DNA from: Acidimicrobiales bacterium
Lineage (GTDB): Bacteria; Actinomycetota; Acidimicrobiia; Acidimicrobiales; CATQHL01
DNA: 64,000 nucleotides
Direction: 5' to 3'
Assembly (NCBI GenBank): GCA_965209115.1
Contig: CBDBQD010000001.1
Coordinates: 1,274,483-1,338,482, forward strand
Positions 1 through 64,000 of this stretch are shown here, piece by piece (the stretch's first letter is position 1; every line of letters starts with the position of its first letter). The position numbers and the translations under genes were made by a program. Below the pieces are notes generated by a model. The model did not search any database. It was not told the origin of the DNA and saw nothing but the letters and a program-made list of their open reading frames with translations.

Positions 1-129
1 TCCGACGTAGCACCCGGAGTAGAGCAGGGACGCCGGAGCCAACGGACTCGGCCACTCAAACCGGCGCCTCCGCTTGTCTATCGAGCTCTACCACGAACCC
101 CGCGAGCCCATCCGTCGGGTCGCGTCCCC

Positions 130-230
130 GCACCTCCAGACTCCGCTTCTCGGAGATTCCGGACTCCACTTTGCGGAGATTTCAAACTCCATTTTATAGA
201 GATTCCGGACTCCACTTTGCGGAGAATCCG
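130..230. repeat. 23-bp tandem repeat array, about 4.4 units (consensus GAGATTCCGGACTCCACTTTGCG)
   Basis: Identical units at 153-175 and 199-221; AT-rich variant at 176-198; degenerate unit at 130-152; partial unit at 222-230. Confidence 0.85.
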
Positions 231-246
231 GTGCTGCGCGAGGCAC

Positions 247-273
247 CTGGATTCCGGCCTTCGCCGGAATGAC
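247..273. repeat. REP-like palindrome, short form
   Basis: CTGGATTCCGGC-CTTC-GCCGGAATGAC; the same motif recurs elsewhere in the window. Confidence 0.85.
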
Positions 274-304
274 ACTCGGCGAGGATCGGGCGGGCTGGGG
301 CTCG

Positions 305-685
305 TCAGCCCGTGTGGCCGATTCGGGCGCTGAGGACGTCCCGCAGGCTCACTATCCCGAGCAGTTCGTCGCCCTCCAACACGGGGAGGTGGCGGAACCC
401 GCCGGAGAGCATCATCTCCGCCGCCTCCTCGGTGTCGATCTCGGGGGAGCAACAGATGGGCTCGGGGGACATCCAGCGCGAGATCGGCTCGGCGGCCATG
501 TCCGTGGGCTTGGCGGCGGCGCGCAGCACGTCGCGCTCGGTGAGGATGCCGCTGAGCATGGCGCCGTCCACCACGAGCACCGACCCGATGTGCCGTCGCA
601 CCATGTGCCGCGCCGCCTCGACCATCGGGGTGGAGCCGGGCAGGGTCACCACCCCGGTGCTCATGACCGCCCGCACCGAAGCCAT
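305..685 (-). CDS. CBS domain-containing protein
   Basis: Two CBS motifs (GILTERDV; GFRHLPV...GIVSLRDV). Confidence 0.9.
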   Translation of the reverse strand: MASVRAVMSTGVVTLPGSTPMVEAARHMVRRHIGSVLVVDGAMLSGILTERDVLRAAAKPTDMAAEPISRWMSPEPICCSPEIDTEEAAEMMLSGGFRHLPVLEGDELLGIVSLRDVLSARIGHTG

Positions 686-686
686 G

Positions 687-929
687 TCAGCCCGAGCCGC
701 CGGTCTCGTCGTAGCCGCTGCCGTCGCCCGGCTGTGAGGGCGTGTCGAGATCCTGGTTGAGGCACCGCCAGAGGGCGCCGGCCCATCCCACCGTGTGGGG
801 CCACTCGCGCCAGAAGGACTGCAGAGTGGCGGCGTCGATCTCGGCGGCGGCCTCCTCAGGGGTGACCTCGCGCGCCAAGGACTCCAGCAGGCTCATCGCA
901 TCGAGCAGCTTCTCGGACGGGTCGGACAT
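687..929 (-). CDS. small hypothetical protein
   Basis: 80-aa ORF with GGAGG RBS, 1 bp upstream of the CBS gene on the same strand. Confidence 0.7.
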   Translation of the reverse strand: MSDPSEKLLDAMSLLESLAREVTPEEAAAEIDAATLQSFWREWPHTVGWAGALWRCLNQDLDTPSQPGDGSGYDETGGSG

Positions 930-1062
930 CGGCGGCCTCCTTGCCGAAAGTCTGCCACATGTTCCCGACGTCGCAATTGTCGCGCCGCCGACGATCGGTC
1001 GGTGCCGCAGTGACCTGCCCGGCGTGTGCGCGATGGTCAGGGTATGGCCGGCTTTCCCGCTG

Positions 1063-1113
1063 CTGGATTCGGGCCCCGGATCGAGTCCGGGGCAGGCTCT
1101 GCGCCGGAATGAC
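1063..1113. repeat. REP-like palindrome, long form with nested hairpin
   Basis: CTGGATTCGGGC-CCCGGATCGAGTCCGGGGCAGGCT-CTGCGCCGGAATGAC, downstream of the oxygenase gene. Confidence 0.85.
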
Positions 1114-1138
1114 GTGCGCGGGTTGTCGCGGTGGGTGC

Positions 1139-2461
1139 TCAGACGCCGGCGGGAACCCAGGCGCAGTGGAATCCGTAAGGGACCCGGTTGGGGAGGGTCA
1201 CCGTTGCGAGCGGCCCCGAACCGACGGCGTCAGCGGCCAGGATGACCACCTCGCTGCCGTGCCGCGCGGCGTCGTAGACGACGGTCAGCACGTAGCCGTC
1301 GCCCTCCTCGGCGTCTTCGTGACGCGGTACGAACACCGCCTCGCTGGCGTAGCGGGACGGACCGAAGTGGTGGTGTTCGCTGGTGCCGGCCACCAGGTCG
1401 AGCCGCACCACGCGGTGCCCGTGGGAGACGCTGCCGGTCTCCTCGTCCACCAGCGTGGTCACGTAGGCGTAGCGGTTGGGTCGTCCGAGGAGCCGCTCGT
1501 CGATGCGGGGGAAGTCGCAGCGGACGTCGAAGAGGGTCTCCTCCCGGACCGAGCCGTCGCCGAGCCCCAGCCTCCAGCGGTGCACCATGGCCGGCACGTC
1601 GAAGCGATTCGAGGACGTGTCCCAGACGGAGTCGTAGCGGCATGCGTCGAGGGTGATGCGCCCGAACATCTCGCAGGCGTTGACCGTGTGGAAGACGTAG
1701 CAGGGATCGATCTCGAACCACTGCACGTCGCTGCCGGCGCGTGCCATGACCCCGAGGCGGGCGCCGTGATCGGGGTCCCAGCGGTAGGGGAGGCCGCCAT
1801 CGGCCTCTGGATCCCGCACCACCGGCAGGTCCATGAACACCACGTGATCGGACGTGATCGCGAAGTCGTGCATCATCACCGGCCGCGGCAGGTCGATCAC
1901 GGCGGTGCCGGTGAGCGTGCCGTCGCTGTCGAAGCGGAGGTAGGTGAGCTGCGGTTCGACCTCGGAGACAGCGAACGCCAGCATCTCGCCGGTGCGCGGG
2001 CAGATCTTGGGGTGTGCGGTGAGGTTGCGCACCGCGCCGCCGAAGTCGACCGGTCCGACGGTCTCCAGGTCGGAGGTTACCTCATACGGGCGGTGGCGCT
2101 CCTCGAGGGCCAGGATTCGCCCCCCGTGGACCACCACGTTGGTGTTGGCGGGCGAGTGGTCAGGATCGTCGTGGTTGCCGTTCAACTCCATCAGGCGTGG
2201 CGTGCGCACCCAACGGCTGCGGTAGCGCACGGCGCGCCCACCGCGCAGCAGCAGGCCGTGCAGCATCCCCTCGCCCAGGAACCAGTGCGGCGAGTCGCCG
2301 CGGGGCGGGTTGGGGCCGGCATGGATCAGCATGCCGTGCAACTCCTCCGGGATGCGGCCGCGGACCGGCAGGTCGAAACCTTCGGTCTCGTCGGGGAGGG
2401 GGCCGTGGTTGCCCCTCAACCACCAGGGCTTCTCAGCGTCTCCTGCAGTTCTGGCCGCCAC
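1139..2461 (-). CDS. carotenoid oxygenase family (RPE65/lignostilbene dioxygenase-like) protein
   Basis: HWFLGEGMLH, TAHPK, MMHDF, FHTVNA and PYGFH motifs supply the four Fe-binding His. Confidence 0.92.
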   Translation of the reverse strand: MAARTAGDAEKPWWLRGNHGPLPDETEGFDLPVRGRIPEELHGMLIHAGPNPPRGDSPHWFLGEGMLHGLLLRGGRAVRYRSRWVRTPRLMELNGNHDDPDHSPANTNVVVHGGRILALEERHRPYEVTSDLETVGPVDFGGAVRNLTAHPKICPRTGEMLAFAVSEVEPQLTYLRFDSDGTLTGTAVIDLPRPVMMHDFAITSDHVVFMDLPVVRDPEADGGLPYRWDPDHGARLGVMARAGSDVQWFEIDPCYVFHTVNACEMFGRITLDACRYDSVWDTSSNRFDVPAMVHRWRLGLGDGSVREETLFDVRCDFPRIDERLLGRPNRYAYVTTLVDEETGSVSHGHRVVRLDLVAGTSEHHHFGPSRYASEAVFVPRHEDAEEGDGYVLTVVYDAARHGSEVVILAADAVGSGPLATVTLPNRVPYGFHCAWVPAGV

Positions 2462-2705
2462 GATGGCCGGATACTAGCGATGCGGGCGCCTTGCCGCACC
2501 GCACCCGAGAGCCTTCGGCCGGAGTCGGCGGCGCGCCTCGCCGGCGGCGTTCGGTCTCCCTGCGACGGTGCCCGAGGGGATGACCCGCCGGCGCCGGGGC
2601 CGTGGCGAGCGGCCATGTCTTCGCAGCAGCCGCGCGAGGGTCGTCTCTCCGGCGCCGGGGCGGTGGCCCGTAGGCTCCGGCGATGCTCCGGTCGGGCGCA
2701 GGCCG

Positions 2706-3434
2706 ATGCTCACGCTGAGCGGCTTCGAGATCGCCGCCGCGGTGGCGGTCATGGCGGCGGGCGCCGCTGTGCAGGGCAGCGTCGGCTTCGGCATGAACGT
2801 CGTGGCCGCACCGATCCTCATCCAGATCAACCCCGACCTCGTGCCCGGCCCACTGCTGGCGGCCGCCTTGGTGATGAGCCTCATGGTGGCCCGCCGGGAC
2901 CGCTCGGGGATCAACCGGCCGGCGCTCACCTGGGCGCTCGCCGGGCGCATGCCCGGAGCGGTCTTGGGCGTGTTCCTGCTGGTGAGAGTGTTCTCGGACT
3001 GGAGCCTGTCGGTGTTCCTGGCGTCTGTGATCCTGGTCGGCGCCGGCCTGTCGGTGGCGCCGGTCCGCCTGCCGCAGGGACGTCCGGTGATCGCGCTCGG
3101 GGGCTTCGTGTCGGGCGTGGCGGGGACCACCACCGGGGTGGGCGGCCCGCCGATGGCGCTCGCGCTGCAACACGTCCCGCCGCGCCAGTTGCGGGGCACG
3201 ATGTCGGTGTACTTCCTGTTGGGTGCGTCGTTCTCGCTGGGGTTGCTGGCGGCGTGGGGCCAGTTCGGCACCCGGCATCTCGTCGCCGTGGGGATCCTGG
3301 TGCCGGGCCAGCTGCTCGGCTACGTGCTCTCGGGACGCCTGGTGCCGGTGCTGGAACGCGGCTACACGCGCCCCGCGCTGCTGGTGATCTCGGTCGCCGC
3401 AGCACTCAGCGTGCTGGTACGCGCCCTGATCTGA
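2706..3434 (+). CDS. sulfite exporter TauE/SafE (TSUP) family membrane protein
   Basis: VQGSVGFG and GVGGPP motifs; hydrophobic helices. Confidence 0.85.
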   Translation: MLTLSGFEIAAAVAVMAAGAAVQGSVGFGMNVVAAPILIQINPDLVPGPLLAAALVMSLMVARRDRSGINRPALTWALAGRMPGAVLGVFLLVRVFSDWSLSVFLASVILVGAGLSVAPVRLPQGRPVIALGGFVSGVAGTTTGVGGPPMALALQHVPPRQLRGTMSVYFLLGASFSLGLLAAWGQFGTRHLVAVGILVPGQLLGYVLSGRLVPVLERGYTRPALLVISVAAALSVLVRALI

Positions 3435-3465
3435 GCCCTCGTGCAGGCGGTGTGACCGGCGCCCG

Positions 3466-4578
3466 CTACGCGGTCGGCTGGATCTCCCCCGGTCGCACCG
3501 AGCGGTTCTCGGCCGCGGACAGATAAGCCGCCTGCACGAGGCGCAGGGTGTTGAGGTTGTCGCGGCCGCTGGTGGGGGGCTCGGTGTCGTCGTCGATGGC
3601 GCCCATCAGCGAGGAGATCGGCCCGACGAAACCCTCGGGGATCCAGCGTCCCGGAAGCTCGGTCTCGAAACCGCCGGCCGGGTCGTCGTGCGCCGACCAG
3701 CGCACCGTGTCGGCGCGCCCGTGGGGGTAGTCGTAGGAGAGCCCCATGGTGCCCGAGGCGACTCCCTCGGTGCCCAGGACGCGCACCCGTCCGAACACGT
3801 CGTCGCTCCGGTCGTTGTGGTCGACGGCCACGAAGGCCTGCAACCCGGAGGCGTAGTCGAGGATCGTGACCGTCTGCGTCTCTGCGCTCGGCGCCTGCGA
3901 CGGCTGACGGGTATGTCGACTCGTGACCCACTCCGGCTCGCCGTGCGCCCCGAGCAGGAAACGCATGCCGTCGAGGTAGTGGATGCTGTGGTACATGACC
4001 TCCAGTCGGGGCACCTCCATCAGCCAGGGCCAGAGCTCCCACGGATTCACCAGGGACTCGTGGACGAAGGCGGCGGTGGGCGTGCCGATCCGGCCCTGTG
4101 CGATGAGCGTGTGCATCGCCCGCACGACCGGGCTCCAGCGGTACTGCTGGTTCACGGCCAGCTTGACGCCGGCGGACTCGGCGCGCGCGACGATCTCGAC
4201 TGCTTGGGCGAAGTCGTCCGAGAGGGGCTTCTGGCAGAGCAGGTGCTTGCCGGCGTCCGCGAGGGCACGGACCAACTCGAGTTGACGCCGGGCGGGGACG
4301 GCGATGTCCGCGATCTCCACCGAGGGGTCGCCCGCGACCTCCTCTAGCGAGTCGAACACCCGCTGGATGCCCCACCGCTCGGCGGTGTGCTGCGCGGCCT
4401 CGGGCTCGATGTCGTAACAGCCCACCACGTTGAGTCCGTGGGAGGTGTACGCCGGCAGGTGCCCGTCGTTGACGATCCCCCCGCAGCCCACGATGGCGAT
4501 GCCGTGATCGTGGCGGTCGGGGAGCCAGGACCGTGTGTCGAGACCGAGTGCGGCCGGATCGGGGGCGGCGGTGTTCAT
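3466..4578 (-). CDS. Gfo/Idh/MocA family oxidoreductase
   Basis: IAIVGCGGI Rossmann motif, LCQKPL, HSIHYLD. Confidence 0.9.
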   Translation of the reverse strand: MNTAAPDPAALGLDTRSWLPDRHDHGIAIVGCGGIVNDGHLPAYTSHGLNVVGCYDIEPEAAQHTAERWGIQRVFDSLEEVAGDPSVEIADIAVPARRQLELVRALADAGKHLLCQKPLSDDFAQAVEIVARAESAGVKLAVNQQYRWSPVVRAMHTLIAQGRIGTPTAAFVHESLVNPWELWPWLMEVPRLEVMYHSIHYLDGMRFLLGAHGEPEWVTSRHTRQPSQAPSAETQTVTILDYASGLQAFVAVDHNDRSDDVFGRVRVLGTEGVASGTMGLSYDYPHGRADTVRWSAHDDPAGGFETELPGRWIPEGFVGPISSLMGAIDDDTEPPTSGRDNLNTLRLVQAAYLSAAENRSVRPGEIQPTA

Positions 4579-4635
4579 AGTGGAACGATATGTCAATCAG
4601 TACTATTTGGTCAATGAAGCGTACAGGAGCGGCCT

Positions 4636-4893
4636 GTGACTGAGTTCGAGAGGGCTCAGGCAATGATCGCGCGGTGGCGGAGGACTCAGACGGGCGTGCG
4701 CTTCTCCGATCTGGCGAGGGTATGCCGCCTATACTTCGGCGAACCTCGTGGCAAGGGCAGCCATTTGATCTTCCGAACATCTCTGAGGGGAACACCGATC
4801 GTGAACATCCAGGAGCACGACGGGGAGGCGAAGCCTTACCAGGTGCGTCAGGCCTTGCGGGCGATCGAACTCAAGGGGGACCCAGATGGATGA
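4636..4893 (+). CDS. hicA: HicA-family toxin
   Basis: VRFSDL...GSHLIF...AKPYQVRQ signature. Confidence 0.85.
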   Translation: MTEFERAQAMIARWRRTQTGVRFSDLARVCRLYFGEPRGKGSHLIFRTSLRGTPIVNIQEHDGEAKPYQVRQALRAIELKGDPDG

Positions 4894-5137
4894 GCCCTGC
4901 TACGAGTATCGCGCCTTCTGGTCCACCGAGGATGACGCCTGGATTGGACTGTGTGACGGGTTCTCTCTGGTGAGCCACTTGGCACCCACCGAGGCAGAAG
5001 CGCTCGACGGCATCCGCTCTCTCGTGACCGACATCGTGGCCGACCTGCGATCCGAAGGCGAACCGCTCCCGAGTCCCGCGCCCTGGGAGCAGCACAGCGC
5101 GGCGCGGTGCGCGGGTTCGCCCGCTCCGGCCGGCTGA
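4886..5137 (+). CDS. hicB: HicB-family antitoxin, N-terminal domain only
   Basis: YRAFWSTEDDAWIG...EALDGIR...GEPLP; overlaps the hicA stop codon. Confidence 0.8.
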   Translation: MDEPCYEYRAFWSTEDDAWIGLCDGFSLVSHLAPTEAEALDGIRSLVTDIVADLRSEGEPLPSPAPWEQHSAARCAGSPAPAG

Positions 5138-5172
5138 CCGCACATCCTCTGGTAGTAGTCGGGGGAGGGAAC

Positions 5173-5955
5173 ATGAGTCAGAGAATGTTCGAGGGGCGCA
5201 ACGCCTTTGTGACCGGGGCGGCGAATGGGATCGGCCGAGGCATCGCGCTGCGGCTGGCGGCGGCGGGTGCCGCGCTGGCGCTGAACGACATCGACGCCGC
5301 AGCTCTCGACGCCGTCGTCGCGGAGATCCGCGATGCGGGAGGGCACGCGGTGGCCTACCCCGCTGACGTGTCGTCGCCGGTGGCGGTACGGGCCGCCATC
5401 GACGAGGCGATCGATGCGCTCGGACCGATCACGCTCGGCGTGACGTCCGCCGGGATCGTCGAGATCGTCCCCGCCCTGGAGCTCACCGAGGAGGCCTGGG
5501 ACCGGATGCTGGGCATCAACCTGAAGGGCACGTTCTTCACCCTGCAGGCGCTGGCCCGCCACATGATGGCGGGTGACGGCGGCCGTCTCGTGGCGATCGC
5601 CTCGATCGGCGCCAAGATCGGCCGCGCCGACGCCGTCGACTACACGGCGTCCAAGGCCGGGGTGGCGAGCGTGGTGAAGTCGCTCGCCCTGGCGCTGGCA
5701 CCGAAGGTGCAGATCAACGCGGTCTGCCCCGGCGTCGTCGACACCGCCATGACGCCCAAGATCCACAAGTCCCGAGCCGCGCGGGCCGGGATCACCCCCC
5801 AGGAGTCGATCGACGCGATCGTGGCGACCATCCCCATGGGGCGCATCCAGACGCCCGACGACGTGGCCCGGTCGGTGCAGTACTTCCTCAGCGATGCGGC
5901 CGACTACGTGACCGGCCAGGCGCTCAACGTCGACGGCGGGATCATCTTCCACTAG
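5173..5955 (+). CDS. SDR family oxidoreductase
   Basis: TGAANGIG, YTASK, NAVCPG; GGAGG RBS. Confidence 0.92.
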   Translation: MSQRMFEGRNAFVTGAANGIGRGIALRLAAAGAALALNDIDAAALDAVVAEIRDAGGHAVAYPADVSSPVAVRAAIDEAIDALGPITLGVTSAGIVEIVPALELTEEAWDRMLGINLKGTFFTLQALARHMMAGDGGRLVAIASIGAKIGRADAVDYTASKAGVASVVKSLALALAPKVQINAVCPGVVDTAMTPKIHKSRAARAGITPQESIDAIVATIPMGRIQTPDDVARSVQYFLSDAADYVTGQALNVDGGIIFH

Positions 5956-6070
5956 CCCGGTCCGAACCGGACGGCGTCCTTGGGGCCGACACCGCTCGTC
6001 CCGCTTGGGGGGCGACGCTGCGGCGGCTATACATGACCCCGTTCGTGCGCCTCGTCGAGGGAGATCAACC

Positions 6071-6523
6071 ATGCTCGCCGGCACCCATCACGTCGGTTTC
6101 ACCGTGCCCGATCTGGATCGCTCGGTGGCGTTCTACTCGGCCCTGTTCGAGACCGAGCCGTTCATCAAGGCAATCTTCGACAAGCCGTACACGGCCGAGC
6201 AGATCGGCTATCCGGGCGCGCGGCTGTACATCGCGCTCTTCCACATTCCCAACTCCACCGTGCTGCTGGAGCTGATCGAGTACCTCGAGCCGACGGGCGA
6301 GATGGTGGACGTCGAGTCCAAGAACCCCGGCACGGCACACCTCTGTCTCTCCTCCACGGACCTGGCCGCGGACTTCGAGCGCTTCGTGTCACTCGGCGCT
6401 GTGCCGCGCAGCAAGGGCCCGGTGACGATCACGCACGGGCCCAACAAGGGCAAGCGCGTGGGGTATTTCCGCGACCCCGAGGGCCTCACCCTCGAACTCC
6501 TGGAGACGGCGCCGGTCGAGTGA
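6071..6523 (+). CDS. VOC (glyoxalase-like) family protein
   Basis: HHVGFTVPDL...LELIEY...AHLCL...RDPEGLTLEL. Confidence 0.88.
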   Translation: MLAGTHHVGFTVPDLDRSVAFYSALFETEPFIKAIFDKPYTAEQIGYPGARLYIALFHIPNSTVLLELIEYLEPTGEMVDVESKNPGTAHLCLSSTDLAADFERFVSLGAVPRSKGPVTITHGPNKGKRVGYFRDPEGLTLELLETAPVE

Positions 6524-6555
6524 TCCGGCCCGGGCGCCGCCGAGCGGTGGCCGGG

Positions 6556-6879
6556 CTACAGGCTCCAGACGTGGTCGAAGGGTTGAGGCCAGCCGTGCTC
6601 GTCGGTCTCGTCGATGCTGATCAGATCGGCGAAGTGCTCCTCCCAGCGGGCCCCGATGTCGCTGGCGTTGTAGCGGGCGGCGGCAGCCGCGTAGTCGTCC
6701 ACCTCGATGAAGCTGACGGCGACGTCGCCCCAGAGGTAGATGTCGTAGCGACCGAAGCCGCACTCGCGCAGCAACTCCTCGATCTCGGGCCACACGGTTG
6801 CGTGGCGCCGGGCGTACTCGGCGGGATCGTTGACCCGGAAACTATGGCTGAGCCGGATCGGCTCGGGAGCCTCAGCCAC
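6556..6879 (-). CDS. L-rhamnose mutarotase family protein
   Basis: EYARRHATVWPE and YDIY motifs. Confidence 0.85.
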   Translation of the reverse strand: MAEAPEPIRLSHSFRVNDPAEYARRHATVWPEIEELLRECGFGRYDIYLWGDVAVSFIEVDDYAAAAARYNASDIGARWEEHFADLISIDETDEHGWPQPFDHVWSL

Positions 6880-6944
6880 CGCATTTCTCAGCTACGGGCG
6901 AGGCGGTCGTACCACCGGAGGGGCCTCGGATCTCCGCCCGCAAC

Positions 6945-7985
6945 TCAGCCACGGGCCAGGCGCCCGCGCCGCCACTCGTCGAACAGCACAGCCAGGATCA
7001 GGGCGCTGCCCTGGGCCACCCGCTGGAACTCGGGCTCCGCACCCGACTGGATCAGCCCGGTCAGCAGGCAGGACAGGAAGAGCACGCCGAGGAAGGTGCC
7101 GAGCAGACGTCCCCGCCCTCCCAGGAGGCTCGCCCCGCCCAGGATGACGGCGGTGATGACCGCCAACTCGAGTCCGATGGACGACGAGGGGATCCCGGTC
7201 CCCAGCCGAGCGGCGTTGACCAGCCCGGCGAGGCCCGCCATCATGCCCGAGACGCCGTAGAAGACGAGCTTCCAACGGTTGACGTGCACGCCCGCCAGCG
7301 CGGCGGCGCGCTCGTTCGAGCCAACGGCGTACATGTATCTCCCGAAGCGGTATCGCGGGATGATGAAGCCGAACACCACGTAGGTGCCCAGCAGGATCCA
7401 CACGATGTAGGGGAGGCCGGCCGCGCTGAGCTTCCCCAGGTTCTGGAAGCCCTCGTGGTTGACGGTGATCTGCTTGTTGTTGGTGAGGACGTAGGCCATT
7501 CCGCGCACGATGGCGAACGTTCCCAGCGTGGTGATCAGGGGGTTGATGCGCCCGTAGCCCGTGATGGCGCCGTTCACGACCCCGATGAGCGCGCCGATGG
7601 CGAGGGCCGCCAGCACGCTGGCGGCCAGGCTGCCGCCGTTGTCCACGACCCACGCCGATCCCACACTGGACATCGCGGCGACCGATCCGACCGAGAGGTC
7701 GAAGCCGCCGGCGATGATGACGACGGTCTCGCCGACGGCCGCGATCCCGATGATCGTCATCCGCTTGCCGATCTCGATGAAGTTGCTCTGCGTGAGGAAA
7801 TACGGGTGCGCCGTTCGCCAGAAGACCAGGATCTCGACGCCGAGGATCATGAAGAGTCCGGGGCCGACATCGCTGACGGTGTGGCGGGCCCTGGCGATTC
7901 CCTTCCTTGCGGTCAGGAGGATTCTCGACGGGACGGCAGGCGGCTCCTGCTCCGGCGTGTTCCAGCCGCCGGCTCGATCTGTCAT
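6945..7985 (-). CDS. sugar ABC transporter permease (RbsC-like)
   Basis: GGFDLSVGS, AVGSNERAAALAG, LGGASLLGGRG. Confidence 0.92.
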   Translation of the reverse strand: MTDRAGGWNTPEQEPPAVPSRILLTARKGIARARHTVSDVGPGLFMILGVEILVFWRTAHPYFLTQSNFIEIGKRMTIIGIAAVGETVVIIAGGFDLSVGSVAAMSSVGSAWVVDNGGSLAASVLAALAIGALIGVVNGAITGYGRINPLITTLGTFAIVRGMAYVLTNNKQITVNHEGFQNLGKLSAAGLPYIVWILLGTYVVFGFIIPRYRFGRYMYAVGSNERAAALAGVHVNRWKLVFYGVSGMMAGLAGLVNAARLGTGIPSSSIGLELAVITAVILGGASLLGGRGRLLGTFLGVLFLSCLLTGLIQSGAEPEFQRVAQGSALILAVLFDEWRRGRLARG

Positions 7986-8749
7986 GAAGCCGCTCCCACC
8001 GCGGCTTCGCTCATCAGCCGCACGATGCGGGTCGTCATGTCGTCCATGGTCTGGCCGGCCACGTCGAACTCGTCGACGATCTTGCCGTGGACCAGCACGC
8101 CGATGGTGTCGGCCACCTGGATGAGGTCGGTGAAGCGGTGACTTACGAGGATCATCGTCACGCCGCGGTCCTTCAGCCGTGCGATGAGCCGGTTGACGAC
8201 GTTCACCTTCTCGACCGACAGCGCCGCCGTGGGCTCGTCCATCAGCAGGATGCGAGGGTCGAACTCCAGCGCCCGAGCCACCGCCACCAGTTGGCGCTCA
8301 CCCCCCGACAGCGACTTCACCTTTCGGTTCGTCGGCATGGGGCTGCCAACCGACTCGAGCACCTGCGCGGCTTCGGCGTGCATGCGTTTGTGGTCGAGGC
8401 GTTTGATCCCCGGTCCGCGTCCCTTCTGGCGTTCGCGGCCGAGGAAGATGTTGGAGGCGGCGTCCAAGTCCTCCGCCAGCGCCAGATCCTGGTAGATCAT
8501 CTCGATACCGGCGAGACGGGCGTCGATGGCGGAGTGGAAGTCCACCGGATCGCCCTCGACGCGGATCTCGCCGGCGTCACGCGGATGCACACCGCTGAGG
8601 ATCTTCAGCAGCGTGGACTTGCCGGCGCCGTTGTCGCCCACCAGCCCGTAGCAGCGGGACGTGGGGACCGACAGCGACACGCCCTTGAGGACCTCCACGG
8701 GGCCGAAGGACTTCTCGATGTTGGCCAGCTCGATGGCGTTGGCTGTCAT
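7982..8749 (-). CDS. sugar ABC transporter ATP-binding protein
   Basis: GDNGAGKS, LSGGERQ, LLMDEPT. Confidence 0.93.
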   Translation of the reverse strand: MTANAIELANIEKSFGPVEVLKGVSLSVPTSRCYGLVGDNGAGKSTLLKILSGVHPRDAGEIRVEGDPVDFHSAIDARLAGIEMIYQDLALAEDLDAASNIFLGRERQKGRGPGIKRLDHKRMHAEAAQVLESVGSPMPTNRKVKSLSGGERQLVAVARALEFDPRILLMDEPTAALSVEKVNVVNRLIARLKDRGVTMILVSHRFTDLIQVADTIGVLVHGKIVDEFDVAGQTMDDMTTRIVRLMSEAAVGAAS

Positions 8750-8833
8750 GGGGGATCCCCTGCGCGGAACCGGGGGTGTGCCGCGGGACTGCTCCCGCGG
8801 CACACCTGACTAGTGGTTGCTATCCGTCTGAGA

Positions 8834-11221
8834 TTACGGCCCCAGGTCGTGGATGGGGAAGCCGGTGTTGTCGTAGTACTGGTCGACGTTGTCGCGGTTG
8901 ACCCAGACGTGGTCGATGTGGATCTCCTGTGGCACGGCGCGCCCGTCGAGGATGTCGATGAGCGCGGCGACGGCGTACACGCCGTAGAGCTCGGGGAAGT
9001 ACGCCACCGAACCGAGGTAGCGGGTCTCCGAGGCGGGGCCCTCGTGCAGGCGTTCGATGCCGTTGGGTTCGGCGCCGTGGCCGGCGGCCACGCCGCTGCG
9101 CCCGGCCTGCTCCATGGCCCGGCTCATGGGCACCGCCACGACGTCGTCGAGGCTCGTCGCCAGGACGTGCTCGGCGCCGGGGTTGCCGGTCAACCAGTCG
9201 GTGGTGGACTGCAGGCCGTTCTCCGGGGAGCCGTCCACGTCGATGCGGTCCACGGGCACGTCGCCGCCGCACACGGCCTGCACGCCGTCGGCGAAACCGC
9301 TGGTGCGCAGATCCGGCGCCTCGCCGGCGGTCAGGTTCTGCGCCAACAGCACGTGCACGCCATCGCAGTTCCACGTGTCCAACGCGTACAAACCGGTGTT
9401 GATGCCCGCCAAAGCGCCGGACACGTAGTTGTTGGCGCCGAAGAAGATGGCGTTCGGATGCCACACGTCGATGGTCACCACCGGGATGCCCGCCGCGTCG
9501 AACACCGCCATCGAGGAATCCGCCGCCTCGCTGCGCCAGTTCCCGAACACCACCGCGTCCGGGTCGGTCTCCGCGACGGTCTCCGCGCACGCCAGGGCCT
9601 TCTCCGGGTCGAACTCGCTGTCACAGATCGCGCCGATGCTGACCCCCGAGGCCGCCGCGGTGCTGCGGATCGAGTCCTCGATGTACTGGGAGAACTCCAA
9701 AGCCGCCCAACCCGACACCCAGGCGATCTCATAATCCTGGGACGCCGAGCGGATCGACGGATCAAACGGCGGCGCCGGACTGTCACCCGCCGAGAACGTC
9801 GCCGTGTCGAAGTCATAGGTCCACGGGAACACCTCATCAGGCGGCAACGCGCCCAGAATCCCCCCAGCAGGACCCGGCATCGCATACCCCGTGCCGCCCA
9901 CAGTCAACGTGAACGGACCACCCGGCGCATCCGACGGACCACCCGCCGGCGCGCTGGGGCCGAGGGTGTGGATGGGGAAGCCGGTGTTGTCGTAGTACTG
10001 GTCGACGTTGTCGCGGTTGACCCAGACGTGGTCGATGTGGATCTCCTGTGGCACGGCGCGCCCGTCGAGGATGTCGATGAGCGCGGCGACGGCGTACACG
10101 CCGTAGAGCTCGGGGAAGTACGCCACCGAACCGAGGTAGCGGGTCTCCGAGGCGGGGCCCTCGTGCAGGCGTTCGATGCCGTTGGGTTCGGCGCCGTGGC
10201 CGGCGGCCACGCCGCTGCGCCCGGCCTGCTCCATGGCCCGGCTCATGGGCACCGCCACGACGTCGTCGAGGCTCGTCGCCAGGACGTGCTCGGCGCCGGG
10301 GTTGCCGGTCAACCAGTCGGTGGTGGACTGCAGGCCGTTCTCCGGGGAGCCGTCCACGTCGATGCGGTCCACGGGCACGTCGCCGCCGCACACGGCCTGC
10401 ACGCCGTCGGCGAAACCGCTGGTGCGCAGATCCGGCGCCTCGCCGGCGGTCAGGTTCTGCGCCAACAGCACGTGCACGCCATCGCAGTTCCACGTGTCCA
10501 ACGCGTACAAACCGGTGTTGATGCCCGCCAAAGCGCCGGACACGTAGTTGTTGGCGCCGAAGAAGATGGCGTTCGGATGCCACACGTCGATGGTCACCAC
10601 CGGGATGCCCGCCGCGTCGAACACCGCCATCGAGGAATCCGCCGCCTCGCTGCGCCAGTTCCCGAACACCACCGCGTCCGGGTCGGTCTCCGCGACGGTC
10701 TCCGCGCACGCCAGGGCCTTCTCCGGGTCGAACTCGCTGTCACAGATCGCGCCGATGCTGACCCCCGAGGCCGCCGCGGTGCTGCGGATCGAGTCCTCGA
10801 TGTACTGGGAGAACTCCAAAGCCGCCCAACCCGACACCCAGGCGATCTCATAATCCTGGGACGCCGAGCGGATCGACGGATCAAACGGCGGCGCCGGACT
10901 GTCACCCGCCGAGAACGTCGCCGTGTCGAAGTCATAGGTCCACGGGAACACCTCATCAGGCGGCAACGCGCCCAGAATCCCCCCAGCAGGACCCGGCATC
11001 GCATACCCCGTGCCGCCCACAGTCAACGTGAACGGACCACCCGGCGCATCCGACGGACCACCCGCCTCAGCCGGCGGCGCAGGCGGTGCCTCCGGCTCCT
11101 CAGCCGGCGGAGGCGGAGGCGTGGTCACCCCTCCGTCGTCCTCGTCGCCGCCGCACGCGGCGGCGACGAGAGCCACTGCCAGCGCAACGGCGAATGGTCG
11201 CAAGAGCTTGCGGAGCATCAT
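8834..11221 (-). CDS. sugar ABC substrate-binding lipoprotein with two tandem identical binding domains
   Basis: Lipobox VAAAC, Pro-rich linker, two copies of an RbsB-like domain. Confidence 0.88.
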   Translation of the reverse strand: MMLRKLLRPFAVALAVALVAAACGGDEDDGGVTTPPPPPAEEPEAPPAPPAEAGGPSDAPGGPFTLTVGGTGYAMPGPAGGILGALPPDEVFPWTYDFDTATFSAGDSPAPPFDPSIRSASQDYEIAWVSGWAALEFSQYIEDSIRSTAAASGVSIGAICDSEFDPEKALACAETVAETDPDAVVFGNWRSEAADSSMAVFDAAGIPVVTIDVWHPNAIFFGANNYVSGALAGINTGLYALDTWNCDGVHVLLAQNLTAGEAPDLRTSGFADGVQAVCGGDVPVDRIDVDGSPENGLQSTTDWLTGNPGAEHVLATSLDDVVAVPMSRAMEQAGRSGVAAGHGAEPNGIERLHEGPASETRYLGSVAYFPELYGVYAVAALIDILDGRAVPQEIHIDHVWVNRDNVDQYYDNTGFPIHTLGPSAPAGGPSDAPGGPFTLTVGGTGYAMPGPAGGILGALPPDEVFPWTYDFDTATFSAGDSPAPPFDPSIRSASQDYEIAWVSGWAALEFSQYIEDSIRSTAAASGVSIGAICDSEFDPEKALACAETVAETDPDAVVFGNWRSEAADSSMAVFDAAGIPVVTIDVWHPNAIFFGANNYVSGALAGINTGLYALDTWNCDGVHVLLAQNLTAGEAPDLRTSGFADGVQAVCGGDVPVDRIDVDGSPENGLQSTTDWLTGNPGAEHVLATSLDDVVAVPMSRAMEQAGRSGVAAGHGAEPNGIERLHEGPASETRYLGSVAYFPELYGVYAVAALIDILDGRAVPQEIHIDHVWVNRDNVDQYYDNTGFPIHDLGP
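8849..11066. repeat. 1099-bp direct repeat (8849-9947 and 9968-11066; period 1119 bp)
   Basis: Copies look nucleotide-identical on inspection; the shadow ORFs in the track are also duplicated at an offset of 1119. Confidence 0.92.
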
Positions 11222-11468
11222 TGGTACTCTCCTTTGTCCTCGGTGCGTTGGGGAAGCTGCGAGACGCCGACGTAGAACAGCCGCACCGCTCGGCGCGGAA
11301 CCAGGCTCTCCTTCCCCTCGTAAGGAACAGCGCGGATGAGATCCCCGCTGATCCGAGCGGCCACTCTAGTGCTGCCGCGCCTTCATGGTCTACTTATCTG
11401 CTCGCGCTCGCTCTACGAGTCGTCCCTCCGAGGGCGCGTCGCGAGCGCACGGCGTAGAGTGCCGCGCC

Positions 11469-12593
11469 ATGCGCATCAACTCCGTCGAAGCATTCCCGCT
11501 GCACTATCCCGAGCCCCACGACAGCAACAAGAGTCGCTACGTCACCATCGCCAAGGTCACGGACGCCGACGGCGCTGTTGGATGGGGGGAGTGCATCGCA
11601 CAGTTCCCCGAGGCCGCCCTGGCCACGAAGGTCGTCGTGGAGGAGGGATTCGCCCCGCTGCTGATCGGGGAGGACGCCCGTGACGTGGAGCGCCTCTGGC
11701 AGGCCATGCGCGACCGCAGTTGGTGGTACGGCAACGGCGGCATCGCCAGCTTCGCCATCAGCGCCGTGGACATGGCCCTCTGGGACCTGAAGGGGCGGAT
11801 CCTGGACGTGCCGGTCTACGAACTGCTCGGCGGGAAGCGGATGGATCGGATGCGGGCCTGCGCCAGCGTCATATTCGACACCGAGGACCTCGACGCCACC
11901 GGCGAGGAGTTCGCCGACTACGCGTCGCGCGGCTACACGGCCGTCAAGGGGGGCTGGGGGAAGAGCCCCGAGACGTGCTTCGGGCGAGACCCCAAGCGCG
12001 ATCTGGCCGTGGTGTCGACCATCCGCGACGCCGTCGGCCCCGACATCGACGTGATCGTCGACGTGGGCACGCACGTGCGCTGGACGCCGTCACACGCCAT
12101 CGCCATGGCGCGGGCCTTCGAGCCGTACAACCTGTACTGGATCGAGGAGCCGCTGCCGCAGGACGATATCCAGGGCTACATCCGCCTCCGCGAGTCGATC
12201 CGCACGCCGGTCGCCACCGGGGAGAAGGAATGGACGCTGCGGGCCTTCAAGGAGCTCATTGAACTGGGAGCGGCCGACATCGTCATGCCCGATCCCGGCA
12301 AGGCCGAGGGCGTCACCGGCTTCAAGAAGATTGTGGAGTTCGCCGACGCCCACAGCGTGCGCTTCACGCCCCACTCCTGGTCGAGCGCCATCAACACGGC
12401 GGCAGCGGCGAACCTCTACGCCAGTTCCGACAACGGCGTGGTCTTCGAACTCAAGCCCAACCCCTCACCGATGCAGTATGAGTTGGTGACCGAGCCCATC
12501 GAGCAGGAAGGCGGCTGGGTGCCCATCCCGGAGGGGCCGGGGTGGGGCCTCACGATCAACCACGAGGTGATCGACCGCTACCTGATGCGGTAG
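11469..12593 (+). CDS. mandelate racemase/muconate lactonizing enzyme family (probable sugar-acid dehydratase)
   Basis: SAVDMALWDLKG, WIEEPL, ATGEKE, PHSW. Confidence 0.92.
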   Translation: MRINSVEAFPLHYPEPHDSNKSRYVTIAKVTDADGAVGWGECIAQFPEAALATKVVVEEGFAPLLIGEDARDVERLWQAMRDRSWWYGNGGIASFAISAVDMALWDLKGRILDVPVYELLGGKRMDRMRACASVIFDTEDLDATGEEFADYASRGYTAVKGGWGKSPETCFGRDPKRDLAVVSTIRDAVGPDIDVIVDVGTHVRWTPSHAIAMARAFEPYNLYWIEEPLPQDDIQGYIRLRESIRTPVATGEKEWTLRAFKELIELGAADIVMPDPGKAEGVTGFKKIVEFADAHSVRFTPHSWSSAINTAAAANLYASSDNGVVFELKPNPSPMQYELVTEPIEQEGGWVPIPEGPGWGLTINHEVIDRYLMR

Positions 12594-12732
12594 CACCGGT
12601 GCCCCGCCCCTCGGGGGTCTCGTGACGACCGGTCGGGGGCGGCGGTGGCCGTCGTCGGGATCGTCGGGCGAAATCGCTCCGCCGGCCAGCCCCCGGCGCC
12701 CCCTCCCTCGGGGGTTGGCGCAGGCCGGGCGG

Positions 12733-13815
12733 CTACGGGTCGGTGGGGGCGACGTGGTGCCGTGCGCCGTCGGCGGCTGAGGCGTAGGCGGCCTCCAGCA
12801 TGGCGACGACGCGGGCGCCGAGACGGCCCGGCGAGCGGTTCGGACCTCCTGCGATGACCTCCACCAGATTGTCGAGCGGACCCTCCTCGGGGTAGCTCGT
12901 GGAGTAGTCCCGGCCCGCGGGCGCCGGCGGGCACGGGGGGCTCTCGGTGACCGAGCCGTCGGCCCGGTACATCATGAGTTGCTCGTTCATGACGTCGAAG
13001 AGGATGTGGCCGCCGGTGCCGTAGAGCCGGTACTCCAGCACCTCCTCCTGGGTCCGCACCGTCGATCCCGTGGAGCCGATGGTTCCCAGGCAGCCGCCCT
13101 CGAAGCGCACGCTGAGGGCGTCGACGAGGTCCACGCGCAGGTCGTGGTTGTGCATGTGGGCGAACACCGTGGCCGGTTCGAGGCCGGTCATGTGCAGCAG
13201 CAGGGCGCCGGAGTGCGTGATCTGGGTGACCCCCTGCCCGCCGCCGGACAGCGCCGGATCGCCGTACGTGTCGCGCCCGGTGGGATTGACCGTGTAGCCC
13301 ATCTCGTCGGCGACCAACTCGATATCGCCCCGGTACAACTCCCAGACGATGGATGCGAACAGTGAGTGGACGTACAGAAGGTCCCCGATGGCTCCCGAGG
13401 CGATCCAGTCGCGTGCCCGGTTGACCTGCTCGTTGTAGTGCCACGGGTAGCCCACGATGATCTGGCGGCCGTGCCCGGCTGCGGTACGCAGCAACTCCCG
13501 GGCGTGACCGCTCGTCAGAACCATCGGCTTTTCCAACAGGACGTGCAGATCACGGCGCAGGGCGTCGCGGGCGATCTCGAAGTGCCGGGTGTGAGGCACG
13601 GCCACGACCACGCCGTCGAGTTGTTCGGCCTCCAGCATCTCGCTGTAGTCCGCGTACGTTGCCGGCGGAGCGAAGACGGCCGCCGCCCGGGTTCGATTCG
13701 CCTCGTCGGGGTCGGCGATGGCAACCAACTCGGCCTCGGGGTTCGCGGCGATGGCGGGGAGGTGCGCGCGCGTCGCCCACCACCCGGTCCCGATGACTCC
13801 GATGCGTGCGGTCAT
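12733..13815 (-). CDS. Gfo/Idh/MocA family oxidoreductase
   Basis: IGVIGTGWWA, VLLEKPM. Confidence 0.9.
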   Translation of the reverse strand: MTARIGVIGTGWWATRAHLPAIAANPEAELVAIADPDEANRTRAAAVFAPPATYADYSEMLEAEQLDGVVVAVPHTRHFEIARDALRRDLHVLLEKPMVLTSGHARELLRTAAGHGRQIIVGYPWHYNEQVNRARDWIASGAIGDLLYVHSLFASIVWELYRGDIELVADEMGYTVNPTGRDTYGDPALSGGGQGVTQITHSGALLLHMTGLEPATVFAHMHNHDLRVDLVDALSVRFEGGCLGTIGSTGSTVRTQEEVLEYRLYGTGGHILFDVMNEQLMMYRADGSVTESPPCPPAPAGRDYSTSYPEEGPLDNLVEVIAGGPNRSPGRLGARVVAMLEAAYASAADGARHHVAPTDP

Positions 13816-13851
13816 GGCCGTTCTCCTTCGGTCAGCAGCGGTCGGCGCCTC

Positions 13852-15108
13852 TCAGCCGTGCGGGCCGGCGACGACTCCGGCGTCGTGCAGCCGGCCGATC
13901 TCGGTGTCCGAAAGTCCGAGGAACTCGGCCAGGACCTCGTCGGTGTGCTGGCCCAGACGGGGTGCGGGAGCCGGGTCATCGAGCGCCAGTCCACCGAACC
14001 GCAGCGGCGAGCGGGCTTCCAGGACGGTGCCCACGCCCGGATGGTCCACAGGCGCGAACAGCGGGTTGGCGACCGAGCAGCGGGGATCGTCCGCCACGAG
14101 TTCGCCGAAGGTCCGGTAGGGGCCCCAGCAGACGCCGTGACGGTCGAAGGCATCTGCCACCTCGGCGAATGTCAAGCCGGCGCACCAATCCTCGACCGCC
14201 TCGAAGATGCGCCGGCGGGCCTGGAATCGGTCACCCTCCGAACGGGCGAGGTCCAGGCCTGTCTCCGCTTCCAGGTCGGCCATTGCGCCGGCCATCTCGC
14301 ACGCGGCGCACAGCGCCTGCCACTGCTTCGGGCTGATCGCCACGGCGATCACCCGCCGGCCGTCGGAACAGCGGAAGTCCCGGCCGAGGGCGCCGTAGAG
14401 GTCGTTCCCGATCCGAGGACGCTCAGTGCCCAGGATCTGCGCCTCGGCCACGTGTCCGAGGGCCGTGACCACCCCGAGCGCCACGTCCGACAGGGCCAGC
14501 GTGACGAGCCGTCCCTCACCGTTGCGGCTGCGGCGGCGCTCGGCGGCCAGCAGTCCCACGGCGGCGGTCTGACCGCAGATGACGTCCCAGGCCGGCAGGA
14601 CGTGATTCACCGGCCGGTGCTCGTCGTGGCCGACGATGTCGCCGTCGGGTCCACTCGCTACGTGTCCTGTCACCATGGGATAGCCCATGGCGCAGTTCAC
14701 CGTGTAGTCCACTGCGGTGGTGCCGTCGTGGTTGCCGATGATCGCGAGCATGATGAGATCCTCGCGGCGCGCCCGGAGCGCCTCGTAGCCCATCCAGCCC
14801 GCGGCCGGGAAATTGGTGAGGAAGATGCCCCCGTCGGCGCCGGGCGCGCAGATCAACTCGCTGAGCACCTCGCGCCCGGCCTCGGAGCGCACGTCGACCT
14901 GCAGCGATCGCTTGCCCTTGTTGAGCCCGGCCCAGTAGAGGCTGGTCCCGTCAGCGGTCAGCGGCCAGCGGTGGTGATCGATACCGCCTCCGATGGGGTC
15001 GAAGCGGATCACGTCGGCTCCAAGTTGAGCGAGAGTCATGCCCCCGGAGGGCGCGGCCACGAACGCGGACCCTTCCACCACCCGCAGACCGTCGAGAACG
15101 TTTTGCAC
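13852..15108 (-). CDS. mct: family III CoA transferase, mesaconyl-CoA C1-C4 transferase (2-methylfumaryl-CoA isomerase)-like
   Basis: EGSAFVAAPSGGMTLAQLGADVIRFDPIGGG, WAGLNKGKRS, AVDYTVN; GGGAGG RBS before the GTG at 15108. Confidence 0.8.
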   Translation of the reverse strand: MQNVLDGLRVVEGSAFVAAPSGGMTLAQLGADVIRFDPIGGGIDHHRWPLTADGTSLYWAGLNKGKRSLQVDVRSEAGREVLSELICAPGADGGIFLTNFPAAGWMGYEALRARREDLIMLAIIGNHDGTTAVDYTVNCAMGYPMVTGHVASGPDGDIVGHDEHRPVNHVLPAWDVICGQTAAVGLLAAERRRSRNGEGRLVTLALSDVALGVVTALGHVAEAQILGTERPRIGNDLYGALGRDFRCSDGRRVIAVAISPKQWQALCAACEMAGAMADLEAETGLDLARSEGDRFQARRRIFEAVEDWCAGLTFAEVADAFDRHGVCWGPYRTFGELVADDPRCSVANPLFAPVDHPGVGTVLEARSPLRFGGLALDDPAPAPRLGQHTDEVLAEFLGLSDTEIGRLHDAGVVAGPHG

Positions 15109-15182
15109 CCGCGCCACCTCCCTCGCTTCCGGTTGGGGGCATTGTGCCACCGCCTTGGGCGCCGCGGCGCCCCCGGACCGGC

Positions 15183-16265
15183 TCAGCCGGGAAGGTTCAG
15201 GGCGGCGAACGAATCGAGGTCGTCCACCGCGGCTGTCGCTCGGGCGAGCCACGCGTCGGTGGCATCGCGCGGCGCGGCGCCGATGGCGAGCGTCACGATC
15301 GTGGCCTCCAGCGCGTAGGCGGCGTGGCGGCGGTACGCGTCGCGCGCTTCTTCCGCGTCGAGGTCGGGCCCCCCGGCGGCGTGCAGGCGACGGCGGTAGC
15401 GGTCCAGCAGGAGGTCTTCCCCGGAGCGGCGGTCGTCGGGATCGAGCGCCAGCGTGCAGAAGTAGGCCACGTCGCGTGCCCACTGGCCGGCGCGGACCAT
15501 CTGCCAGTCCAGGAAGAGCGGCTGATCCTCCTCGCCGAAGGCCAGGTTGCCGATATGGCAGTCGTTGTGAATCAGGGTGTGCGGTGTCCCCGTGAGTTGT
15601 CTGTCGGCGATCCCGTGGTTCCGGGCGTAGCGCAGAGCGCCCGCGGCTACCGACCGGGGGACCTGGTCGCCGGCGAGTTCCAGGCCGCGGCGGGTGAGCG
15701 GGAGCCGCAGCCACGTCCCGAGGGAGCGCTCGCGGTCGACCTGCGCGAGGAGCCAGCCCCCGGCCCTCCCTCGTTCCGGTCGGCCCCATCCGTACGCATG
15801 CAGATCGGCGAGGGCATCGATCACCGCCAGAGCCTGGCGGGCGGTGCAGGCCTCGGTGGGGGCCGGTAGACGGTCGGTGCCCGTCAGGTCCTCCAGGACG
15901 AGCATGAAGCGGGTGCCGTCGTGGCGGGCGTGCAGACACTCCGGCACCCGGACCGGGACGCTCTGCGCCAGTGTCCGGTAGAAGCGGACTTCGCTCGCGG
16001 TGAGCCCGGCCGCCTCGACCAGCAGGCGCGTCGCAGGGTGGCGGGACGGCGTCTTGACGAAGACCGAGCGCCGGTCGCCGCAGGCCAGATGGACGACGGC
16101 GCGGCGGTGATGCGTGGTGTGGGAACCCTCATCGAGGGAGTCGACCCGGCGGACGGTGCCCAGCGATGCGTGCAGCGCCCGGCGGAGACGCGCCTCGATC
16201 GGATCGCTCGATCCGAGCGCGATGTCGGCGGCCACGCGAGCGACGGTGGCCGGCACCTCCCTCAT
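15183..16265 (-). CDS. phosphotransferase (APH/ecdysteroid kinase-like)
   Basis: EVRFY, TLIHNDCHIGN, FLDWQ. Confidence 0.85.
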   Translation of the reverse strand: MREVPATVARVAADIALGSSDPIEARLRRALHASLGTVRRVDSLDEGSHTTHHRRAVVHLACGDRRSVFVKTPSRHPATRLLVEAAGLTASEVRFYRTLAQSVPVRVPECLHARHDGTRFMLVLEDLTGTDRLPAPTEACTARQALAVIDALADLHAYGWGRPERGRAGGWLLAQVDRERSLGTWLRLPLTRRGLELAGDQVPRSVAAGALRYARNHGIADRQLTGTPHTLIHNDCHIGNLAFGEEDQPLFLDWQMVRAGQWARDVAYFCTLALDPDDRRSGEDLLLDRYRRRLHAAGGPDLDAEEARDAYRRHAAYALEATIVTLAIGAAPRDATDAWLARATAAVDDLDSFAALNLPG

Positions 16266-16272
16266 GGCGGCT

Positions 16273-17730
16273 TCAGCGCACCCTGCGCCAGATCGTCCCC
16301 GACGGAGTGTCCTCGAGCTCGATCCCACCTTCGGCCAGTTCGGCCCGGATCCGGTCGGCGGTGGCGAAGTCCCGGGCACGCCGCGCCTCGTCCCGCTCGT
16401 CGACGCGTCCTTGCACCGCCGCGTCCGGCAGCGGTCCCTGGCTCGCCTCGGCTCCAGTTGAGCCCGCGAGACCCAAGTTGACCGTTCCCGCCGCAACTGC
16501 AGGCGCGGGACCCAAGCGCAGGCCAAGGGCGCCGGCTAGGTCGCGCACGGTGTCCAGCGCCGCTGCCGCAGCCTCGGTCTCGTCGCGGTCCAGGGCGACG
16601 TTCCCGCGGCGCAGCAGATCGAAGATGGTGCCGACAGCCCCAGGAGTGCCCATGTCGTTGTCCATGGCTTCGACGAAGGCGGTCCGGGCCGCATCGGTGG
16701 CGGGGGTTTGCTCCACCTCGCTGACTCCGCCGAGTGCGCCGACGCGCCGTGCGAAGGCGTCGAGCCGGCTGATGCCGGCGGCGGCGCCTTCCAGGACTGC
16801 CTCGTCGATCTCCATCGTGGAGCGGTAGTGGGCCTGCAGCATCGCCAGGCGGAGCGTCCGCGGGTCGTGGAGAGCCAGCACGTCGGCCAGCGTGCGGAAG
16901 TTCCCGGTCGACTTGGCCATCTTCTCGCCGGCGACGTTGACCATCGCCGAGTGCATCCATAGCCGGGCGAACCGGTGTCCTGCAGCCTCGGCCTCGGCTC
17001 GCTCGTTCTCGTGGTGCGGGAAGATCAGGTCCGATCCGCCGCCGTGGATGTCGAAGCCGTCGCCGAGTATCCCCAGCGACATCGCCACGCACTCGATGTG
17101 CCAGCCCGGCCGACCGCGCATCCACGGGGCGTCCCAGGCGGGTTCGCCGGGCTTCGCAGACTTCCAGAGGGCGAAGTCCAACGGGTCGCGCTTGCGCTCG
17201 TCCACCGCTACCCGGGCGCCCGCACTCTCCCGCAGCTCTCCTGGGTCTCGCCCCGGTAGGCGTCCGTAGTCGGCGTACCGCGCCACGTCGAAGTAGACGC
17301 CTGCCCCGTCGATCACGTAGGCGGCGTCCCGGGCCAGCAGGCGCTCCACGAAGGACACCATCTGGGGCACGTACTCGGTGGCCCGCGGCCGGGCGCTCGG
17401 CTCCGCCACACCGAGCACGCCGAGCTCGCGGATGTAGACATCACTGAAGCGGGCGGACACCTCCTGCTCGGTGCTTTCCTCGGCCGCAGCCCGCTCGATG
17501 ATCTTGTCGTCCACATCGGTGATGTTGCTCACCACCGTGACGTCCAAGCCCCGCCAGGCGAGGTAGCGGCACAGCACGTCGTAGGTGACCGCCGTACGGG
17601 CGTGGCCCAGATGCGGCACGTCGTAGACCGTCGGGCCGCACACGTACATCGAGACCTTCCCCGGGGCGCGGGGGCGCAGTTCGACGACCTCGCGGCTGAG
17701 CGAGTCGTACAGGCGAATCACCCCGCTCAC
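16273..17730 (-). CDS. cysS: cysteine--tRNA ligase
   Basis: YVCGPTVY, HLGH (HIGH motif), GRPGWHIEC, KMAKS (KMSKS motif). Confidence 0.97.
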   Translation of the reverse strand: MSGVIRLYDSLSREVVELRPRAPGKVSMYVCGPTVYDVPHLGHARTAVTYDVLCRYLAWRGLDVTVVSNITDVDDKIIERAAAEESTEQEVSARFSDVYIRELGVLGVAEPSARPRATEYVPQMVSFVERLLARDAAYVIDGAGVYFDVARYADYGRLPGRDPGELRESAGARVAVDERKRDPLDFALWKSAKPGEPAWDAPWMRGRPGWHIECVAMSLGILGDGFDIHGGGSDLIFPHHENERAEAEAAGHRFARLWMHSAMVNVAGEKMAKSTGNFRTLADVLALHDPRTLRLAMLQAHYRSTMEIDEAVLEGAAAGISRLDAFARRVGALGGVSEVEQTPATDAARTAFVEAMDNDMGTPGAVGTIFDLLRRGNVALDRDETEAAAAALDTVRDLAGALGLRLGPAPAVAAGTVNLGLAGSTGAEASQGPLPDAAVQGRVDERDEARRARDFATADRIRAELAEGGIELEDTPSGTIWRRVR

Positions 17731-17819
17731 GGTACCGGCACGCCGCCTCGCCTGTCCCCGGGATTCTCTGTCATCAGCGAGATGCCGTGGGCGCGACCGC
17801 GCCGGTGCCCGGACGCCAG

Positions 17820-18560
17820 TCAGACCTCGTAGCGCCGGTCCACCTCGACGAGTTCAACCGGGGCGCCGAACGCCCCGGTGGCCTCGCGCCCGAAGGCCGG
17901 AGCGTCGGATCCCGGCGCGAGGTGGGTGAGCAGGAGCCGTTTCACGCCGGCCTTGGCGGCCATGGCCCCCGCCTGCAGGGCGCTCAGGTGCGGTGAGGGC
18001 GGGACGAGGTCCCGGTGCAGGTACGTCGCTTCGCAGAGGCCCAGGTCGATCCCCCCGCCGAGACTGGCGAAGGACCAGCCCACGCCGGTGTCGGCGGAGA
18101 AGGCGAAGGTGCGCCCGCCGCTGTCCACCCGGGGGGCGAGGGTCTCCACGGGATGGTCGGTGCGGGAGAACCGCCACTGCTGGTCGCCGATGGTGGTGCT
18201 GTCGCGGTCGCTGATGACGTGCCAGTCGATCGTGGGCGCCAAGCCGTGCGCTCCGGCCAGAGCCTGCGCCAGCGCCCGGGTCCCGGCGGTGCCGTAGACG
18301 GGCATCGGTGCCCGGTCGAGGAAGTAGCGGCAGGCGATGTAGGCCATCGCCAGGTCGAGCCAGTGATCGGGGTGCTCGTGGGTGATGACTATGGCGTCGA
18401 TCTCCTCCAGCGTGCGATGGCGCTGGAGATTGGCCAGGGTCCCGGGTCCGGCGTCCAGCCACACCCGGGTCGTGTCCGACTCCACCAGATAGCCCGTGCA
18501 GGCCAGGCCCGGAGCGCTGTAGGAGCCCGAGCAGCCCAGGACGGTGATGCTCAGTCCCAT
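17820..18560 (-). CDS. MBL-fold metallo-hydrolase (RNase Z/AtsA-like)
   Basis: TVLGCSGS, THEHPDH, SADTG, LLLTH. Confidence 0.9.
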   Translation of the reverse strand: MGLSITVLGCSGSYSAPGLACTGYLVESDTTRVWLDAGPGTLANLQRHRTLEEIDAIVITHEHPDHWLDLAMAYIACRYFLDRAPMPVYGTAGTRALAQALAGAHGLAPTIDWHVISDRDSTTIGDQQWRFSRTDHPVETLAPRVDSGGRTFAFSADTGVGWSFASLGGGIDLGLCEATYLHRDLVPPSPHLSALQAGAMAAKAGVKRLLLTHLAPGSDAPAFGREATGAFGAPVELVEVDRRYEV

Positions 18561-18709
18561 GGACCTGCTCTCGGCGTCACGAGGTGCCGGTACCGGATCT
18601 CCACAGGCAGGTCACGGTATCGGCATCGCGGCCCGGGGCATCCCGTTGCGGACCGATGTCACGCCCGCGCCGCCGAGGTGGTCGAGTTCCTGCTGAGCGA
18701 GCGGGCCTC

Positions 18710-18925
18710 CTACGTCACCGCCGAGATCTGCTTGGCGGCCGTCTCGAATTCCGAGTGGCCCTTCCCCGGCTGGCAGAGGGGCGGGTCGAACAGCACGAGC
18801 GCCGAGTACCCGCTGCCTCTCGCCGGCGAGACCAGAGCCACCAGAGCCGAGACCGAGTGGAAGACACCGGCCTTCGGCTTGCGCCCGAAGCGGTCGTCGA
18901 TCGCCTCCAGGATGCTGTCGTGGTC
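18710..18925 (-). pseudogene. alpha/beta-hydrolase fragment (possibly supD/E-like)
   Basis: My translation of the minus strand: DHDSILEAIDDRFGRKPKAGVFHSVSALVAL...ALVLFDPPLC; no start codon; abuts the KS fragment. Confidence 0.5.
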
Positions 18926-21900
18926 ACGCGCACCGGCGTCTACGCCGGCATCAGCAACAACGAGTACCGCGGGCTCATCGTCGACGCCTTCGAGACGACG
19001 GAGCCCGCGGCCGGCCTCTACTCGGTGACCGGCACGTCGTTCAACACGGCCATCGGGCGGGTCGCCTACGCGCTCGGCCTGCAGGGGCCGGCGATCGCCC
19101 TGGACACGGCCTGCTCGTCCTCACTCGTGGCGGTGCATCAGGCGGCGGTCGGTCTGCAGCGGGGCGAGGCGGACCTGGCGCTGGCGGGAGGGGTGCACGC
19201 CATCCTCTCGGGGCGCTACGTGGCCTGGTTGGACGAGCATGCCGCGGCGCCGGGGCCGGCCGGTTCGGTCGAGGAGCGGATTCTGGCCGACATGGCCTGG
19301 ACGGCGGGTGTCGGCCGCAGCCATCTGCCCCACCGTGCCGGCGTGGCGTTCACGGATGTGACGTCTCTGCGCTCGGCGCTCGAGGGACTGGCGGCGTCGC
19401 AGATCGACGACGGTGTGGCGGGCCTCGACGTGTCGGCACCGTCGTGCGGGCTGGTGAGCAGCATGACGGGTCGCCTGACCGAGCCCGGCGCGCCAGTCGA
19501 CGGCTCCTACTGGCGCCGGCAGGCGCGGGTGCCGGTGGCTCTCCGGGACTCGGTCGAGGCCTTGGCCGATCACGGCACCGAGATCGTGGTGGAGATCGGC
19601 CCGCACGCCGTGCTGGGGCCGATGGTGCTCATGTGCTGGCCGGAGCGGGTGCCCACCCAGCCGGGAGCCTCCAGAGACCGCCCGGCGGGCAGCCGGCTGA
19701 TGGACCGGCAGGCAGCGGCTTCGTCGAGGCTGTCGCCCGCCTCTGCGAGGCCGGGGCAGCGGTGGCGTTCGAAGGCCTGTTCGCCGGCGAGTTCCGGCGG
19801 CGCGTCGCCCTGCCCGGCTAGCCCTTCGAGCACCGCCGCCACTGGGTGACCGGCGCGCGCCGGTGCCGGTCCGCCGGCGGCCACCCCCTGCTGGGCGCCC
19901 GGCACGAGTCCCCGCGCGGCGAGACGCTGTTCGCCGGCGAGATCGCCGTCTCGGATCCGGCGTGGCTGGACGACCACCGGGTGTTCGGCCGCGTGCTGGC
20001 GCCGGGCGCACTCTTCGGCGCTATGGCGGCCTCCGCCGTCCGGCCCGAAGGCGGCGGGTCGATCGTCGTCGAGGACCTGCAACTCCGCAGCCCGCTGGTT
20101 CTCCCAGACACCGAGCAGGAGGACGATCCGGTGCAGCCCGTCAGGGACCTCCAACTCCTCCTGGAGGACGCCGGAGGCACCTCGCAGCGCAACTTCGAAG
20201 TCTTCAGCAGGAGTGCGGGCGAGGAGGGCTGGACGCTCCACGCCGAGGGCCGAGTGGGGGTCGACGCGGCTTCAGCGGAGTGCGCCCGGATCGACCCCGC
20301 GGCGCTCACCGCCGGTATGACCCCGGAGGATGTCTCGGCCTTCTACCGCTCCAAGGCGGACGAGGGCGTGCACCTGGGTCCACGGTTCCGCACCTCGCGG
20401 GCACTGTGGTCCGGTGACGGCGAGGCTGCCGGCGAGGTCGTGCTCCCGGAGTCGGCGGACCGCCGCGCCGCGGAGGTGCATCCGGTGCTCCTCGACGGCT
20501 GCCTCCAGGTGATGGCCACGGCCCGAAAGCGGTCCGGCCTCGAAGAGGACGGGGCCTACCTGGTGTTCGGCTGCGACCGCTTCTGGCTGGCCGAGGCGCC
20601 GGAGAGGGTGTTCTGCCACGCCCGCCTCAGGCCACCGTCGGAAGCGGCGACGTCGGGTGACGGGCCGCTGGAGGTCATCAGCGGGGATCTCCGGATCTAC
20701 ACCCTCGAGGGCACCGAGATCGGCGGTCTCAGCGGCTACGTCTCAGCGGCTACACGGTCAAGCGGGCGACGCGGGCCGCTCAGCTCTCGGCGACCGAGGG
20801 TGTCGGAGACCTCCTGTACGAGGTCGTCTGGCGGGATCGTGCGCCGGCGCAGGCGATGCCGCCCGCAGACTTCCTGCCCAGCCCCAAAGCCGTGGCAGCC
20901 GAGTCGGATCCGTTCTCGGCGTACCTGGTGGCCGAGGGCGTCGACGCGGCCGGCCGGGCAGCGCTGCTCGGCGACCTGGAGCGGCTGGCCTGGTCGTTTG
21001 CGCTCGTGACCCTCGAGCGGATGGGCTGGGATCGGCGAGCGGGCGAGACGCTGGAGCCCGAGTCGCTGCGGCAGCGGTTCGGCGTGGCGGAGGAGCATCG
21101 CAAGCTGTTCAGACGGATGTTCGAACTGTTGGCCGCCGCAGGCGTGCTGGAGATCCAGGGTGACGGCTTCGGCGTGGTGGTCGGCGCGGATGATCCGCTC
21201 CCCGCCGAGTTGCTGGCCGATCCCGAGGAGTTAGCGGACCGGATGGCCGCCCGGTACCCGCACGGCTCGAACGAGATCGGCTGTTCCGGCGCTCGGCGGG
21301 CGCGCTGGGGGACGTGCTGGCGGGGCGCGCCGATCCGCTGACCCTGCTGTTCAGCAGCGGGGAACCCACCGCCGCCGACCTGTACCGCAAGGCGCCGGTG
21401 GCCCGGGCCGCCAACCGGACGCTCCGCGACGCAGTGGCAAGACTCCTGAGCGCCCTGCCCGACGGGCGGCGGCTGCGCGTCCTGGAGGTCGGGGCCGGCA
21501 CGGGGTCGGCGACCGCCGCCGTCCCGCCAGAACTCCCCGAGGGTCGCTTCGACTACGTCTACACCTACGTCTACACCGACATCTCGGCGGGCTTCTTCGC
21601 CGAGGCCGAGGGGCAGTTCGGCGGAGCCGAGGCGGGGATCGACTACCGGGTGCTGGACATCGAGGTCGACCCGGTCGAACAGGGCTTCGACCGGCACGGC
21701 TACGACCTGGTGATCGCCTCGAACGTGCTGCACGCCACGCGCCTGCTGCCCGAGACCCTCGCGCACTGCCTGGAGGTGCTGGCGCCGTCGGGCTACCTGG
21801 TCGCGCTGGAGAACCTGCGCGGGCAGGGCTGGCTGGACCTCACGTTCGGCCAGCTCGACGGCTGGTGGCGGTTCGCCGACGACTACCGCCCGCACCACGC

Positions 21901-24900
21901 CCTGGCCGGCCCGGAGGTGTGGCGCCGGGCGCTCGCCGACGCCGGGTTCGCCGGCGCCGAGGTTCTGGGCCTGGAGACGTCCGACTCGACGGCGACACCC
22001 GACCGCGGCGTCATCATCGCCGCGGGACCGGCCGAGGTGACCGAGCCCGCCGGGCTCTGGGTGCTGGCGGCGGATCACAGCGGCGTGGCGGACGGCCTTG
22101 CGGCCGAGCTGGCGGCCCGCAACCAGGCCGTGGTCCTGGCCGGCTCCGCCGAGCCGGCCTCCAACGGCCTCGCGGGAGCCGAGGCACCCGGCATCTCCCG
22201 GCTGCAAGTGGAGCCCGAGCGGCGCGACTCGTGGCGCGCACTGCTGGAGGCACTCCCCGGCGATGTCCCGCTCTGCGGCGTCGTGCACCTCGTGGGGACC
22301 GACGGCCACGGCGCGGGAGCCACCACCGACGAACTGGCCGGCGACACGCGGCGCGCCGCCGCGAGCGCGCTGGCACTGCTGCAGGGCCTCGCCGATACCG
22401 ACGCCACGCCCGCCGGGGGTGTGTGGTTCGTGACCAGGGGCGCCCAGGTTCTGGAGAAGGAGCGGGCGGGCCAACTCGCCGGCGCCACCCTCTGGGGCCT
22501 CGGCAAGGTCGTGGCGCGGGAGGCCGCGCACCTGCAGCCCCGGATGATCGACCTGGATCCCGCGGCGGAGGTGCCCGTCTCGGAGTTGGCCGAAGAACTG
22601 CTGCATCCCGACGCCGAGACGCACGTCGCCTACCGGCTGGGGCGCCGCCAGACGGCCCGGCTGGTGCGGACCGGCACCGAGCCCGGGCGACTCACGGTGC
22701 CGGAGGAGTCCGGCTGGCTGATCGACCCCGACGAGGGAGGCGCGCTCGAGAACCTGCAGGTCGTGCGCCTGCCGGCGCGGTCCCTGCAGCCGAACGAGGT
22801 GCGGGTGGCGATCGAGGCGACAGGGTTGAACTTCTGGGACATGTTCCGCGCCCTCGCCGTTATCGACGAGGGGCTGCTGGGCGGCGAGTTCTGCGGCCGG
22901 GTGCTGGAGGTCGGCTCCGAGGTGTCAACCGTCGGCGAGGGTGATCTGGTGGTCGGTCTGGCCTTCGGTACGTTCGCCTCGGAGGTGATCACGCGGGCGG
23001 AGATGGTGACCCGGGCGCCCGAGGGCATCCCGGTGACGGCTCTGGCCACGATCCCGACGGCGTTCACGTCGGCCCAGCTGTCCTACGACCTGTCGGGCCT
23101 GCGGACCGGCGAGCGCGTGCTGATCCACGCCGGCGCGGGTGGCGTGGGGCTGGCGGCAATCCAGCTGGCGCAGGCGGCCGGGGCGGAGGTCTTCGCCACG
23201 GCCAGCGCTCCGAAGCGGGGGTATCTGCGCTCGCTCGGTGTCGAGCACGTCTTCGACAGCCGCAGCACCACCTTCGGCGAGCAGATCCTCGCGGCCACCG
23301 GCGGCGAGGGCGTCGACGTGGTGTTGAACAGCCTCACCGGCGAGGGCTTCATCGATGCCAGCCTGTCCTGCCTGGCGCACGGGGGCCGTTTCGTGGAGCT
23401 GGCCCGGGTCGGCATCCTGACCCCGGAGGAGATGGCCGCGGCGCGCTCCGACGTGGCCTACTCGATCCTCGAGCTGGACGTCCTCAAGGAGCACCGGCAA
23501 GCGGTGGCGGGCGACGCCCTGCGGCGCGTGATTGAGACGCTCGCCGCCGGGGGGGTGACGCCGCTGACCCACACCAGGTGGTCACTGGCCGAGGCCGAGG
23601 GTGGGATCAAGTTCATGCGGGCCGCACGGCACGTCGGCAAGATCGTGTTCACGACGTCGCCGATCGAGACGGGGCGCCTGCGCGGGGACCGCACCTACCT
23701 CGTCACCGGAGGCCTCGGCGGCATCGGCTGCGTCTTGGCCTCCTGGCTGGCAGAGCGGGGCGCCGGGGCGATCGTGCTGAACGGGCGCCGCGACCCCGCC
23801 CCCGAGGCCGCCGAGGCGATCGAGGCGCTCCGGGCAAGCGGCGCCACGGTCTCCGTCGAGCTGGCCGACGTGACCGACGCCGCGGCGCTGGATGCCATGC
23901 TCGAGCGGGTCGACGCCACGCTGCCGCCGCTCGGGGGCGTCATCCACAGCGTCGGCGTGCTGTCGGACGGAGCGCTCACGAACCAGACCTGGGAGAAGTT
24001 CACCGACGTGCTGTGGCCGAAGGTGCTCGGCGCCTGGCACCTGCACCGTGCCACCGCCGACCGCGACCTCGACCTGTTCGTGCTGTTCTCCAGCGTGGCC
24101 GGTGTGCTCGGCAACGCCGGCCCGGCGAACCACTCCGCGGCCAACGCCTTCCTGGACCAGCTGGCGGCCCACCGGCGCGCCCTGGGGCTCCCCGGCCAGA
24201 GCATCGCCTGGGGGGCCTGGTCGGGGCTCGGCGAGGCCGAGGAGCAGCGCGAGCGGATCGCACGCCAGCTGGAGGCGCAGGGCACCGGCTGGATCGCGCC
24301 CACCCAGGGCCTGCGGGCGCTGGAGGCTCTGATGCGCCAGGACCTCGCCGCCGGCATGGTGGCGGCGGTCGACTGGCAGGTGTTCTCGGAGAATCACGAG
24401 CAGCACCCCCCGTTGCTGGAGGATCTGCTCGAGCTGCCCGGCGACGGCGCGGACGCTTCGCAGGAGTCGCCGGAAGATCTGCTGGCCGGTGTCGCGGACG
24501 CTGCTCCGGCCGAGCGCACCCAGATGCTGGTGTCGTTCCTGCAGCGAGAACTCCAGGCGGTCATGCGCCTGCCGAACGCCCCCGCGCCGAACGTCGAGTT
24601 CTCCGACCTGGGGATGGACTCGCTGATGGCGGTGGAGATGCGCAACCGTGTCAACCGGGCGCTCGCCGGCCAGTACGTCGCCCCGAACACCGTCGTGTTC
24701 GACTACCCCAGCGTGGCGGGGCTCGCCGGCCATCTGGCGGCCGAACTCGGCGGCACCGGCGGATCCGAGCCGGCGCCCGCTCCCGCGGTGCCGCGAGCAC
24801 CGGTGCCGACCGGCGAGGATGCCATCGCCATCGTCGGGATGGCCTGCAGGTTCCCCGGGGCGAAGGACCTGGCCGACTTCTGGCGCCAACTGGAGGCGGG

Positions 24901-26661
24901 CGAGGACGCCGTGACGGATGGTCGCCGGGACGGGGGCCCGTGGACCGGCGTCGCCGGGGATCCGGCCAACGAGAGCGGCATCGAGCGGATCGGCGCCTTC
25001 GTGGAGGGAATCGACCGGTTCGACGCCAAGTTCTTCCGGATCGCGCCCATCGAGGCCAAGGCGATGGACCCCCAGCAGCGGCTGCTGCTGGAGACCAGCT
25101 GGCAGGCGGTCGAGGATGCGGGAATCTATCCGGAGTCGCTCAAGGGCAGCCGCACGGGTGTGTACGCGGGCATCGGCGGCAGCGAGTACCGGCGCCTGGT
25201 GAATGCGGCCGGACGGGAGGACGACTACCTCGGCACGACAGGAAGCGTGACCGTCGGACGGGTCGCCTTCGTGCTGGGCCTCGAGGGGCCGGCCGTCCCC
25301 GTCGACCTGGCGTGCGCCTCGTCGCTGGTCGCGGTGCACCAGGCGGTCGTGGGCCTCCAGCGCAACGAGGTGGACCTGGCCCGGGCCGGCGGCGTGAACA
25401 CCGTGCTGTCCCCGTCGGTGGCGCGTTTCCTGAACGACTTCGGGATGTTCTCGAGCGGCGGGCGGTGCGCGGCCTTCGACGCCGACGCCGACGGCTACGT
25501 GCGCGGCGAAGGTTGCGGCCTCGTCGTCCTGAAGCGGCTGAGCGAGGCGGAGGCCGACGGCGACCGGATCTGGGGCGTGGTGCGGGGCACCGCCGTGAAC
25601 CAGAACGGTGCAGGGTTGGGAATCACCGTGCCGAACGGGCGCGCCCAGGAGCGGGTGATGTCTGAGGCGCTGGCGCGGGCCGGCGTCGCGCCCGGCGACG
25701 TCGACTACCTGGAAGCGCACGGACCGGCGACGCAGATGGGCGACCCGATCGAGTTGCGCGCGGTGGCGAGTGTGTACGGGCAGGCACGTGAACCCGACCG
25801 CCCTGCTGGTCGGCTCGGTCAAGACGAACGTGGGGCATCTGGAATCGGCAGCGGGTGTTGCGGGCCTCATCAAGACGGTGCTCGCCATGCACCGCGGCGT
25901 GATCCCGCCGCACCTCCACTTCAACAACCCGACGCCGGAGGTCGACTGGGAGCGGTTGCCGCTGCGGATCACCTCCGAGGCGACGCGCTGGCCGCTCTCG
26001 CCGGACCGGCCACCGCTGGCCGGCGTGAACGTCTTCGGCATCTCCGGTGCGAACGCCCACGCGGTGGTCGAGGGCTACGGCACGCCCGGCGGAACAGAGG
26101 CCGACTCGAACGGTCGCCGGCCGGCCGGTGTGCCGGTGGCGGTGCCGGCGGAGGCGACCGGTGACGTGCCGGCGGCAGAGGAGCCGGTGTCACGCGGCCG
26201 GCCGGCTGCTGCCCCTGTCGGCGAAGACGCCGGAGGCCCTGGCAGAGCTGGCGGGCAGCTATCTCACCTGGCTGGAGGCATGCGCCGACGGCGCTGAGTC
26301 GGCGGCTTCGGCAGTGGACGGGACGCTGGCGGACATGGCTTGGACAGCCGGCGTGGGCCGGACTCACTTCGAGCACCGCGCCGGCTTGGTGTTCGGTGAC
26401 GGGGAATCGCTGCGCGCCGGCTTGGCCGCCGTCTCGGCGGGCGATCCGGTGCCGGACGGCGACCCGCCCGACCCCCACGGGATGCCTCCCGAGGAGGCCG
26501 ATGTCCTGGCGGCGGCCGAGGCGTACGAGGCGGGGCGGGAGGTCTCCTTCGAGCGGCTCTTCGCGGGAGAGACGCGGCGCAGGATCGCGCTACCCGGCTA
26601 CCCCTTCCAGCGCCTCCGCCACTGGGTCGACGCGCCTGGATTCCGGCCTTCGCCGGAATGA
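18926..26661 (+). pseudogene. type I PKS (KS-AT-DH-MT-ER-KR-ACP-KS remnants), sup-like, degraded
   Basis: DTACSSS, HRVFGRVLAPG, LEVGAGTG, IHAGAGGVG, TGGLGGIG, LGMDSL, DLACASS; in-frame TAG at 19819; several frameshifts; large deletions in KS1, AT1 and AT2. Confidence 0.9.
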
Positions 26662-26847
26662 CGAGTGTGGGGCCGGAATGACGAGTGTGGGGCCGGAATG
26701 ACGAGTGTGGGGCCGACGGGTGTGGGGCCGGGATGGCGGGAGTCGACTGGGTCGAGCCGCCTGGATTCCGGCCCCGGATCGAGTCCGGGGCAGGCTCTTC
26801 GCCGGCGCCCCGCCCCGAGTGTCATTCCGGCGTAGGCCGGAATCCAG
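26636..26847. repeat. REP cluster with 20-bp tandem expansion
   Basis: REP at 26636-26662; GCCGGAATGACGAGTGTGGG three times (26652-26711); long REP from 26761; inverted REP at 26821-26847. Confidence 0.88.
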
Positions 26848-26898
26848 AGTCTTGCGACTGAGCCTGCAGCCTGCCGCCTGCTCAGCGGCCTTCCGGAA

Positions 26899-27825
26899 TC
26901 AGTCCCAGTCGCCCGGGGACCACACGAGCGGGAACACGTCGCCGAACGACTCGAGTGTCTGGCCCGTCTGGGGCTCCTGCTCGCTCAGAGCCGGCGGATC
27001 GGGGACCGACTGGCCGAGGCGCTGTACGTAGCGCGTCCGCGGGCCGGCGAACAGCGCCGCATACGCCCGCCGATCAGCCTCGAGGGTCACGCCCTCCGGC
27101 GCACCGTGGAGAAGGTTCCCGCAGAACAGGATGACGTCGCCGGGCTCGTAGTCCCAGCCCATGACGTCGAAGGAGTCCCGATGGCGGGGCACGTCGGGCG
27201 TGGGGGGCAGCGACTTGTCCATCACGGTCCGGCGGTAGGCGAAGCCGTCGCCGCCCTTCTCGTAGACGCCGCGCTTGGCGGCTATGGCCATCCGCAGCGC
27301 GTTCTCCTCCTCGGACATGTCCGGGTCGCGGCCCACCATCGGACGGAAGGTCACACCCCAGCGGTGCGACCCGCGGACCACTTCGAGGCTGGCGCGGCGC
27401 GGCACGGGGTCGGGTGACACCCAGGCGCGCACCAAGTCCTCCCCCTCCACGTTGTGGTAGCTGATGTCCTGATGCCACGGGGTCGGCGCCATGGGGCCCG
27501 GACGACGGAAGAACATCTGGTCCATGTAGAAGCGCACCGGGGCGGCCAGCACCGAGCCCACCAGGCCGCCGACGGGCGACTCCTCGGCGAACCGGCGAAG
27601 GCCGGCGGACCGGGCCGCCAGCAGCTGGTCGGCGCGCACCGTCGCCCCGCGGGACACCACCTCGCTGGAGTGGTGATCGCGCTCGGTGAAGCACTCCTCC
27701 AGACCGTCGGCAACCAGGTCCAACCACTCGGCTGCCAGCACGTCCCGGAGCAGGACCGCGCCGTCGCGGTGGAACGCCGCTATCTCTGCGTCGGTGACAG
27801 CCCGTGCGGCAGGGGCGGCGGTCAT
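26899..27825 (-). CDS. phytanoyl-CoA dioxygenase (PhyH) family Fe/2OG enzyme
   Basis: TPWHQD, LEVVRGSHRW, PGDVILF...LHG. Confidence 0.88.
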   Translation of the reverse strand: MTAAPAARAVTDAEIAAFHRDGAVLLRDVLAAEWLDLVADGLEECFTERDHHSSEVVSRGATVRADQLLAARSAGLRRFAEESPVGGLVGSVLAAPVRFYMDQMFFRRPGPMAPTPWHQDISYHNVEGEDLVRAWVSPDPVPRRASLEVVRGSHRWGVTFRPMVGRDPDMSEEENALRMAIAAKRGVYEKGGDGFAYRRTVMDKSLPPTPDVPRHRDSFDVMGWDYEPGDVILFCGNLLHGAPEGVTLEADRRAYAALFAGPRTRYVQRLGQSVPDPPALSEQEPQTGQTLESFGDVFPLVWSPGDWD

Positions 27826-27921
27826 CGCTCGCACCGTGCCCGAAGGGCCGTCACCAAGATCGCTCCGGGTCGGCGGCGGGGTGCCGCGGCTCAGATTGTC
27901 GGGAGCACCGCTCCCGCGCGC

Positions 27922-28167
27922 TCAGCCTGCGTGAGCGTCGAGGTGGGCGATCAGGTCGCCCGGCGTGAGCAGTTCGGCGAAGTCCTCAGCGGAGATGTCC
28001 ACGCCGAACTCCTCGCACACGACCCTCCAGAACGCCACCACGTCGGTGGAGCTGACCCCGGCGTCCACGATGCTGAGATCCATCGTCAACGGCTGGTCTG
28101 CCGTTCGCCCTTCGACGTCCAGGTTTGCGTCGACGAGCGCTCGAACCCGTTCTTCAGTGGTGGCCAT
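27922..28167 (-). CDS. free-standing acyl carrier protein (SupB-like)
   Basis: 81 aa acidic protein, DAGVSSTD phosphopantetheinylation-type site, EEFGVDI; purine-rich RBS. Confidence 0.8.
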   Translation of the reverse strand: MATTEERVRALVDANLDVEGRTADQPLTMDLSIVDAGVSSTDVVAFWRVVCEEFGVDISAEDFAELLTPGDLIAHLDAHAG

Positions 28168-29007
28168 TGTCGGCCCTCTTTCTTGTGATGCTGACAACGA
28201 ACCGGCGCGGTCTAGTGGAATTCCGAGAGCGCAACTGCCCTCGGAGCAGTCGACAGCGGCGTCGGCTCGCTGCTTCGACAGCGTGGCACCTCGGTCGGCC
28301 GTCTCGTGGGCCTCCTGGGCCAAGGCGGCGGCGAATCGCCGGTCGTCGATGGCGGTGAGCCGCAACCTCGCCTCGGAGATCTCAGGGATCCGCAGGACGC
28401 CCCGACTCTTGCCCGAGCGGATCGCCGCAGGAATCTCGAAACGCGACACGTCGAAGGAAAGCCCCGTGCCGAGCGCCTTGGCCGCGGCTTCCTTGAGCGT
28501 CCAGAGGCGGTAGAACAGTCGAGTCCTTGCGTCGCCGGCCACGGCGGCCAGGTCGGCCCGTTCATCGGGGCCGAACACTGCCTCGGTGAGTCGATCGAAG
28601 TCGTGGCGGGGGACGCGCTCCTCCAGGTCGACCCCGACGCGCCCGCCCGGTGCCAGGGCGATCAACCCGTGCCGCCCGCTGTGGCTGACGTTGAAGCCGA
28701 CGTCGACCGGCCGGCCGTCCAGGAGGGCGAATGGCTTGCCCCCGTCGGCGGTACCGAACGAGAGCTATGCGTTGTCGCAACCCAGATCTGTGCACAGCAG
28801 CGATCGGAGTGCGGCGCGGCACAGCACGAAGCGACGGCGCGCCGGTGCATGCTGGAACCTCTCGGAGCGGGACCGCTCGGCGGAGTCGAGCCAAGCCAAC
28901 CCGGCGGCCTCGCGACGTTCGTGCGGCGCCAGATCGACATGAATGACGCCCGCCCCGTTGACCTGCCTGAATGGTTCTCACCAGCGGTCGGGGACTGACG
29001 GATCCAC
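28168..29007 (-). pseudogene. 4'-phosphopantetheinyl transferase (Sfp/SupC-like) with two premature stops
   Basis: GKP, FNVSHS, GVDLE, WTLKEA in one frame, interrupted by TGA (28978-28980) and TAG (28765-28767). Confidence 0.85.
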
Positions 29008-29083
29008 CGCGGGCAGGCTACCGCCGGGCGCTGAGCCGCCCGCCGGTGCCGGGTATCGGCTCGGCTCCGGTATGGTCGCCCTC

Positions 29084-29299
29084 ATGGGATACCGGGTGAC
29101 GATCGATCAGGACGAATGCATGAGCGTCGGGCGCTGCGTGGCCGACTTCCCGTCGGCGTTCGGCTTCGACGACGACGAGTTGGCCACGGTGCTGCCGACC
29201 GCCGCCGAGCTGAGCGACCAGCAACTCCTGCGGGCGGCCCGCAACTGCCCCAGCCGGGCGATCACGGTCATCGACGCCGACGGCAACGAGGTCTCCTAG
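29084..29299 (+). CDS. ferredoxin (3Fe-4S type)
   Basis: CMSVGRC...CPSRAI. Confidence 0.85.
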   Translation: MGYRVTIDQDECMSVGRCVADFPSAFGFDDDELATVLPTAAELSDQQLLRAARNCPSRAITVIDADGNEVS

Positions 29300-29324
29300 C
29301 CCGTCCGGCGCGTTCGAGCAGATC

Positions 29325-29690
29325 GTGTCCGAGCCGGAGACCGTCGTCGGGATCTTCGACGCCGACGGCGGGCTGCGCGGCGAGCTGCGCTACGTGATCG
29401 ACAAGCTCGGCGGGCGCGGGCATTGCGCTCTCTGCGACATCACCCACGGTCTGAACCCACTGGGGAAGCGGTCCTTCAAGGAGGCCTGCGCGGCGGCCGG
29501 CGTGACCATGACGCTGTTGCATCGCGACGAGGCCTCGCCGGAGCAGTTGGCGGTGGCGGGGGAGTTGCCGGCGGTGCTGGCATGCGCGGGCGCGACCTAC
29601 AGGGTCCTGATCCCCGCGGGGGATCTGGCTGACTGCGAGGGCAACCCCGTCGAACTCTTGGAGCTCGTCAAGACGCGTTGGGCGCGCTGA
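29325..29690 (+). CDS. conserved hypothetical protein with CxxC motif
   Basis: DADGGLRGEL, HCALCDITHG. Confidence 0.75.
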   Translation: MSEPETVVGIFDADGGLRGELRYVIDKLGGRGHCALCDITHGLNPLGKRSFKEACAAAGVTMTLLHRDEASPEQLAVAGELPAVLACAGATYRVLIPAGDLADCEGNPVELLELVKTRWAR

Positions 29691-29846
29691 ACGGAAGCAG
29701 ATTCCTCCCTGTGGAGGCTACGGCCTGTGCCCGGCCGACACCGCGCCTGACGGGCGTGCCTTTCGGGTGAAGGGCACGATGACCTGCGAGACCCGTTCTC
29801 GCCGGCGTGGCCTATGGGACCGCCGACAATCGGACGCGACGGACCC

Positions 29847-29868
29847 TGTCACAGGGCGCCGCTACTCT
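29847..29868 (+). promoter_or_regulatory. RecA-NDp/PafBC-type promoter motif preceding a leaderless ATG
   Basis: TGTCAC-N10-TACTCT-N7-ATG(29876). Confidence 0.55.
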
Positions 29869-29875
29869 GCCCAGC

Positions 29876-30838
29876 ATGAGCGAACGATTGTTCGACTTGC
29901 CTGCCGGAGGTCCTCCCAGGTCGAGGAGTGAGCGGTCAGCGTCGGGGGCGATGGAGCGCCGCGAGCAGTTGGGCTCGGCGATGGCGTACCAGCGGGTGGC
30001 CGCTGCTGATGCTGAGCCGATGCGTCAGTTGGGCGATTCGGTGCTGATATGTGGGCCGGCCCTGGAGGGGCTGGACATGCTGCCGGATCGCAGCGTGCGC
30101 ACGGTGGTGACGTCGCCGCCGTATTGGTCGCTTCGCGACTACGAGGCGGCTGGGCAGATCGGCCGGGACGACGCGCTGGGCGATTACGTCAAGAGCATTG
30201 CGGTGACCTTCGACAAGGTGCGCCGGGTGCTCACTGATGACGGGACGGTGTGGCTCAACGTGGGCGACAGCTACACCTCGGGCAACCGCCGCTACCGGGC
30301 GCCGGATCGCAAGAACCGGGCGCGGGCGATGCGGGTTCGCCCGCCGACGCCCGAGGGCCTCAAGCCGAAGGACTTGATCGGGGTTCCGTGGCGCCTTGCG
30401 CTGGCGCTGCAGGACGCGGGATGGTGGCTGCGCTCGGAGGTGATCTGGCACAAGCCCAACGCGCACCCCGAGTCGGTGAAGGACCGGCCAACCAAGGCCC
30501 ACGAGACGGTGTTCTTGTTGTCCAAGAGCCAGGACTACTACTACGACGTTGACGCGGTGCGGGGATCCAACGACCGACGTCTGCGTACCGTGTGGGACAT
30601 CAACACGGAGCCCCGCCGGCCCGCCGACAGCGGCGTCGAGGACCATCCAGCGGTGATGCCTCTGACGCTGGCCCGCCGGTGCGTGATGATCACCAGCGAG
30701 TCCGGCGATGTCGTGCTTGACCCTTACGCCGGCTCGGGAACGACGTTGCTGGCCGCTCGTGAGTTGGATCGCCGCTGGGTGGGAATCGAGTTGAACCCTG
30801 CCTTCGTCGATCTGATCGAGTATCGCCTGGCGCGGTGA
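29876..30838 (+). CDS. site-specific DNA methyltransferase, N4C/N6A beta class (M.SmaI/M.Cfr9I-like)
   Basis: TSPPY motif IV precedes HPAVMP and VLDPYAGSGTT motif I; KPKDLIGVPW. Confidence 0.92.
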   Translation: MSERLFDLPAGGPPRSRSERSASGAMERREQLGSAMAYQRVAAADAEPMRQLGDSVLICGPALEGLDMLPDRSVRTVVTSPPYWSLRDYEAAGQIGRDDALGDYVKSIAVTFDKVRRVLTDDGTVWLNVGDSYTSGNRRYRAPDRKNRARAMRVRPPTPEGLKPKDLIGVPWRLALALQDAGWWLRSEVIWHKPNAHPESVKDRPTKAHETVFLLSKSQDYYYDVDAVRGSNDRRLRTVWDINTEPRRPADSGVEDHPAVMPLTLARRCVMITSESGDVVLDPYAGSGTTLLAARELDRRWVGIELNPAFVDLIEYRLAR

Positions 30839-31270
30839 GCGACCGGGAGGCTCTCAAGCAGAGCATCGACGACCTGTCGCCTATGGGCGTGCGATCATTT
30901 CCAAGCTGACCGAGGCCGCCTGGATTCAAGATGTCCGTTCAGCGCGCACGCGAAGGCAACACACGCTGAGCTGTTCGAGGAGTACTGCGCTGCGGTCGAC
31001 GCGATCGTGATGCTGCGGGCGTTCCGGGCCGATCGAACCACGATGCCGCACCGCTACCAACTCCTTGAGGTCCCCACCGCCATCTTCAAATCTCTATCGG
31101 ACGCGCCCCAATCCGCGTTCGAAGCCGACGGACCCACCATTGACTGCGCGTACGGCGGGAACGCCGTCGCCGCGCGGGTCTCGCTGGACAGGTCCGACGC
31201 CAAGATCACCGTCAAGCATATCCAACTCTCTGTGTGCGACATCCACGCCCAATGGGAGCTACAGCCCTGA
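30835..31270 (+). pseudogene. type II restriction endonuclease remnant (SmaI-like), internal deletion and frameshifts
   Basis: GTG overlaps the MTase stop; fragments ISKLTEAAW, YQLLEVP and KITVKHIQLSVCDIHAQW resemble the SmaI C-terminus as I recall it. Confidence 0.6.
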
Positions 31271-32190
31271 ACACTTGCAGTCGACGGAGGCGGTTCTGAG
31301 CGATTTCTGAAGCGCCGCAAATCAGCCGATGACATGGAAGCGATCCAGCAGGTGGGCGGCGCGGCTCAAGTGCGGCCCACAGCGGTTCTGTGGGCATTCG
31401 AGCCGTCGGTGTCGACAATCGTAACCTCCACCGAGGCGAGCCCCTCGTGGTGTCCGCAGTTGGATCATCTGTCTTCGTATTTCCCTCTGTCTCAGTTCGT
31501 TCCAGATCAATCATGACCTGGGGACTAAGCACCGGCAACTCATAGTAGAACTCCGGCACATATACGTATGGGTTCTCGTCGTCAGACTCGCACATAGCTC
31601 CGAATCGAACGACCCTGACAACAGACGGCCTAAGTTTGGAGTCAGACACGACAATCAAAGACATTATCCCGTGTGTCGGTGTCCCACTTATCGAACCAAT
31701 TCGGAATCTTCACCTTTACGGTGACATGCGTCTGCCAACTCGCCATTTCCCTCGTGCGGCACGGATAGTGGACCGCCACCTGCTGTCCTGAGTACCTCGT
31801 CAGGGTCTTCCATATCTGAAACTCTTGGATAGATTTCTCATGGTTCTCATCCTCGTTGAGGCAGTGTTATTGGGTCGTGAACCTCCTGCTACTACGGATT
31901 GTTTTTGGTTGAACTCGCGGCCCGGAGACCTGAACGCAAGTTACACCAGCAACGGCCTTCGCGAATCGCGGCACGCCCCCGGACGCGGGTGTGCCGAGCG
32001 GTGACGATCCACGGCAAAGACGGGCCAATCGCCACCGGCCGGCTCGGTGCGGATCGTTCTGGCGACCGGCGAGCAGATCGTCTTGCCGAGGCCGCCTGAC
32101 TCCCCTCCCCGGAGCCGGTCCGCTCAACCCTGGGTACCATCGGGGCGCACCGGACGGGCGCTCCGCTTCGCACCAGCAATCCGCCGGCTT

Positions 32191-32264
32191 GCCCCCGTAG
32201 CTCAGTTGGACAGAGCAGGGACCTCCTAAGTCCAAGGCCGCAGGTTCGAATCCTGCCGGGGGCG
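32191..32264 (+). tRNA. tRNA-Arg(CCT)
   Basis: GCCCCCG/CGGGGGC acceptor stem, GCTC/GAGC D-arm, CTCCTAA anticodon loop, GGTTCGAATCC T-arm; CCA not encoded. Confidence 0.95.
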
Positions 32265-32323
32265 CAGCTTCCCGACCCGTATTCGCACTAACGTCGGTCG
32301 CGTGAGATCGAGGAGCACTTCGA

Positions 32324-33160
32324 GTGGCCCCTGAGGCTTTGGCGGGTACCCCGTTCGGGACCGCGTTCATCCTCTGCGTCGCTATCGCGGCGGCTTGCTG
32401 GATTCTCTCGCTGCTGACGGGGGAGTTCTCCTGGGTGGACCGTGTGTGGTCGCTGGCCCCGCCCGCCTACTGCCTGATCGTGGCGGCCGAGCAGGGTTTC
32501 TCTTCCGCCCGGGTCAACATCATGACGGTGCTGGTCCTGATGTGGTCGGTGCGGTTGACGGCCAACTTCGCCGTGAAGGGCGGGTACCAGCCCGGTGGCG
32601 AGGACTACCGGTGGGCCTACATGCAGGGAAAACTCAGCAAGCTGCAGTTCCAGTTGTTGAACGTGACGTTCATCTGCCCCGGCCAGATGGCCATCATCCT
32701 CCTGTTCACCGCTCCCGTCCATCAGGCGTGGCTGCATCCCGACCAGCCGCTGGGGTGGCTGGACTACCTGGCGATCGTCGTGTTCCTCTTGTTGCTCGCA
32801 GGTGAGACCGTCGCCGATGCGCAGATGCTCCGCTTCCAGAAGAACAAGAAGCGGCTGCGGGATGCGGGAATCGAGGTCGACAAGCCGTTCATGGACGGGG
32901 GCCTGTTCCGGTTCAGCCGCCACCCGAACTACTTCTGCGAGATGGGGATGTGGGTGGTCTTCTACCTCTTCGCCATCTCCGCATCGGGCACGGTGGTGCA
33001 CTGGACGGGCCTCGGGTTCCTGCTGCTGATCGCGCTCTTCCAGGGCTCTATCAATCTCACCGAGGAGATCTCCGGCGGGAAGTACCCTGGTTACAGCGAC
33101 TACCAGGCCACTGTTCCCAGAGTGGTGCCGATTCCCCTGCGCAAGTTGGTGGGGAGGTAG
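32324..33160 (+). CDS. DUF1295 / steroid 5-alpha-reductase-like membrane protein
   Basis: SWVDRVWS, EDYRW, SRHPNYFCE. Confidence 0.88.
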   Translation: MAPEALAGTPFGTAFILCVAIAAACWILSLLTGEFSWVDRVWSLAPPAYCLIVAAEQGFSSARVNIMTVLVLMWSVRLTANFAVKGGYQPGGEDYRWAYMQGKLSKLQFQLLNVTFICPGQMAIILLFTAPVHQAWLHPDQPLGWLDYLAIVVFLLLLAGETVADAQMLRFQKNKKRLRDAGIEVDKPFMDGGLFRFSRHPNYFCEMGMWVVFYLFAISASGTVVHWTGLGFLLLIALFQGSINLTEEISGGKYPGYSDYQATVPRVVPIPLRKLVGR

Positions 33161-33231
33161 AGGGCTCCGGCCTCAGGTGCCGGAGGGCCGGCCTCCGCGG
33201 AGGCCTCCGGCGGGAACGGGCTCAGGGCGCG

Positions 33232-33870
33232 TCACTCCCGGGCGCGCCACGCCTCCAGGTCGGGGTCGACGGTGCGGTCGCGCTTGATCTCGCTGAAGTT
33301 CTCGTAGCGGGTCAGCCAGGCCGTGTGGTGCCAGAGGGCCACCGCGTCGTCGTCGTTGTCGGGCGGGTTGGAGATGACCGGCCCGAACGTGGCCGGCCCG
33401 TCGGGGCCGTCGACCTGGATCGTGGGGACGCCGAAGCTGCGGGTGCTGCTGGTCAGCCAGGTGTGCTCGGCGAGCAGCTTCTCCCAGGTCCCCGGGTCGG
33501 CCAGGGCGTCCGCCAGCACGCTCTCGTCGAGGCCGGCGTCACTCAGGGCGCCGGTGATGGTGGCGTCCTCCTGATAATCCTGCAGGCCGTCGAAGATGCG
33601 GTTGCCGATGGCGCCGTAGTAGTCGGCCATGGCCTCGTTGCCGAACCGGTCGCGCACGGCGATGGCGGTGCGCAGGGCCCTGACGCCGCGGCCCCGGTCG
33701 GGGTCGAACTCCTCCATGGGCTTCTCGAAGTTGATGATCGCAAGTGAGAACACGCCCCACTCGACCTCCACCACGTCCAGCTCGATGAGCCGCCGGACCC
33801 AGCGGAAGGTCTGGTAGCACCACGGTCAAACGGGATCGAAGTAGAAGCGGATGTGCTCGGGCTCGGCCAC
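33232..33870 (-). CDS. DsbA-like/Rv2466c-family oxidoreductase, predicted selenoprotein (UPWC)
   Basis: GGAGG RBS then GTG; FYFDPV-TGA-PWCYQ is in frame with the 33232-33774 ORF (FGVPT, FGPVIS, FSEIKR); SECIS-like hairpin 20 nt downstream of the TGA. Confidence 0.85.
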
Positions 33871-34024
33871 GGTTTCCTCCTGGGCTCCCATCCCGGCCGC
33901 TGCGGACGGGATGGCACCGGCAACGTTACTGGCGCTCCGGCCCGGCCTCGCGCCCGCCGCAGCGGCTGTGGTGTCGGACCGGGGCGGTGTGGCGCCAAGA
34001 GCGGGTCGGTAAACTCTGCGGGCT

Positions 34025-34261
34025 ATGTCTCGTGTCTGCCAGGTCACCGGGCGCAAGCCGTCGTTCGGCAACAACGTCTCGCACTCGCACCGCAAGACCC
34101 GCCGGCGCTGGAACGTGAACGTGCAGCGCCACCGCTACTGGGTTCCCAGCGAGAAGCGGTGGGTGACCCTGCGCGTCAGCGCCAAGGGAATGAAGACCAT
34201 CAACAAGCACGGCATCGAGAAGGTGCTTGCCGACATGCGACGCCGGGGGGTGAAGATCTGA
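34025..34261 (+). CDS. rpmB: 50S ribosomal protein L28
   Basis: MSRVCQVTG...GNNVSHSH...RVSAKG. Confidence 0.97.
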
Positions 34262-34428
34262 TGCCTGCGGGAAGCGACAAGCGGCCCATCATCAAGCTGG
34301 TGTCCACGGCGGGCACCGGTTACACCTACGTGACCACCAAGAACCGGATCAACCAGCGGGACCGCATCACGCTCAAGAAGTACGACCCGGTGGTGCGGCG
34401 TCACGTGGAGTTCAAAGAGCAGAAGTAG
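34261..34428 (+). CDS. rpmG: 50S ribosomal protein L33 (Cys-free type)
   Basis: [21 protein letters not shown]...[15 protein letters not shown]. Confidence 0.97.
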
Positions 34429-34450
34429 CCGGGCGCTCGGCGGCGGGCGC

Positions 34451-35626
34451 TCAGCGGCGCTCGTCGCGCAGGTCGAAGGCGATCTTGATGGAGCCGCGGC
34501 GCCCGGCCTGGTCGGCGTGACGCACCGCCGCGGCGTAGTCCGCCAGCGGGTAGGTGGCGGAGACCAACTCCTCCAACTTTTCCGAGCGCACCAGTTCGAA
34601 GGCCATGTCGAAAGTGTGCACGGAGACGCCGTCGGTGAGTTGCTCGGTGCCGTAGGTGTAGGCCCCCACCAGCGCGACCTCGCGGTGCCAGACCGGGGCC
34701 AGGTCGATGCGTCCCGGTCCGGGCATGCCGCACAGCACAACCGATCCGCGCGGCCGGGTGACCGCCACGGCGTCGGCCAGCGAGCCGGGGCTGCCGACCG
34801 CGTCGATCGTGGTGCCGGCGCCGCCGCTCAGCAGGTCGCCGGTCATGCGGCAGCCCACGACGCGCCGCACGGCACGGCGGATCTCGTTGGGCTTCACCAC
34901 CAGGTCGGCGCCCAGGCGGGTGGCGAGGCGCTGCTGCTCCTCGTACTTCACGGCCGCGATGATGCGCTCGGCGGCCGAGCCGGCCCGCAGCGCGGCGATG
35001 ACGCACAGGCCGATTGGCCCGCCACCGATCACCACGACGGTGTCGCCTTCGGTCACCTCCGCACGCAGTGCCGCGTGGATGGCGCTCGCCGTGGGCTCCA
35101 CCATGACGGCGGCCTCGTCACCGAGGTCTTCGGGCACCTCGTGGAGTTGGCTGTCGTGCGCCACGAACTCCGTCGACCAGCCGCCGCCGGTCCGCTTGCA
35201 CGACCCGGTCTGCAGTCCCGGCCCCAGAGGGCCGGAGGTGAGATGGCCGTAGTCGATGCCGTCCGCGGGAGCCGCGCCGGCGTGCGGGGGAGGCTCGCCC
35301 CGCGCCGCGTGGCCCAGCACGGCGTCGAGCACCACGCGGCGCCCGTCGTCGAGGTCGCCGACCACCTCGTGGCCGAGCACGAACGGCATGGACGCCAGCG
35401 CCTCGAAGTAGCGCGAGGTGCGGCCCTTCAACAGCGCCAGGTCGCTGCCGCAGATACCCGAGAGGCGGGGGCGGACGGTGTGCCAGCCGGCCCCGGGCAG
35501 CGCCGGCGGATCGATGTCGGCGAGGCGCAGCGGGGCGAGCCGGGGCGCGGCCGTCTCGGTGAGGCGCGTCGTGAGCGCCGTCGCCGCGTAGCGGGCCTCC
35601 TTGCGTTCGAACACGAGCGCCTTCAC
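34451..35626 (-). CDS. zinc-binding (MDR) dehydrogenase
   Basis: GICGSD, LGHEVVG, GGGPIG. Confidence 0.9.
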   Translation of the reverse strand: MKALVFERKEARYAATALTTRLTETAAPRLAPLRLADIDPPALPGAGWHTVRPRLSGICGSDLALLKGRTSRYFEALASMPFVLGHEVVGDLDDGRRVVLDAVLGHAARGEPPPHAGAAPADGIDYGHLTSGPLGPGLQTGSCKRTGGGWSTEFVAHDSQLHEVPEDLGDEAAVMVEPTASAIHAALRAEVTEGDTVVVIGGGPIGLCVIAALRAGSAAERIIAAVKYEEQQRLATRLGADLVVKPNEIRRAVRRVVGCRMTGDLLSGGAGTTIDAVGSPGSLADAVAVTRPRGSVVLCGMPGPGRIDLAPVWHREVALVGAYTYGTEQLTDGVSVHTFDMAFELVRSEKLEELVSATYPLADYAAAVRHADQAGRRGSIKIAFDLRDERR

Positions 35627-35705
35627 TGTCGCCAAGGGTAGCGGGGAGGCGGATTCCGTCTCGCCGCGGCGGGGCGTCGACCGCTGCAGGGGCCAGAATG
35701 AAGGT

Positions 35706-36575
35706 GTGGACGGCCAGGACGTACCCGCTGACGCCGCCCCCGGTGTATCGGAGGGCGAGCCGGTGCCGCGCGCCCCGGAATCCGGTGGCGCCGAGGCGGC
35801 GACGATGCGTGACCTGCTCTCGGGCGCGCTGCTGGCCGACGACCCCACCGAGCCGCTGCTCGAACTGCTGCGCAGCGGCTGGGCCGAGCGGATCGTGCCC
35901 GAGTTGCCGGCCCTGGAACTGGAGCAGGATCCCATCCACCGGCACAAGGACGTGCTGGCGCACACCGTGGCGGTGACGGCCAAGACCCGCCCCGACCTGC
36001 GCCTCCGGCTGGCTGCCCTGTTCCACGACATCGGCAAGCCGGCCACGCGCTCCTACGAGGGTGGCAAGGTGTCGTTCCACCAGCACGAGGCGGTCGGCGC
36101 CAAGATCACGCGCAGGCGCCTGCGGGCGCTGGAGTATCCCGAGGACGTCGTGGCCGACGTGACTGAGCTGGTGCGGCTGTCGGGGCGCTTCAAGGGCTTC
36201 AGCGGCGGGTGGTCCGACGCCGCCGTGCGCCGCTACGCCAGGGACGCCGGCCACCTGCTGGGCCACCTCAACGAGCTGGTGCGCTGCGACTGCACGACCC
36301 GCAACCGGGCGCGCGCCGAGGAACTCCAGCACCACGTCGACGAGCTCGAGGAGCGGATCAGGCAGCTGGCCGAGGCGGAGCGGCGGGCGGCGGAGCGGCC
36401 GCTGCTGGACGGCCACGCCGTGATGCAGCGCCTGGGGCTCGGCGCGGGTCCCGAGGTCGGCGAGGCGCTGCGGTTCCTGCTGCAGCTGCGCCGCCGCGCC
36501 CCCGACCTGGGCGTCGAGGAGACCGAGCGCCGCCTCGACGAGTGGTGGGCCGAGCGCCGCGACGTCACGGACTGA
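35706..36575 (+). CDS. stand-alone HD(IG) domain protein resembling the C-terminal half of a CCA-adding enzyme
   Basis: HRHKDVLAHT, LFHDIGKP, FHQHEAVGA, WSDAAVRRY; no nucleotidyltransferase domain; start codon uncertain. Confidence 0.82.
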   Translation: MDGQDVPADAAPGVSEGEPVPRAPESGGAEAATMRDLLSGALLADDPTEPLLELLRSGWAERIVPELPALELEQDPIHRHKDVLAHTVAVTAKTRPDLRLRLAALFHDIGKPATRSYEGGKVSFHQHEAVGAKITRRRLRALEYPEDVVADVTELVRLSGRFKGFSGGWSDAAVRRYARDAGHLLGHLNELVRCDCTTRNRARAEELQHHVDELEERIRQLAEAERRAAERPLLDGHAVMQRLGLGAGPEVGEALRFLLQLRRRAPDLGVEETERRLDEWWAERRDVTD

Positions 36576-36636
36576 CCGAGGCGATTCGGTGGCGTATCTT
36601 GTGGCGGACGGACGGGCCGGCTGAGAGGGACGTCAG

Positions 36637-38988
36637 ATGAGCGCCACAGCACAGGACACCACAGTGATCGGCACGCGGCGGCTGCGCCGGGAGGATCCCG
36701 CTCTGCTGTCGGGCGAGGCTCGCTTCATCGACGACCTAGACGTTCCCGGCGCGCTGTGGATGGCGGCGGTGCGCAGCCCGCACGCCCACGCCCGTATCAA
36801 CAGCGTCGACCTCGAGGCCGCACTCGCCGCGCCCGGCGTGGTGGCGGCCTACAGCGGCGAGGACTTCGCCGCGCTGGGCGCTGGTCCGCTGCCGTGCGCC
36901 TGGCCGGTGACGCCGGACATGAAGAACCCGCCGCACCTCCCGGTCGCCACCGACGTGGCGTGCCACGTGGGCCAGATCGTGGCGGTCGTGCTGGCCGAGA
37001 GCCGCTACGCGGCCGCCGATGCCGTCGAGGAGGTGGTGGTCGACTACGAGCCGCTGGATGCGGTGATCGACCTGGAGGACGCCGCTTCGGACGCCACCGT
37101 CATCCATCCCGACATCGGCACCAACGTGAGCTACGTCTGGGAACTGAAGCCCGACGAGGGCGCCGTCGAGGCCGCCTTCGCGGAGGCCGTGCACACCGTG
37201 AGCGAGCGCTACGTCCACCAGCGGCTCATCCCCGCCGCCATGGAGCCCCGCGGCGTGGCCGTGGTGCCGTCCCCCCACGCCGGTGACGTGACGGTCTACT
37301 CCTCCACGCAGATACCCCACATCCTCAAGATCATGCTGGCGCTCACCGTCGGCCTTCCCGAGCAGAAGGTGCGCGTGGTGGCGCCGGCGGTCGGCGGCGG
37401 TTTCGGCTCGAAGCTGAACGTCTACGCCGAGGAGGTCATCTGCTGCGCCCTGGCCGTCAACCGGGGCCAGGCGGTGCGCTGGACCGAGGGCCGCAGCGAG
37501 GCGGCGGTCGCGACGATCCAGGGACGGGGCCAGATCCAGGACATCTCCCTGGCGGCCGACGCCGACGGCAAGGTGACGGCGGTGCGCGTCTCGCTGCTGG
37601 CCGACATGGGCGCCTACCTGCAGCTCGTGACCCCCGGCGTGCCGCTGCTCGGGGGCTTCCTGTACCACGGCTGCTACGACATCCCGGCCTACTCCTTCAG
37701 TTGCACGAGCGTGTTCACGAACAAGACACCCACCGACGCCTACCGGGGCGCCGGGCGGCCCGAGGCCACCTACGCCATCGAGCGGGCCATGGACGCCCTG
37801 GCGGCCGAGGTGGGCGTGAGCGCCGATGAGATCCGCCGTCGCAACTTCATCGACTCGTTCCCCTACAACTCCACCGCGGGCCTGAGCTTCGACAGCGGGG
37901 CCTATACCCCGGCGCTGGCGAAGGCCATGGACCTCGTGGGTTACGACGATCTGCGTGCCGAGCAGGCGCGGCGCCGCGCCGAGAGCTCGTCGAGCCATCT
38001 GGGGATCGGCTTCTCCAGCTACGTGGAGATGTGCGGCCTGGCGCCCAGCCGGGTGCTGGCGGCGCTGAACTACGGCGCCGGCGGCTGGGAGTCGGCCACC
38101 GTGCGGGTGCTGCCGACCGCCAAGGTGCAGGTCGTGACCGGGACCACCCCGCACGGCCAGGCGCACGAGACCTGCTGGTCGATGATCGTGGCCGAGCAGC
38201 TGGGCGTGGATCCCGACGACGTCGAGGTGCTGCACTCCGACACCGCCATCTCCCCCCTGGGTCTGGACACCTACGGGTCGCGGTCGTTGGCCGTGGGCGG
38301 GACGGCCATCCACCTGGCGACCGGGAAGATCATCGACAAGGCGCGCGCCATCGCCGCCCACCAGCTCGAGGCCTCCGAGGAGGACCTGGACTTCGAGGCG
38401 GGCACCTTCACCGTGCGGGGCACGCCGTCGGCCAGCATCAACATCGCCGCCATCGCCTTCGGTGCGTTCACCGCCCACAACCTGCCCGACGGGATGGAGC
38501 CGAACCTGGAGGCGCAGGCCACCTACGACCCGCCCAACTTCACCTTCCCCTTCGGCACGCACGTGGCGGTCGTGGAGGTGGACACCGAGACCGGGCACAC
38601 CGAGTTGGTGAAGTACGCCGCGGTGGACGACTGCGGCGTGCAGATCAACCCACTGGTCGTGGAGGGGCAGGTGCACGGCGGCATCGTGCAGGGCGTGGCG
38701 CAGGCCCTCTGGGAGGACGCCGTCTACGACGACGCCGGCCAGCTGCGCACCGCCACGATGGGCGACTACCTGGTGCCCGCCGCCTCGGACACGCCGAGCC
38801 TGCTGACCGACTCCACCGTCACGCCGAGCCCGACCAACCCGCTGGGAGTCAAGGGCGTGGGCGAGGCCGGAACCATTGCCTCCACGCCAGCGGTCATCAA
38901 CGCCATCGCCGACGCCCTGGGGCCGCTGGGCGTGCGCGACGTGTTGATGCCGGCAACCCCCGAGCGGGTCTGGAGGGCTCTCACCTGA
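36637..38988 (+). CDS. xanthine dehydrogenase family molybdopterin-binding subunit (form II CoxL-like)
   Basis: VRSPHAHA, VGGGFGSK, AYRGAGRPE, KGVGEAG. Confidence 0.93.
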   Translation: MSATAQDTTVIGTRRLRREDPALLSGEARFIDDLDVPGALWMAAVRSPHAHARINSVDLEAALAAPGVVAAYSGEDFAALGAGPLPCAWPVTPDMKNPPHLPVATDVACHVGQIVAVVLAESRYAAADAVEEVVVDYEPLDAVIDLEDAASDATVIHPDIGTNVSYVWELKPDEGAVEAAFAEAVHTVSERYVHQRLIPAAMEPRGVAVVPSPHAGDVTVYSSTQIPHILKIMLALTVGLPEQKVRVVAPAVGGGFGSKLNVYAEEVICCALAVNRGQAVRWTEGRSEAAVATIQGRGQIQDISLAADADGKVTAVRVSLLADMGAYLQLVTPGVPLLGGFLYHGCYDIPAYSFSCTSVFTNKTPTDAYRGAGRPEATYAIERAMDALAAEVGVSADEIRRRNFIDSFPYNSTAGLSFDSGAYTPALAKAMDLVGYDDLRAEQARRRAESSSSHLGIGFSSYVEMCGLAPSRVLAALNYGAGGWESATVRVLPTAKVQVVTGTTPHGQAHETCWSMIVAEQLGVDPDDVEVLHSDTAISPLGLDTYGSRSLAVGGTAIHLATGKIIDKARAIAAHQLEASEEDLDFEAGTFTVRGTPSASINIAAIAFGAFTAHNLPDGMEPNLEAQATYDPPNFTFPFGTHVAVVEVDTETGHTELVKYAAVDDCGVQINPLVVEGQVHGGIVQGVAQALWEDAVYDDAGQLRTATMGDYLVPAASDTPSLLTDSTVTPSPTNPLGVKGVGEAGTIASTPAVINAIADALGPLGVRDVLMPATPERVWRALT

Positions 38989-39023
38989 GGTGCCGGCGGC
39001 GACACCCACGAGGGAGCACGGAC

Positions 39024-40106
39024 ATGCGGGCTGCGGTACTGCGCAACGTCGGAGACACCACTCTGGACGTGTGCGACGACGTGGAGTTGATCGACCCCGG
39101 CCCCGGTGACGTGCTCGTGGAGATCACCCACACGGGCGTGTGCCACTCCGATCTCTCGGTCATGAACGGCACGATCCCCGAACGCTCACCCATCGTCCTG
39201 GGTCACGAGGGGGCCGGCATCGTGCGGGAGGTGGGCGGCGATGTCACCTCGGTGTCGGTCGGCGACCACGTGATCATGGTGTGGTCGCCGCCGTGCGGGA
39301 GATGCGTCCACTGCCTGCGCCACAAGCGCCCCAACCTGTGCGCCGACCTGCAGTTCGGCGTCATGCTGCGCCGCCAGTTCCGCCTGGGCGACTCCGAGTT
39401 GGCGTCGTTCTGCGGCGTCGGCACGTTCGCCGAACGGACCGTCGTGCCCGAGCAGGCGGTCGTGCGTATCGACCCCTCCGTGCCGCTGGAGGCGGCGGCG
39501 CTCGTGGGCTGCGGTGTGATGACCGGCGTCGGGGCGGCCCTCAACACCGCCAAGGTGGCGCCCGGCTCATCGGTGGTCGTCTTCGGGGTGGGCGGCGTGG
39601 GCGTGGCGGCGATCCAGGGTGCCCGCGTGGCGGGGGCCGCCGAGATCGTGGCCGTCGACCGCAATCCGGCCAAGCTGGACGTGGCCCGCTCCTTCGGCGC
39701 CACCGATGCGGTCCTGCCCGATGATCTCGACCCCATCAAGGCGGAGCTCACCGAAGGTCAGGGCTTCGACTACGCCCTGGAATGCATCGGCAGTCCTGTC
39801 ACCATGCGCGCCGCCTACGACGCGGTGCGCCGCGGCGGCACGTGCTGCATCGTCGGCGTCGGTCGTATGGAGGAGCAGGTCATCTTCAACGCCTTCGAAC
39901 TCTTCTTCTCCGAGAAGACCCTGGTGGGCTCCTACTACGGCGGCGCCGACGTGCGTGTGGACTTCCACCGGATGCTGCGCCTCGCCGCGGCCGGTCAACT
40001 GGACCTGGTCGGCATGATCGACCGGCGCATCCGCCTCGAGGACGTCAACGAGGCAATCGAGGCCGTGCAGACCGGCGACGTGGTCCGCCAGGTCATCGAA
40101 CTGTAG
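39024..40106 (+). CDS. Zn-dependent alcohol dehydrogenase
   Basis: GVCHSD, GHEGAG, CGRCVHC, GVGGVG. Confidence 0.93.
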   Translation: MRAAVLRNVGDTTLDVCDDVELIDPGPGDVLVEITHTGVCHSDLSVMNGTIPERSPIVLGHEGAGIVREVGGDVTSVSVGDHVIMVWSPPCGRCVHCLRHKRPNLCADLQFGVMLRRQFRLGDSELASFCGVGTFAERTVVPEQAVVRIDPSVPLEAAALVGCGVMTGVGAALNTAKVAPGSSVVVFGVGGVGVAAIQGARVAGAAEIVAVDRNPAKLDVARSFGATDAVLPDDLDPIKAELTEGQGFDYALECIGSPVTMRAAYDAVRRGGTCCIVGVGRMEEQVIFNAFELFFSEKTLVGSYYGGADVRVDFHRMLRLAAAGQLDLVGMIDRRIRLEDVNEAIEAVQTGDVVRQVIEL

Positions 40107-40172
40107 GGGCGCCCGCCGCCGGCCCGCGAGTAATCTGATCCCGTCCGCGCCGCCGAGGAGGAAGAACACCCC

Positions 40173-40373
40173 ATGAGCTACCGCATCGTCGTCGATTTCG
40201 ATCTGTGTGAGAGCAACGCCATCTGCATGCAGGTGGCTCCGGAAGTGTTCGAGGTGCGCGACGACGACTTCTTGTACATCCTCGACGAGACGCCGGGCGA
40301 GGACATGCGCGCCAAGGTGGACGAGGCGGTGCAGCGCTGCCCCAAGCAGGCGATCTCCGTCGCCGAGGACTGA
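40173..40373 (+). CDS. ferredoxin (3Fe-4S type)
   Basis: CESNAIC...CPKQAI. Confidence 0.92.
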   Translation: MSYRIVVDFDLCESNAICMQVAPEVFEVRDDDFLYILDETPGEDMRAKVDEAVQRCPKQAISVAED

Positions 40374-40410
40374 GGCACTTCCAGCAGGAACAGCCGGCAC
40401 TGCGCCGGCG

Positions 40411-40529
40411 TGGATTCCGGTCCCGGATCGCGTCCGGGACAGGCTCTTCGCCGGAATGACGAACGACGGGCACTCCGGGTGCCATTCTCCGGCGGCGACC
40501 AGGTGGATTCCGGCGTCCGCCGGAATGAC
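40411..40529. repeat. two REP-like palindromes (long 40411-40460, short 40504-40529)
   Basis: TGGATTCCGG...GCCGGAATGAC twice. Confidence 0.85.
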
Positions 40530-40555
40530 GGGTCCCGTGGAGTGAGGAGTCGGGC

Positions 40556-41758
40556 ATGAAGTCCGTGACGATCGTCGGAGCCTCGCTGGCGGGTATGCGG
40601 GCCGCCGAAACGCTGCGGCGCGAGGGATTCGACGGCACGGTCACGGTCGTCGGCGACGAGACCGACGCTCCCTACGACCGGCCGCCGCTGTCCAAGCAGG
40701 TGCTGGCGGGGGAGTGGCAGCCCGAGCGGATCGCCCTCTATGACAGCGAGGCCTTGGCAGACCTGTCGCTGACGTGGCGGCTCGGCACCCGTGCGGTGGG
40801 TTTCGAGGCCGCTTCCCGCACGGTGGCCCTGCCCGACGGCGAGCGCTTGGCGGCCGACGGCGTGGTGATCGCCACCGGAGCGCGCACGCGCACCCTGCGG
40901 GGCACCGAGGACCTTGCCGGGGTGTACACACTGCGCACCCTCGCCGACAGCCTGGCGATCCGCTCGGAGTTCGACGCCACGCCGCAGCGGGTCGTCGTCG
41001 TGGGCGCCGGCTTCATCGGTGCGGAGGTGGCGGCCACGGCACGGGATCGGGGACTGGACGTGACGATGGTCGAGATGGCCGGGACGCCGCTGGAGCGGGT
41101 GCTGGGCGCGGGGATGGGCCGGGTCTGCGCCGACGTGCACGCCGATCACGGCGTCGACCTGCGGCTCGGGGTCGGTGTGGAGTCGATCACCGGCGGCGAC
41201 CGGGTGGAGCAGGTGGTTCTGACCGACGGCAGCCGCCTCGACGCCGACGTGGTCGTTGTGGGCGTCGGCGTGATACCCAACACCGAGTGGCTGGAGGGTT
41301 CCGGGCTGCAGATCGACAACGGCGTGGTGTGCGATGAGACGTGCCTGGCGGCGCCGGGCGTGGTGGCCGCCGGCGACGTGGCCCGGTGGCCGAACCGGCT
41401 GTTCGGGCAGTCGATGCGCGTGGAGCACTGGGACAACGCCATCGAACAGGGCATGGCTGCGGCCCGACGCCTCCTGGCCGGCGAAACAGCCGAGCCCTTC
41501 GCCCCGGTGCCCTGGTTCTGGAGCGACCAGTACGACCGCAAGATCCAACTCGCCGGCCGCTCGGGCCCCGACGACGAGGTCGAGGTTGTGACGGGCTCGC
41601 TCGACGAGCGCCGCTTCGCCGCCATCTACGGTCGCGGCGGTCGCATCGTGGCGGTGCTGGGCTTCAACCGCCCCCGTCACGTCATGCAGTACCGCCGCCT
41701 CATCGCCCGGGGCGCCACCTGGGACGAAGCGCTGGAGTTCGCCCGCACCCAGGCCTGA
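40556..41758 (+). CDS. ferredoxin reductase (FAD/NAD(P)-dependent)
   Basis: GASLAG, PYDRPPLSK, GAGFIG, PWFWSDQY. Confidence 0.93.
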   Translation: MKSVTIVGASLAGMRAAETLRREGFDGTVTVVGDETDAPYDRPPLSKQVLAGEWQPERIALYDSEALADLSLTWRLGTRAVGFEAASRTVALPDGERLAADGVVIATGARTRTLRGTEDLAGVYTLRTLADSLAIRSEFDATPQRVVVVGAGFIGAEVAATARDRGLDVTMVEMAGTPLERVLGAGMGRVCADVHADHGVDLRLGVGVESITGGDRVEQVVLTDGSRLDADVVVVGVGVIPNTEWLEGSGLQIDNGVVCDETCLAAPGVVAAGDVARWPNRLFGQSMRVEHWDNAIEQGMAAARRLLAGETAEPFAPVPWFWSDQYDRKIQLAGRSGPDDEVEVVTGSLDERRFAAIYGRGGRIVAVLGFNRPRHVMQYRRLIARGATWDEALEFARTQA

Positions 41759-41776
41759 AGCCCGGCGCCGCAGCGC

Positions 41777-42637
41777 TCAGGCAGGTGAGTCCAGCGGGTC
41801 CCAGTTGTAGTGGGGGAGCCGGGTGTGGCCGGCGTCGACGGTGATCTCGGCGCCTGTGACGTGCTGTGACTCGTCGGACGCCAGCCAGAGGGCGGCGTCG
41901 GCGACCGCCTCGGGGGGCAGCATGCGGCGACCGGGGAGGATGGTGTTGTGGCGCACCTGGTGGTCGAGTCGCTCGTCGCTGGAGTCCGCCGAACCCGTGA
42001 CGAACTCCTTCGAGTAGGCGTTGACCATCATCGGGCTGTTCACCGCGCCGGGCAGGAGGGCGTTGGCGCGGATGCCGTGGCGGCCCAACTCCAGGGCGGC
42101 GCACTTCATGAGTCCGGCGACGCCGTGCTTGGAGGCCGTGTAGGCGCTGTAGCTGTAGCCGCCGTGCCAGCCGTTGGTGGACACGGTGTAGATCAGGCTG
42201 CCGCTCTGCTGGTCGATCATCCGGGGCGCCACCGCCTTGGTGGTATGCCAGGCGCCGGTGAGGTTGACGCCGATGACCGTCTCCCAGACCTCGGTGGTCA
42301 TCTCGGTGAGTGAGGCGGACCAGAAGATCCCGGCGTTGGCGCAGGCGACATCCAGACGTCCGAACTCCTCGACGCCCCGTGCCACGACCGCATCCAGCGA
42401 CTCCTGGGAGCGAACGTCGGCGACCTCGGCGACGCAGCGGACCCCGGCGGCGCGCACACCCTCGGCGGTCTCCTTCAAGTCCGCCTCGGTGGCGAGCGGG
42501 TAGGGGACCGAGCCTGTCTCACAGACGTCGCAGATGATGATGTCGGCGCCCTCGCCGGCGAACCGCAGCGCGATCGCACGGCCCTGGCCGCGGGCGCCGC
42601 CGGTGATGAACGCCACGCGGCCGTCGAGACGCCCCAT
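41777..42637 (-). CDS. SDR oxidoreductase, mycofactocin-coupled type
   Basis: TGGARGQGR, insertion VPYPLATEADL, YTASKHG. Confidence 0.85.
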   Translation of the reverse strand: MGRLDGRVAFITGGARGQGRAIALRFAGEGADIIICDVCETGSVPYPLATEADLKETAEGVRAAGVRCVAEVADVRSQESLDAVVARGVEEFGRLDVACANAGIFWSASLTEMTTEVWETVIGVNLTGAWHTTKAVAPRMIDQQSGSLIYTVSTNGWHGGYSYSAYTASKHGVAGLMKCAALELGRHGIRANALLPGAVNSPMMVNAYSKEFVTGSADSSDERLDHQVRHNTILPGRRMLPPEAVADAALWLASDESQHVTGAEITVDAGHTRLPHYNWDPLDSPA

Positions 42638-42646
42638 ACCGGCCGG

Positions 42647-43426
42647 TCAGCCGCCGTTGTCGGCTGCAGTCGTGCCGGACTCGGCCACCGCGTCGGACAG
42701 TTCCTCTACCGTGAGATCGCCCTTCTGGACCACCCGGCTGATGGTCCCCCGGTGCATAATGATGATGCGGTCGGCGGCGGGCAGCACGTGGTCCATGTTG
42801 TGGTCGATGTACAGGACGCCGAGGTTGTTCCGCTTGGCCGCCTCGATGGCCTCCAGCACGCGCCGCGTCTCGCGCACCGAGAGTGCCGCCACCGGTTCAT
42901 CCAGGACCAGAAGCTGCGAATCGAAGTGAATCGCCCGGCTGATGGCGAGCGACTGCCGTTCGCCTCCCGACAGGGTTGCGGCCGTCTGGCGCGACGACTC
43001 GACGGAGGTGAGTCCTACCTCGGCGAGGTGCTCGTCGCAGATACGCGCCATCTCGGAGACCCGGAGGTAGCGGATGCCGAGCAGTCGGCGGTGGAGTTCC
43101 TGGCCGAGGAAGAAGTTCCGCCAGAGGGCCATCTCGTCGACGATGGCCAGATCCTGGTAGACGGTCTCGATGCCTGCGGCCCGCGCCTGCCGGGGCGAAC
43201 CGAACTGAACCGGCTCGCCCTGCACCTTGATCGTGCCCGACGTGGGCTCGATGTAGCCGCTGATCATCTTGACGATCGTGGACTTGCCGGCACCGTTGTC
43301 GCCCACCAGGCCGACCACCTCGCCGGGGTGGATGGCCAGGCTGGCGTCTCGCACGGCGTAGTTCTTGCCGTACCGGCGCGTGACGTTCACGAGCTCGACG
43401 ACGGGGACGGCGGAGTCAGTGCTCAT
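42647..43426 (-). CDS. sugar ABC transporter ATP-binding protein
   Basis: GDNGAGKS, LSGGERQ, VLDEP. Confidence 0.92.
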   Translation of the reverse strand: MSTDSAVPVVELVNVTRRYGKNYAVRDASLAIHPGEVVGLVGDNGAGKSTIVKMISGYIEPTSGTIKVQGEPVQFGSPRQARAAGIETVYQDLAIVDEMALWRNFFLGQELHRRLLGIRYLRVSEMARICDEHLAEVGLTSVESSRQTAATLSGGERQSLAISRAIHFDSQLLVLDEPVAALSVRETRRVLEAIEAAKRNNLGVLYIDHNMDHVLPAADRIIIMHRGTISRVVQKGDLTVEELSDAVAESGTTAADNGG

Positions 43427-44451
43427 CCGAACAGGGTGCTCCTGGTGCCGCCGCGCCGCAGCGCCTCGACTCGGGCGTTCAGACCCGCGGACACCACGAG
43501 GAGGATCCCCACGAGACCTAGGTAGTACTCCGACGGCACCTTGATGACGATCAGGCCCACCTTCAGCGAGCCGAGGATGATCGCCCCCAGCATCGAGCCG
43601 ATCACCGTGCCCTTCGCCCCGAACAGCGACGTCCCGCCGACGACCACGGCCACGATAGCCAGCAGATTGATGTCGATGCCGGAGGCGACGCTGGAGGATC
43701 CGAAGTCGGCGAACTGCAGGATGCCCGCCAGCCCGGCCAGCAGCGCGGCCAGCACGAAGTTGATGAGCTTCACCCGGATCACGGGAACGCCCATCGCCCG
43801 GGCGACACCGCCGCCGTACTTGCCGGCCGCATACGTCCAGTTGCCGAATTGGGTGCGCCACAGGACAAAGGCGAGGATGATCCCGATTCCCACCATCCAG
43901 GCGAACGGAGCGGCGATAGGGGTACCGGGGATGTCGGCGCCCAGGATCTTCTTGACGTCGCCCGCCTCCTCGATGAGGTCCACAGGGAACCCACCCAGGA
44001 TGATGCGGTTCCAACTGGTCACGGCGAAGAGCATGCCGAGTGTGACGATGAAGGACGGGACGCCGATGTACGTGCTGATCAGACCGTTGATGAGGCCGAT
44101 GCATGCCACGATCGCCAGACCGGCGAAGAGCCCGGCGAGGATGTGCCAGCCCCACTCGCGCATGAGCCAACCCATGATGGCCGGCCCGAGGGCGAACGTG
44201 GCCGAGACCGACAGGTCGAACTCGCCGGAGATCATCAGCGCGGTGACGCCGAGGGACACCATTCCCACCGAGGAGGTGAGGGCGGCCACCGAACTCATCA
44301 GGTCGGGGTTGCTGAAGAAGCCGACCTCGCCCGACCGGAACTCGAAGACCAGGAACAGTATGACGATGGCGATGGCCGGCGCCAGTTCCTGCTGACCCAG
44401 CACGCGCCGACCCGCGCGGAGCACCCGACTGGGTGGTGGTGCGTCGCTCAC
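43423..44451 (-). CDS. sugar ABC transporter permease
   Basis: ISGEFDLSV, VVGGTSLFGAKG. Confidence 0.92.
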   Translation of the reverse strand: MSDAPPPSRVLRAGRRVLGQQELAPAIAIVILFLVFEFRSGEVGFFSNPDLMSSVAALTSSVGMVSLGVTALMISGEFDLSVSATFALGPAIMGWLMREWGWHILAGLFAGLAIVACIGLINGLISTYIGVPSFIVTLGMLFAVTSWNRIILGGFPVDLIEEAGDVKKILGADIPGTPIAAPFAWMVGIGIILAFVLWRTQFGNWTYAAGKYGGGVARAMGVPVIRVKLINFVLAALLAGLAGILQFADFGSSSVASGIDINLLAIVAVVVGGTSLFGAKGTVIGSMLGAIILGSLKVGLIVIKVPSEYYLGLVGILLVVSAGLNARVEALRRGGTRSTLFG

Positions 44452-44551
44452 GCCGTTCGCCTACCTAGGTGGTCAATGAGCAGTGTGGTGGACGTGCGTG
44501 TCGGGGCGCACGCTGGGCGCGCGCCCCGACACGGTTGACCGTGCGGCCGTC

Positions 44552-45724
44552 CTAACCGGCGTAGCCGGCCTCGAACAGCGCCTCGACCTCGTCGACGTTG
44601 TCAGCGGTGACCATCAGCGTTCCCGGGTCGATGACTGGCGGGTCGATGAAGCCGAACTTCACCTTGATGTACGCCGAGATCACGCCGTAGAACGTCTGCA
44701 GGAACGGCTGCTGGGTGAGGCTGAGCTGGACGTTGCCGTCCTTGACGCCCTGGATGACCGTCTGATCCAGGTTCCACATGACCAGTGGCACATCCGAGCC
44801 CGCATCGGCCTTGGCCTGGGCGGCGGGCGTGCCCGACGTGGTGTCCCACGTGACGATGCCCTGGGTGCCCGGGTTGGCGGCCAGGTAGGTCTTGATGACC
44901 TCGAAGTTCGGAGCCGGATCCAGGCCCGGCAGAGCCACGATGTCGAGATCGCTCTCGCTCCAGCCGGCGTCGGTGAAGACCTGGATGTAGGCGTTCTGGA
45001 TCTCGAGGTGCTCCGGCGAGTCCGGCAGCGAGTTGAACAGCGCGAGCTGGTCGCCCGGGCTCACATGCTCGAGATACAGCTCGGCGCTGCGGCGGGCCGC
45101 GGCGGCCTTGTCGAGCCCGACCGGAGTTCCGGAGAGCCGGCGGACGCGGGGATCGTCGGAGTCCTTGCCCACGTAGTTGTTGTAGAACTGCACCTCGATG
45201 CCCTTGTCGAGGGCGTCGATGACCGCTTCCTCGTACTCGGCCGTGCGGTAGTCCACCAGGATGGCGTCCGGCTCGGCCGCAACGGCCGTCACGATGAACT
45301 CGTTGACGTTGGCCAGACTGAAGTCCTCCGGCGCGATGTAGGTGACGTTGGCGTCCGCGAGGGCTTCGCCGGCTGCCAGCGAGCCGTTCTGGATGAGGTC
45401 CCAGAACGGGTTGTTCAGCACCGATCCCACGACCCAGATCTCGATGGCGTCGCCATCGGCCTGCGTGAGATCGACTTCCTCCTCCGCTGGCTCGGCGGCG
45501 GCGGGCGCCGGCTCGGGCGCCGCGGCGGGCGCCTCGTCGGCGGGTTCGGGTGCCGCCGGCGCCGCCTCGGGTGCGGGTGCCGGCTCGGGCGGTGCGGCCG
45601 GTGCGGCATCACCGTCGTCGCCGTCGCCGCACGACACTGCGAGCAGTGCGAGTACGGCGAGCAGGGCGGCCAGGAGGCTGAGCCCTCCTCTACGCCGCGA
45701 AGTAAGTCTGGTCGTGTGACCCAT
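44552..45724 (-). CDS. sugar ABC substrate-binding lipoprotein
   Basis: Lipobox AVSC, Pro/Ala linker, NPFW, QQPFLQ. Confidence 0.88.
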   Translation of the reverse strand: MGHTTRLTSRRRGGLSLLAALLAVLALLAVSCGDGDDGDAAPAAPPEPAPAPEAAPAAPEPADEAPAAAPEPAPAAAEPAEEEVDLTQADGDAIEIWVVGSVLNNPFWDLIQNGSLAAGEALADANVTYIAPEDFSLANVNEFIVTAVAAEPDAILVDYRTAEYEEAVIDALDKGIEVQFYNNYVGKDSDDPRVRRLSGTPVGLDKAAAARRSAELYLEHVSPGDQLALFNSLPDSPEHLEIQNAYIQVFTDAGWSESDLDIVALPGLDPAPNFEVIKTYLAANPGTQGIVTWDTTSGTPAAQAKADAGSDVPLVMWNLDQTVIQGVKDGNVQLSLTQQPFLQTFYGVISAYIKVKFGFIDPPVIDPGTLMVTADNVDEVEALFEAGYAG

Positions 45725-45887
45725 CAGGTGTTCCCCTCCTGTTGATGGCTCCACCCGGTCATCCGGCGATGCCGTGGTGTTACCAAGTGATGTTGACGCC
45801 GGCAGCGCGCCGATCCGCAGCGCGGAATGACAGATCCCCCTGGGCATCGTTGTGCTGCCCGCGGCTGCGGAGTCTAATTTGCGCCCT

Positions 45888-47081
45888 GTGGTTGTCAATC
45901 GGCCTCTGCCGGCACCCGACCCCGTTGGCTACGACCCGCTGGCGCCGGACGTGCAGGAGGATCCCTACCCCTACTACCACCGCCTGCTGGCCGACCATCC
46001 CCTGTACTACAGCCCGGCGCGGGATGTCTGGGCCCTCTGTCGTTACGGCGACCTGCGCCCGGCGCTGAAGGACTGGCAGACGTTCTCCAGCGCCGAGGGC
46101 GTCAACATCGAGCCGGGTTTCAGCGAGACCATCGGCCCGGAGATCCTGAACATGGACCCTCCCCGCCACGACCAGTTGCGGCGGCTCGTGAGCCATCACT
46201 TCTCGAACAACTCCGTCGGCGCCTACGAGGCGATGGTGCGGGCGTTCGCGCACGAACTGATCGACGACCTGTGTGCCGCCGGCGGTGGCGATTTCGCGGC
46301 CGACTTCTCCCAGCGCCTGCCGGTGCTGGTGATCTGCCAATTGATGGGCATCCCGCTGTCCGACGAGGCGATGGTCCGGCAGCTCGCCCACGACATGCTG
46401 CTGGCACTGTCGGGCACGGAGGAGTTCAACGACGTGTCCACCGCCGCGGCCGACGAGCTGCGGCGCTACATGAGCGAGCTCGTGGCCGACCGCCGTCGCT
46501 CGCCGCGCGACGACGTGATCTCGAGCCTCGCCAACGGCAAGATCGAGGGCGAGCTGATCGGCGCCGAGGAGATGTTCGCCATGTGCCTGATCATCTACCT
46601 GGCGGGCAACACGACGACCAGCTCGCTGGTGTCCAACGGCCTGTACCTGCTGGCGCAGCACCCTGATCAGCAGGCTCGTTTGGCGGTCACGCCCGAGGCC
46701 GTCCCCAACGCCGTGGAGGAGTTGCTCCGCTACGAGTCACCCGTGCAATGGACGTCGCGGGTGACGACGGTCGACGTGGAGATGTACGGCCAAGTGGTGC
46801 CCGAGGGCAGCCGCGTGATGATGCTGCTGGCCGCCGCCCACCGCGATCCCCGCGTCTTCGACGATCCGAACAGGTTCGACGTGTTCCGCCGCCCCCGCCG
46901 CCATCTCGGCTTCGGCGACGGCGTGCACCGCTGCGTGGGGGCGCCGCTCGCACGCCTCGAGGGGCGTGTGGCTCTCGAGGTGGTCTTCGAGCGGGTGCCC
47001 CACTTCCGCCTCGCCGGCGAGGTGGAGCGGCTCCACATCTCCACCGAGCGGGGGCTGGCCCGCCTGCCGCTGGCGGTGTGA
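45888..47081 (+). CDS. cytochrome P450
   Basis: MDPPRH, AGNTTT I-helix, EELLR, FGDGVHRCVG heme motif; start approximate. Confidence 0.95.
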   Translation: MVVNRPLPAPDPVGYDPLAPDVQEDPYPYYHRLLADHPLYYSPARDVWALCRYGDLRPALKDWQTFSSAEGVNIEPGFSETIGPEILNMDPPRHDQLRRLVSHHFSNNSVGAYEAMVRAFAHELIDDLCAAGGGDFAADFSQRLPVLVICQLMGIPLSDEAMVRQLAHDMLLALSGTEEFNDVSTAAADELRRYMSELVADRRRSPRDDVISSLANGKIEGELIGAEEMFAMCLIIYLAGNTTTSSLVSNGLYLLAQHPDQQARLAVTPEAVPNAVEELLRYESPVQWTSRVTTVDVEMYGQVVPEGSRVMMLLAAAHRDPRVFDDPNRFDVFRRPRRHLGFGDGVHRCVGAPLARLEGRVALEVVFERVPHFRLAGEVERLHISTERGLARLPLAV

Positions 47082-47112
47082 GCGTGGCAGTGTCACTCCG
47101 GCTCGCCGCATC

Positions 47113-47139
47113 GTCATTCCGGCGAATGTCGGAATCCAG
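47113..47139. repeat. REP-like palindrome, reverse orientation
   Basis: GTCATTCCGGCGAATGTCGGAATCCAG. Confidence 0.8.
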
Positions 47140-47223
47140 TGGTTCCGCAGGCGCGCCCGGTACCGACGACCCGGGTGTCGTACGTCCTTGCGCCGCTGTC
47201 GTCGCCGATCCCGGAGGTCCCGC

Positions 47224-47994
47224 ATGAGCACTCCCGACGCCTCCGAATCGGGCGGCGCCGGCAAGGTCCGTCTCAGCCGGTTGCGCAGGCGCATCGCCCA
47301 GAATGTCAGCGAGTCCCGCCGCACCGCGGCGCACGTCTGGACCTCCGTCGAGGTGGACTACGAGGCGCTGGAGCAGGTGCGGCGCCGGCACCGGAGCGGG
47401 TTCCGCGAACAGGAGGGCTTCTCGCTCACGTACCTGCCGTTCATCGCCATGGCGACAATCGATGCGCTGGCGGCCTTCGGCGAGGTGAACAGCTCCGTGG
47501 ACTTCGCGGACGGATCCCAGACCATGTATGACGGCGTGAACCTCGGCGTCGCGGTCGACCTCGACAGGGCGGGTCTCATCGTGGTCGTGATCCACGACGC
47601 CAATGATCTGAGCCTGGTCGAGTTGGCCCGGGCGATCCACGACCTGGCCGGTCGGGCCCGTGCCGGTGCTCTCCGGCCCGCCGACGTGAGTGGGTCTACG
47701 TTCACAATCACCAACCCGGGCTCGTTCGGCTCGTTCATGTCGGCTCCGATCATCAACCATCCGAACGTGGCCATCCTCGCGACCGACGGCGTGGCGAAGC
47801 GACCCACCGTCGTCACCGGCGCCGGCGGCGACGACAGCGTGGCGGTGCATCACATCGGGCATCTGGGCCTGTCCTGGGACCACCGGGCATTCGACGGCTC
47901 GAGCGCCGCCCTGTTCCTGGGACGCATCAGGGACAGCATCCAGACCTGGGACTGGGAGGAACACTTCGGCGGCGATAGCGGGACGGAGGGCTGA
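47224..47994 (+). CDS. 2-oxoacid dehydrogenase E2, catalytic acyltransferase domain only
   Basis: STFTITNPG, PIINHP, LSWDHRAFDG; no lipoyl domain. Confidence 0.9.
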   Translation: MSTPDASESGGAGKVRLSRLRRRIAQNVSESRRTAAHVWTSVEVDYEALEQVRRRHRSGFREQEGFSLTYLPFIAMATIDALAAFGEVNSSVDFADGSQTMYDGVNLGVAVDLDRAGLIVVVIHDANDLSLVELARAIHDLAGRARAGALRPADVSGSTFTITNPGSFGSFMSAPIINHPNVAILATDGVAKRPTVVTGAGGDDSVAVHHIGHLGLSWDHRAFDGSSAALFLGRIRDSIQTWDWEEHFGGDSGTEG

Positions 47995-47997
47995 TCC

Positions 47998-48813
47998 GTG
48001 CGGTTCGCAGGCAAGGTCGCGGCCATCACCGGGGCGGCCCGCGGGCTCGGCGAGACGATCGCCCGGCGACTCGCCTCCGAGGGGGCGAGCGTCGTGGTCG
48101 CGGACATCGACGGCGCCGGTGCGGTCTCCGTGGCAGCCTCCATCGAAGAGGACGGGGGGCGCGCTCTGGCCTTCGAGATGGACGTCACCGATGCCGCAGA
48201 TTCCCGTGACATGGTCGCCGCGGCGGCTGAGGCGTTCGGATCGCTCGACATCCTCGTCAACAACGCCGCGGTCTTCGGGGCGACGAGCCACGTGCTCGAC
48301 ATCTCGCCCGAGGAGTGGGACCACACCATGAGCGTGAACCTGAAGGGTCCCCTGCTGTGCTCGCAGGCGGCGATCCGCCGGATGCGGGAGCAACCTGGCG
48401 GCGGGAGCATCGTGTTCGTGTCGTCACTCTCCGGTGTCCTGGCCAACGAGAGCCAGGCCGACTACAACGCCTCCAAGCACGGCGTCATCGGTCTGGCGCG
48501 CTGCATCGCCCAGGACTGCCGCGAATGGGGCGTCCGCTCGAACGTCGTCGCGCCGACGGGGATGGTCGGCACCGCGATGATGGCCGCGAACGACCCGGTG
48601 AACGTGGCGCCCTATGCCGCCCAGACCGCCTTCGCCCGCCTGGCGACCACCGACGAGGTGGCGAGCGCGGTCCTCTTTCTGGCCGGTGACGAGGCGTCGT
48701 TCATTACCGGGACCGTGCTGATGGTCGACGGCGGTGTCCATGCCATGCAGCCCTCGGCCCGCCAGTTGAGCGAGGGCGCCGAGCGCTTCATCTCGAGCCA
48801 GGACCCCAGCTGA
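47998..48813 (+). CDS. SDR family oxidoreductase
   Basis: TGAARGLG, VNNAA, YNASK. Confidence 0.92.
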   Translation: MRFAGKVAAITGAARGLGETIARRLASEGASVVVADIDGAGAVSVAASIEEDGGRALAFEMDVTDAADSRDMVAAAAEAFGSLDILVNNAAVFGATSHVLDISPEEWDHTMSVNLKGPLLCSQAAIRRMREQPGGGSIVFVSSLSGVLANESQADYNASKHGVIGLARCIAQDCREWGVRSNVVAPTGMVGTAMMAANDPVNVAPYAAQTAFARLATTDEVASAVLFLAGDEASFITGTVLMVDGGVHAMQPSARQLSEGAERFISSQDPS

Positions 48814-48835
48814 CGCCGCGGGCCCCGCGCTCCGG

Positions 48836-50146
48836 TCAGGGGGCGAACTCGAAGACGATGTTGTCCTTGCTGGCCTCGATGTCGTCAGCGTCCAGGTGAA
48901 GGATGACTGTGACCTTCTGGGATCCGCAGTCCCCGAACTCATCGCAACTGATCGAACCGATGATGCCGCCGTAGTCGCGCACGGCGTTCAGGTGCCGGCG
49001 CACGCCGGCACGGTCGATCACCAGCGTTCCGTCATCCAGGGTCGACGCGGCCATGATCGCTTCGAGCAGCAGTGTCGTGGCGTCGTAGGAGTGCCCCCAG
49101 TACGGCCCCGAGGGCGGCTCCCCGTAGACCTCCTCGAAGATGGCGAGCAGGTCGGCCGCGTTCCTGCCCGTGCTCTGGTTGGCGCTGCCGCCGAACCGCA
49201 GGTCCGGGCCGGAGAAGTAGATGCCCTCGGACTGGGGCAGCGACATGAAGCCGTCGACCAGCAGCGCGGCGTCGGTGAGCAGCACGACATCCTCGAGACC
49301 CGCTACCGAGTGGACCTGCTCGGCAAGGAAGTCCCCGGCGGGCTGGAAGATCGGGAAGAACAGGGCCTTGGGACCCCCGGCGGCGACCTCGGTCAGCACC
49401 GGGAGCATGTCGGAGTCCTCCTTGTTGACGGCGGTGACGATCGTGACGGTGCCCCCCAGGCTCTCGAAGCTGTCGGCGAAGGCCTGGGCGATGGACTGGC
49501 TGTAGGGGTCCCCGTCGTGGAGCGCCGCGGCGGCGTCGAGCCCGAGTTCGTCGTGCACGAAGCGGGCCATCGCCTCGCCCACGACCAGCCCGTTGTTGGA
49601 GGTGCGGTAGTAGCCCACGCTGTAGTTCACCCCGGGATTGCCCTCCAAGTCCGAGGTGAGCAATGGCGAGGTGTTGGACGGCGCGATCATCGCCAACCCG
49701 GCGCCGGTGATGAGCGGCGCCGCGGCGGTCGCCGCAACCGAGCAGGACGTACCGATCACGCCGACGACGTCGCTCTCGGCGACGATGGTCTGGGCCGCCG
49801 CCTGCCCGCCGTCGCTGGAGCAGAACTCGTCGAGGCCCGCCCCGAGCTCCACGTCGAAGCCGTGGATCGGCCCGAAGTCGGCGATGGCCAGTTCCACGCC
49901 GCGCTGGTTGGCGAGTCCCAGCCAGGCGACGTCGCCCGTGATGGAGTTGAGCGAGCGGATCTGGATGGCGTCCCCCTCGGCGACCTCCACGACTCCCAGC
50001 GAGTTGCCGGCGAGATCGTCCTCCGCGGCGGTAGGGGTCGTGTCGCCGTCGCCGCCGCAGGCCGCCGCCAGGAGCGCTACCGCCACCAGCGTGTATCCCA
50101 TCAGGCGTCGTCGCCTGAGGCGTCGCGGGCTGCTCACAGTCGCCAT
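48836..50146 (-). CDS. branched-chain amino acid ABC substrate-binding lipoprotein (LivK-like)
   Basis: Lipobox LAAAC, IGTSCS, PSNTSP, HSYDA; start uncertain. Confidence 0.85.
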   Translation of the reverse strand: MATVSSPRRLRRRRLMGYTLVAVALLAAACGGDGDTTPTAAEDDLAGNSLGVVEVAEGDAIQIRSLNSITGDVAWLGLANQRGVELAIADFGPIHGFDVELGAGLDEFCSSDGGQAAAQTIVAESDVVGVIGTSCSVAATAAAPLITGAGLAMIAPSNTSPLLTSDLEGNPGVNYSVGYYRTSNNGLVVGEAMARFVHDELGLDAAAALHDGDPYSQSIAQAFADSFESLGGTVTIVTAVNKEDSDMLPVLTEVAAGGPKALFFPIFQPAGDFLAEQVHSVAGLEDVVLLTDAALLVDGFMSLPQSEGIYFSGPDLRFGGSANQSTGRNAADLLAIFEEVYGEPPSGPYWGHSYDATTLLLEAIMAASTLDDGTLVIDRAGVRRHLNAVRDYGGIIGSISCDEFGDCGSQKVTVILHLDADDIEASKDNIVFEFAP

Positions 50147-50191
50147 TGTCGCAGGAGTTAGCGCAAACGACGGCAATGTGACACCTATAGG

Positions 50192-51307
50192 GTGAGAGTT
50201 GTGCCACGGCGCTCCATAGCGAGCCGGGAGGCGTCACCGGTAGCCGCGGCGGCCGGCCCGCCGCTGAAGCTCGGCATCTGCCTCTGGAATCAGGCGCTGG
50301 AGTGGTCCGACGTCCTGGAGACGGCCCGCCTGGTTGAGGACCTCGGCTACGACCACTTGTGGATCTGGGATCACCTGCTGTCGATCTACGGCGAGCCGGA
50401 CCAGCCCGTCTTCGAGGCCTGGACCACGCTGGCGGCGCTGGCAGCCTCCACCGAGCGGCTGCAACTCGGCCCCCTGGTGACCGCCAACACGTTCCGTTCG
50501 CCGGCCCTGCTGGCCAAGATCGTCGCAACGGTGGATCACATCAGCGGCGGTCGCGCCATCCTGGGCATCGGCGGCGGCTGGTTCGAGCAGGAGCATCGAG
50601 CGCATGCGATCGACTTCGGCAGCGGGTTCGGTGAGCGCCTCGACCGGCTCGACGAGGCCGTCGGGTTGATCCGGTCGCTGCTCGCCGGCGAGGAGGTCAC
50701 CTCCGACGGTCCGTACTACCCCGTGGAGGGACTCCGCCACGTGCCGCGTCCGGTGCGCGGGAGCGTCCCCGTGCTCGTGGGGGGCCGGGGCAAGAACAAG
50801 ACGCTGCGCACCGTGGCACGCCACGCCGACATGTGGAACGCCTACGGCACCCCGGCCGAGCTGGTCGAGCACGACGAGGTGCTGCGAGATCACTGCGCGG
50901 CGGTCGGACGCGACCATCGCGAGATCGAGCGGTCGGTGCAGGCAAAGGTCGTCGTCCGCGACAGCCGGGCGGCCGCCGAGGAGGCCTTCGCCCGGATGCT
51001 GGCGCGCAACAAGACCGTCTGGACGGGAGAGGGCCGGGGTGCCGAGCCCGACATGACGAACCGTGCCGCCTTCCCCGATCCCGACTCCACCATCTGGCTC
51101 GGTGGTCCCGCCGAGTTGGCCGAGTTGATCGCGGGGTACCGGGCGGTGGGGTTCGGAACGGTGATCGCGGAGATCCCAGCGCCCTACGATCGCGAGACCA
51201 TCGAGCGGCTCGCCGGGGAGGTCGCGCCCCTGGTGGACGGTGAGCGATGGAGCGGATCGACGGGCGCCGGCGCGCCGGCCTCGCCGGCAGAGGGGAGAGG
51301 ACGTTGA
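50192..51307 (+). CDS. LLM-class (probably F420-dependent) oxidoreductase
   Basis: WIWDH, EAWTTLAALA, DHISGGRAILGIGGGW. Confidence 0.9.
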   Translation: MRVVPRRSIASREASPVAAAAGPPLKLGICLWNQALEWSDVLETARLVEDLGYDHLWIWDHLLSIYGEPDQPVFEAWTTLAALAASTERLQLGPLVTANTFRSPALLAKIVATVDHISGGRAILGIGGGWFEQEHRAHAIDFGSGFGERLDRLDEAVGLIRSLLAGEEVTSDGPYYPVEGLRHVPRPVRGSVPVLVGGRGKNKTLRTVARHADMWNAYGTPAELVEHDEVLRDHCAAVGRDHREIERSVQAKVVVRDSRAAAEEAFARMLARNKTVWTGEGRGAEPDMTNRAAFPDPDSTIWLGGPAELAELIAGYRAVGFGTVIAEIPAPYDRETIERLAGEVAPLVDGERWSGSTGAGAPASPAEGRGR

Positions 51308-52050
51308 GAAGGCTGGAGGGCAAGCGAGCCATCGTGACCGGCGCGGGCCGGGGCTTCGGGGCCGAGATCGCCGAGCTGTTCGCCCGGCAAGGTGCCCGGG
51401 TGGTGGCCTCCGACGTGGACGGCGCATCCGCCGACGCAACGGCGCGGCGCATCGTCGAGGCGGGCGACGAGGCGCTGAGCGTGCAGGCCGACGTCACCTC
51501 TGCCGGCGACGCCGAACGCCTCACGGGGGTCGCCGTGGAGCGGTTCGGCGGCCTGGACGTGCTGGTGAACAACGCCGGGGTCGCCAGCGCCGGCACCGTC
51601 TGCGAGGTGTCCGAGGAGGAGTGGGACAGGGTCATGGTGATCAACGTCAAGGGCACGTACCTCTGCTCGCGCTACGCCGTGGAACCGATGGCCCGCTCGG
51701 GAGGCGGGTCGATCGTCTGCATCGCCTCGGCCTCGGGGGTCATCGGCCAGCGGGGACAGGTGGCCTACAACGTGTCCAAGCACGCGGTGATCGGTCTGGT
51801 GCGCTGCATGGCGCTCGACCACGCCGCCGAGGGCATCCGCGTCAACGCCGTGTGTCCCGGCACGATGCGAACCCCGATGCTGGACGCCCTCGGCGTCGAG
51901 CAGTTGGCGGCCCTGGAGGCGATGCACCCGCTGGGCCGGATCGGCGACCCGGCGGAGATCGCCCAGGCGGTGCTGCACCTGGCCGCCGATGAGTCCTCGT
52001 TCACCACCGGCGCCGTGTTCCTCGTGGACGGCGGTCTGACGGCCCGGTAG
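51304..52050 (+). CDS. SDR family oxidoreductase
   Basis: TGAGRGFG, NNAG, YNVSK. Confidence 0.92.
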   Translation: MRRLEGKRAIVTGAGRGFGAEIAELFARQGARVVASDVDGASADATARRIVEAGDEALSVQADVTSAGDAERLTGVAVERFGGLDVLVNNAGVASAGTVCEVSEEEWDRVMVINVKGTYLCSRYAVEPMARSGGGSIVCIASASGVIGQRGQVAYNVSKHAVIGLVRCMALDHAAEGIRVNAVCPGTMRTPMLDALGVEQLAALEAMHPLGRIGDPAEIAQAVLHLAADESSFTTGAVFLVDGGLTAR

Positions 52051-52172
52051 CGACAGAGCGGCCCGCTTGCGCAGGTTAGGGGGGCCATTATGCTCGCGCC
52101 AGGGAGGGGGGCAGCGCCTCGGGCCGCCGGGCGCGACGTTGCCGCCGGCACGATCACAAGGAGTGTGTGCGT

Positions 52173-52622
52173 ATGAAGGTCAAGACGTTCGACCACATGG
52201 CGGTCACGGTCAGCGACACCGAGCGGGCGCTGGAGTTCTACGTGGGCAAGCTGGGACTGCGCCTGGCGGAGAACCACCAGCTCGAGGGCGACAAGGTGGA
52301 CGAGGCCAACGGGCTGAAGGGCGCCCGTGCGCAGTCCACGCGGCTGCTGGCGCCGGAGAGCCCCGAGGTCCTGATCGATCTGCTGGAGTACTACGAGCCC
52401 GAGGGGCAGACGCACATCACCCCCATGGGCTCGGTGGGATCCTGCCACTTCGCCCTCGTCGTGGACGACCTGCCGGGCGCGGTGGAGGAGTTGAAGGCGA
52501 AGGGTGTGCCGTTCATCTCCGGGCCCGTCAACTTCGAGTTGACCGAGGGCTCGGTCAGCGTGTGCTTCTGCACGGACCCCGACGGCAACTATGTCGAGCT
52601 CATGGAGGAGTACGAGCACTAG
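52173..52622 (+). CDS. VOC family protein
   Basis: DHMAVTVSD...HFAL...DPDGNYVEL. Confidence 0.88.
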   Translation: MKVKTFDHMAVTVSDTERALEFYVGKLGLRLAENHQLEGDKVDEANGLKGARAQSTRLLAPESPEVLIDLLEYYEPEGQTHITPMGSVGSCHFALVVDDLPGAVEELKAKGVPFISGPVNFELTEGSVSVCFCTDPDGNYVELMEEYEH

Positions 52623-52661
52623 CTCGCCGCCGCCGGCCGCCGTCGCTGGAGGTGGTGTGAC

Positions 52662-53621
52662 ATGACCGCGCCGTCCCAGGCTGTTCTGCGCTCCTGGCTG
52701 GAGCAGATGGTCCTCATCCGCTTGGCCGAGGACAAGGTGATGGAGATCTACATGCAGGGCCTCGTGCCGGGGACCGTGCATCTCTGCCAGGGTCAGGAGG
52801 CCGCTTCGGTGGGCGCCATCGGCGCGCTCACGGCCGACGACTGGCTGCTCTGCACGTACCGCGGCCACCACCACGCCCTGGCCCGCGGCATGGACCTCGA
52901 GGCGTTCTTCGCGGAGATCATGGGCCGGGACTCGGGCGCCTGCGGGGGCATGGGCGGATCCAGCTACGTGATCGACGCCTCTCTGGGGATGATCGGCTCG
53001 CCGGCCATCATCGGCGCCGGGATCCCGGTGGCGACCGGGGCGGGCATGACCGCCCGACTGCGCAACGAGGACCGCATCGCCATGTGCTTCTTCGGAGACG
53101 GGGCGTGCAACATCGGCGCCTTCCACGAGGCGCTCAACATGGCGCAACTCTGGCGCTCGCAAGTGGTATTCCTGATCGAGAACAACCAGTACGGCGAATA
53201 CACGCCCTTCCGGGACTCCACGGCCCTGCCTCCGGAGGCATCCATCGCCCACCGGGCCACGGCGTACGGCATGGCGCACACCGTCGTGGACGGCCAGGAC
53301 GCCATCGCCGTCCACGAGGTCGTGGCGCAGGCCCGCGCGCGGGCGGTCGCCGGTGACGGGCCGACGTTGATCGAGGCCCAGACCTACCGGTACCGCGGCC
53401 ACTCGCGCACCGACCCCGGCGCCTACCGGCCCCCCGGCGAGCTGGACGCCTGGAAGGAGCGGGACCCCATCGGCATCCTCGCCAAGCGCATCGGCGCGTC
53501 CGGCGAGGTAGACGAGATCCGCGAGCGGCTGCAGCGCGAGGTGGACGACGCAGCCGATCGCGCCGCTGAGGGTCCGTGGCCGACGCTCGATCAGGCCCGG
53601 GACTATGTCTTCGCAGACTGA
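52662..53621 (+). CDS. TPP-dependent dehydrogenase E1 alpha subunit (acetoin/pyruvate type)
   Basis: GQEA, FFGDGA...ENNQY, YRYRGHS. Confidence 0.93.
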   Translation: MTAPSQAVLRSWLEQMVLIRLAEDKVMEIYMQGLVPGTVHLCQGQEAASVGAIGALTADDWLLCTYRGHHHALARGMDLEAFFAEIMGRDSGACGGMGGSSYVIDASLGMIGSPAIIGAGIPVATGAGMTARLRNEDRIAMCFFGDGACNIGAFHEALNMAQLWRSQVVFLIENNQYGEYTPFRDSTALPPEASIAHRATAYGMAHTVVDGQDAIAVHEVVAQARARAVAGDGPTLIEAQTYRYRGHSRTDPGAYRPPGELDAWKERDPIGILAKRIGASGEVDEIRERLQREVDDAADRAAEGPWPTLDQARDYVFAD

Positions 53622-54615
53622 ATCGGCGGCGACCGACGGCGCCGAGGTGATCACGTACCGGGAGGCCATCCGGCTGGCCCTCGACGACGCCATGGCGGCC
53701 GACGAGACGGTCCTGCTGCTCGGCGAGGACATCGCCAAGGCCGGCGGACCCTTCAAAACAACCGTCGGGCTCTACGACAAGTACGGAGCCGATCGGGTCT
53801 TCGACACGCCCATCGCCGAGAACGGCTTCTGCGGCATCGCCCTGGGCATGGCGCTCACAGGGCTGCGGCCGGTCACCGAGATCATGTTCAGCGACTTCCT
53901 GCCGACCGCTTACGACGCCATCGCCATGGAGTTGCCGCGCTGGCGGTTCATGTCCGGCGGGCAGACGTCGGCACCGGTCACCGTGCGTGCCAGCGGCGGC
54001 GGGGGCGGGCGGTTCGGCGCCCAGACCTCCAGCACCGGCGAGTCCTGGTTCCTGCAGTTCTACGGCTTGAAGATCGCCGTGGCCGGCTCCCCGCAGGGCG
54101 CCTACGGGCTGCTGCGCGCCGCCATCGCCCACAACAACCCCGTCGTGGTGTTCGACCACAAGGCCATGCACCTGCGGAAGGGTCCGGTGGTGCGCGGCGA
54201 CGACCAACTGGCCGAGATCGGCAAGGCGGTCGTGGTGCGCCCCGGCAGCGACGTCACGGTCGTCGCGTCGTTGCTAATGGTCCACCGATCCCTCGAGGCG
54301 GCCGAGGCGCTGGCCGACGAGGGCATCGACGTCGAGGTGATCGACATCTCCTGGTTGCGTCCCCTCGACATGGCGACCGTGGCCGAGAGCGTGGCGCGCA
54401 CGGGACGCCTCGTCATCGCCGAGGAGCAGTACCACGACGGCGGCTGGGGATCTGCCATCATCTCCCGTCTCGCCACGGCAGGTTCCGACCTGGCGGCGCC
54501 GCCGGTGGCGGTCAGCATGCCCGAGATCCTCATCTCGCACAGCCCGCCGCTGGAGGACGCGATGATCCCCAGCGCCGAGCGGATCGCCGAGGCCGTCCGC
54601 TCGGTGTGCCGCTGA
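53605..54615 (+). CDS. TPP-dependent dehydrogenase E1 beta subunit
   Basis: LLGEDI, DTPIAE, EIMFSDF. Confidence 0.93.
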   Translation: MSSQTESAATDGAEVITYREAIRLALDDAMAADETVLLLGEDIAKAGGPFKTTVGLYDKYGADRVFDTPIAENGFCGIALGMALTGLRPVTEIMFSDFLPTAYDAIAMELPRWRFMSGGQTSAPVTVRASGGGGGRFGAQTSSTGESWFLQFYGLKIAVAGSPQGAYGLLRAAIAHNNPVVVFDHKAMHLRKGPVVRGDDQLAEIGKAVVVRPGSDVTVVASLLMVHRSLEAAEALADEGIDVEVIDISWLRPLDMATVAESVARTGRLVIAEEQYHDGGWGSAIISRLATAGSDLAAPPVAVSMPEILISHSPPLEDAMIPSAERIAEAVRSVCR

Positions 54616-54860
54616 TGCGCATCGCGGTCCACATGCCCAAGCTGGGCTACGACATGACCGAGGGGCGCATCGAGTCGTGGCTCGTGACCGTCGGCGGCGA
54701 GGTGCGGCGCGGCGAGCCCCTCGCCGAGATCGAGACCGACAAGATCGTCATAGAGATGGAGTCACTCGCCACCGGCACGCTGGTGGAGATCGTGCACGAC
54801 GCCGGCGAGGACATGATCCCGGTGGGGGACGTCATCGGCTACCTCGACGACGGCAGCTGA
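54615..54860 (+). CDS. stand-alone lipoyl domain protein
   Basis: MPKLG...EIETDKI lipoylation motif; 81 aa. Confidence 0.9.
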   Translation: MRIAVHMPKLGYDMTEGRIESWLVTVGGEVRRGEPLAEIETDKIVIEMESLATGTLVEIVHDAGEDMIPVGDVIGYLDDGS

Positions 54861-55049
54861 TCCGAGTCCCGGAGTCCGGGCACGCCGAGCCCTCCCCGCA
54901 CCACCGGACAACCCGCCCGCATCGGTGCCATGCGGGCCGCCTTCGTGGACCGGGCCGGCCCGAGCGAGGTCTCGCGGGCGCCTGATCGGCGCGCCATGGG
55001 AGGGAGAATGTTCTGTCCATATTGTGGATTGTCTATTAGCCTTTTGTGT

Positions 55050-56279
55050 ATGAACTATCTGCGACGCCACATCGACGGGCGCTTGGCCCGCCTGCTCGAG
55101 GTCCATCCGGCGTGCCTGGTCGAGGGCGTGCGCGGCGCAGGCAAGACCAGCACCGCCCAGCGGCTCGCCGCGGCGACGCTGCGGCTGGATCATCCGCCCA
55201 CGGCCGAGCAGATGGCCAACGACCCCGAGGCGGTTTGCGAGTCGCTGCCGAGCCCGGTGCTCATCGACGAGTGGCAACGGGTTCCGGAGGTGTGGGACGC
55301 CGTACGGCGGATGATCGACGACGACCGGTCGCCGGGGCGGTTCATCCTCAGCGGGTCGTCCCGTGCTGCCGTAACCGCCGATGTCCACACCGGCGCGGGC
55401 CGGATCATGCCGCTGCGACTGCGTCCGATGACGCTGTCGGAGAGGCGTGGGGAGGTTCCTGCGGTGGCGCTGGAGGGTCTCGCCGCGCACGGCATCGAGG
55501 CCGTGCGCGGCACCCGGTCGCCGCTGACCCCGGCCGAGCAGGTTGCCCCGACAGTGCACTCGGGGCTGCCCGGCTACCTGGGGATGGGCCGATCCGACCA
55601 CGACGAGGCGCTCAGGGCCTACTTGGACCTAGCGGTGGCCCGGGACCTGGCCGAGATCACCTCGACCGTGCGCAACACCGGCAAGCTTCGCGACTACCTG
55701 CGGGCCTACGGTGCCGTGGTCGGCACGACCGCTGACCACGCCACCATCCACCACGCTGCAGCAGTGGCCAAGGCCACCGGCGAGGCCTACCACGACGTGC
55801 TGAGTCGCCTCGGACTGATCGAGGAACTCCCGGGATGGTCCCACAACCGGCTCAAGCGGCTCACGAGGAGGCCCAAGCGGCACCTGGTCGATCCGGCGCT
55901 GGCGGCCGCCGACCACCACGAGACGGCGGAGGTCCTGCGCGGGCGCCGGACCCGCCTCGGGGAGTTGTTCGAGAGCGTCGTGGTGGCTCAGATCAGGGCC
56001 GCGGCCGACGCGCTCGGTCTCTCGTGGCGCTTCGGTCACCTGCGCTCGGCCGGCGGCGACCACGAGATCGATCTGGTCGCCGACCTCCCCGACGGCGGCG
56101 TCCTCGCCTTCGAGGCCAAGCTGGCTCAGTCCGTGGGCCGTGCTGACGCCCGGCAGTTGTCGGTTCTGCGGGACAGGCTCGGCGACGCCTTCCGGGCCGG
56201 GCTGGTGGTCCATCCCGGCGCCGCCGCCTTCCGCATCGACGACCGGATCGCCGCCGTCCCCCTCGGCGTGCTGGTATAG
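55050..56279 (+). CDS. AAA+ ATPase with DUF4143 C-terminal domain
   Basis: GVRGAGKT, LIDEWQ, FILSGS, KRHLVDP, EIDLV...FEAK. Confidence 0.88.
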   Translation: MNYLRRHIDGRLARLLEVHPACLVEGVRGAGKTSTAQRLAAATLRLDHPPTAEQMANDPEAVCESLPSPVLIDEWQRVPEVWDAVRRMIDDDRSPGRFILSGSSRAAVTADVHTGAGRIMPLRLRPMTLSERRGEVPAVALEGLAAHGIEAVRGTRSPLTPAEQVAPTVHSGLPGYLGMGRSDHDEALRAYLDLAVARDLAEITSTVRNTGKLRDYLRAYGAVVGTTADHATIHHAAAVAKATGEAYHDVLSRLGLIEELPGWSHNRLKRLTRRPKRHLVDPALAAADHHETAEVLRGRRTRLGELFESVVVAQIRAAADALGLSWRFGHLRSAGGDHEIDLVADLPDGGVLAFEAKLAQSVGRADARQLSVLRDRLGDAFRAGLVVHPGAAAFRIDDRIAAVPLGVLV

Positions 56280-56326
56280 GCGCCCCGAGTCCGGGACGAG
56301 GATCGCCGGCCGGTTAGCGTGCTTCT

Positions 56327-56600
56327 GTGAGCGAGGAGGGACACCGGCGGCCGCTGGCTGCGGCGGCGGGCAGCGCCGTGGCGATGGCGATGGGCTCGGC
56401 GGTGGGCTTCCTGCCGGGTTTCATCATCGTCGCCCTCCGCGCCGACCTCGGTCTCGACTACTGGGAGGTCGGCCTCCTGTCCACCGTGAACGACGGCTGC
56501 ACCTGGCTGGCGATGAGTCCAGCGGCGCGCCTGACCGACCGCTGGGGCGCCCGCCGGGTCGTGCTCGTGGACATGGCCCTCGTGCGATGCTCCGGCGAAG
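56327..56600 (+). pseudogene. truncated MFS transporter (first helices only)
   Basis: Hydrophobic N-terminus and LTDRWGARRV (MFS motif A), after which the MFS character is lost. Confidence 0.6.
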
Positions 56601-56687
56601 GTCGGACCCACCGCCCGGCGGTCCGATCACCTCCGGCGAGTTGTTCGGCCCGTTCGCCCGTGGCGGTGTGGTGTCGGGTTGACCCGT

Positions 56688-58340
56688 TCAGGACCGGTGG
56701 TCCGGCGAGGTGAGGATGCGGCCACCGAAGGGGCTCGGCGGATGGAAGCGGCCGTCGGCGTAGACGAGGTCGCCGTGCACCCAGACGGCGTCGACTCCCT
56801 CCGGGGGGATCAGTGGCTCCTCGAAGCCGTTGCGTTCCCGCACGTTCTCCCAGTCGAACAGCACCAGTGAGGCGTCGGCGCCCGGGCGCAGGACAGGGTC
56901 TTCGAGTCCCAGGAACCGGCAGGGCAGCGTGCTCATCCGGTGGATGATCTCCTGCAGCGGGATGCCCATCTCCCGGGCCATGCGCAGCGCCTTGGGGAAC
57001 GATCCGATGGAGCGGGGATGCGGCTTCTGGCCCGGTCCGGGCATCAGGCCGTCGGTGCAGATGGCCATGCTGGGCCGGCGGAAGAACCGCTCGACGGTGG
57101 CGTCGTTGCCGTAGTGGGTGATGATCGTGATCTCGCCCCGGTTGGCCACGAAGAAGTCGATGACGGCCTCGTGCGCGGCGAAGGAGGCCAGGTCCCGGTG
57201 CCCGGCGGCCCTCGCCACGTCGCCGAGCCGCTTGCCCAGGAAGTCGTCGCCGACGCCACTGCGGACGCCCGCGACCTGGACTCCGTCGAGGCCGCCGCAG
57301 AAGTCCACGAAGTTGTCCCAGGCGGTGGTGTCGCCGCGGATCCGCTCGTAGGCGCTCCGGCGTGCGTTCGGATCGCCGAGGCGCGCCAGGAACTCCTCGC
57401 GGAGCCCGGCGCGCACCTCGGGGGGGAAGATGGCGTCGCCGGTGGTGCTGCCGGCGGGGTAGGGGTACATGTTCTCCATCGTCGGGATGAAGTCGGCGGC
57501 CTCGGCGATCAGGTCGACGAGGTCGTTGTACTTGTCCCAGTTGCGCCGGCCGGCGATCTTGCTGTGCTCGTTGCAGTAGCCGCCGCCGCCCTCGAAAGCC
57601 GGGATGAGCACCTCGTTGAGGGCGTTGACGATCTCGTCGCTCTCCGAGCGCAAGTGCGGGAACAGCGCCCCCGGCTTGACGTCGTTGAAGGCCGAGACGA
57701 GGAGCGTCAACTCGCGGCGGTCGCAGTACACCGCAGGGTTGTAGACGAGCCCCGTGGACAGCCCCAGCGTGAGTGGGGCCTCGCGGCGGATCACCTCGCA
57801 CATGTCCCGCAGTTCCTGGTCGTCGGCCACGCGGGCGGTGTTCCCCATGACGACGCGGCGCACGGCGCTGTGCCCGAGGTGGATGCCCATGTCGGTGACC
57901 GAGCGCCCCCGGTGCCAGGCCAGGAACTCGGCCACCGTCGACCAGGACCACGGTTCGCCGATCGACCCGTCGAGGGGGACGAGCTGGGCGGCGTACTCGT
58001 CGCGCTGGGCCGGTGGTATCGGTGCCGGTGACAGCCCGTCGGATCCGCAGATCCGCTTGGTCGCGCCGCCCCGCAGGGCCATCTCGCAGGTGATGGGGAT
58101 GCCGTGCTCGCCGATGCGCGTGCCGCCGAGGGCCCCGTGGTTGTGCGTGTCCACGAACCCCGGCGCCAGCACCCGGCCCTTGCCGTCGATGATCCGCTCC
58201 GCCCCGCCGGCGGCGCCCGGGGTCACATCGCCCAGATGCGTGACGCGGTCGCCGTCGATCAACACGTCGCCCTCGTAGGGCTCGGTCCGCCCGTCGCCGT
58301 TGACGATCACGACGTCGGTCAGCAACTGGCGAACGGCCAT
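56688..58340 (-). CDS. N-acyl-D-amino-acid deacylase / amidohydrolase family
   Basis: [36 protein letters not shown]. Confidence 0.88.
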
Positions 58341-58392
58341 CGATCCACGGTACCTGCCCGTTCCGCTGGCCGGCTCTGTCTACGCTGGGTTC

Positions 58393-58830
58393 GTGCGAGC
58401 GCTGGTGCAGCGGGTCACGCAGGCTCGGGTGCGGGTGGGCGGCCGGATGGTCGGCGAGATCGGCGCGGGGTTGTGCTGCCTCGTCGGCGTGACCCACGAT
58501 GACGACTCCGACAGCGCCGTGAGGCTGGCCGCCAAGCTCTGGCGCCTGCGGATCCTCGCCGACGAGAACGGTCACATGAACCGGTCGGTGGCCGATTCCG
58601 GCGGCGAGGTCCTCGTGGTCAGCCAGTTCACTCTCTACGGCGACACCCGCAAGGGCCGCAGGCCGTCGTTCGTCGCGGCCGCCGCCCCCGAGGTGGCGGC
58701 CCGCCTGATCGAGGAGCTCGTGGCCGAACTGCGCCGCCTCGGCGCCACCGTGGCGACCGGCGTCTTCGGCGCCCAGATGGCGGTGGAGTTGACCAACGAC
58801 GGCCCCGTCACCTTGATGCTCGAGGTCTGA
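58393..58830 (+). CDS. dtd: D-aminoacyl-tRNA deacylase
   Basis: RALVQRV, VSQFTL, NDGPVT. Confidence 0.97.
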
Positions 58831-58849
58831 GCGGGGCCGAGGCTCGCTG

Positions 58850-59033
58850 TGCGCTCAGCGCCGTTGTGGCGATGTCGGCGCAGTGTCGAGCCCGCGGGAT
58901 CAGCATAGAGCGGGGTCGGCGTGGGCTGCTGTCGCCTGAGGTAGTCGTCGAGGTAGCGAAAGCTCGGGGCGTCGTGGGTCGTCAGGTCGAGGACGCCGCC
59001 GAGGTGCCCCTCGATGAGAACGTCAAGCCGCAT
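58850..59033 (-). pseudogene. hipA: hipA remnant (N-terminal ~42 codons; kinase domain deleted)
   Basis: MRLDVLIEGHLGGVL...SFRYLDDY...TPL resembles the HipA N-terminal subdomain; overlaps the hipB stop. Confidence 0.6.
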
Positions 59034-59364
59034 CGTCGCTCTGTTCGGGGTCGTCGTGTCCGGGGTCGCTCTGTTCGGAGAACACGGGGAGCATGCCTGG
59101 AAGGTCGACCGGTGCCGGTTTGGCGAGGAGTTCGACCTCGTAACCGAGCGTGTGGACGAGGCGGAGTATCAGCCCGATCTCAGCGGTCGCTTTGCCGTTC
59201 TCCAGCTGAGACAACCACTTGCGCCCCACTCCGGCCACCCCGGCCAGTTCGCTCTGGGTCATGCCGCTCCGCTCTCGCAACTGCCGCAGGGCGAACCCCA
59301 GATCACTGGGCCGCGAGATGTGTCGGAGGCGATGCGCTTCGCCGCCTCGCTCCGGTGACTCCAC
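59023..59364 (-). CDS. HipB-like XRE helix-turn-helix antitoxin
   Basis: LRQLRERSGMTQSELAGVAGVGRKWLSQLENGK. Confidence 0.85.
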   Translation of the reverse strand: MESPERGGEAHRLRHISRPSDLGFALRQLRERSGMTQSELAGVAGVGRKWLSQLENGKATAEIGLILRLVHTLGYEVELLAKPAPVDLPGMLPVFSEQSDPGHDDPEQSDDAA

Positions 59365-59370
59365 GCACCG

Positions 59371-59480
59371 AGCCTACCACCGCGTGAGGCCGTACGGCCC
59401 CATAGAACTTGAGAGTCCGAACGGACACTCCCCCGGCATGCATCCGAACGGCCACACCGCGTACTGGGATGCCAACGGCC
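59371..59480 (-). promoter_or_regulatory. hipB promoter with four palindromic operators at 27-bp spacing
   Basis: GGCCGTACGGCC (59388), GTCCGAACGGAC (59415), ATCCGAACGGCC (59442), ATGCCAACGGCC (59469); -10 TAGGCT at 59371-59376 on the minus strand. Confidence 0.7.
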
Positions 59481-59496
59481 TGGCAAGCATGAGCCC

Positions 59497-60111
59497 TCAG
59501 GCCGCTGCTTCGGCGATTGCCTCCCGGAAGTGGGCGAAGCTTCGCGAGCGATTCCGATCGACTGAGATGTGGGCTGCAACGGCCTGTGCAGCTTCGATTT
59601 TCTGGAGTCCCGTGGTGAAGTAGCCGTATCGTCTCAGGACTCGCTCGAAGGCTTCCCAAGTCCCGCCGCGGATGTCGTCGGGGTCGCGGTAGCCACTCCG
59701 TTGAGCGACACTCGGGTTCACTTTCGGATACGCGGCGCACACTGCGTCCCAGTCGCCGAAGTACCAGGCCTCGAGTTCTTCGATGACTACTCGGTTCACG
59801 AGTTCCCACGCACTGGCTCCGGTTTGGGACCGCGTTCGTAGCCCCGCGTTCGCGGCCGACGCCTCCAGTTGGGCTTTGAGTTCGTGGCAGTCGTCGTTGT
59901 CTCGGTCCACCATGACCATCAAGCGCCAGTCGGGGGGCAGCCAGCGCCGGTAGCCGCGCAGCCGTTGGTCGAGCTTGCCAAGCAGGTCGGTCTTTCCGCC
60001 GAAGGGGTGGATCTCGAACGTGACGCGGTCTGGCAGCAGGCGCGGCAGGAGAGTCTGCAGGAACGCCTCCATGGACGGTTCTTCGACGAGGAACACAAGG
60101 TGACTCGTCAT
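59497..60111 (-). CDS. DUF4276 family (TOPRIM-like) protein
   Basis: FLVEEPS, FGGK, VDRDNDDC, EELEAWYFGD, NRSRSF. Confidence 0.82.
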   Translation of the reverse strand: MTSHLVFLVEEPSMEAFLQTLLPRLLPDRVTFEIHPFGGKTDLLGKLDQRLRGYRRWLPPDWRLMVMVDRDNDDCHELKAQLEASAANAGLRTRSQTGASAWELVNRVVIEELEAWYFGDWDAVCAAYPKVNPSVAQRSGYRDPDDIRGGTWEAFERVLRRYGYFTTGLQKIEAAQAVAAHISVDRNRSRSFAHFREAIAEAAA

Positions 60112-60122
60112 GTCCGTTGGCG

Positions 60123-61361
60123 TCAGGCGAGGGCGTGGATCGGCGCGCCGTGCGCGGTCAGCGGATCGCCGACGCCGAAGTGGCCTTCCATCCAGAGGGA
60201 GCCAAGCTGAGCGCCGTGCTCGACGAACTCGGTGACGCCCCGCAGGGCGGACAGGGGTTGGGCCTGGGTGTGCCCGCTGCTGTCGCGCCAGAGGATCCGC
60301 ACCTCGTCGGGACCGAGCGAGTTGATGAAGAAGGGGGAGTGGGTCGTGACGAGCAGTTGCGTGCGTTCGGCTGCGCCGCGACACTCCTCGGCGAGTCCGG
60401 CCAGGAGGCGCGGGTGCAGGTAGTTCTCCGGTTCTTCGAGGCCGATGAACGGCGGGGGCTCGGGGTCGTGCATCAGTACCAGGTAGGCCAGCATCTTGAG
60501 GGTTCCGTCGGACGCGAAGCGGGCGAGGACCGGATCGTCGAACGGGAGGTCCTTGATCTTCAGGAGCAGGCGGCCGTCGGCCATCGTCTCGGCAGAGACG
60601 CTGTCGATCTGTGGGACGCGCAGACGAAGTAGATCGAAGATGCGCCGAAGCCTGAGCGGATGTTGCTCGTTGAGATACTGGATGACGTTGGCGAGGTTGT
60701 CGCCGGTTCTGCTGAGGCGCTCGTGCGGACCAGCCTCGGGCTGCGATCGTGCGCTGTCAGCAGCAAGGTACGACACGTACCAGCCGCTGATGAAGTCTCG
60801 CAGGGCGGCGACGCGCGGATGCTCCTGGAACTGGCCGACGGCGTTGACCGCCAACAGATCGGGTGAGCTCAGTCGACGCGTGACTCTCTGGGCTTCCTCG
60901 TCAGGCTCGTTTCCGCTGGCGGCGTGCCCCGAGCCGCGCTCGTAGTCCAAGAAACGGAACGGTTTGCCTCGGCTCCCTCTCGTCCAACTCAACCATTCGC
61001 GTTCGACGACCGGCCTCCCCCGGTACTCGTCCACAGCAAGGTGGTAGGTGATCAGCGGCGTCCTGGGCTGTGTGCTCTCGCGGTACTTGATTTCGATCGT
61101 GACCGGGCCTGTTGAGCCGCGGGTCTTGAGTTCCAGCGCTCGCCCGCGGCGGTCCCAGGCGCGCCGCAGGCCCGAGTCGAAGCACTCCGCGAGGAAGGCG
61201 AACACGTCGAAGACCGTGGACTTGCCGCTGCCGTTGGGGCCGAGCAGCACCGTCAGCGGTGTCAGCTTCTTGAACTCGACGCTCCGGAGCGCACGGAAAC
61301 TCCTCACCTTCAGGTACTCGATCCGCGGCGGGGATGTCAGGGCGGAACCTGCGGGGGTCAC
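60123..61361 (-). CDS. ABC/AAA_21-type ATPase (OLD/AriA-like)
   Basis: [13 protein letters not shown] signature, [17 protein letters not shown]. Confidence 0.9.
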
Positions 61362-61513
61362 TGGCGAGCGCGCCTCGGGACGTGGCTGCGATGCATCCGG
61401 TCCACCCTACCCGTCACGATTCTCAGGGACGTTCCGAGAAGGCGCCCGCCACCGGGCAGATCCCACTGGCCATTTACAGAAGCCTGGCCGAAGCGGTCGA
61501 GGGCGGCTGCGGC

Positions 61514-61550
61514 GCTTCGGCGGCGTGCGCACGCCGCCCCTCATTGAAGG
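61514..61550 (+). CRISPR. solitary type I-G-like CRISPR repeat (no array)
   Basis: 37 nt GCTTCGGCGGCGTGCGCACGCCGCCCCTCATTGAAGG with an 8-bp stem and ATTGAAG 3' handle, about 500 bp upstream of cas7. Confidence 0.65.
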
Positions 61551-61828
61551 CAGGTTCGCACCACCGTCCGCCCTTCGACCCGCCACTCCTCGTTGCTTGA
61601 GCGAGTGAAATTGCGCGGCTGGAGTTCCGTGTACTCGTCGGTCCGCTCGGCCCAGGCGCTGTCGCCGGGGATGATCCCGCCGCGGGGGCCCGAATTATTG
61701 GGGCCCCCGCTCCGTTTCTCGGGGGAGGCTCGAAGGACGGGCCACGAAGCGATTCTCGTTGATTCGGGCGGTATTCTCCCAGGTCAGAGAGGAATCTAAG
61801 GTCACGGCTCGAGCCTCTCCATCGTGAG

Positions 61829-61980
61829 TGTCACACCCCCCTGCCAAGGTGTCGCCAATGAACACGGCGGAGGCTCGTCCGAGCCACGGCTCGATCGGCA
61901 CGGTGAGGCCTTGCCCGATGCGGTTGCGACCTGGTGTGGAGTCCACTAGCTTTGCTATAGTATCGCTGGAAAGTGATAGC
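61829..61980 (+). promoter_or_regulatory. cas upstream region: RecA-NDp-like motif, -10 TATAGT and inverted repeat
   Basis: TGTCAC-N10-CAAGGT-N7-ATG (61829-61860); TATAGT at 61956-61961; TATCGCT-GGAA-AGTGATA at 61961-61978. Confidence 0.45.
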
Positions 61981-62056
61981 TGTTGCTGCAGAGGCCACCG
62001 AGCGGAGCTGCTGCTCATCGCACTCACAACCATCACGATCAACCGAAAGGAAAATC

Positions 62057-63253
62057 ATGACCACAATCACACTGGCCGATCTCGTCACGGGTTGCGGGGA
62101 CGACTCCTTCGATGCTGGCATTCGCATCGAGTCGGAGTTGGAACCGCTCGGTGGACGCGGGGCGTCCGTCAAGCCGGCCGTATACGAGGGCGGCGAATAC
62201 CAGCGCGACGAGCGTTGGGCCAACGAAAATGATGAGAAGCCCACGAAGGTGATCGTGATCGACAACGTCCCGTCACAGGCGAATCGCCTCGAGGAGGCAA
62301 TCCGAGCCCAGCGCAATGTCCTCGGGGTTCCAGAGTTTGTGCTCGATCTGTCCGACATGGTGCATCTACCCGCGCACCTACCGCGAGAGATCTCGAGCTG
62401 GCACTTCCCGCACCGTGTCGCCGACGCCTACCTGCGCGACTCGCAGCTAGACGGCGTGGATTTCCTGAGAACCGAACTTGGGAAGGCGCTTGCCGACGCC
62501 ACCCCTTGGTCGGCTGCACCGTTGATCGAATGGTTCCCCGGCGCGGCCTTGTACGGCTACTGGCAATCCCACTTGGGGAAGAAGCGCGCGAACACGAAAC
62601 ACGCGCGGGCGTGGGTGTCGGAGATCGTCGGGTGGAACCCGGCGAAGTCGGATACCCGGGTTAAGGGCCTGAAGGGCGACCCTCTCAATCTGAGCACCGA
62701 CGAGGTGGTCACTTCGAATCCGGATGATCGGGTCGATTGGGAAATCGGGAAGGTTCCAAAGTCAGACGCCAAGACGGACAAACTCTCGGAGATGGGCCAC
62801 GGCCAGGTGCCGTTCATGCGTGACAGCGAAGCGACCGCGGCTGCCGTGTCATTCGCTCGGATTGCCCAGACAGCGACGGTCTCGTTCGCGCAGCTGCGTC
62901 GCCTGAGTCTCGGCGAGTCGTATTCCGCCGACGCGGACGCCGCGGCACGCGCTCTCCTCGTCGCACTCGGACTGCACGCGCACGTCGCTGCGTTCGGCCG
63001 GGGCTTCGCACTGCGATCGGGAGCCGACTTGCGGGTCGTCTCAACGCGGACCGAGTGGCTTGGTGCCGCCGGCGACGAGGAGCGCCAACTCGGCGACGCC
63101 GGAAGCACGGGGTCCCTCGTGGCGCTCGCGAGGGACCACGCGGCCTCGCTGGGCATCCGCCTCGGCGGTTGGGGTCGCGACCCGGTCCGGCTCACGCCCA
63201 AGGACAACCTTCGCAAGGCGATTGAGGCCACATGGCCGGAGTTCGCGGAATGA
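62057..63253 (+). CDS. csb1: type I-G (I-U) CRISPR backbone protein Cas7/Csb1
   Basis: LEPLGG...VKPAVY, IDNVPSQANRLE, PHRVADAYLRDS, LSEMGHGQVP, LRSGADL. Confidence 0.9.
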   Translation: MTTITLADLVTGCGDDSFDAGIRIESELEPLGGRGASVKPAVYEGGEYQRDERWANENDEKPTKVIVIDNVPSQANRLEEAIRAQRNVLGVPEFVLDLSDMVHLPAHLPREISSWHFPHRVADAYLRDSQLDGVDFLRTELGKALADATPWSAAPLIEWFPGAALYGYWQSHLGKKRANTKHARAWVSEIVGWNPAKSDTRVKGLKGDPLNLSTDEVVTSNPDDRVDWEIGKVPKSDAKTDKLSEMGHGQVPFMRDSEATAAAVSFARIAQTATVSFAQLRRLSLGESYSADADAAARALLVALGLHAHVAAFGRGFALRSGADLRVVSTRTEWLGAAGDEERQLGDAGSTGSLVALARDHAASLGIRLGGWGRDPVRLTPKDNLRKAIEATWPEFAE

Positions 63254-64000
63254 CCCTCGTCATCGCTGTCGAATTCCTGCATCGGACGTTCCGGGCCGAT
63301 CCTGACGGCTTAGCACACACCGGACGAATGACACGCGGTGAGTGGCCCCCGTCGCCGGCAAGGGTGTTCGCGGCGATGATCGCGGCGGATGGCACCGGTG
63401 ACCGGTGTCGGGTGACCGATGGATCCGAACTCGAGTTCCTTGAGTGCCTCGAGCCCCCGGTGATCCTCGCCGATCCGTCACCGCACCACGAGAAGCTGCA
63501 GACCCGCTACGTCGTGCTACAGACCGGTAAGGCGGCGAAGGGTACGCACCAGGAGTACGTGGCGCGTGCGAGCGTGCCTGTCCATCCCGGGGTTCGAGTG
63601 TCCCCGAAGAGCCCGCAAGTCTTGTATGTCTACGACGTCGACGTTCCGCCGGCGATCTTGGAGGCGCTGCAAAGGCGCGCGGCCAGAATCGGCTATGTCG
63701 GAGCGGCCGACTCCCCTGTGCGGGTGCGAGTCTCGTCGCGGGAGCCTGACGGCGACCGCGACGACGAGCGATTCGTTCCCCACCCCGATGGCGACGTCCC
63801 GATCAGCGTGCCGCGGGCAGGCCACACGCGGCTCTGGGATTCCTTCTACGAGTCTTGGTGCGCACGGGGTGTGGACGTGGCGAGATCTCACAATCCGGCG
63901 CTCCGGCACCAGGTAACGTACCGATCTCCGGGTTCGCCTGTCGACGAGGTCGGCCTTGGTGCCGTTGTCGTGTGGCTTCAACTCCGGACACCGATCTCGG
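63250..64000 (+). CDS. csb2: type I-G Csb2 (Cas5/Cas6 fusion), truncated by the window end
   Basis: ATG overlaps the cas7 stop; my translation gives MTLVIAVEFL...GEWPPSPARVFAAMIAA and RIGYVGAADS. Confidence 0.88.
   Translation, partial: MTLVIAVEFLHRTFRADPDGLAHTGRMTRGEWPPSPARVFAAMIAADGTGDRCRVTDGSELEFLECLEPPVILADPSPHHEKLQTRYVVLQTGKAAKGTHQEYVARASVPVHPGVRVSPKSPQVLYVYDVDVPPAILEALQRRAARIGYVGAADSPVRVRVSSREPDGDRDDERFVPHPDGDVPISVPRAGHTRLWDSFYESWCARGVDVARSHNPALRHQVTYRSPGSPVDEVGLGAVVVWLQLRTPIS

Follow-up and report, generated by a model that had tools for sequence, protein, structure and literature searches.

A predicted selenocysteine form of an Rv2466c-type reductase in an Acidimicrobiales bacterium and its candidate distal SECIS element

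The reductase gene and its in-frame UGA codon

The window analysed here is a stretch of 64,000 nucleotides from the genome of an Acidimicrobiales bacterium. Its minus strand carries a gene of the Rv2466c/mycoredoxin-2 family that is interrupted by a TGA codon (Table 1). The start codon is the GTG at 33870; behind the TGA the frame continues with PWCYQTFRW and stays open until the terminal TGA. The original prediction had described a GTG preceded by a ribosome binding site, the internal TGA at 33826-33828 and a frame running to 33232, and all of this was found as claimed, with AGGAGG 5 nt before the GTG and a product of 212 aa. The AGGAG upstream of the start is retained across the orthologues, many of which have TAA or TAG at or beside the position of the terminal stop. 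A contig from an independent study (X3) is identical over positions 32236-34350 (0 differences), which rules out a sequencing error as the source of the TGA. Genes similar to those of ribosomal proteins, which we take from their sequence to be rpmB and rpmG, lie at 34021-34428 (+), divergent from the start of the reductase gene. An rpmB-like gene is close by in 24 of 38 orthologue loci, among them that of the Cys form L043. A scan for promoters and terminators at the locus gave none.

Table 1. Features of the reductase locus (positions in the window; numbers with a plus sign are nucleotides after the UGA codon)
Feature	Position	Strand	Basis
Rv2466c/Mrx2-family DsbA-like oxidoreductase gene, 212 aa, active site D-P-V-U15-P-W-C18	33232..33870	-	ORF and profile search
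Shine-Dalgarno sequence AGGAGG, 5 nt ahead of the GTG start	33876..33881	-	sequence, orthologues
TGA within the frame, at the position of the nucleophilic Cys; predicted Sec15	33826..33828	-	alignment, 18/18 orthologues found
True terminal stop TGA	33232..33234	-	read-through frame; orthologues
P1, 5' strand GACCUUC, +15..+21	33805..33811	-	RNAalifold, shuffles, folds
P1, 3' strand GGAGGUC, +57..+63	33763..33769	-	RNAalifold, shuffles, folds
Proximal hairpin CCGCUG-GGUC-CGGCGG of the original prediction, +21..+36, inside the segment that P1 would loop out	33790..33805	-	sequence; not conserved
Distal SECIS-like hairpin AGUGGGG-CGUGU-UCUCACU, +65..+83, predicted SelB-binding site	33743..33761	-	conservation, folding
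Loop of the distal hairpin, +72..+76	33750-33754	-	

In a Pfam search the read-through protein matched PF22234 (Rv2466c-like) with 89.8 bits (gathering score 27; E 3e-25) and PF01323 (DSBA) with E 1e-13. Residues 8-207 align with solved Rv2466c structures (E 4.5e-29), and the TGA faces the first Cys of DPLCPWC. This bears out the assignment of the TGA to the attacking Cys of the family motif. A search against NCBIfam gave no matching protein or selenoprotein model, and a single-sequence AlphaFold model was uninformative (pLDDT 36) and was set aside. When the genome was searched with this protein, it was the sole family member found, and no Cys paralogue was detected. Gene callers had been expected to split the gene in two; instead they omit the 14-codon head and retain a tail of 179-191 aa that lacks the active site.

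The gene was found in 18 of the 21 genomes of the family, and all 18 have TGA at the motif; the three genomes without a match are only 74-77% complete. A search of 401 genomes of the order gave a match in 238 (a tally that includes the unpublished genome G161, on which nothing else here depends). Among the best 38 of these 238 matches, 21 have TGA, from families f1 (the family of this genome), f40 and f35, and 17 do not. The f35 Sec proteins are 47-54% identical to this reductase. The head codons, the ribosome binding site and the exact TGA are preserved in three families, down to 47% protein identity. At the protein level, the best 120 of 770 matches comprise 96 full-length Cys forms and 24 entries without the N-terminus; all 22 matches above 62% identity are N-truncated, and one has the NCBI name 'hypothetical protein'. 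A comparison of orthologues for Cys and TGA had been proposed, and it revealed both: TGA in the 18 family orthologues found, Cys in 96 of the best 120 relatives. On a quick tree the alternation of Sec and Cys among homologues requires 5-7 changes; this fallback tree was built on 71 rows after thinning of near-identical family rows, and of the 96 Cys proteins it contains 22.

TGA forms also occur among distant members of the Rv2466c family (L189 in G241, L102, L144, L117, L091, L113, L178, L179 and L166), with the motifs UPFA, UPWA, UPWT and UPWC, so that Sec would be present in several branches of the family; some of these forms lack the resolving Cys. Three weak order-level matches listed with one TGA (G340, G156 and G144) were rejected as Sec forms, their active site having Cys. 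Further rows with one TGA likewise did not score as Sec in the hairpin and P1 comparison described below. A motif scan of metagenomes yielded 15 homologues among the 119 stretches listed, the remainder being chance or antisense matches. The labelled sequencing runs that contain this DNA are mostly sponge metagenomes. Close protein records come mostly from Acidimicrobiia/Acidimicrobiales MAGs, and a 100% identical protein is filed under Ca. Spongiisocius variivorans. In the RNA run X19 a relative's contig (about 91% alike) spans the gene, which, being a contig, gives no indication of expression.

RNA structures downstream of the UGA codon

Synonymous divergence is lower in codons 19-27 (+55..+81) than in any other section of the gene (0.088 versus 0.689; p 0.007, 20,000 column shuffles). 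Ser27 is encoded by UCA in 17 of 19 sequences, a codon that accounts for 2.8% of the Ser codons of the genome; UCA is found at the same Ser in 5 of 22 Cys forms as well. This region holds the distal hairpin, whose 9-bp form has a calculated energy of -8.7 kcal/mol. Its seven core pairs are kept in all 23 distinct rows, with one-sided, pair-keeping changes only. The hairpin shows no two-sided change and fails to beat shuffled alignments (460/500) because its columns are nearly invariant. In all 22 f1 and f35 genes it has the bSECIS shape, with a small apical loop (CGUGU), G within the first two loop positions and a stem of 7-9 bp. The loop has the N-GU-N'-N form of the hairpins located at +18..+22 in FdhA, AhpD, TlpA, SelW and Bcp of the same genome, which present GGUCU (FdhA, AhpD, TlpA) or CGUGA (SelW, Bcp). 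SelB recognizes G-U loops of this kind.

RNAalifold was applied to 24 Sec sequences that had been selected for possessing the distal hairpin. A second element, the 7-bp helix P1 between +15..21 and +57..63, surfaced unsought and ends one base before the distal hairpin. It is 96% paired and has three two-sided changes, which come from three sequences. In 500 shuffles the pairing was matched 0 times, the number of two-sided cells 5 times and the covariation score twice; these figures are not probabilities, since the structure was derived from the tested alignment and the sequences are related. In folds of +13..+99, P1 forms with probability 0.51-1.0 in 23 of 24 sequences, and the distal hairpin with 0.61-0.95 in 24 of 24. 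Distal hairpin and P1 occur together in 18/18 family genes and 4/4 f35 Sec genes, and in 0/31 Cys genes. The f40 Sec genes lack the distal hairpin (0/9), and 8 of these 9 have a canonical proximal hairpin that starts at +15 with its loop at +23. In 10 other Sec forms the distal hairpin was present once and P1 in this register never. Given the peptide, the chance of both elements is 0.011-0.018, and they are shared by two families that are about 50% identical. Rfam gave no SECIS match at the gene, only a chance-level result (E 2.8).

From conservation and folding, the distal element is probably the SECIS of this gene. An alternative is that the enzyme does contain Sec, while P1 and the distal hairpin do not constitute a SelB-binding SECIS and either have another role or are a by-product of the peptide, SelB then using a weak or unrecognized signal; slowing of the ribosome, shielding of the UGA from RF2 or an effect on mRNA stability may be such roles. 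In line with this, the hairpin is to a large part encoded by the peptide (it would arise by chance in 14.5% of cases) and lacks two-sided covariation, and P1-like pairing alone (at least 6 of 7 pairs) exists in 7 of the 31 Cys genes. In addition, the 587 aa SelB matched Pfam models for the GTPase, the barrel and a single winged helix, so that its RNA recognition is not established. However, the distal loop resembles the proximal SECIS loops of the same genome, and the element is missing both from all 31 Cys genes and from those f40 Sec genes with a canonical proximal hairpin, as one would expect of an alternative SECIS. Moreover, the EWGVFSL peptide also occurs in three Cys genes (L061, L291 and L302), none of which has the 7-bp stem. 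We therefore regard a role other than SECIS as unlikely.

The original prediction had assigned the SECIS to the hairpin with a GGTC loop that lies 20 nt after the codon. This hairpin is present in the DNA, and in this genome it fits the published model with regard to geometry: a G-first loop, a 6-bp stem, a spacing of 26 nt and -8.5 kcal/mol. If Sec insertion followed the standard bacterial model, the hairpin with its loop at +27 would direct it. Of 18 distinct family sequences, 10 keep at least 5 bp, and transient formation during translation is conceivable. Against this, the 6-bp stem is intact in only 3 of the 18, and in all three genes of the sister genus 2 bp are left and the loop reads GAUC. 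Only 67% of the cells are paired; Arg wobble positions in the 3' arm change without restraint, and the divergence of its codons reaches 0.89 of saturation. When the peptide is recoded at random with synonymous codons, the hairpin appears in 13% of trials, and the 59-nt proximal region folds no better than shuffled sequences (z +0.77). In the folds of +13..+99 its pairing probability is 0.0 in 24 of 24 sequences. Canonical bSECIS elements have their conserved apical loop 16-37 nt from the UGA; none was found there in this gene, where the conserved loop sits at +72. Because of its non-conservation, chance-level occurrence and lack of formation in the predicted ensembles, we discarded the proximal hairpin, which is probably not the SECIS; that it nevertheless directs Sec insertion appears quite improbable.

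Decoding of the UGA codon and comparison with known systems

The genome encodes a complete Sec machinery: selA (383 bits), selB (271), selD (356) and tRNA-Sec (selC, 64 bits) all score above the curated cut-offs. The search for these four genes had been named in advance as a check, and its outcome favours the predicted Sec form of an Rv2466c-like enzyme, as do the conserved TGA and the Cys/TGA alternation. The selD gene itself contains an in-frame TGA. A coding-potential screen of the genome returned at least 10 further genes of known selenoprotein types with TGA at a Cys position; the screen is threshold-based and others may escape it. Further apparent selenogenes of this genome are SelD, FdhA-like, Bcp, AhpD-like, SelW-like, WAxxUGC-like, a TlpA-like UGTC protein and two genes of the UGSC family.

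Relatives were also searched for selA, which was present in 30 of 30 other genomes with the active-site TGA. It was detected in 16 of 17 close Cys-form genomes too, so its co-occurrence excludes little, and with 51 of 53 hand-picked genomes positive overall we dropped it as a discriminating test. These 53 Acidimicrobiales genomes, in 51 of which selA is above the cut-off, represent 14 families and were picked for carrying this reductase family. Sec use looks widespread in the order.

Taken together, the comparative data indicate that the UGA of the reductase gene is very likely read as selenocysteine. It is very improbable that the UGA is a real stop, leaving a pseudogene or an internally started 180-aa protein without the active site: UGA is indeed the commonest stop in the genome (1332 of 1875 long genes), and for close relatives the databases contain only the 179-186 aa form, but head, ribosome binding site and exact TGA have been kept in three families, always in selA genomes, and the genome has no detected Cys paralogue. 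Decoding as Trp or Cys, by an altered code or leaky readthrough, is equally implausible, since prfB (RF2) is present above its cut-off, tRNA-Sec is the only tRNA of the genome with the anticodon UCA, and most genes, including this one, end in TGA. The presence of prfB and the use of TGA as the end of most genes imply that UGA is not globally reassigned and that its decoding must be site-specific.

For selenocysteine insertion we propose the following course. While the ribosome stands at the UGA, P1 would form just outside the mRNA entry and loop out 35 nt. The distal hairpin follows 1 nt past P1, and with P1 collapsed its loop would effectively be about 24 nt from the UGA, which falls within the consensus of 16-37 nt. 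SelB with GTP and Sec-tRNA would then bind the C-GU-G-U loop and deliver Sec. On the basis of the UGA at the nucleophile, the complete selABCD set and the P1-folded distal signal, we consider these three steps rather likely. By homology to Rv2466c and NCgl2478, Sec15 may attack mycothiol mixed disulfides or similar electrophiles and Cys18 resolve them, and mycothiol, Mtr and NADPH would re-reduce the enzyme. The product, with its predicted U-P-W-C active site, is likely to be a thiol-disulfide reductase that depends on mycothiol, and we incline to mycothiol as the electron donor. In the genome, mshD scores 183 against a cut-off of 163; mshA (383/462), mshC (415/485) and mtr (588/636) are under their curated cut-offs and far above the next paralogues.

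The DsbA-Mrx1 cluster is described as having the signature C-P-W/F-C with a nucleophilic first Cys (PMC8280269; PMC11841060). In Rv2466c, Cys19 is the nucleophile and Cys22 the resolving residue, and the protein is re-reduced by mycothiol (PMC11841060; PMC8280269). The reductase shares with Rv2466c/mycoredoxin-2 (PF22234; PDB 4ZIL, 4NXI, 5XUR) full-length similarity, the position of CPWC and the Gx-P-T segment, and like NCgl2339 and NCgl2478 of C. glutamicum, which belong to the cluster, it fits the signature, with Sec for the first Cys. It differs from Rv2466c in its UGA-encoded nucleophile, in sequence (about 35-40% identity, read off the alignment) and in its position in a separate Acidimicrobiales subclade. 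In mycobacteria, FDH is given as the sole predicted selenoprotein (PMC13449736). A selenoprotein form of Rv2466c was not found in the literature searched, which misses most subscription papers.

DsbA-like selenoproteins as such have been described. The DsbA-like family from the Sargasso Sea corresponds to COG2761 (PMC1088965), and Peng 2016 counted 45 DsbA-like selenoproteins (PMC5029168). Among the 119 prokaryotic selenoprotein families given in a 2026 review are two DsbA-like forms of PF01323, UxxC and DxxUP; PF22234 is absent from its accessible part (PMC13188914). Our reductase also hits PF01323, and DPVUPWC fits both the motif of form 1 (UxxC; COG2761) and that of form 2 (DxxUP). In contrast to these forms (representatives NIP15863.1 and MDP6049977.1), with which it was compared by description only, its best match is PF22234. 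The subfamily may already be within the published DsbA-like counts. The accessible text of a preprint on Acidimicrobiia selenoproteins (bioRxiv 10.64898/2026.04.03.716425) does not mention DsbA and states that Rfam models gave no SECIS.

The bSECIS model specifies an apical loop 16-37 nt after the UGA, G within its first two positions and a stem of 4-16 bp (PMC13188914). The distal element agrees with it in being a hairpin within the coding region with a 5-nt apical loop, G at position 2 followed by U, and a stem of 7-9 bp, and the base of the whole structure is at +15, as in the f40 proximal hairpin. It departs from the model in the position of the loop (+72 versus 16-37 nt) and in having 35 nt looped out by a predicted long-range helix. 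The SECIS is described as adjacent to the UGA in several publications (PMC12013277, PMC13449736, PMC11431864, PMC1794560), and one review restricts the bacterial element to 11 nt from it (PMC11431864). Atypical cases are acknowledged, in the accessible parts without description (PMC12013277, PMC13188914). A distal SECIS layout with a long-range helix was not encountered in the literature searched, which misses most subscription papers. DsbA-like selenoproteins are known already; neither the Rv2466c-like Sec subfamily nor the predicted folded-back SECIS layout was found in the literature searched.

On this evidence the locus is very likely a real, mis-annotated selenoprotein gene of known fold, and its predicted recoding signal is a variation of the bacterial SECIS. 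The selenoproteome would gain a reductase of the mycoredoxin-2 type, and a gene whose public annotation loses the active site by truncation is corrected. If the distal layout is true, tools that search for SECIS elements must scan a larger stretch, and proteins with internal Sec could be designed around a signal located farther downstream.

Similar layouts in other selenogenes of the lineage

An ArsC selenogene (UxxS) is located at G000:C2:1114681-1115040 (-) (L196; orthologues L227-L248). In all 18 parsed genes of 21 a 7-bp stem closes an AGUU loop at +47, and this hairpin region is the least diverged part of the gene (0.16 versus 0.66). In the sister genus, whose three genes place the hairpin at +47, +56 and +68, an A-U pair stands in place of G-C; the genes with +56 and +68 carry insertions. 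An upstream spacer helix was present in 14 of 15 folds (15 of 22 loci given); it is 84% paired and has two two-sided changes. A glutaredoxin-like selenogene with the motif TPTUQECC lies at G000:C1:1204710-1205030 (+) (L198; orthologues L272-L288) and stays under all NCBIfam cut-offs. TGA is present in 17 of 17 matches and a GU-loop hairpin at +47 in 16 of 17, with a divergence of 0.09 versus 0.82 and one compensatory change; here the upstream spacer helix was seen in 9 of 9 folds (9 of 16 given). In SelD a GU-loop stem sits at +33; the strict motif is found in 6 of 19 genes, the remainder having mostly GUU, and a 4-bp helix at +13..25 was recognized by eye. We also considered a GGUC hairpin at +51 of Bcp as a distal SECIS and rejected it: orthologues do not conserve it, and what Bcp does conserve is a proximal element at +22.

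These observations raise the question of a 'bypass' class of SECIS elements in Acidimicrobiia, in which a helix starting at +13..+17 absorbs codons and the GU-loop follows at +33 (SelD), +47 to +68 (ArsC, glutaredoxin-like) or +72 (reductase). We judge the existence of such a class to be an even call. The layout of the ArsC and glutaredoxin-like genes is supporting, not decisive, because GC-rich RNA folds readily, the V-E-F-D peptide favours a palindrome and the comparison was made without Cys controls. A specific covarying layout would account for at least three genes of a single lineage whose SECIS breaks the model. If the class is real, the residues after Sec are freed from RNA constraints, and many selenoprotein genes without a consensus SECIS would be explained; Sec could then be introduced into proteins while the codons around the active site stay as they are.

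Some further in-frame TGA codons were noted in the genome. At G000:C1:886657 (+) (L203) a TGA lies 13 codons into a possible head (PPDC-TGA-GST) whose reading frame is that of an ABC permease for branched-chain amino acids (PF02653); the head may belong to a selenoprotein not yet listed, or the upstream frame may be open by chance. The TGA at G000:C2:476035 (-) (L199), seven codons ahead of a lipoyl/biotinyl-domain protein (STAG-TGA-AVLEV), probably belongs merely to an upstream frame. The genome also contains a coding-like frame in triplicate, at G000:C2:1985581 (+), 586911 (+) and 608130 (-), each copy with an identical internal TGA (PDWRH-TGA-AFVT); the copies look like a transposase, as we presume, that was multiplied together with its stop.
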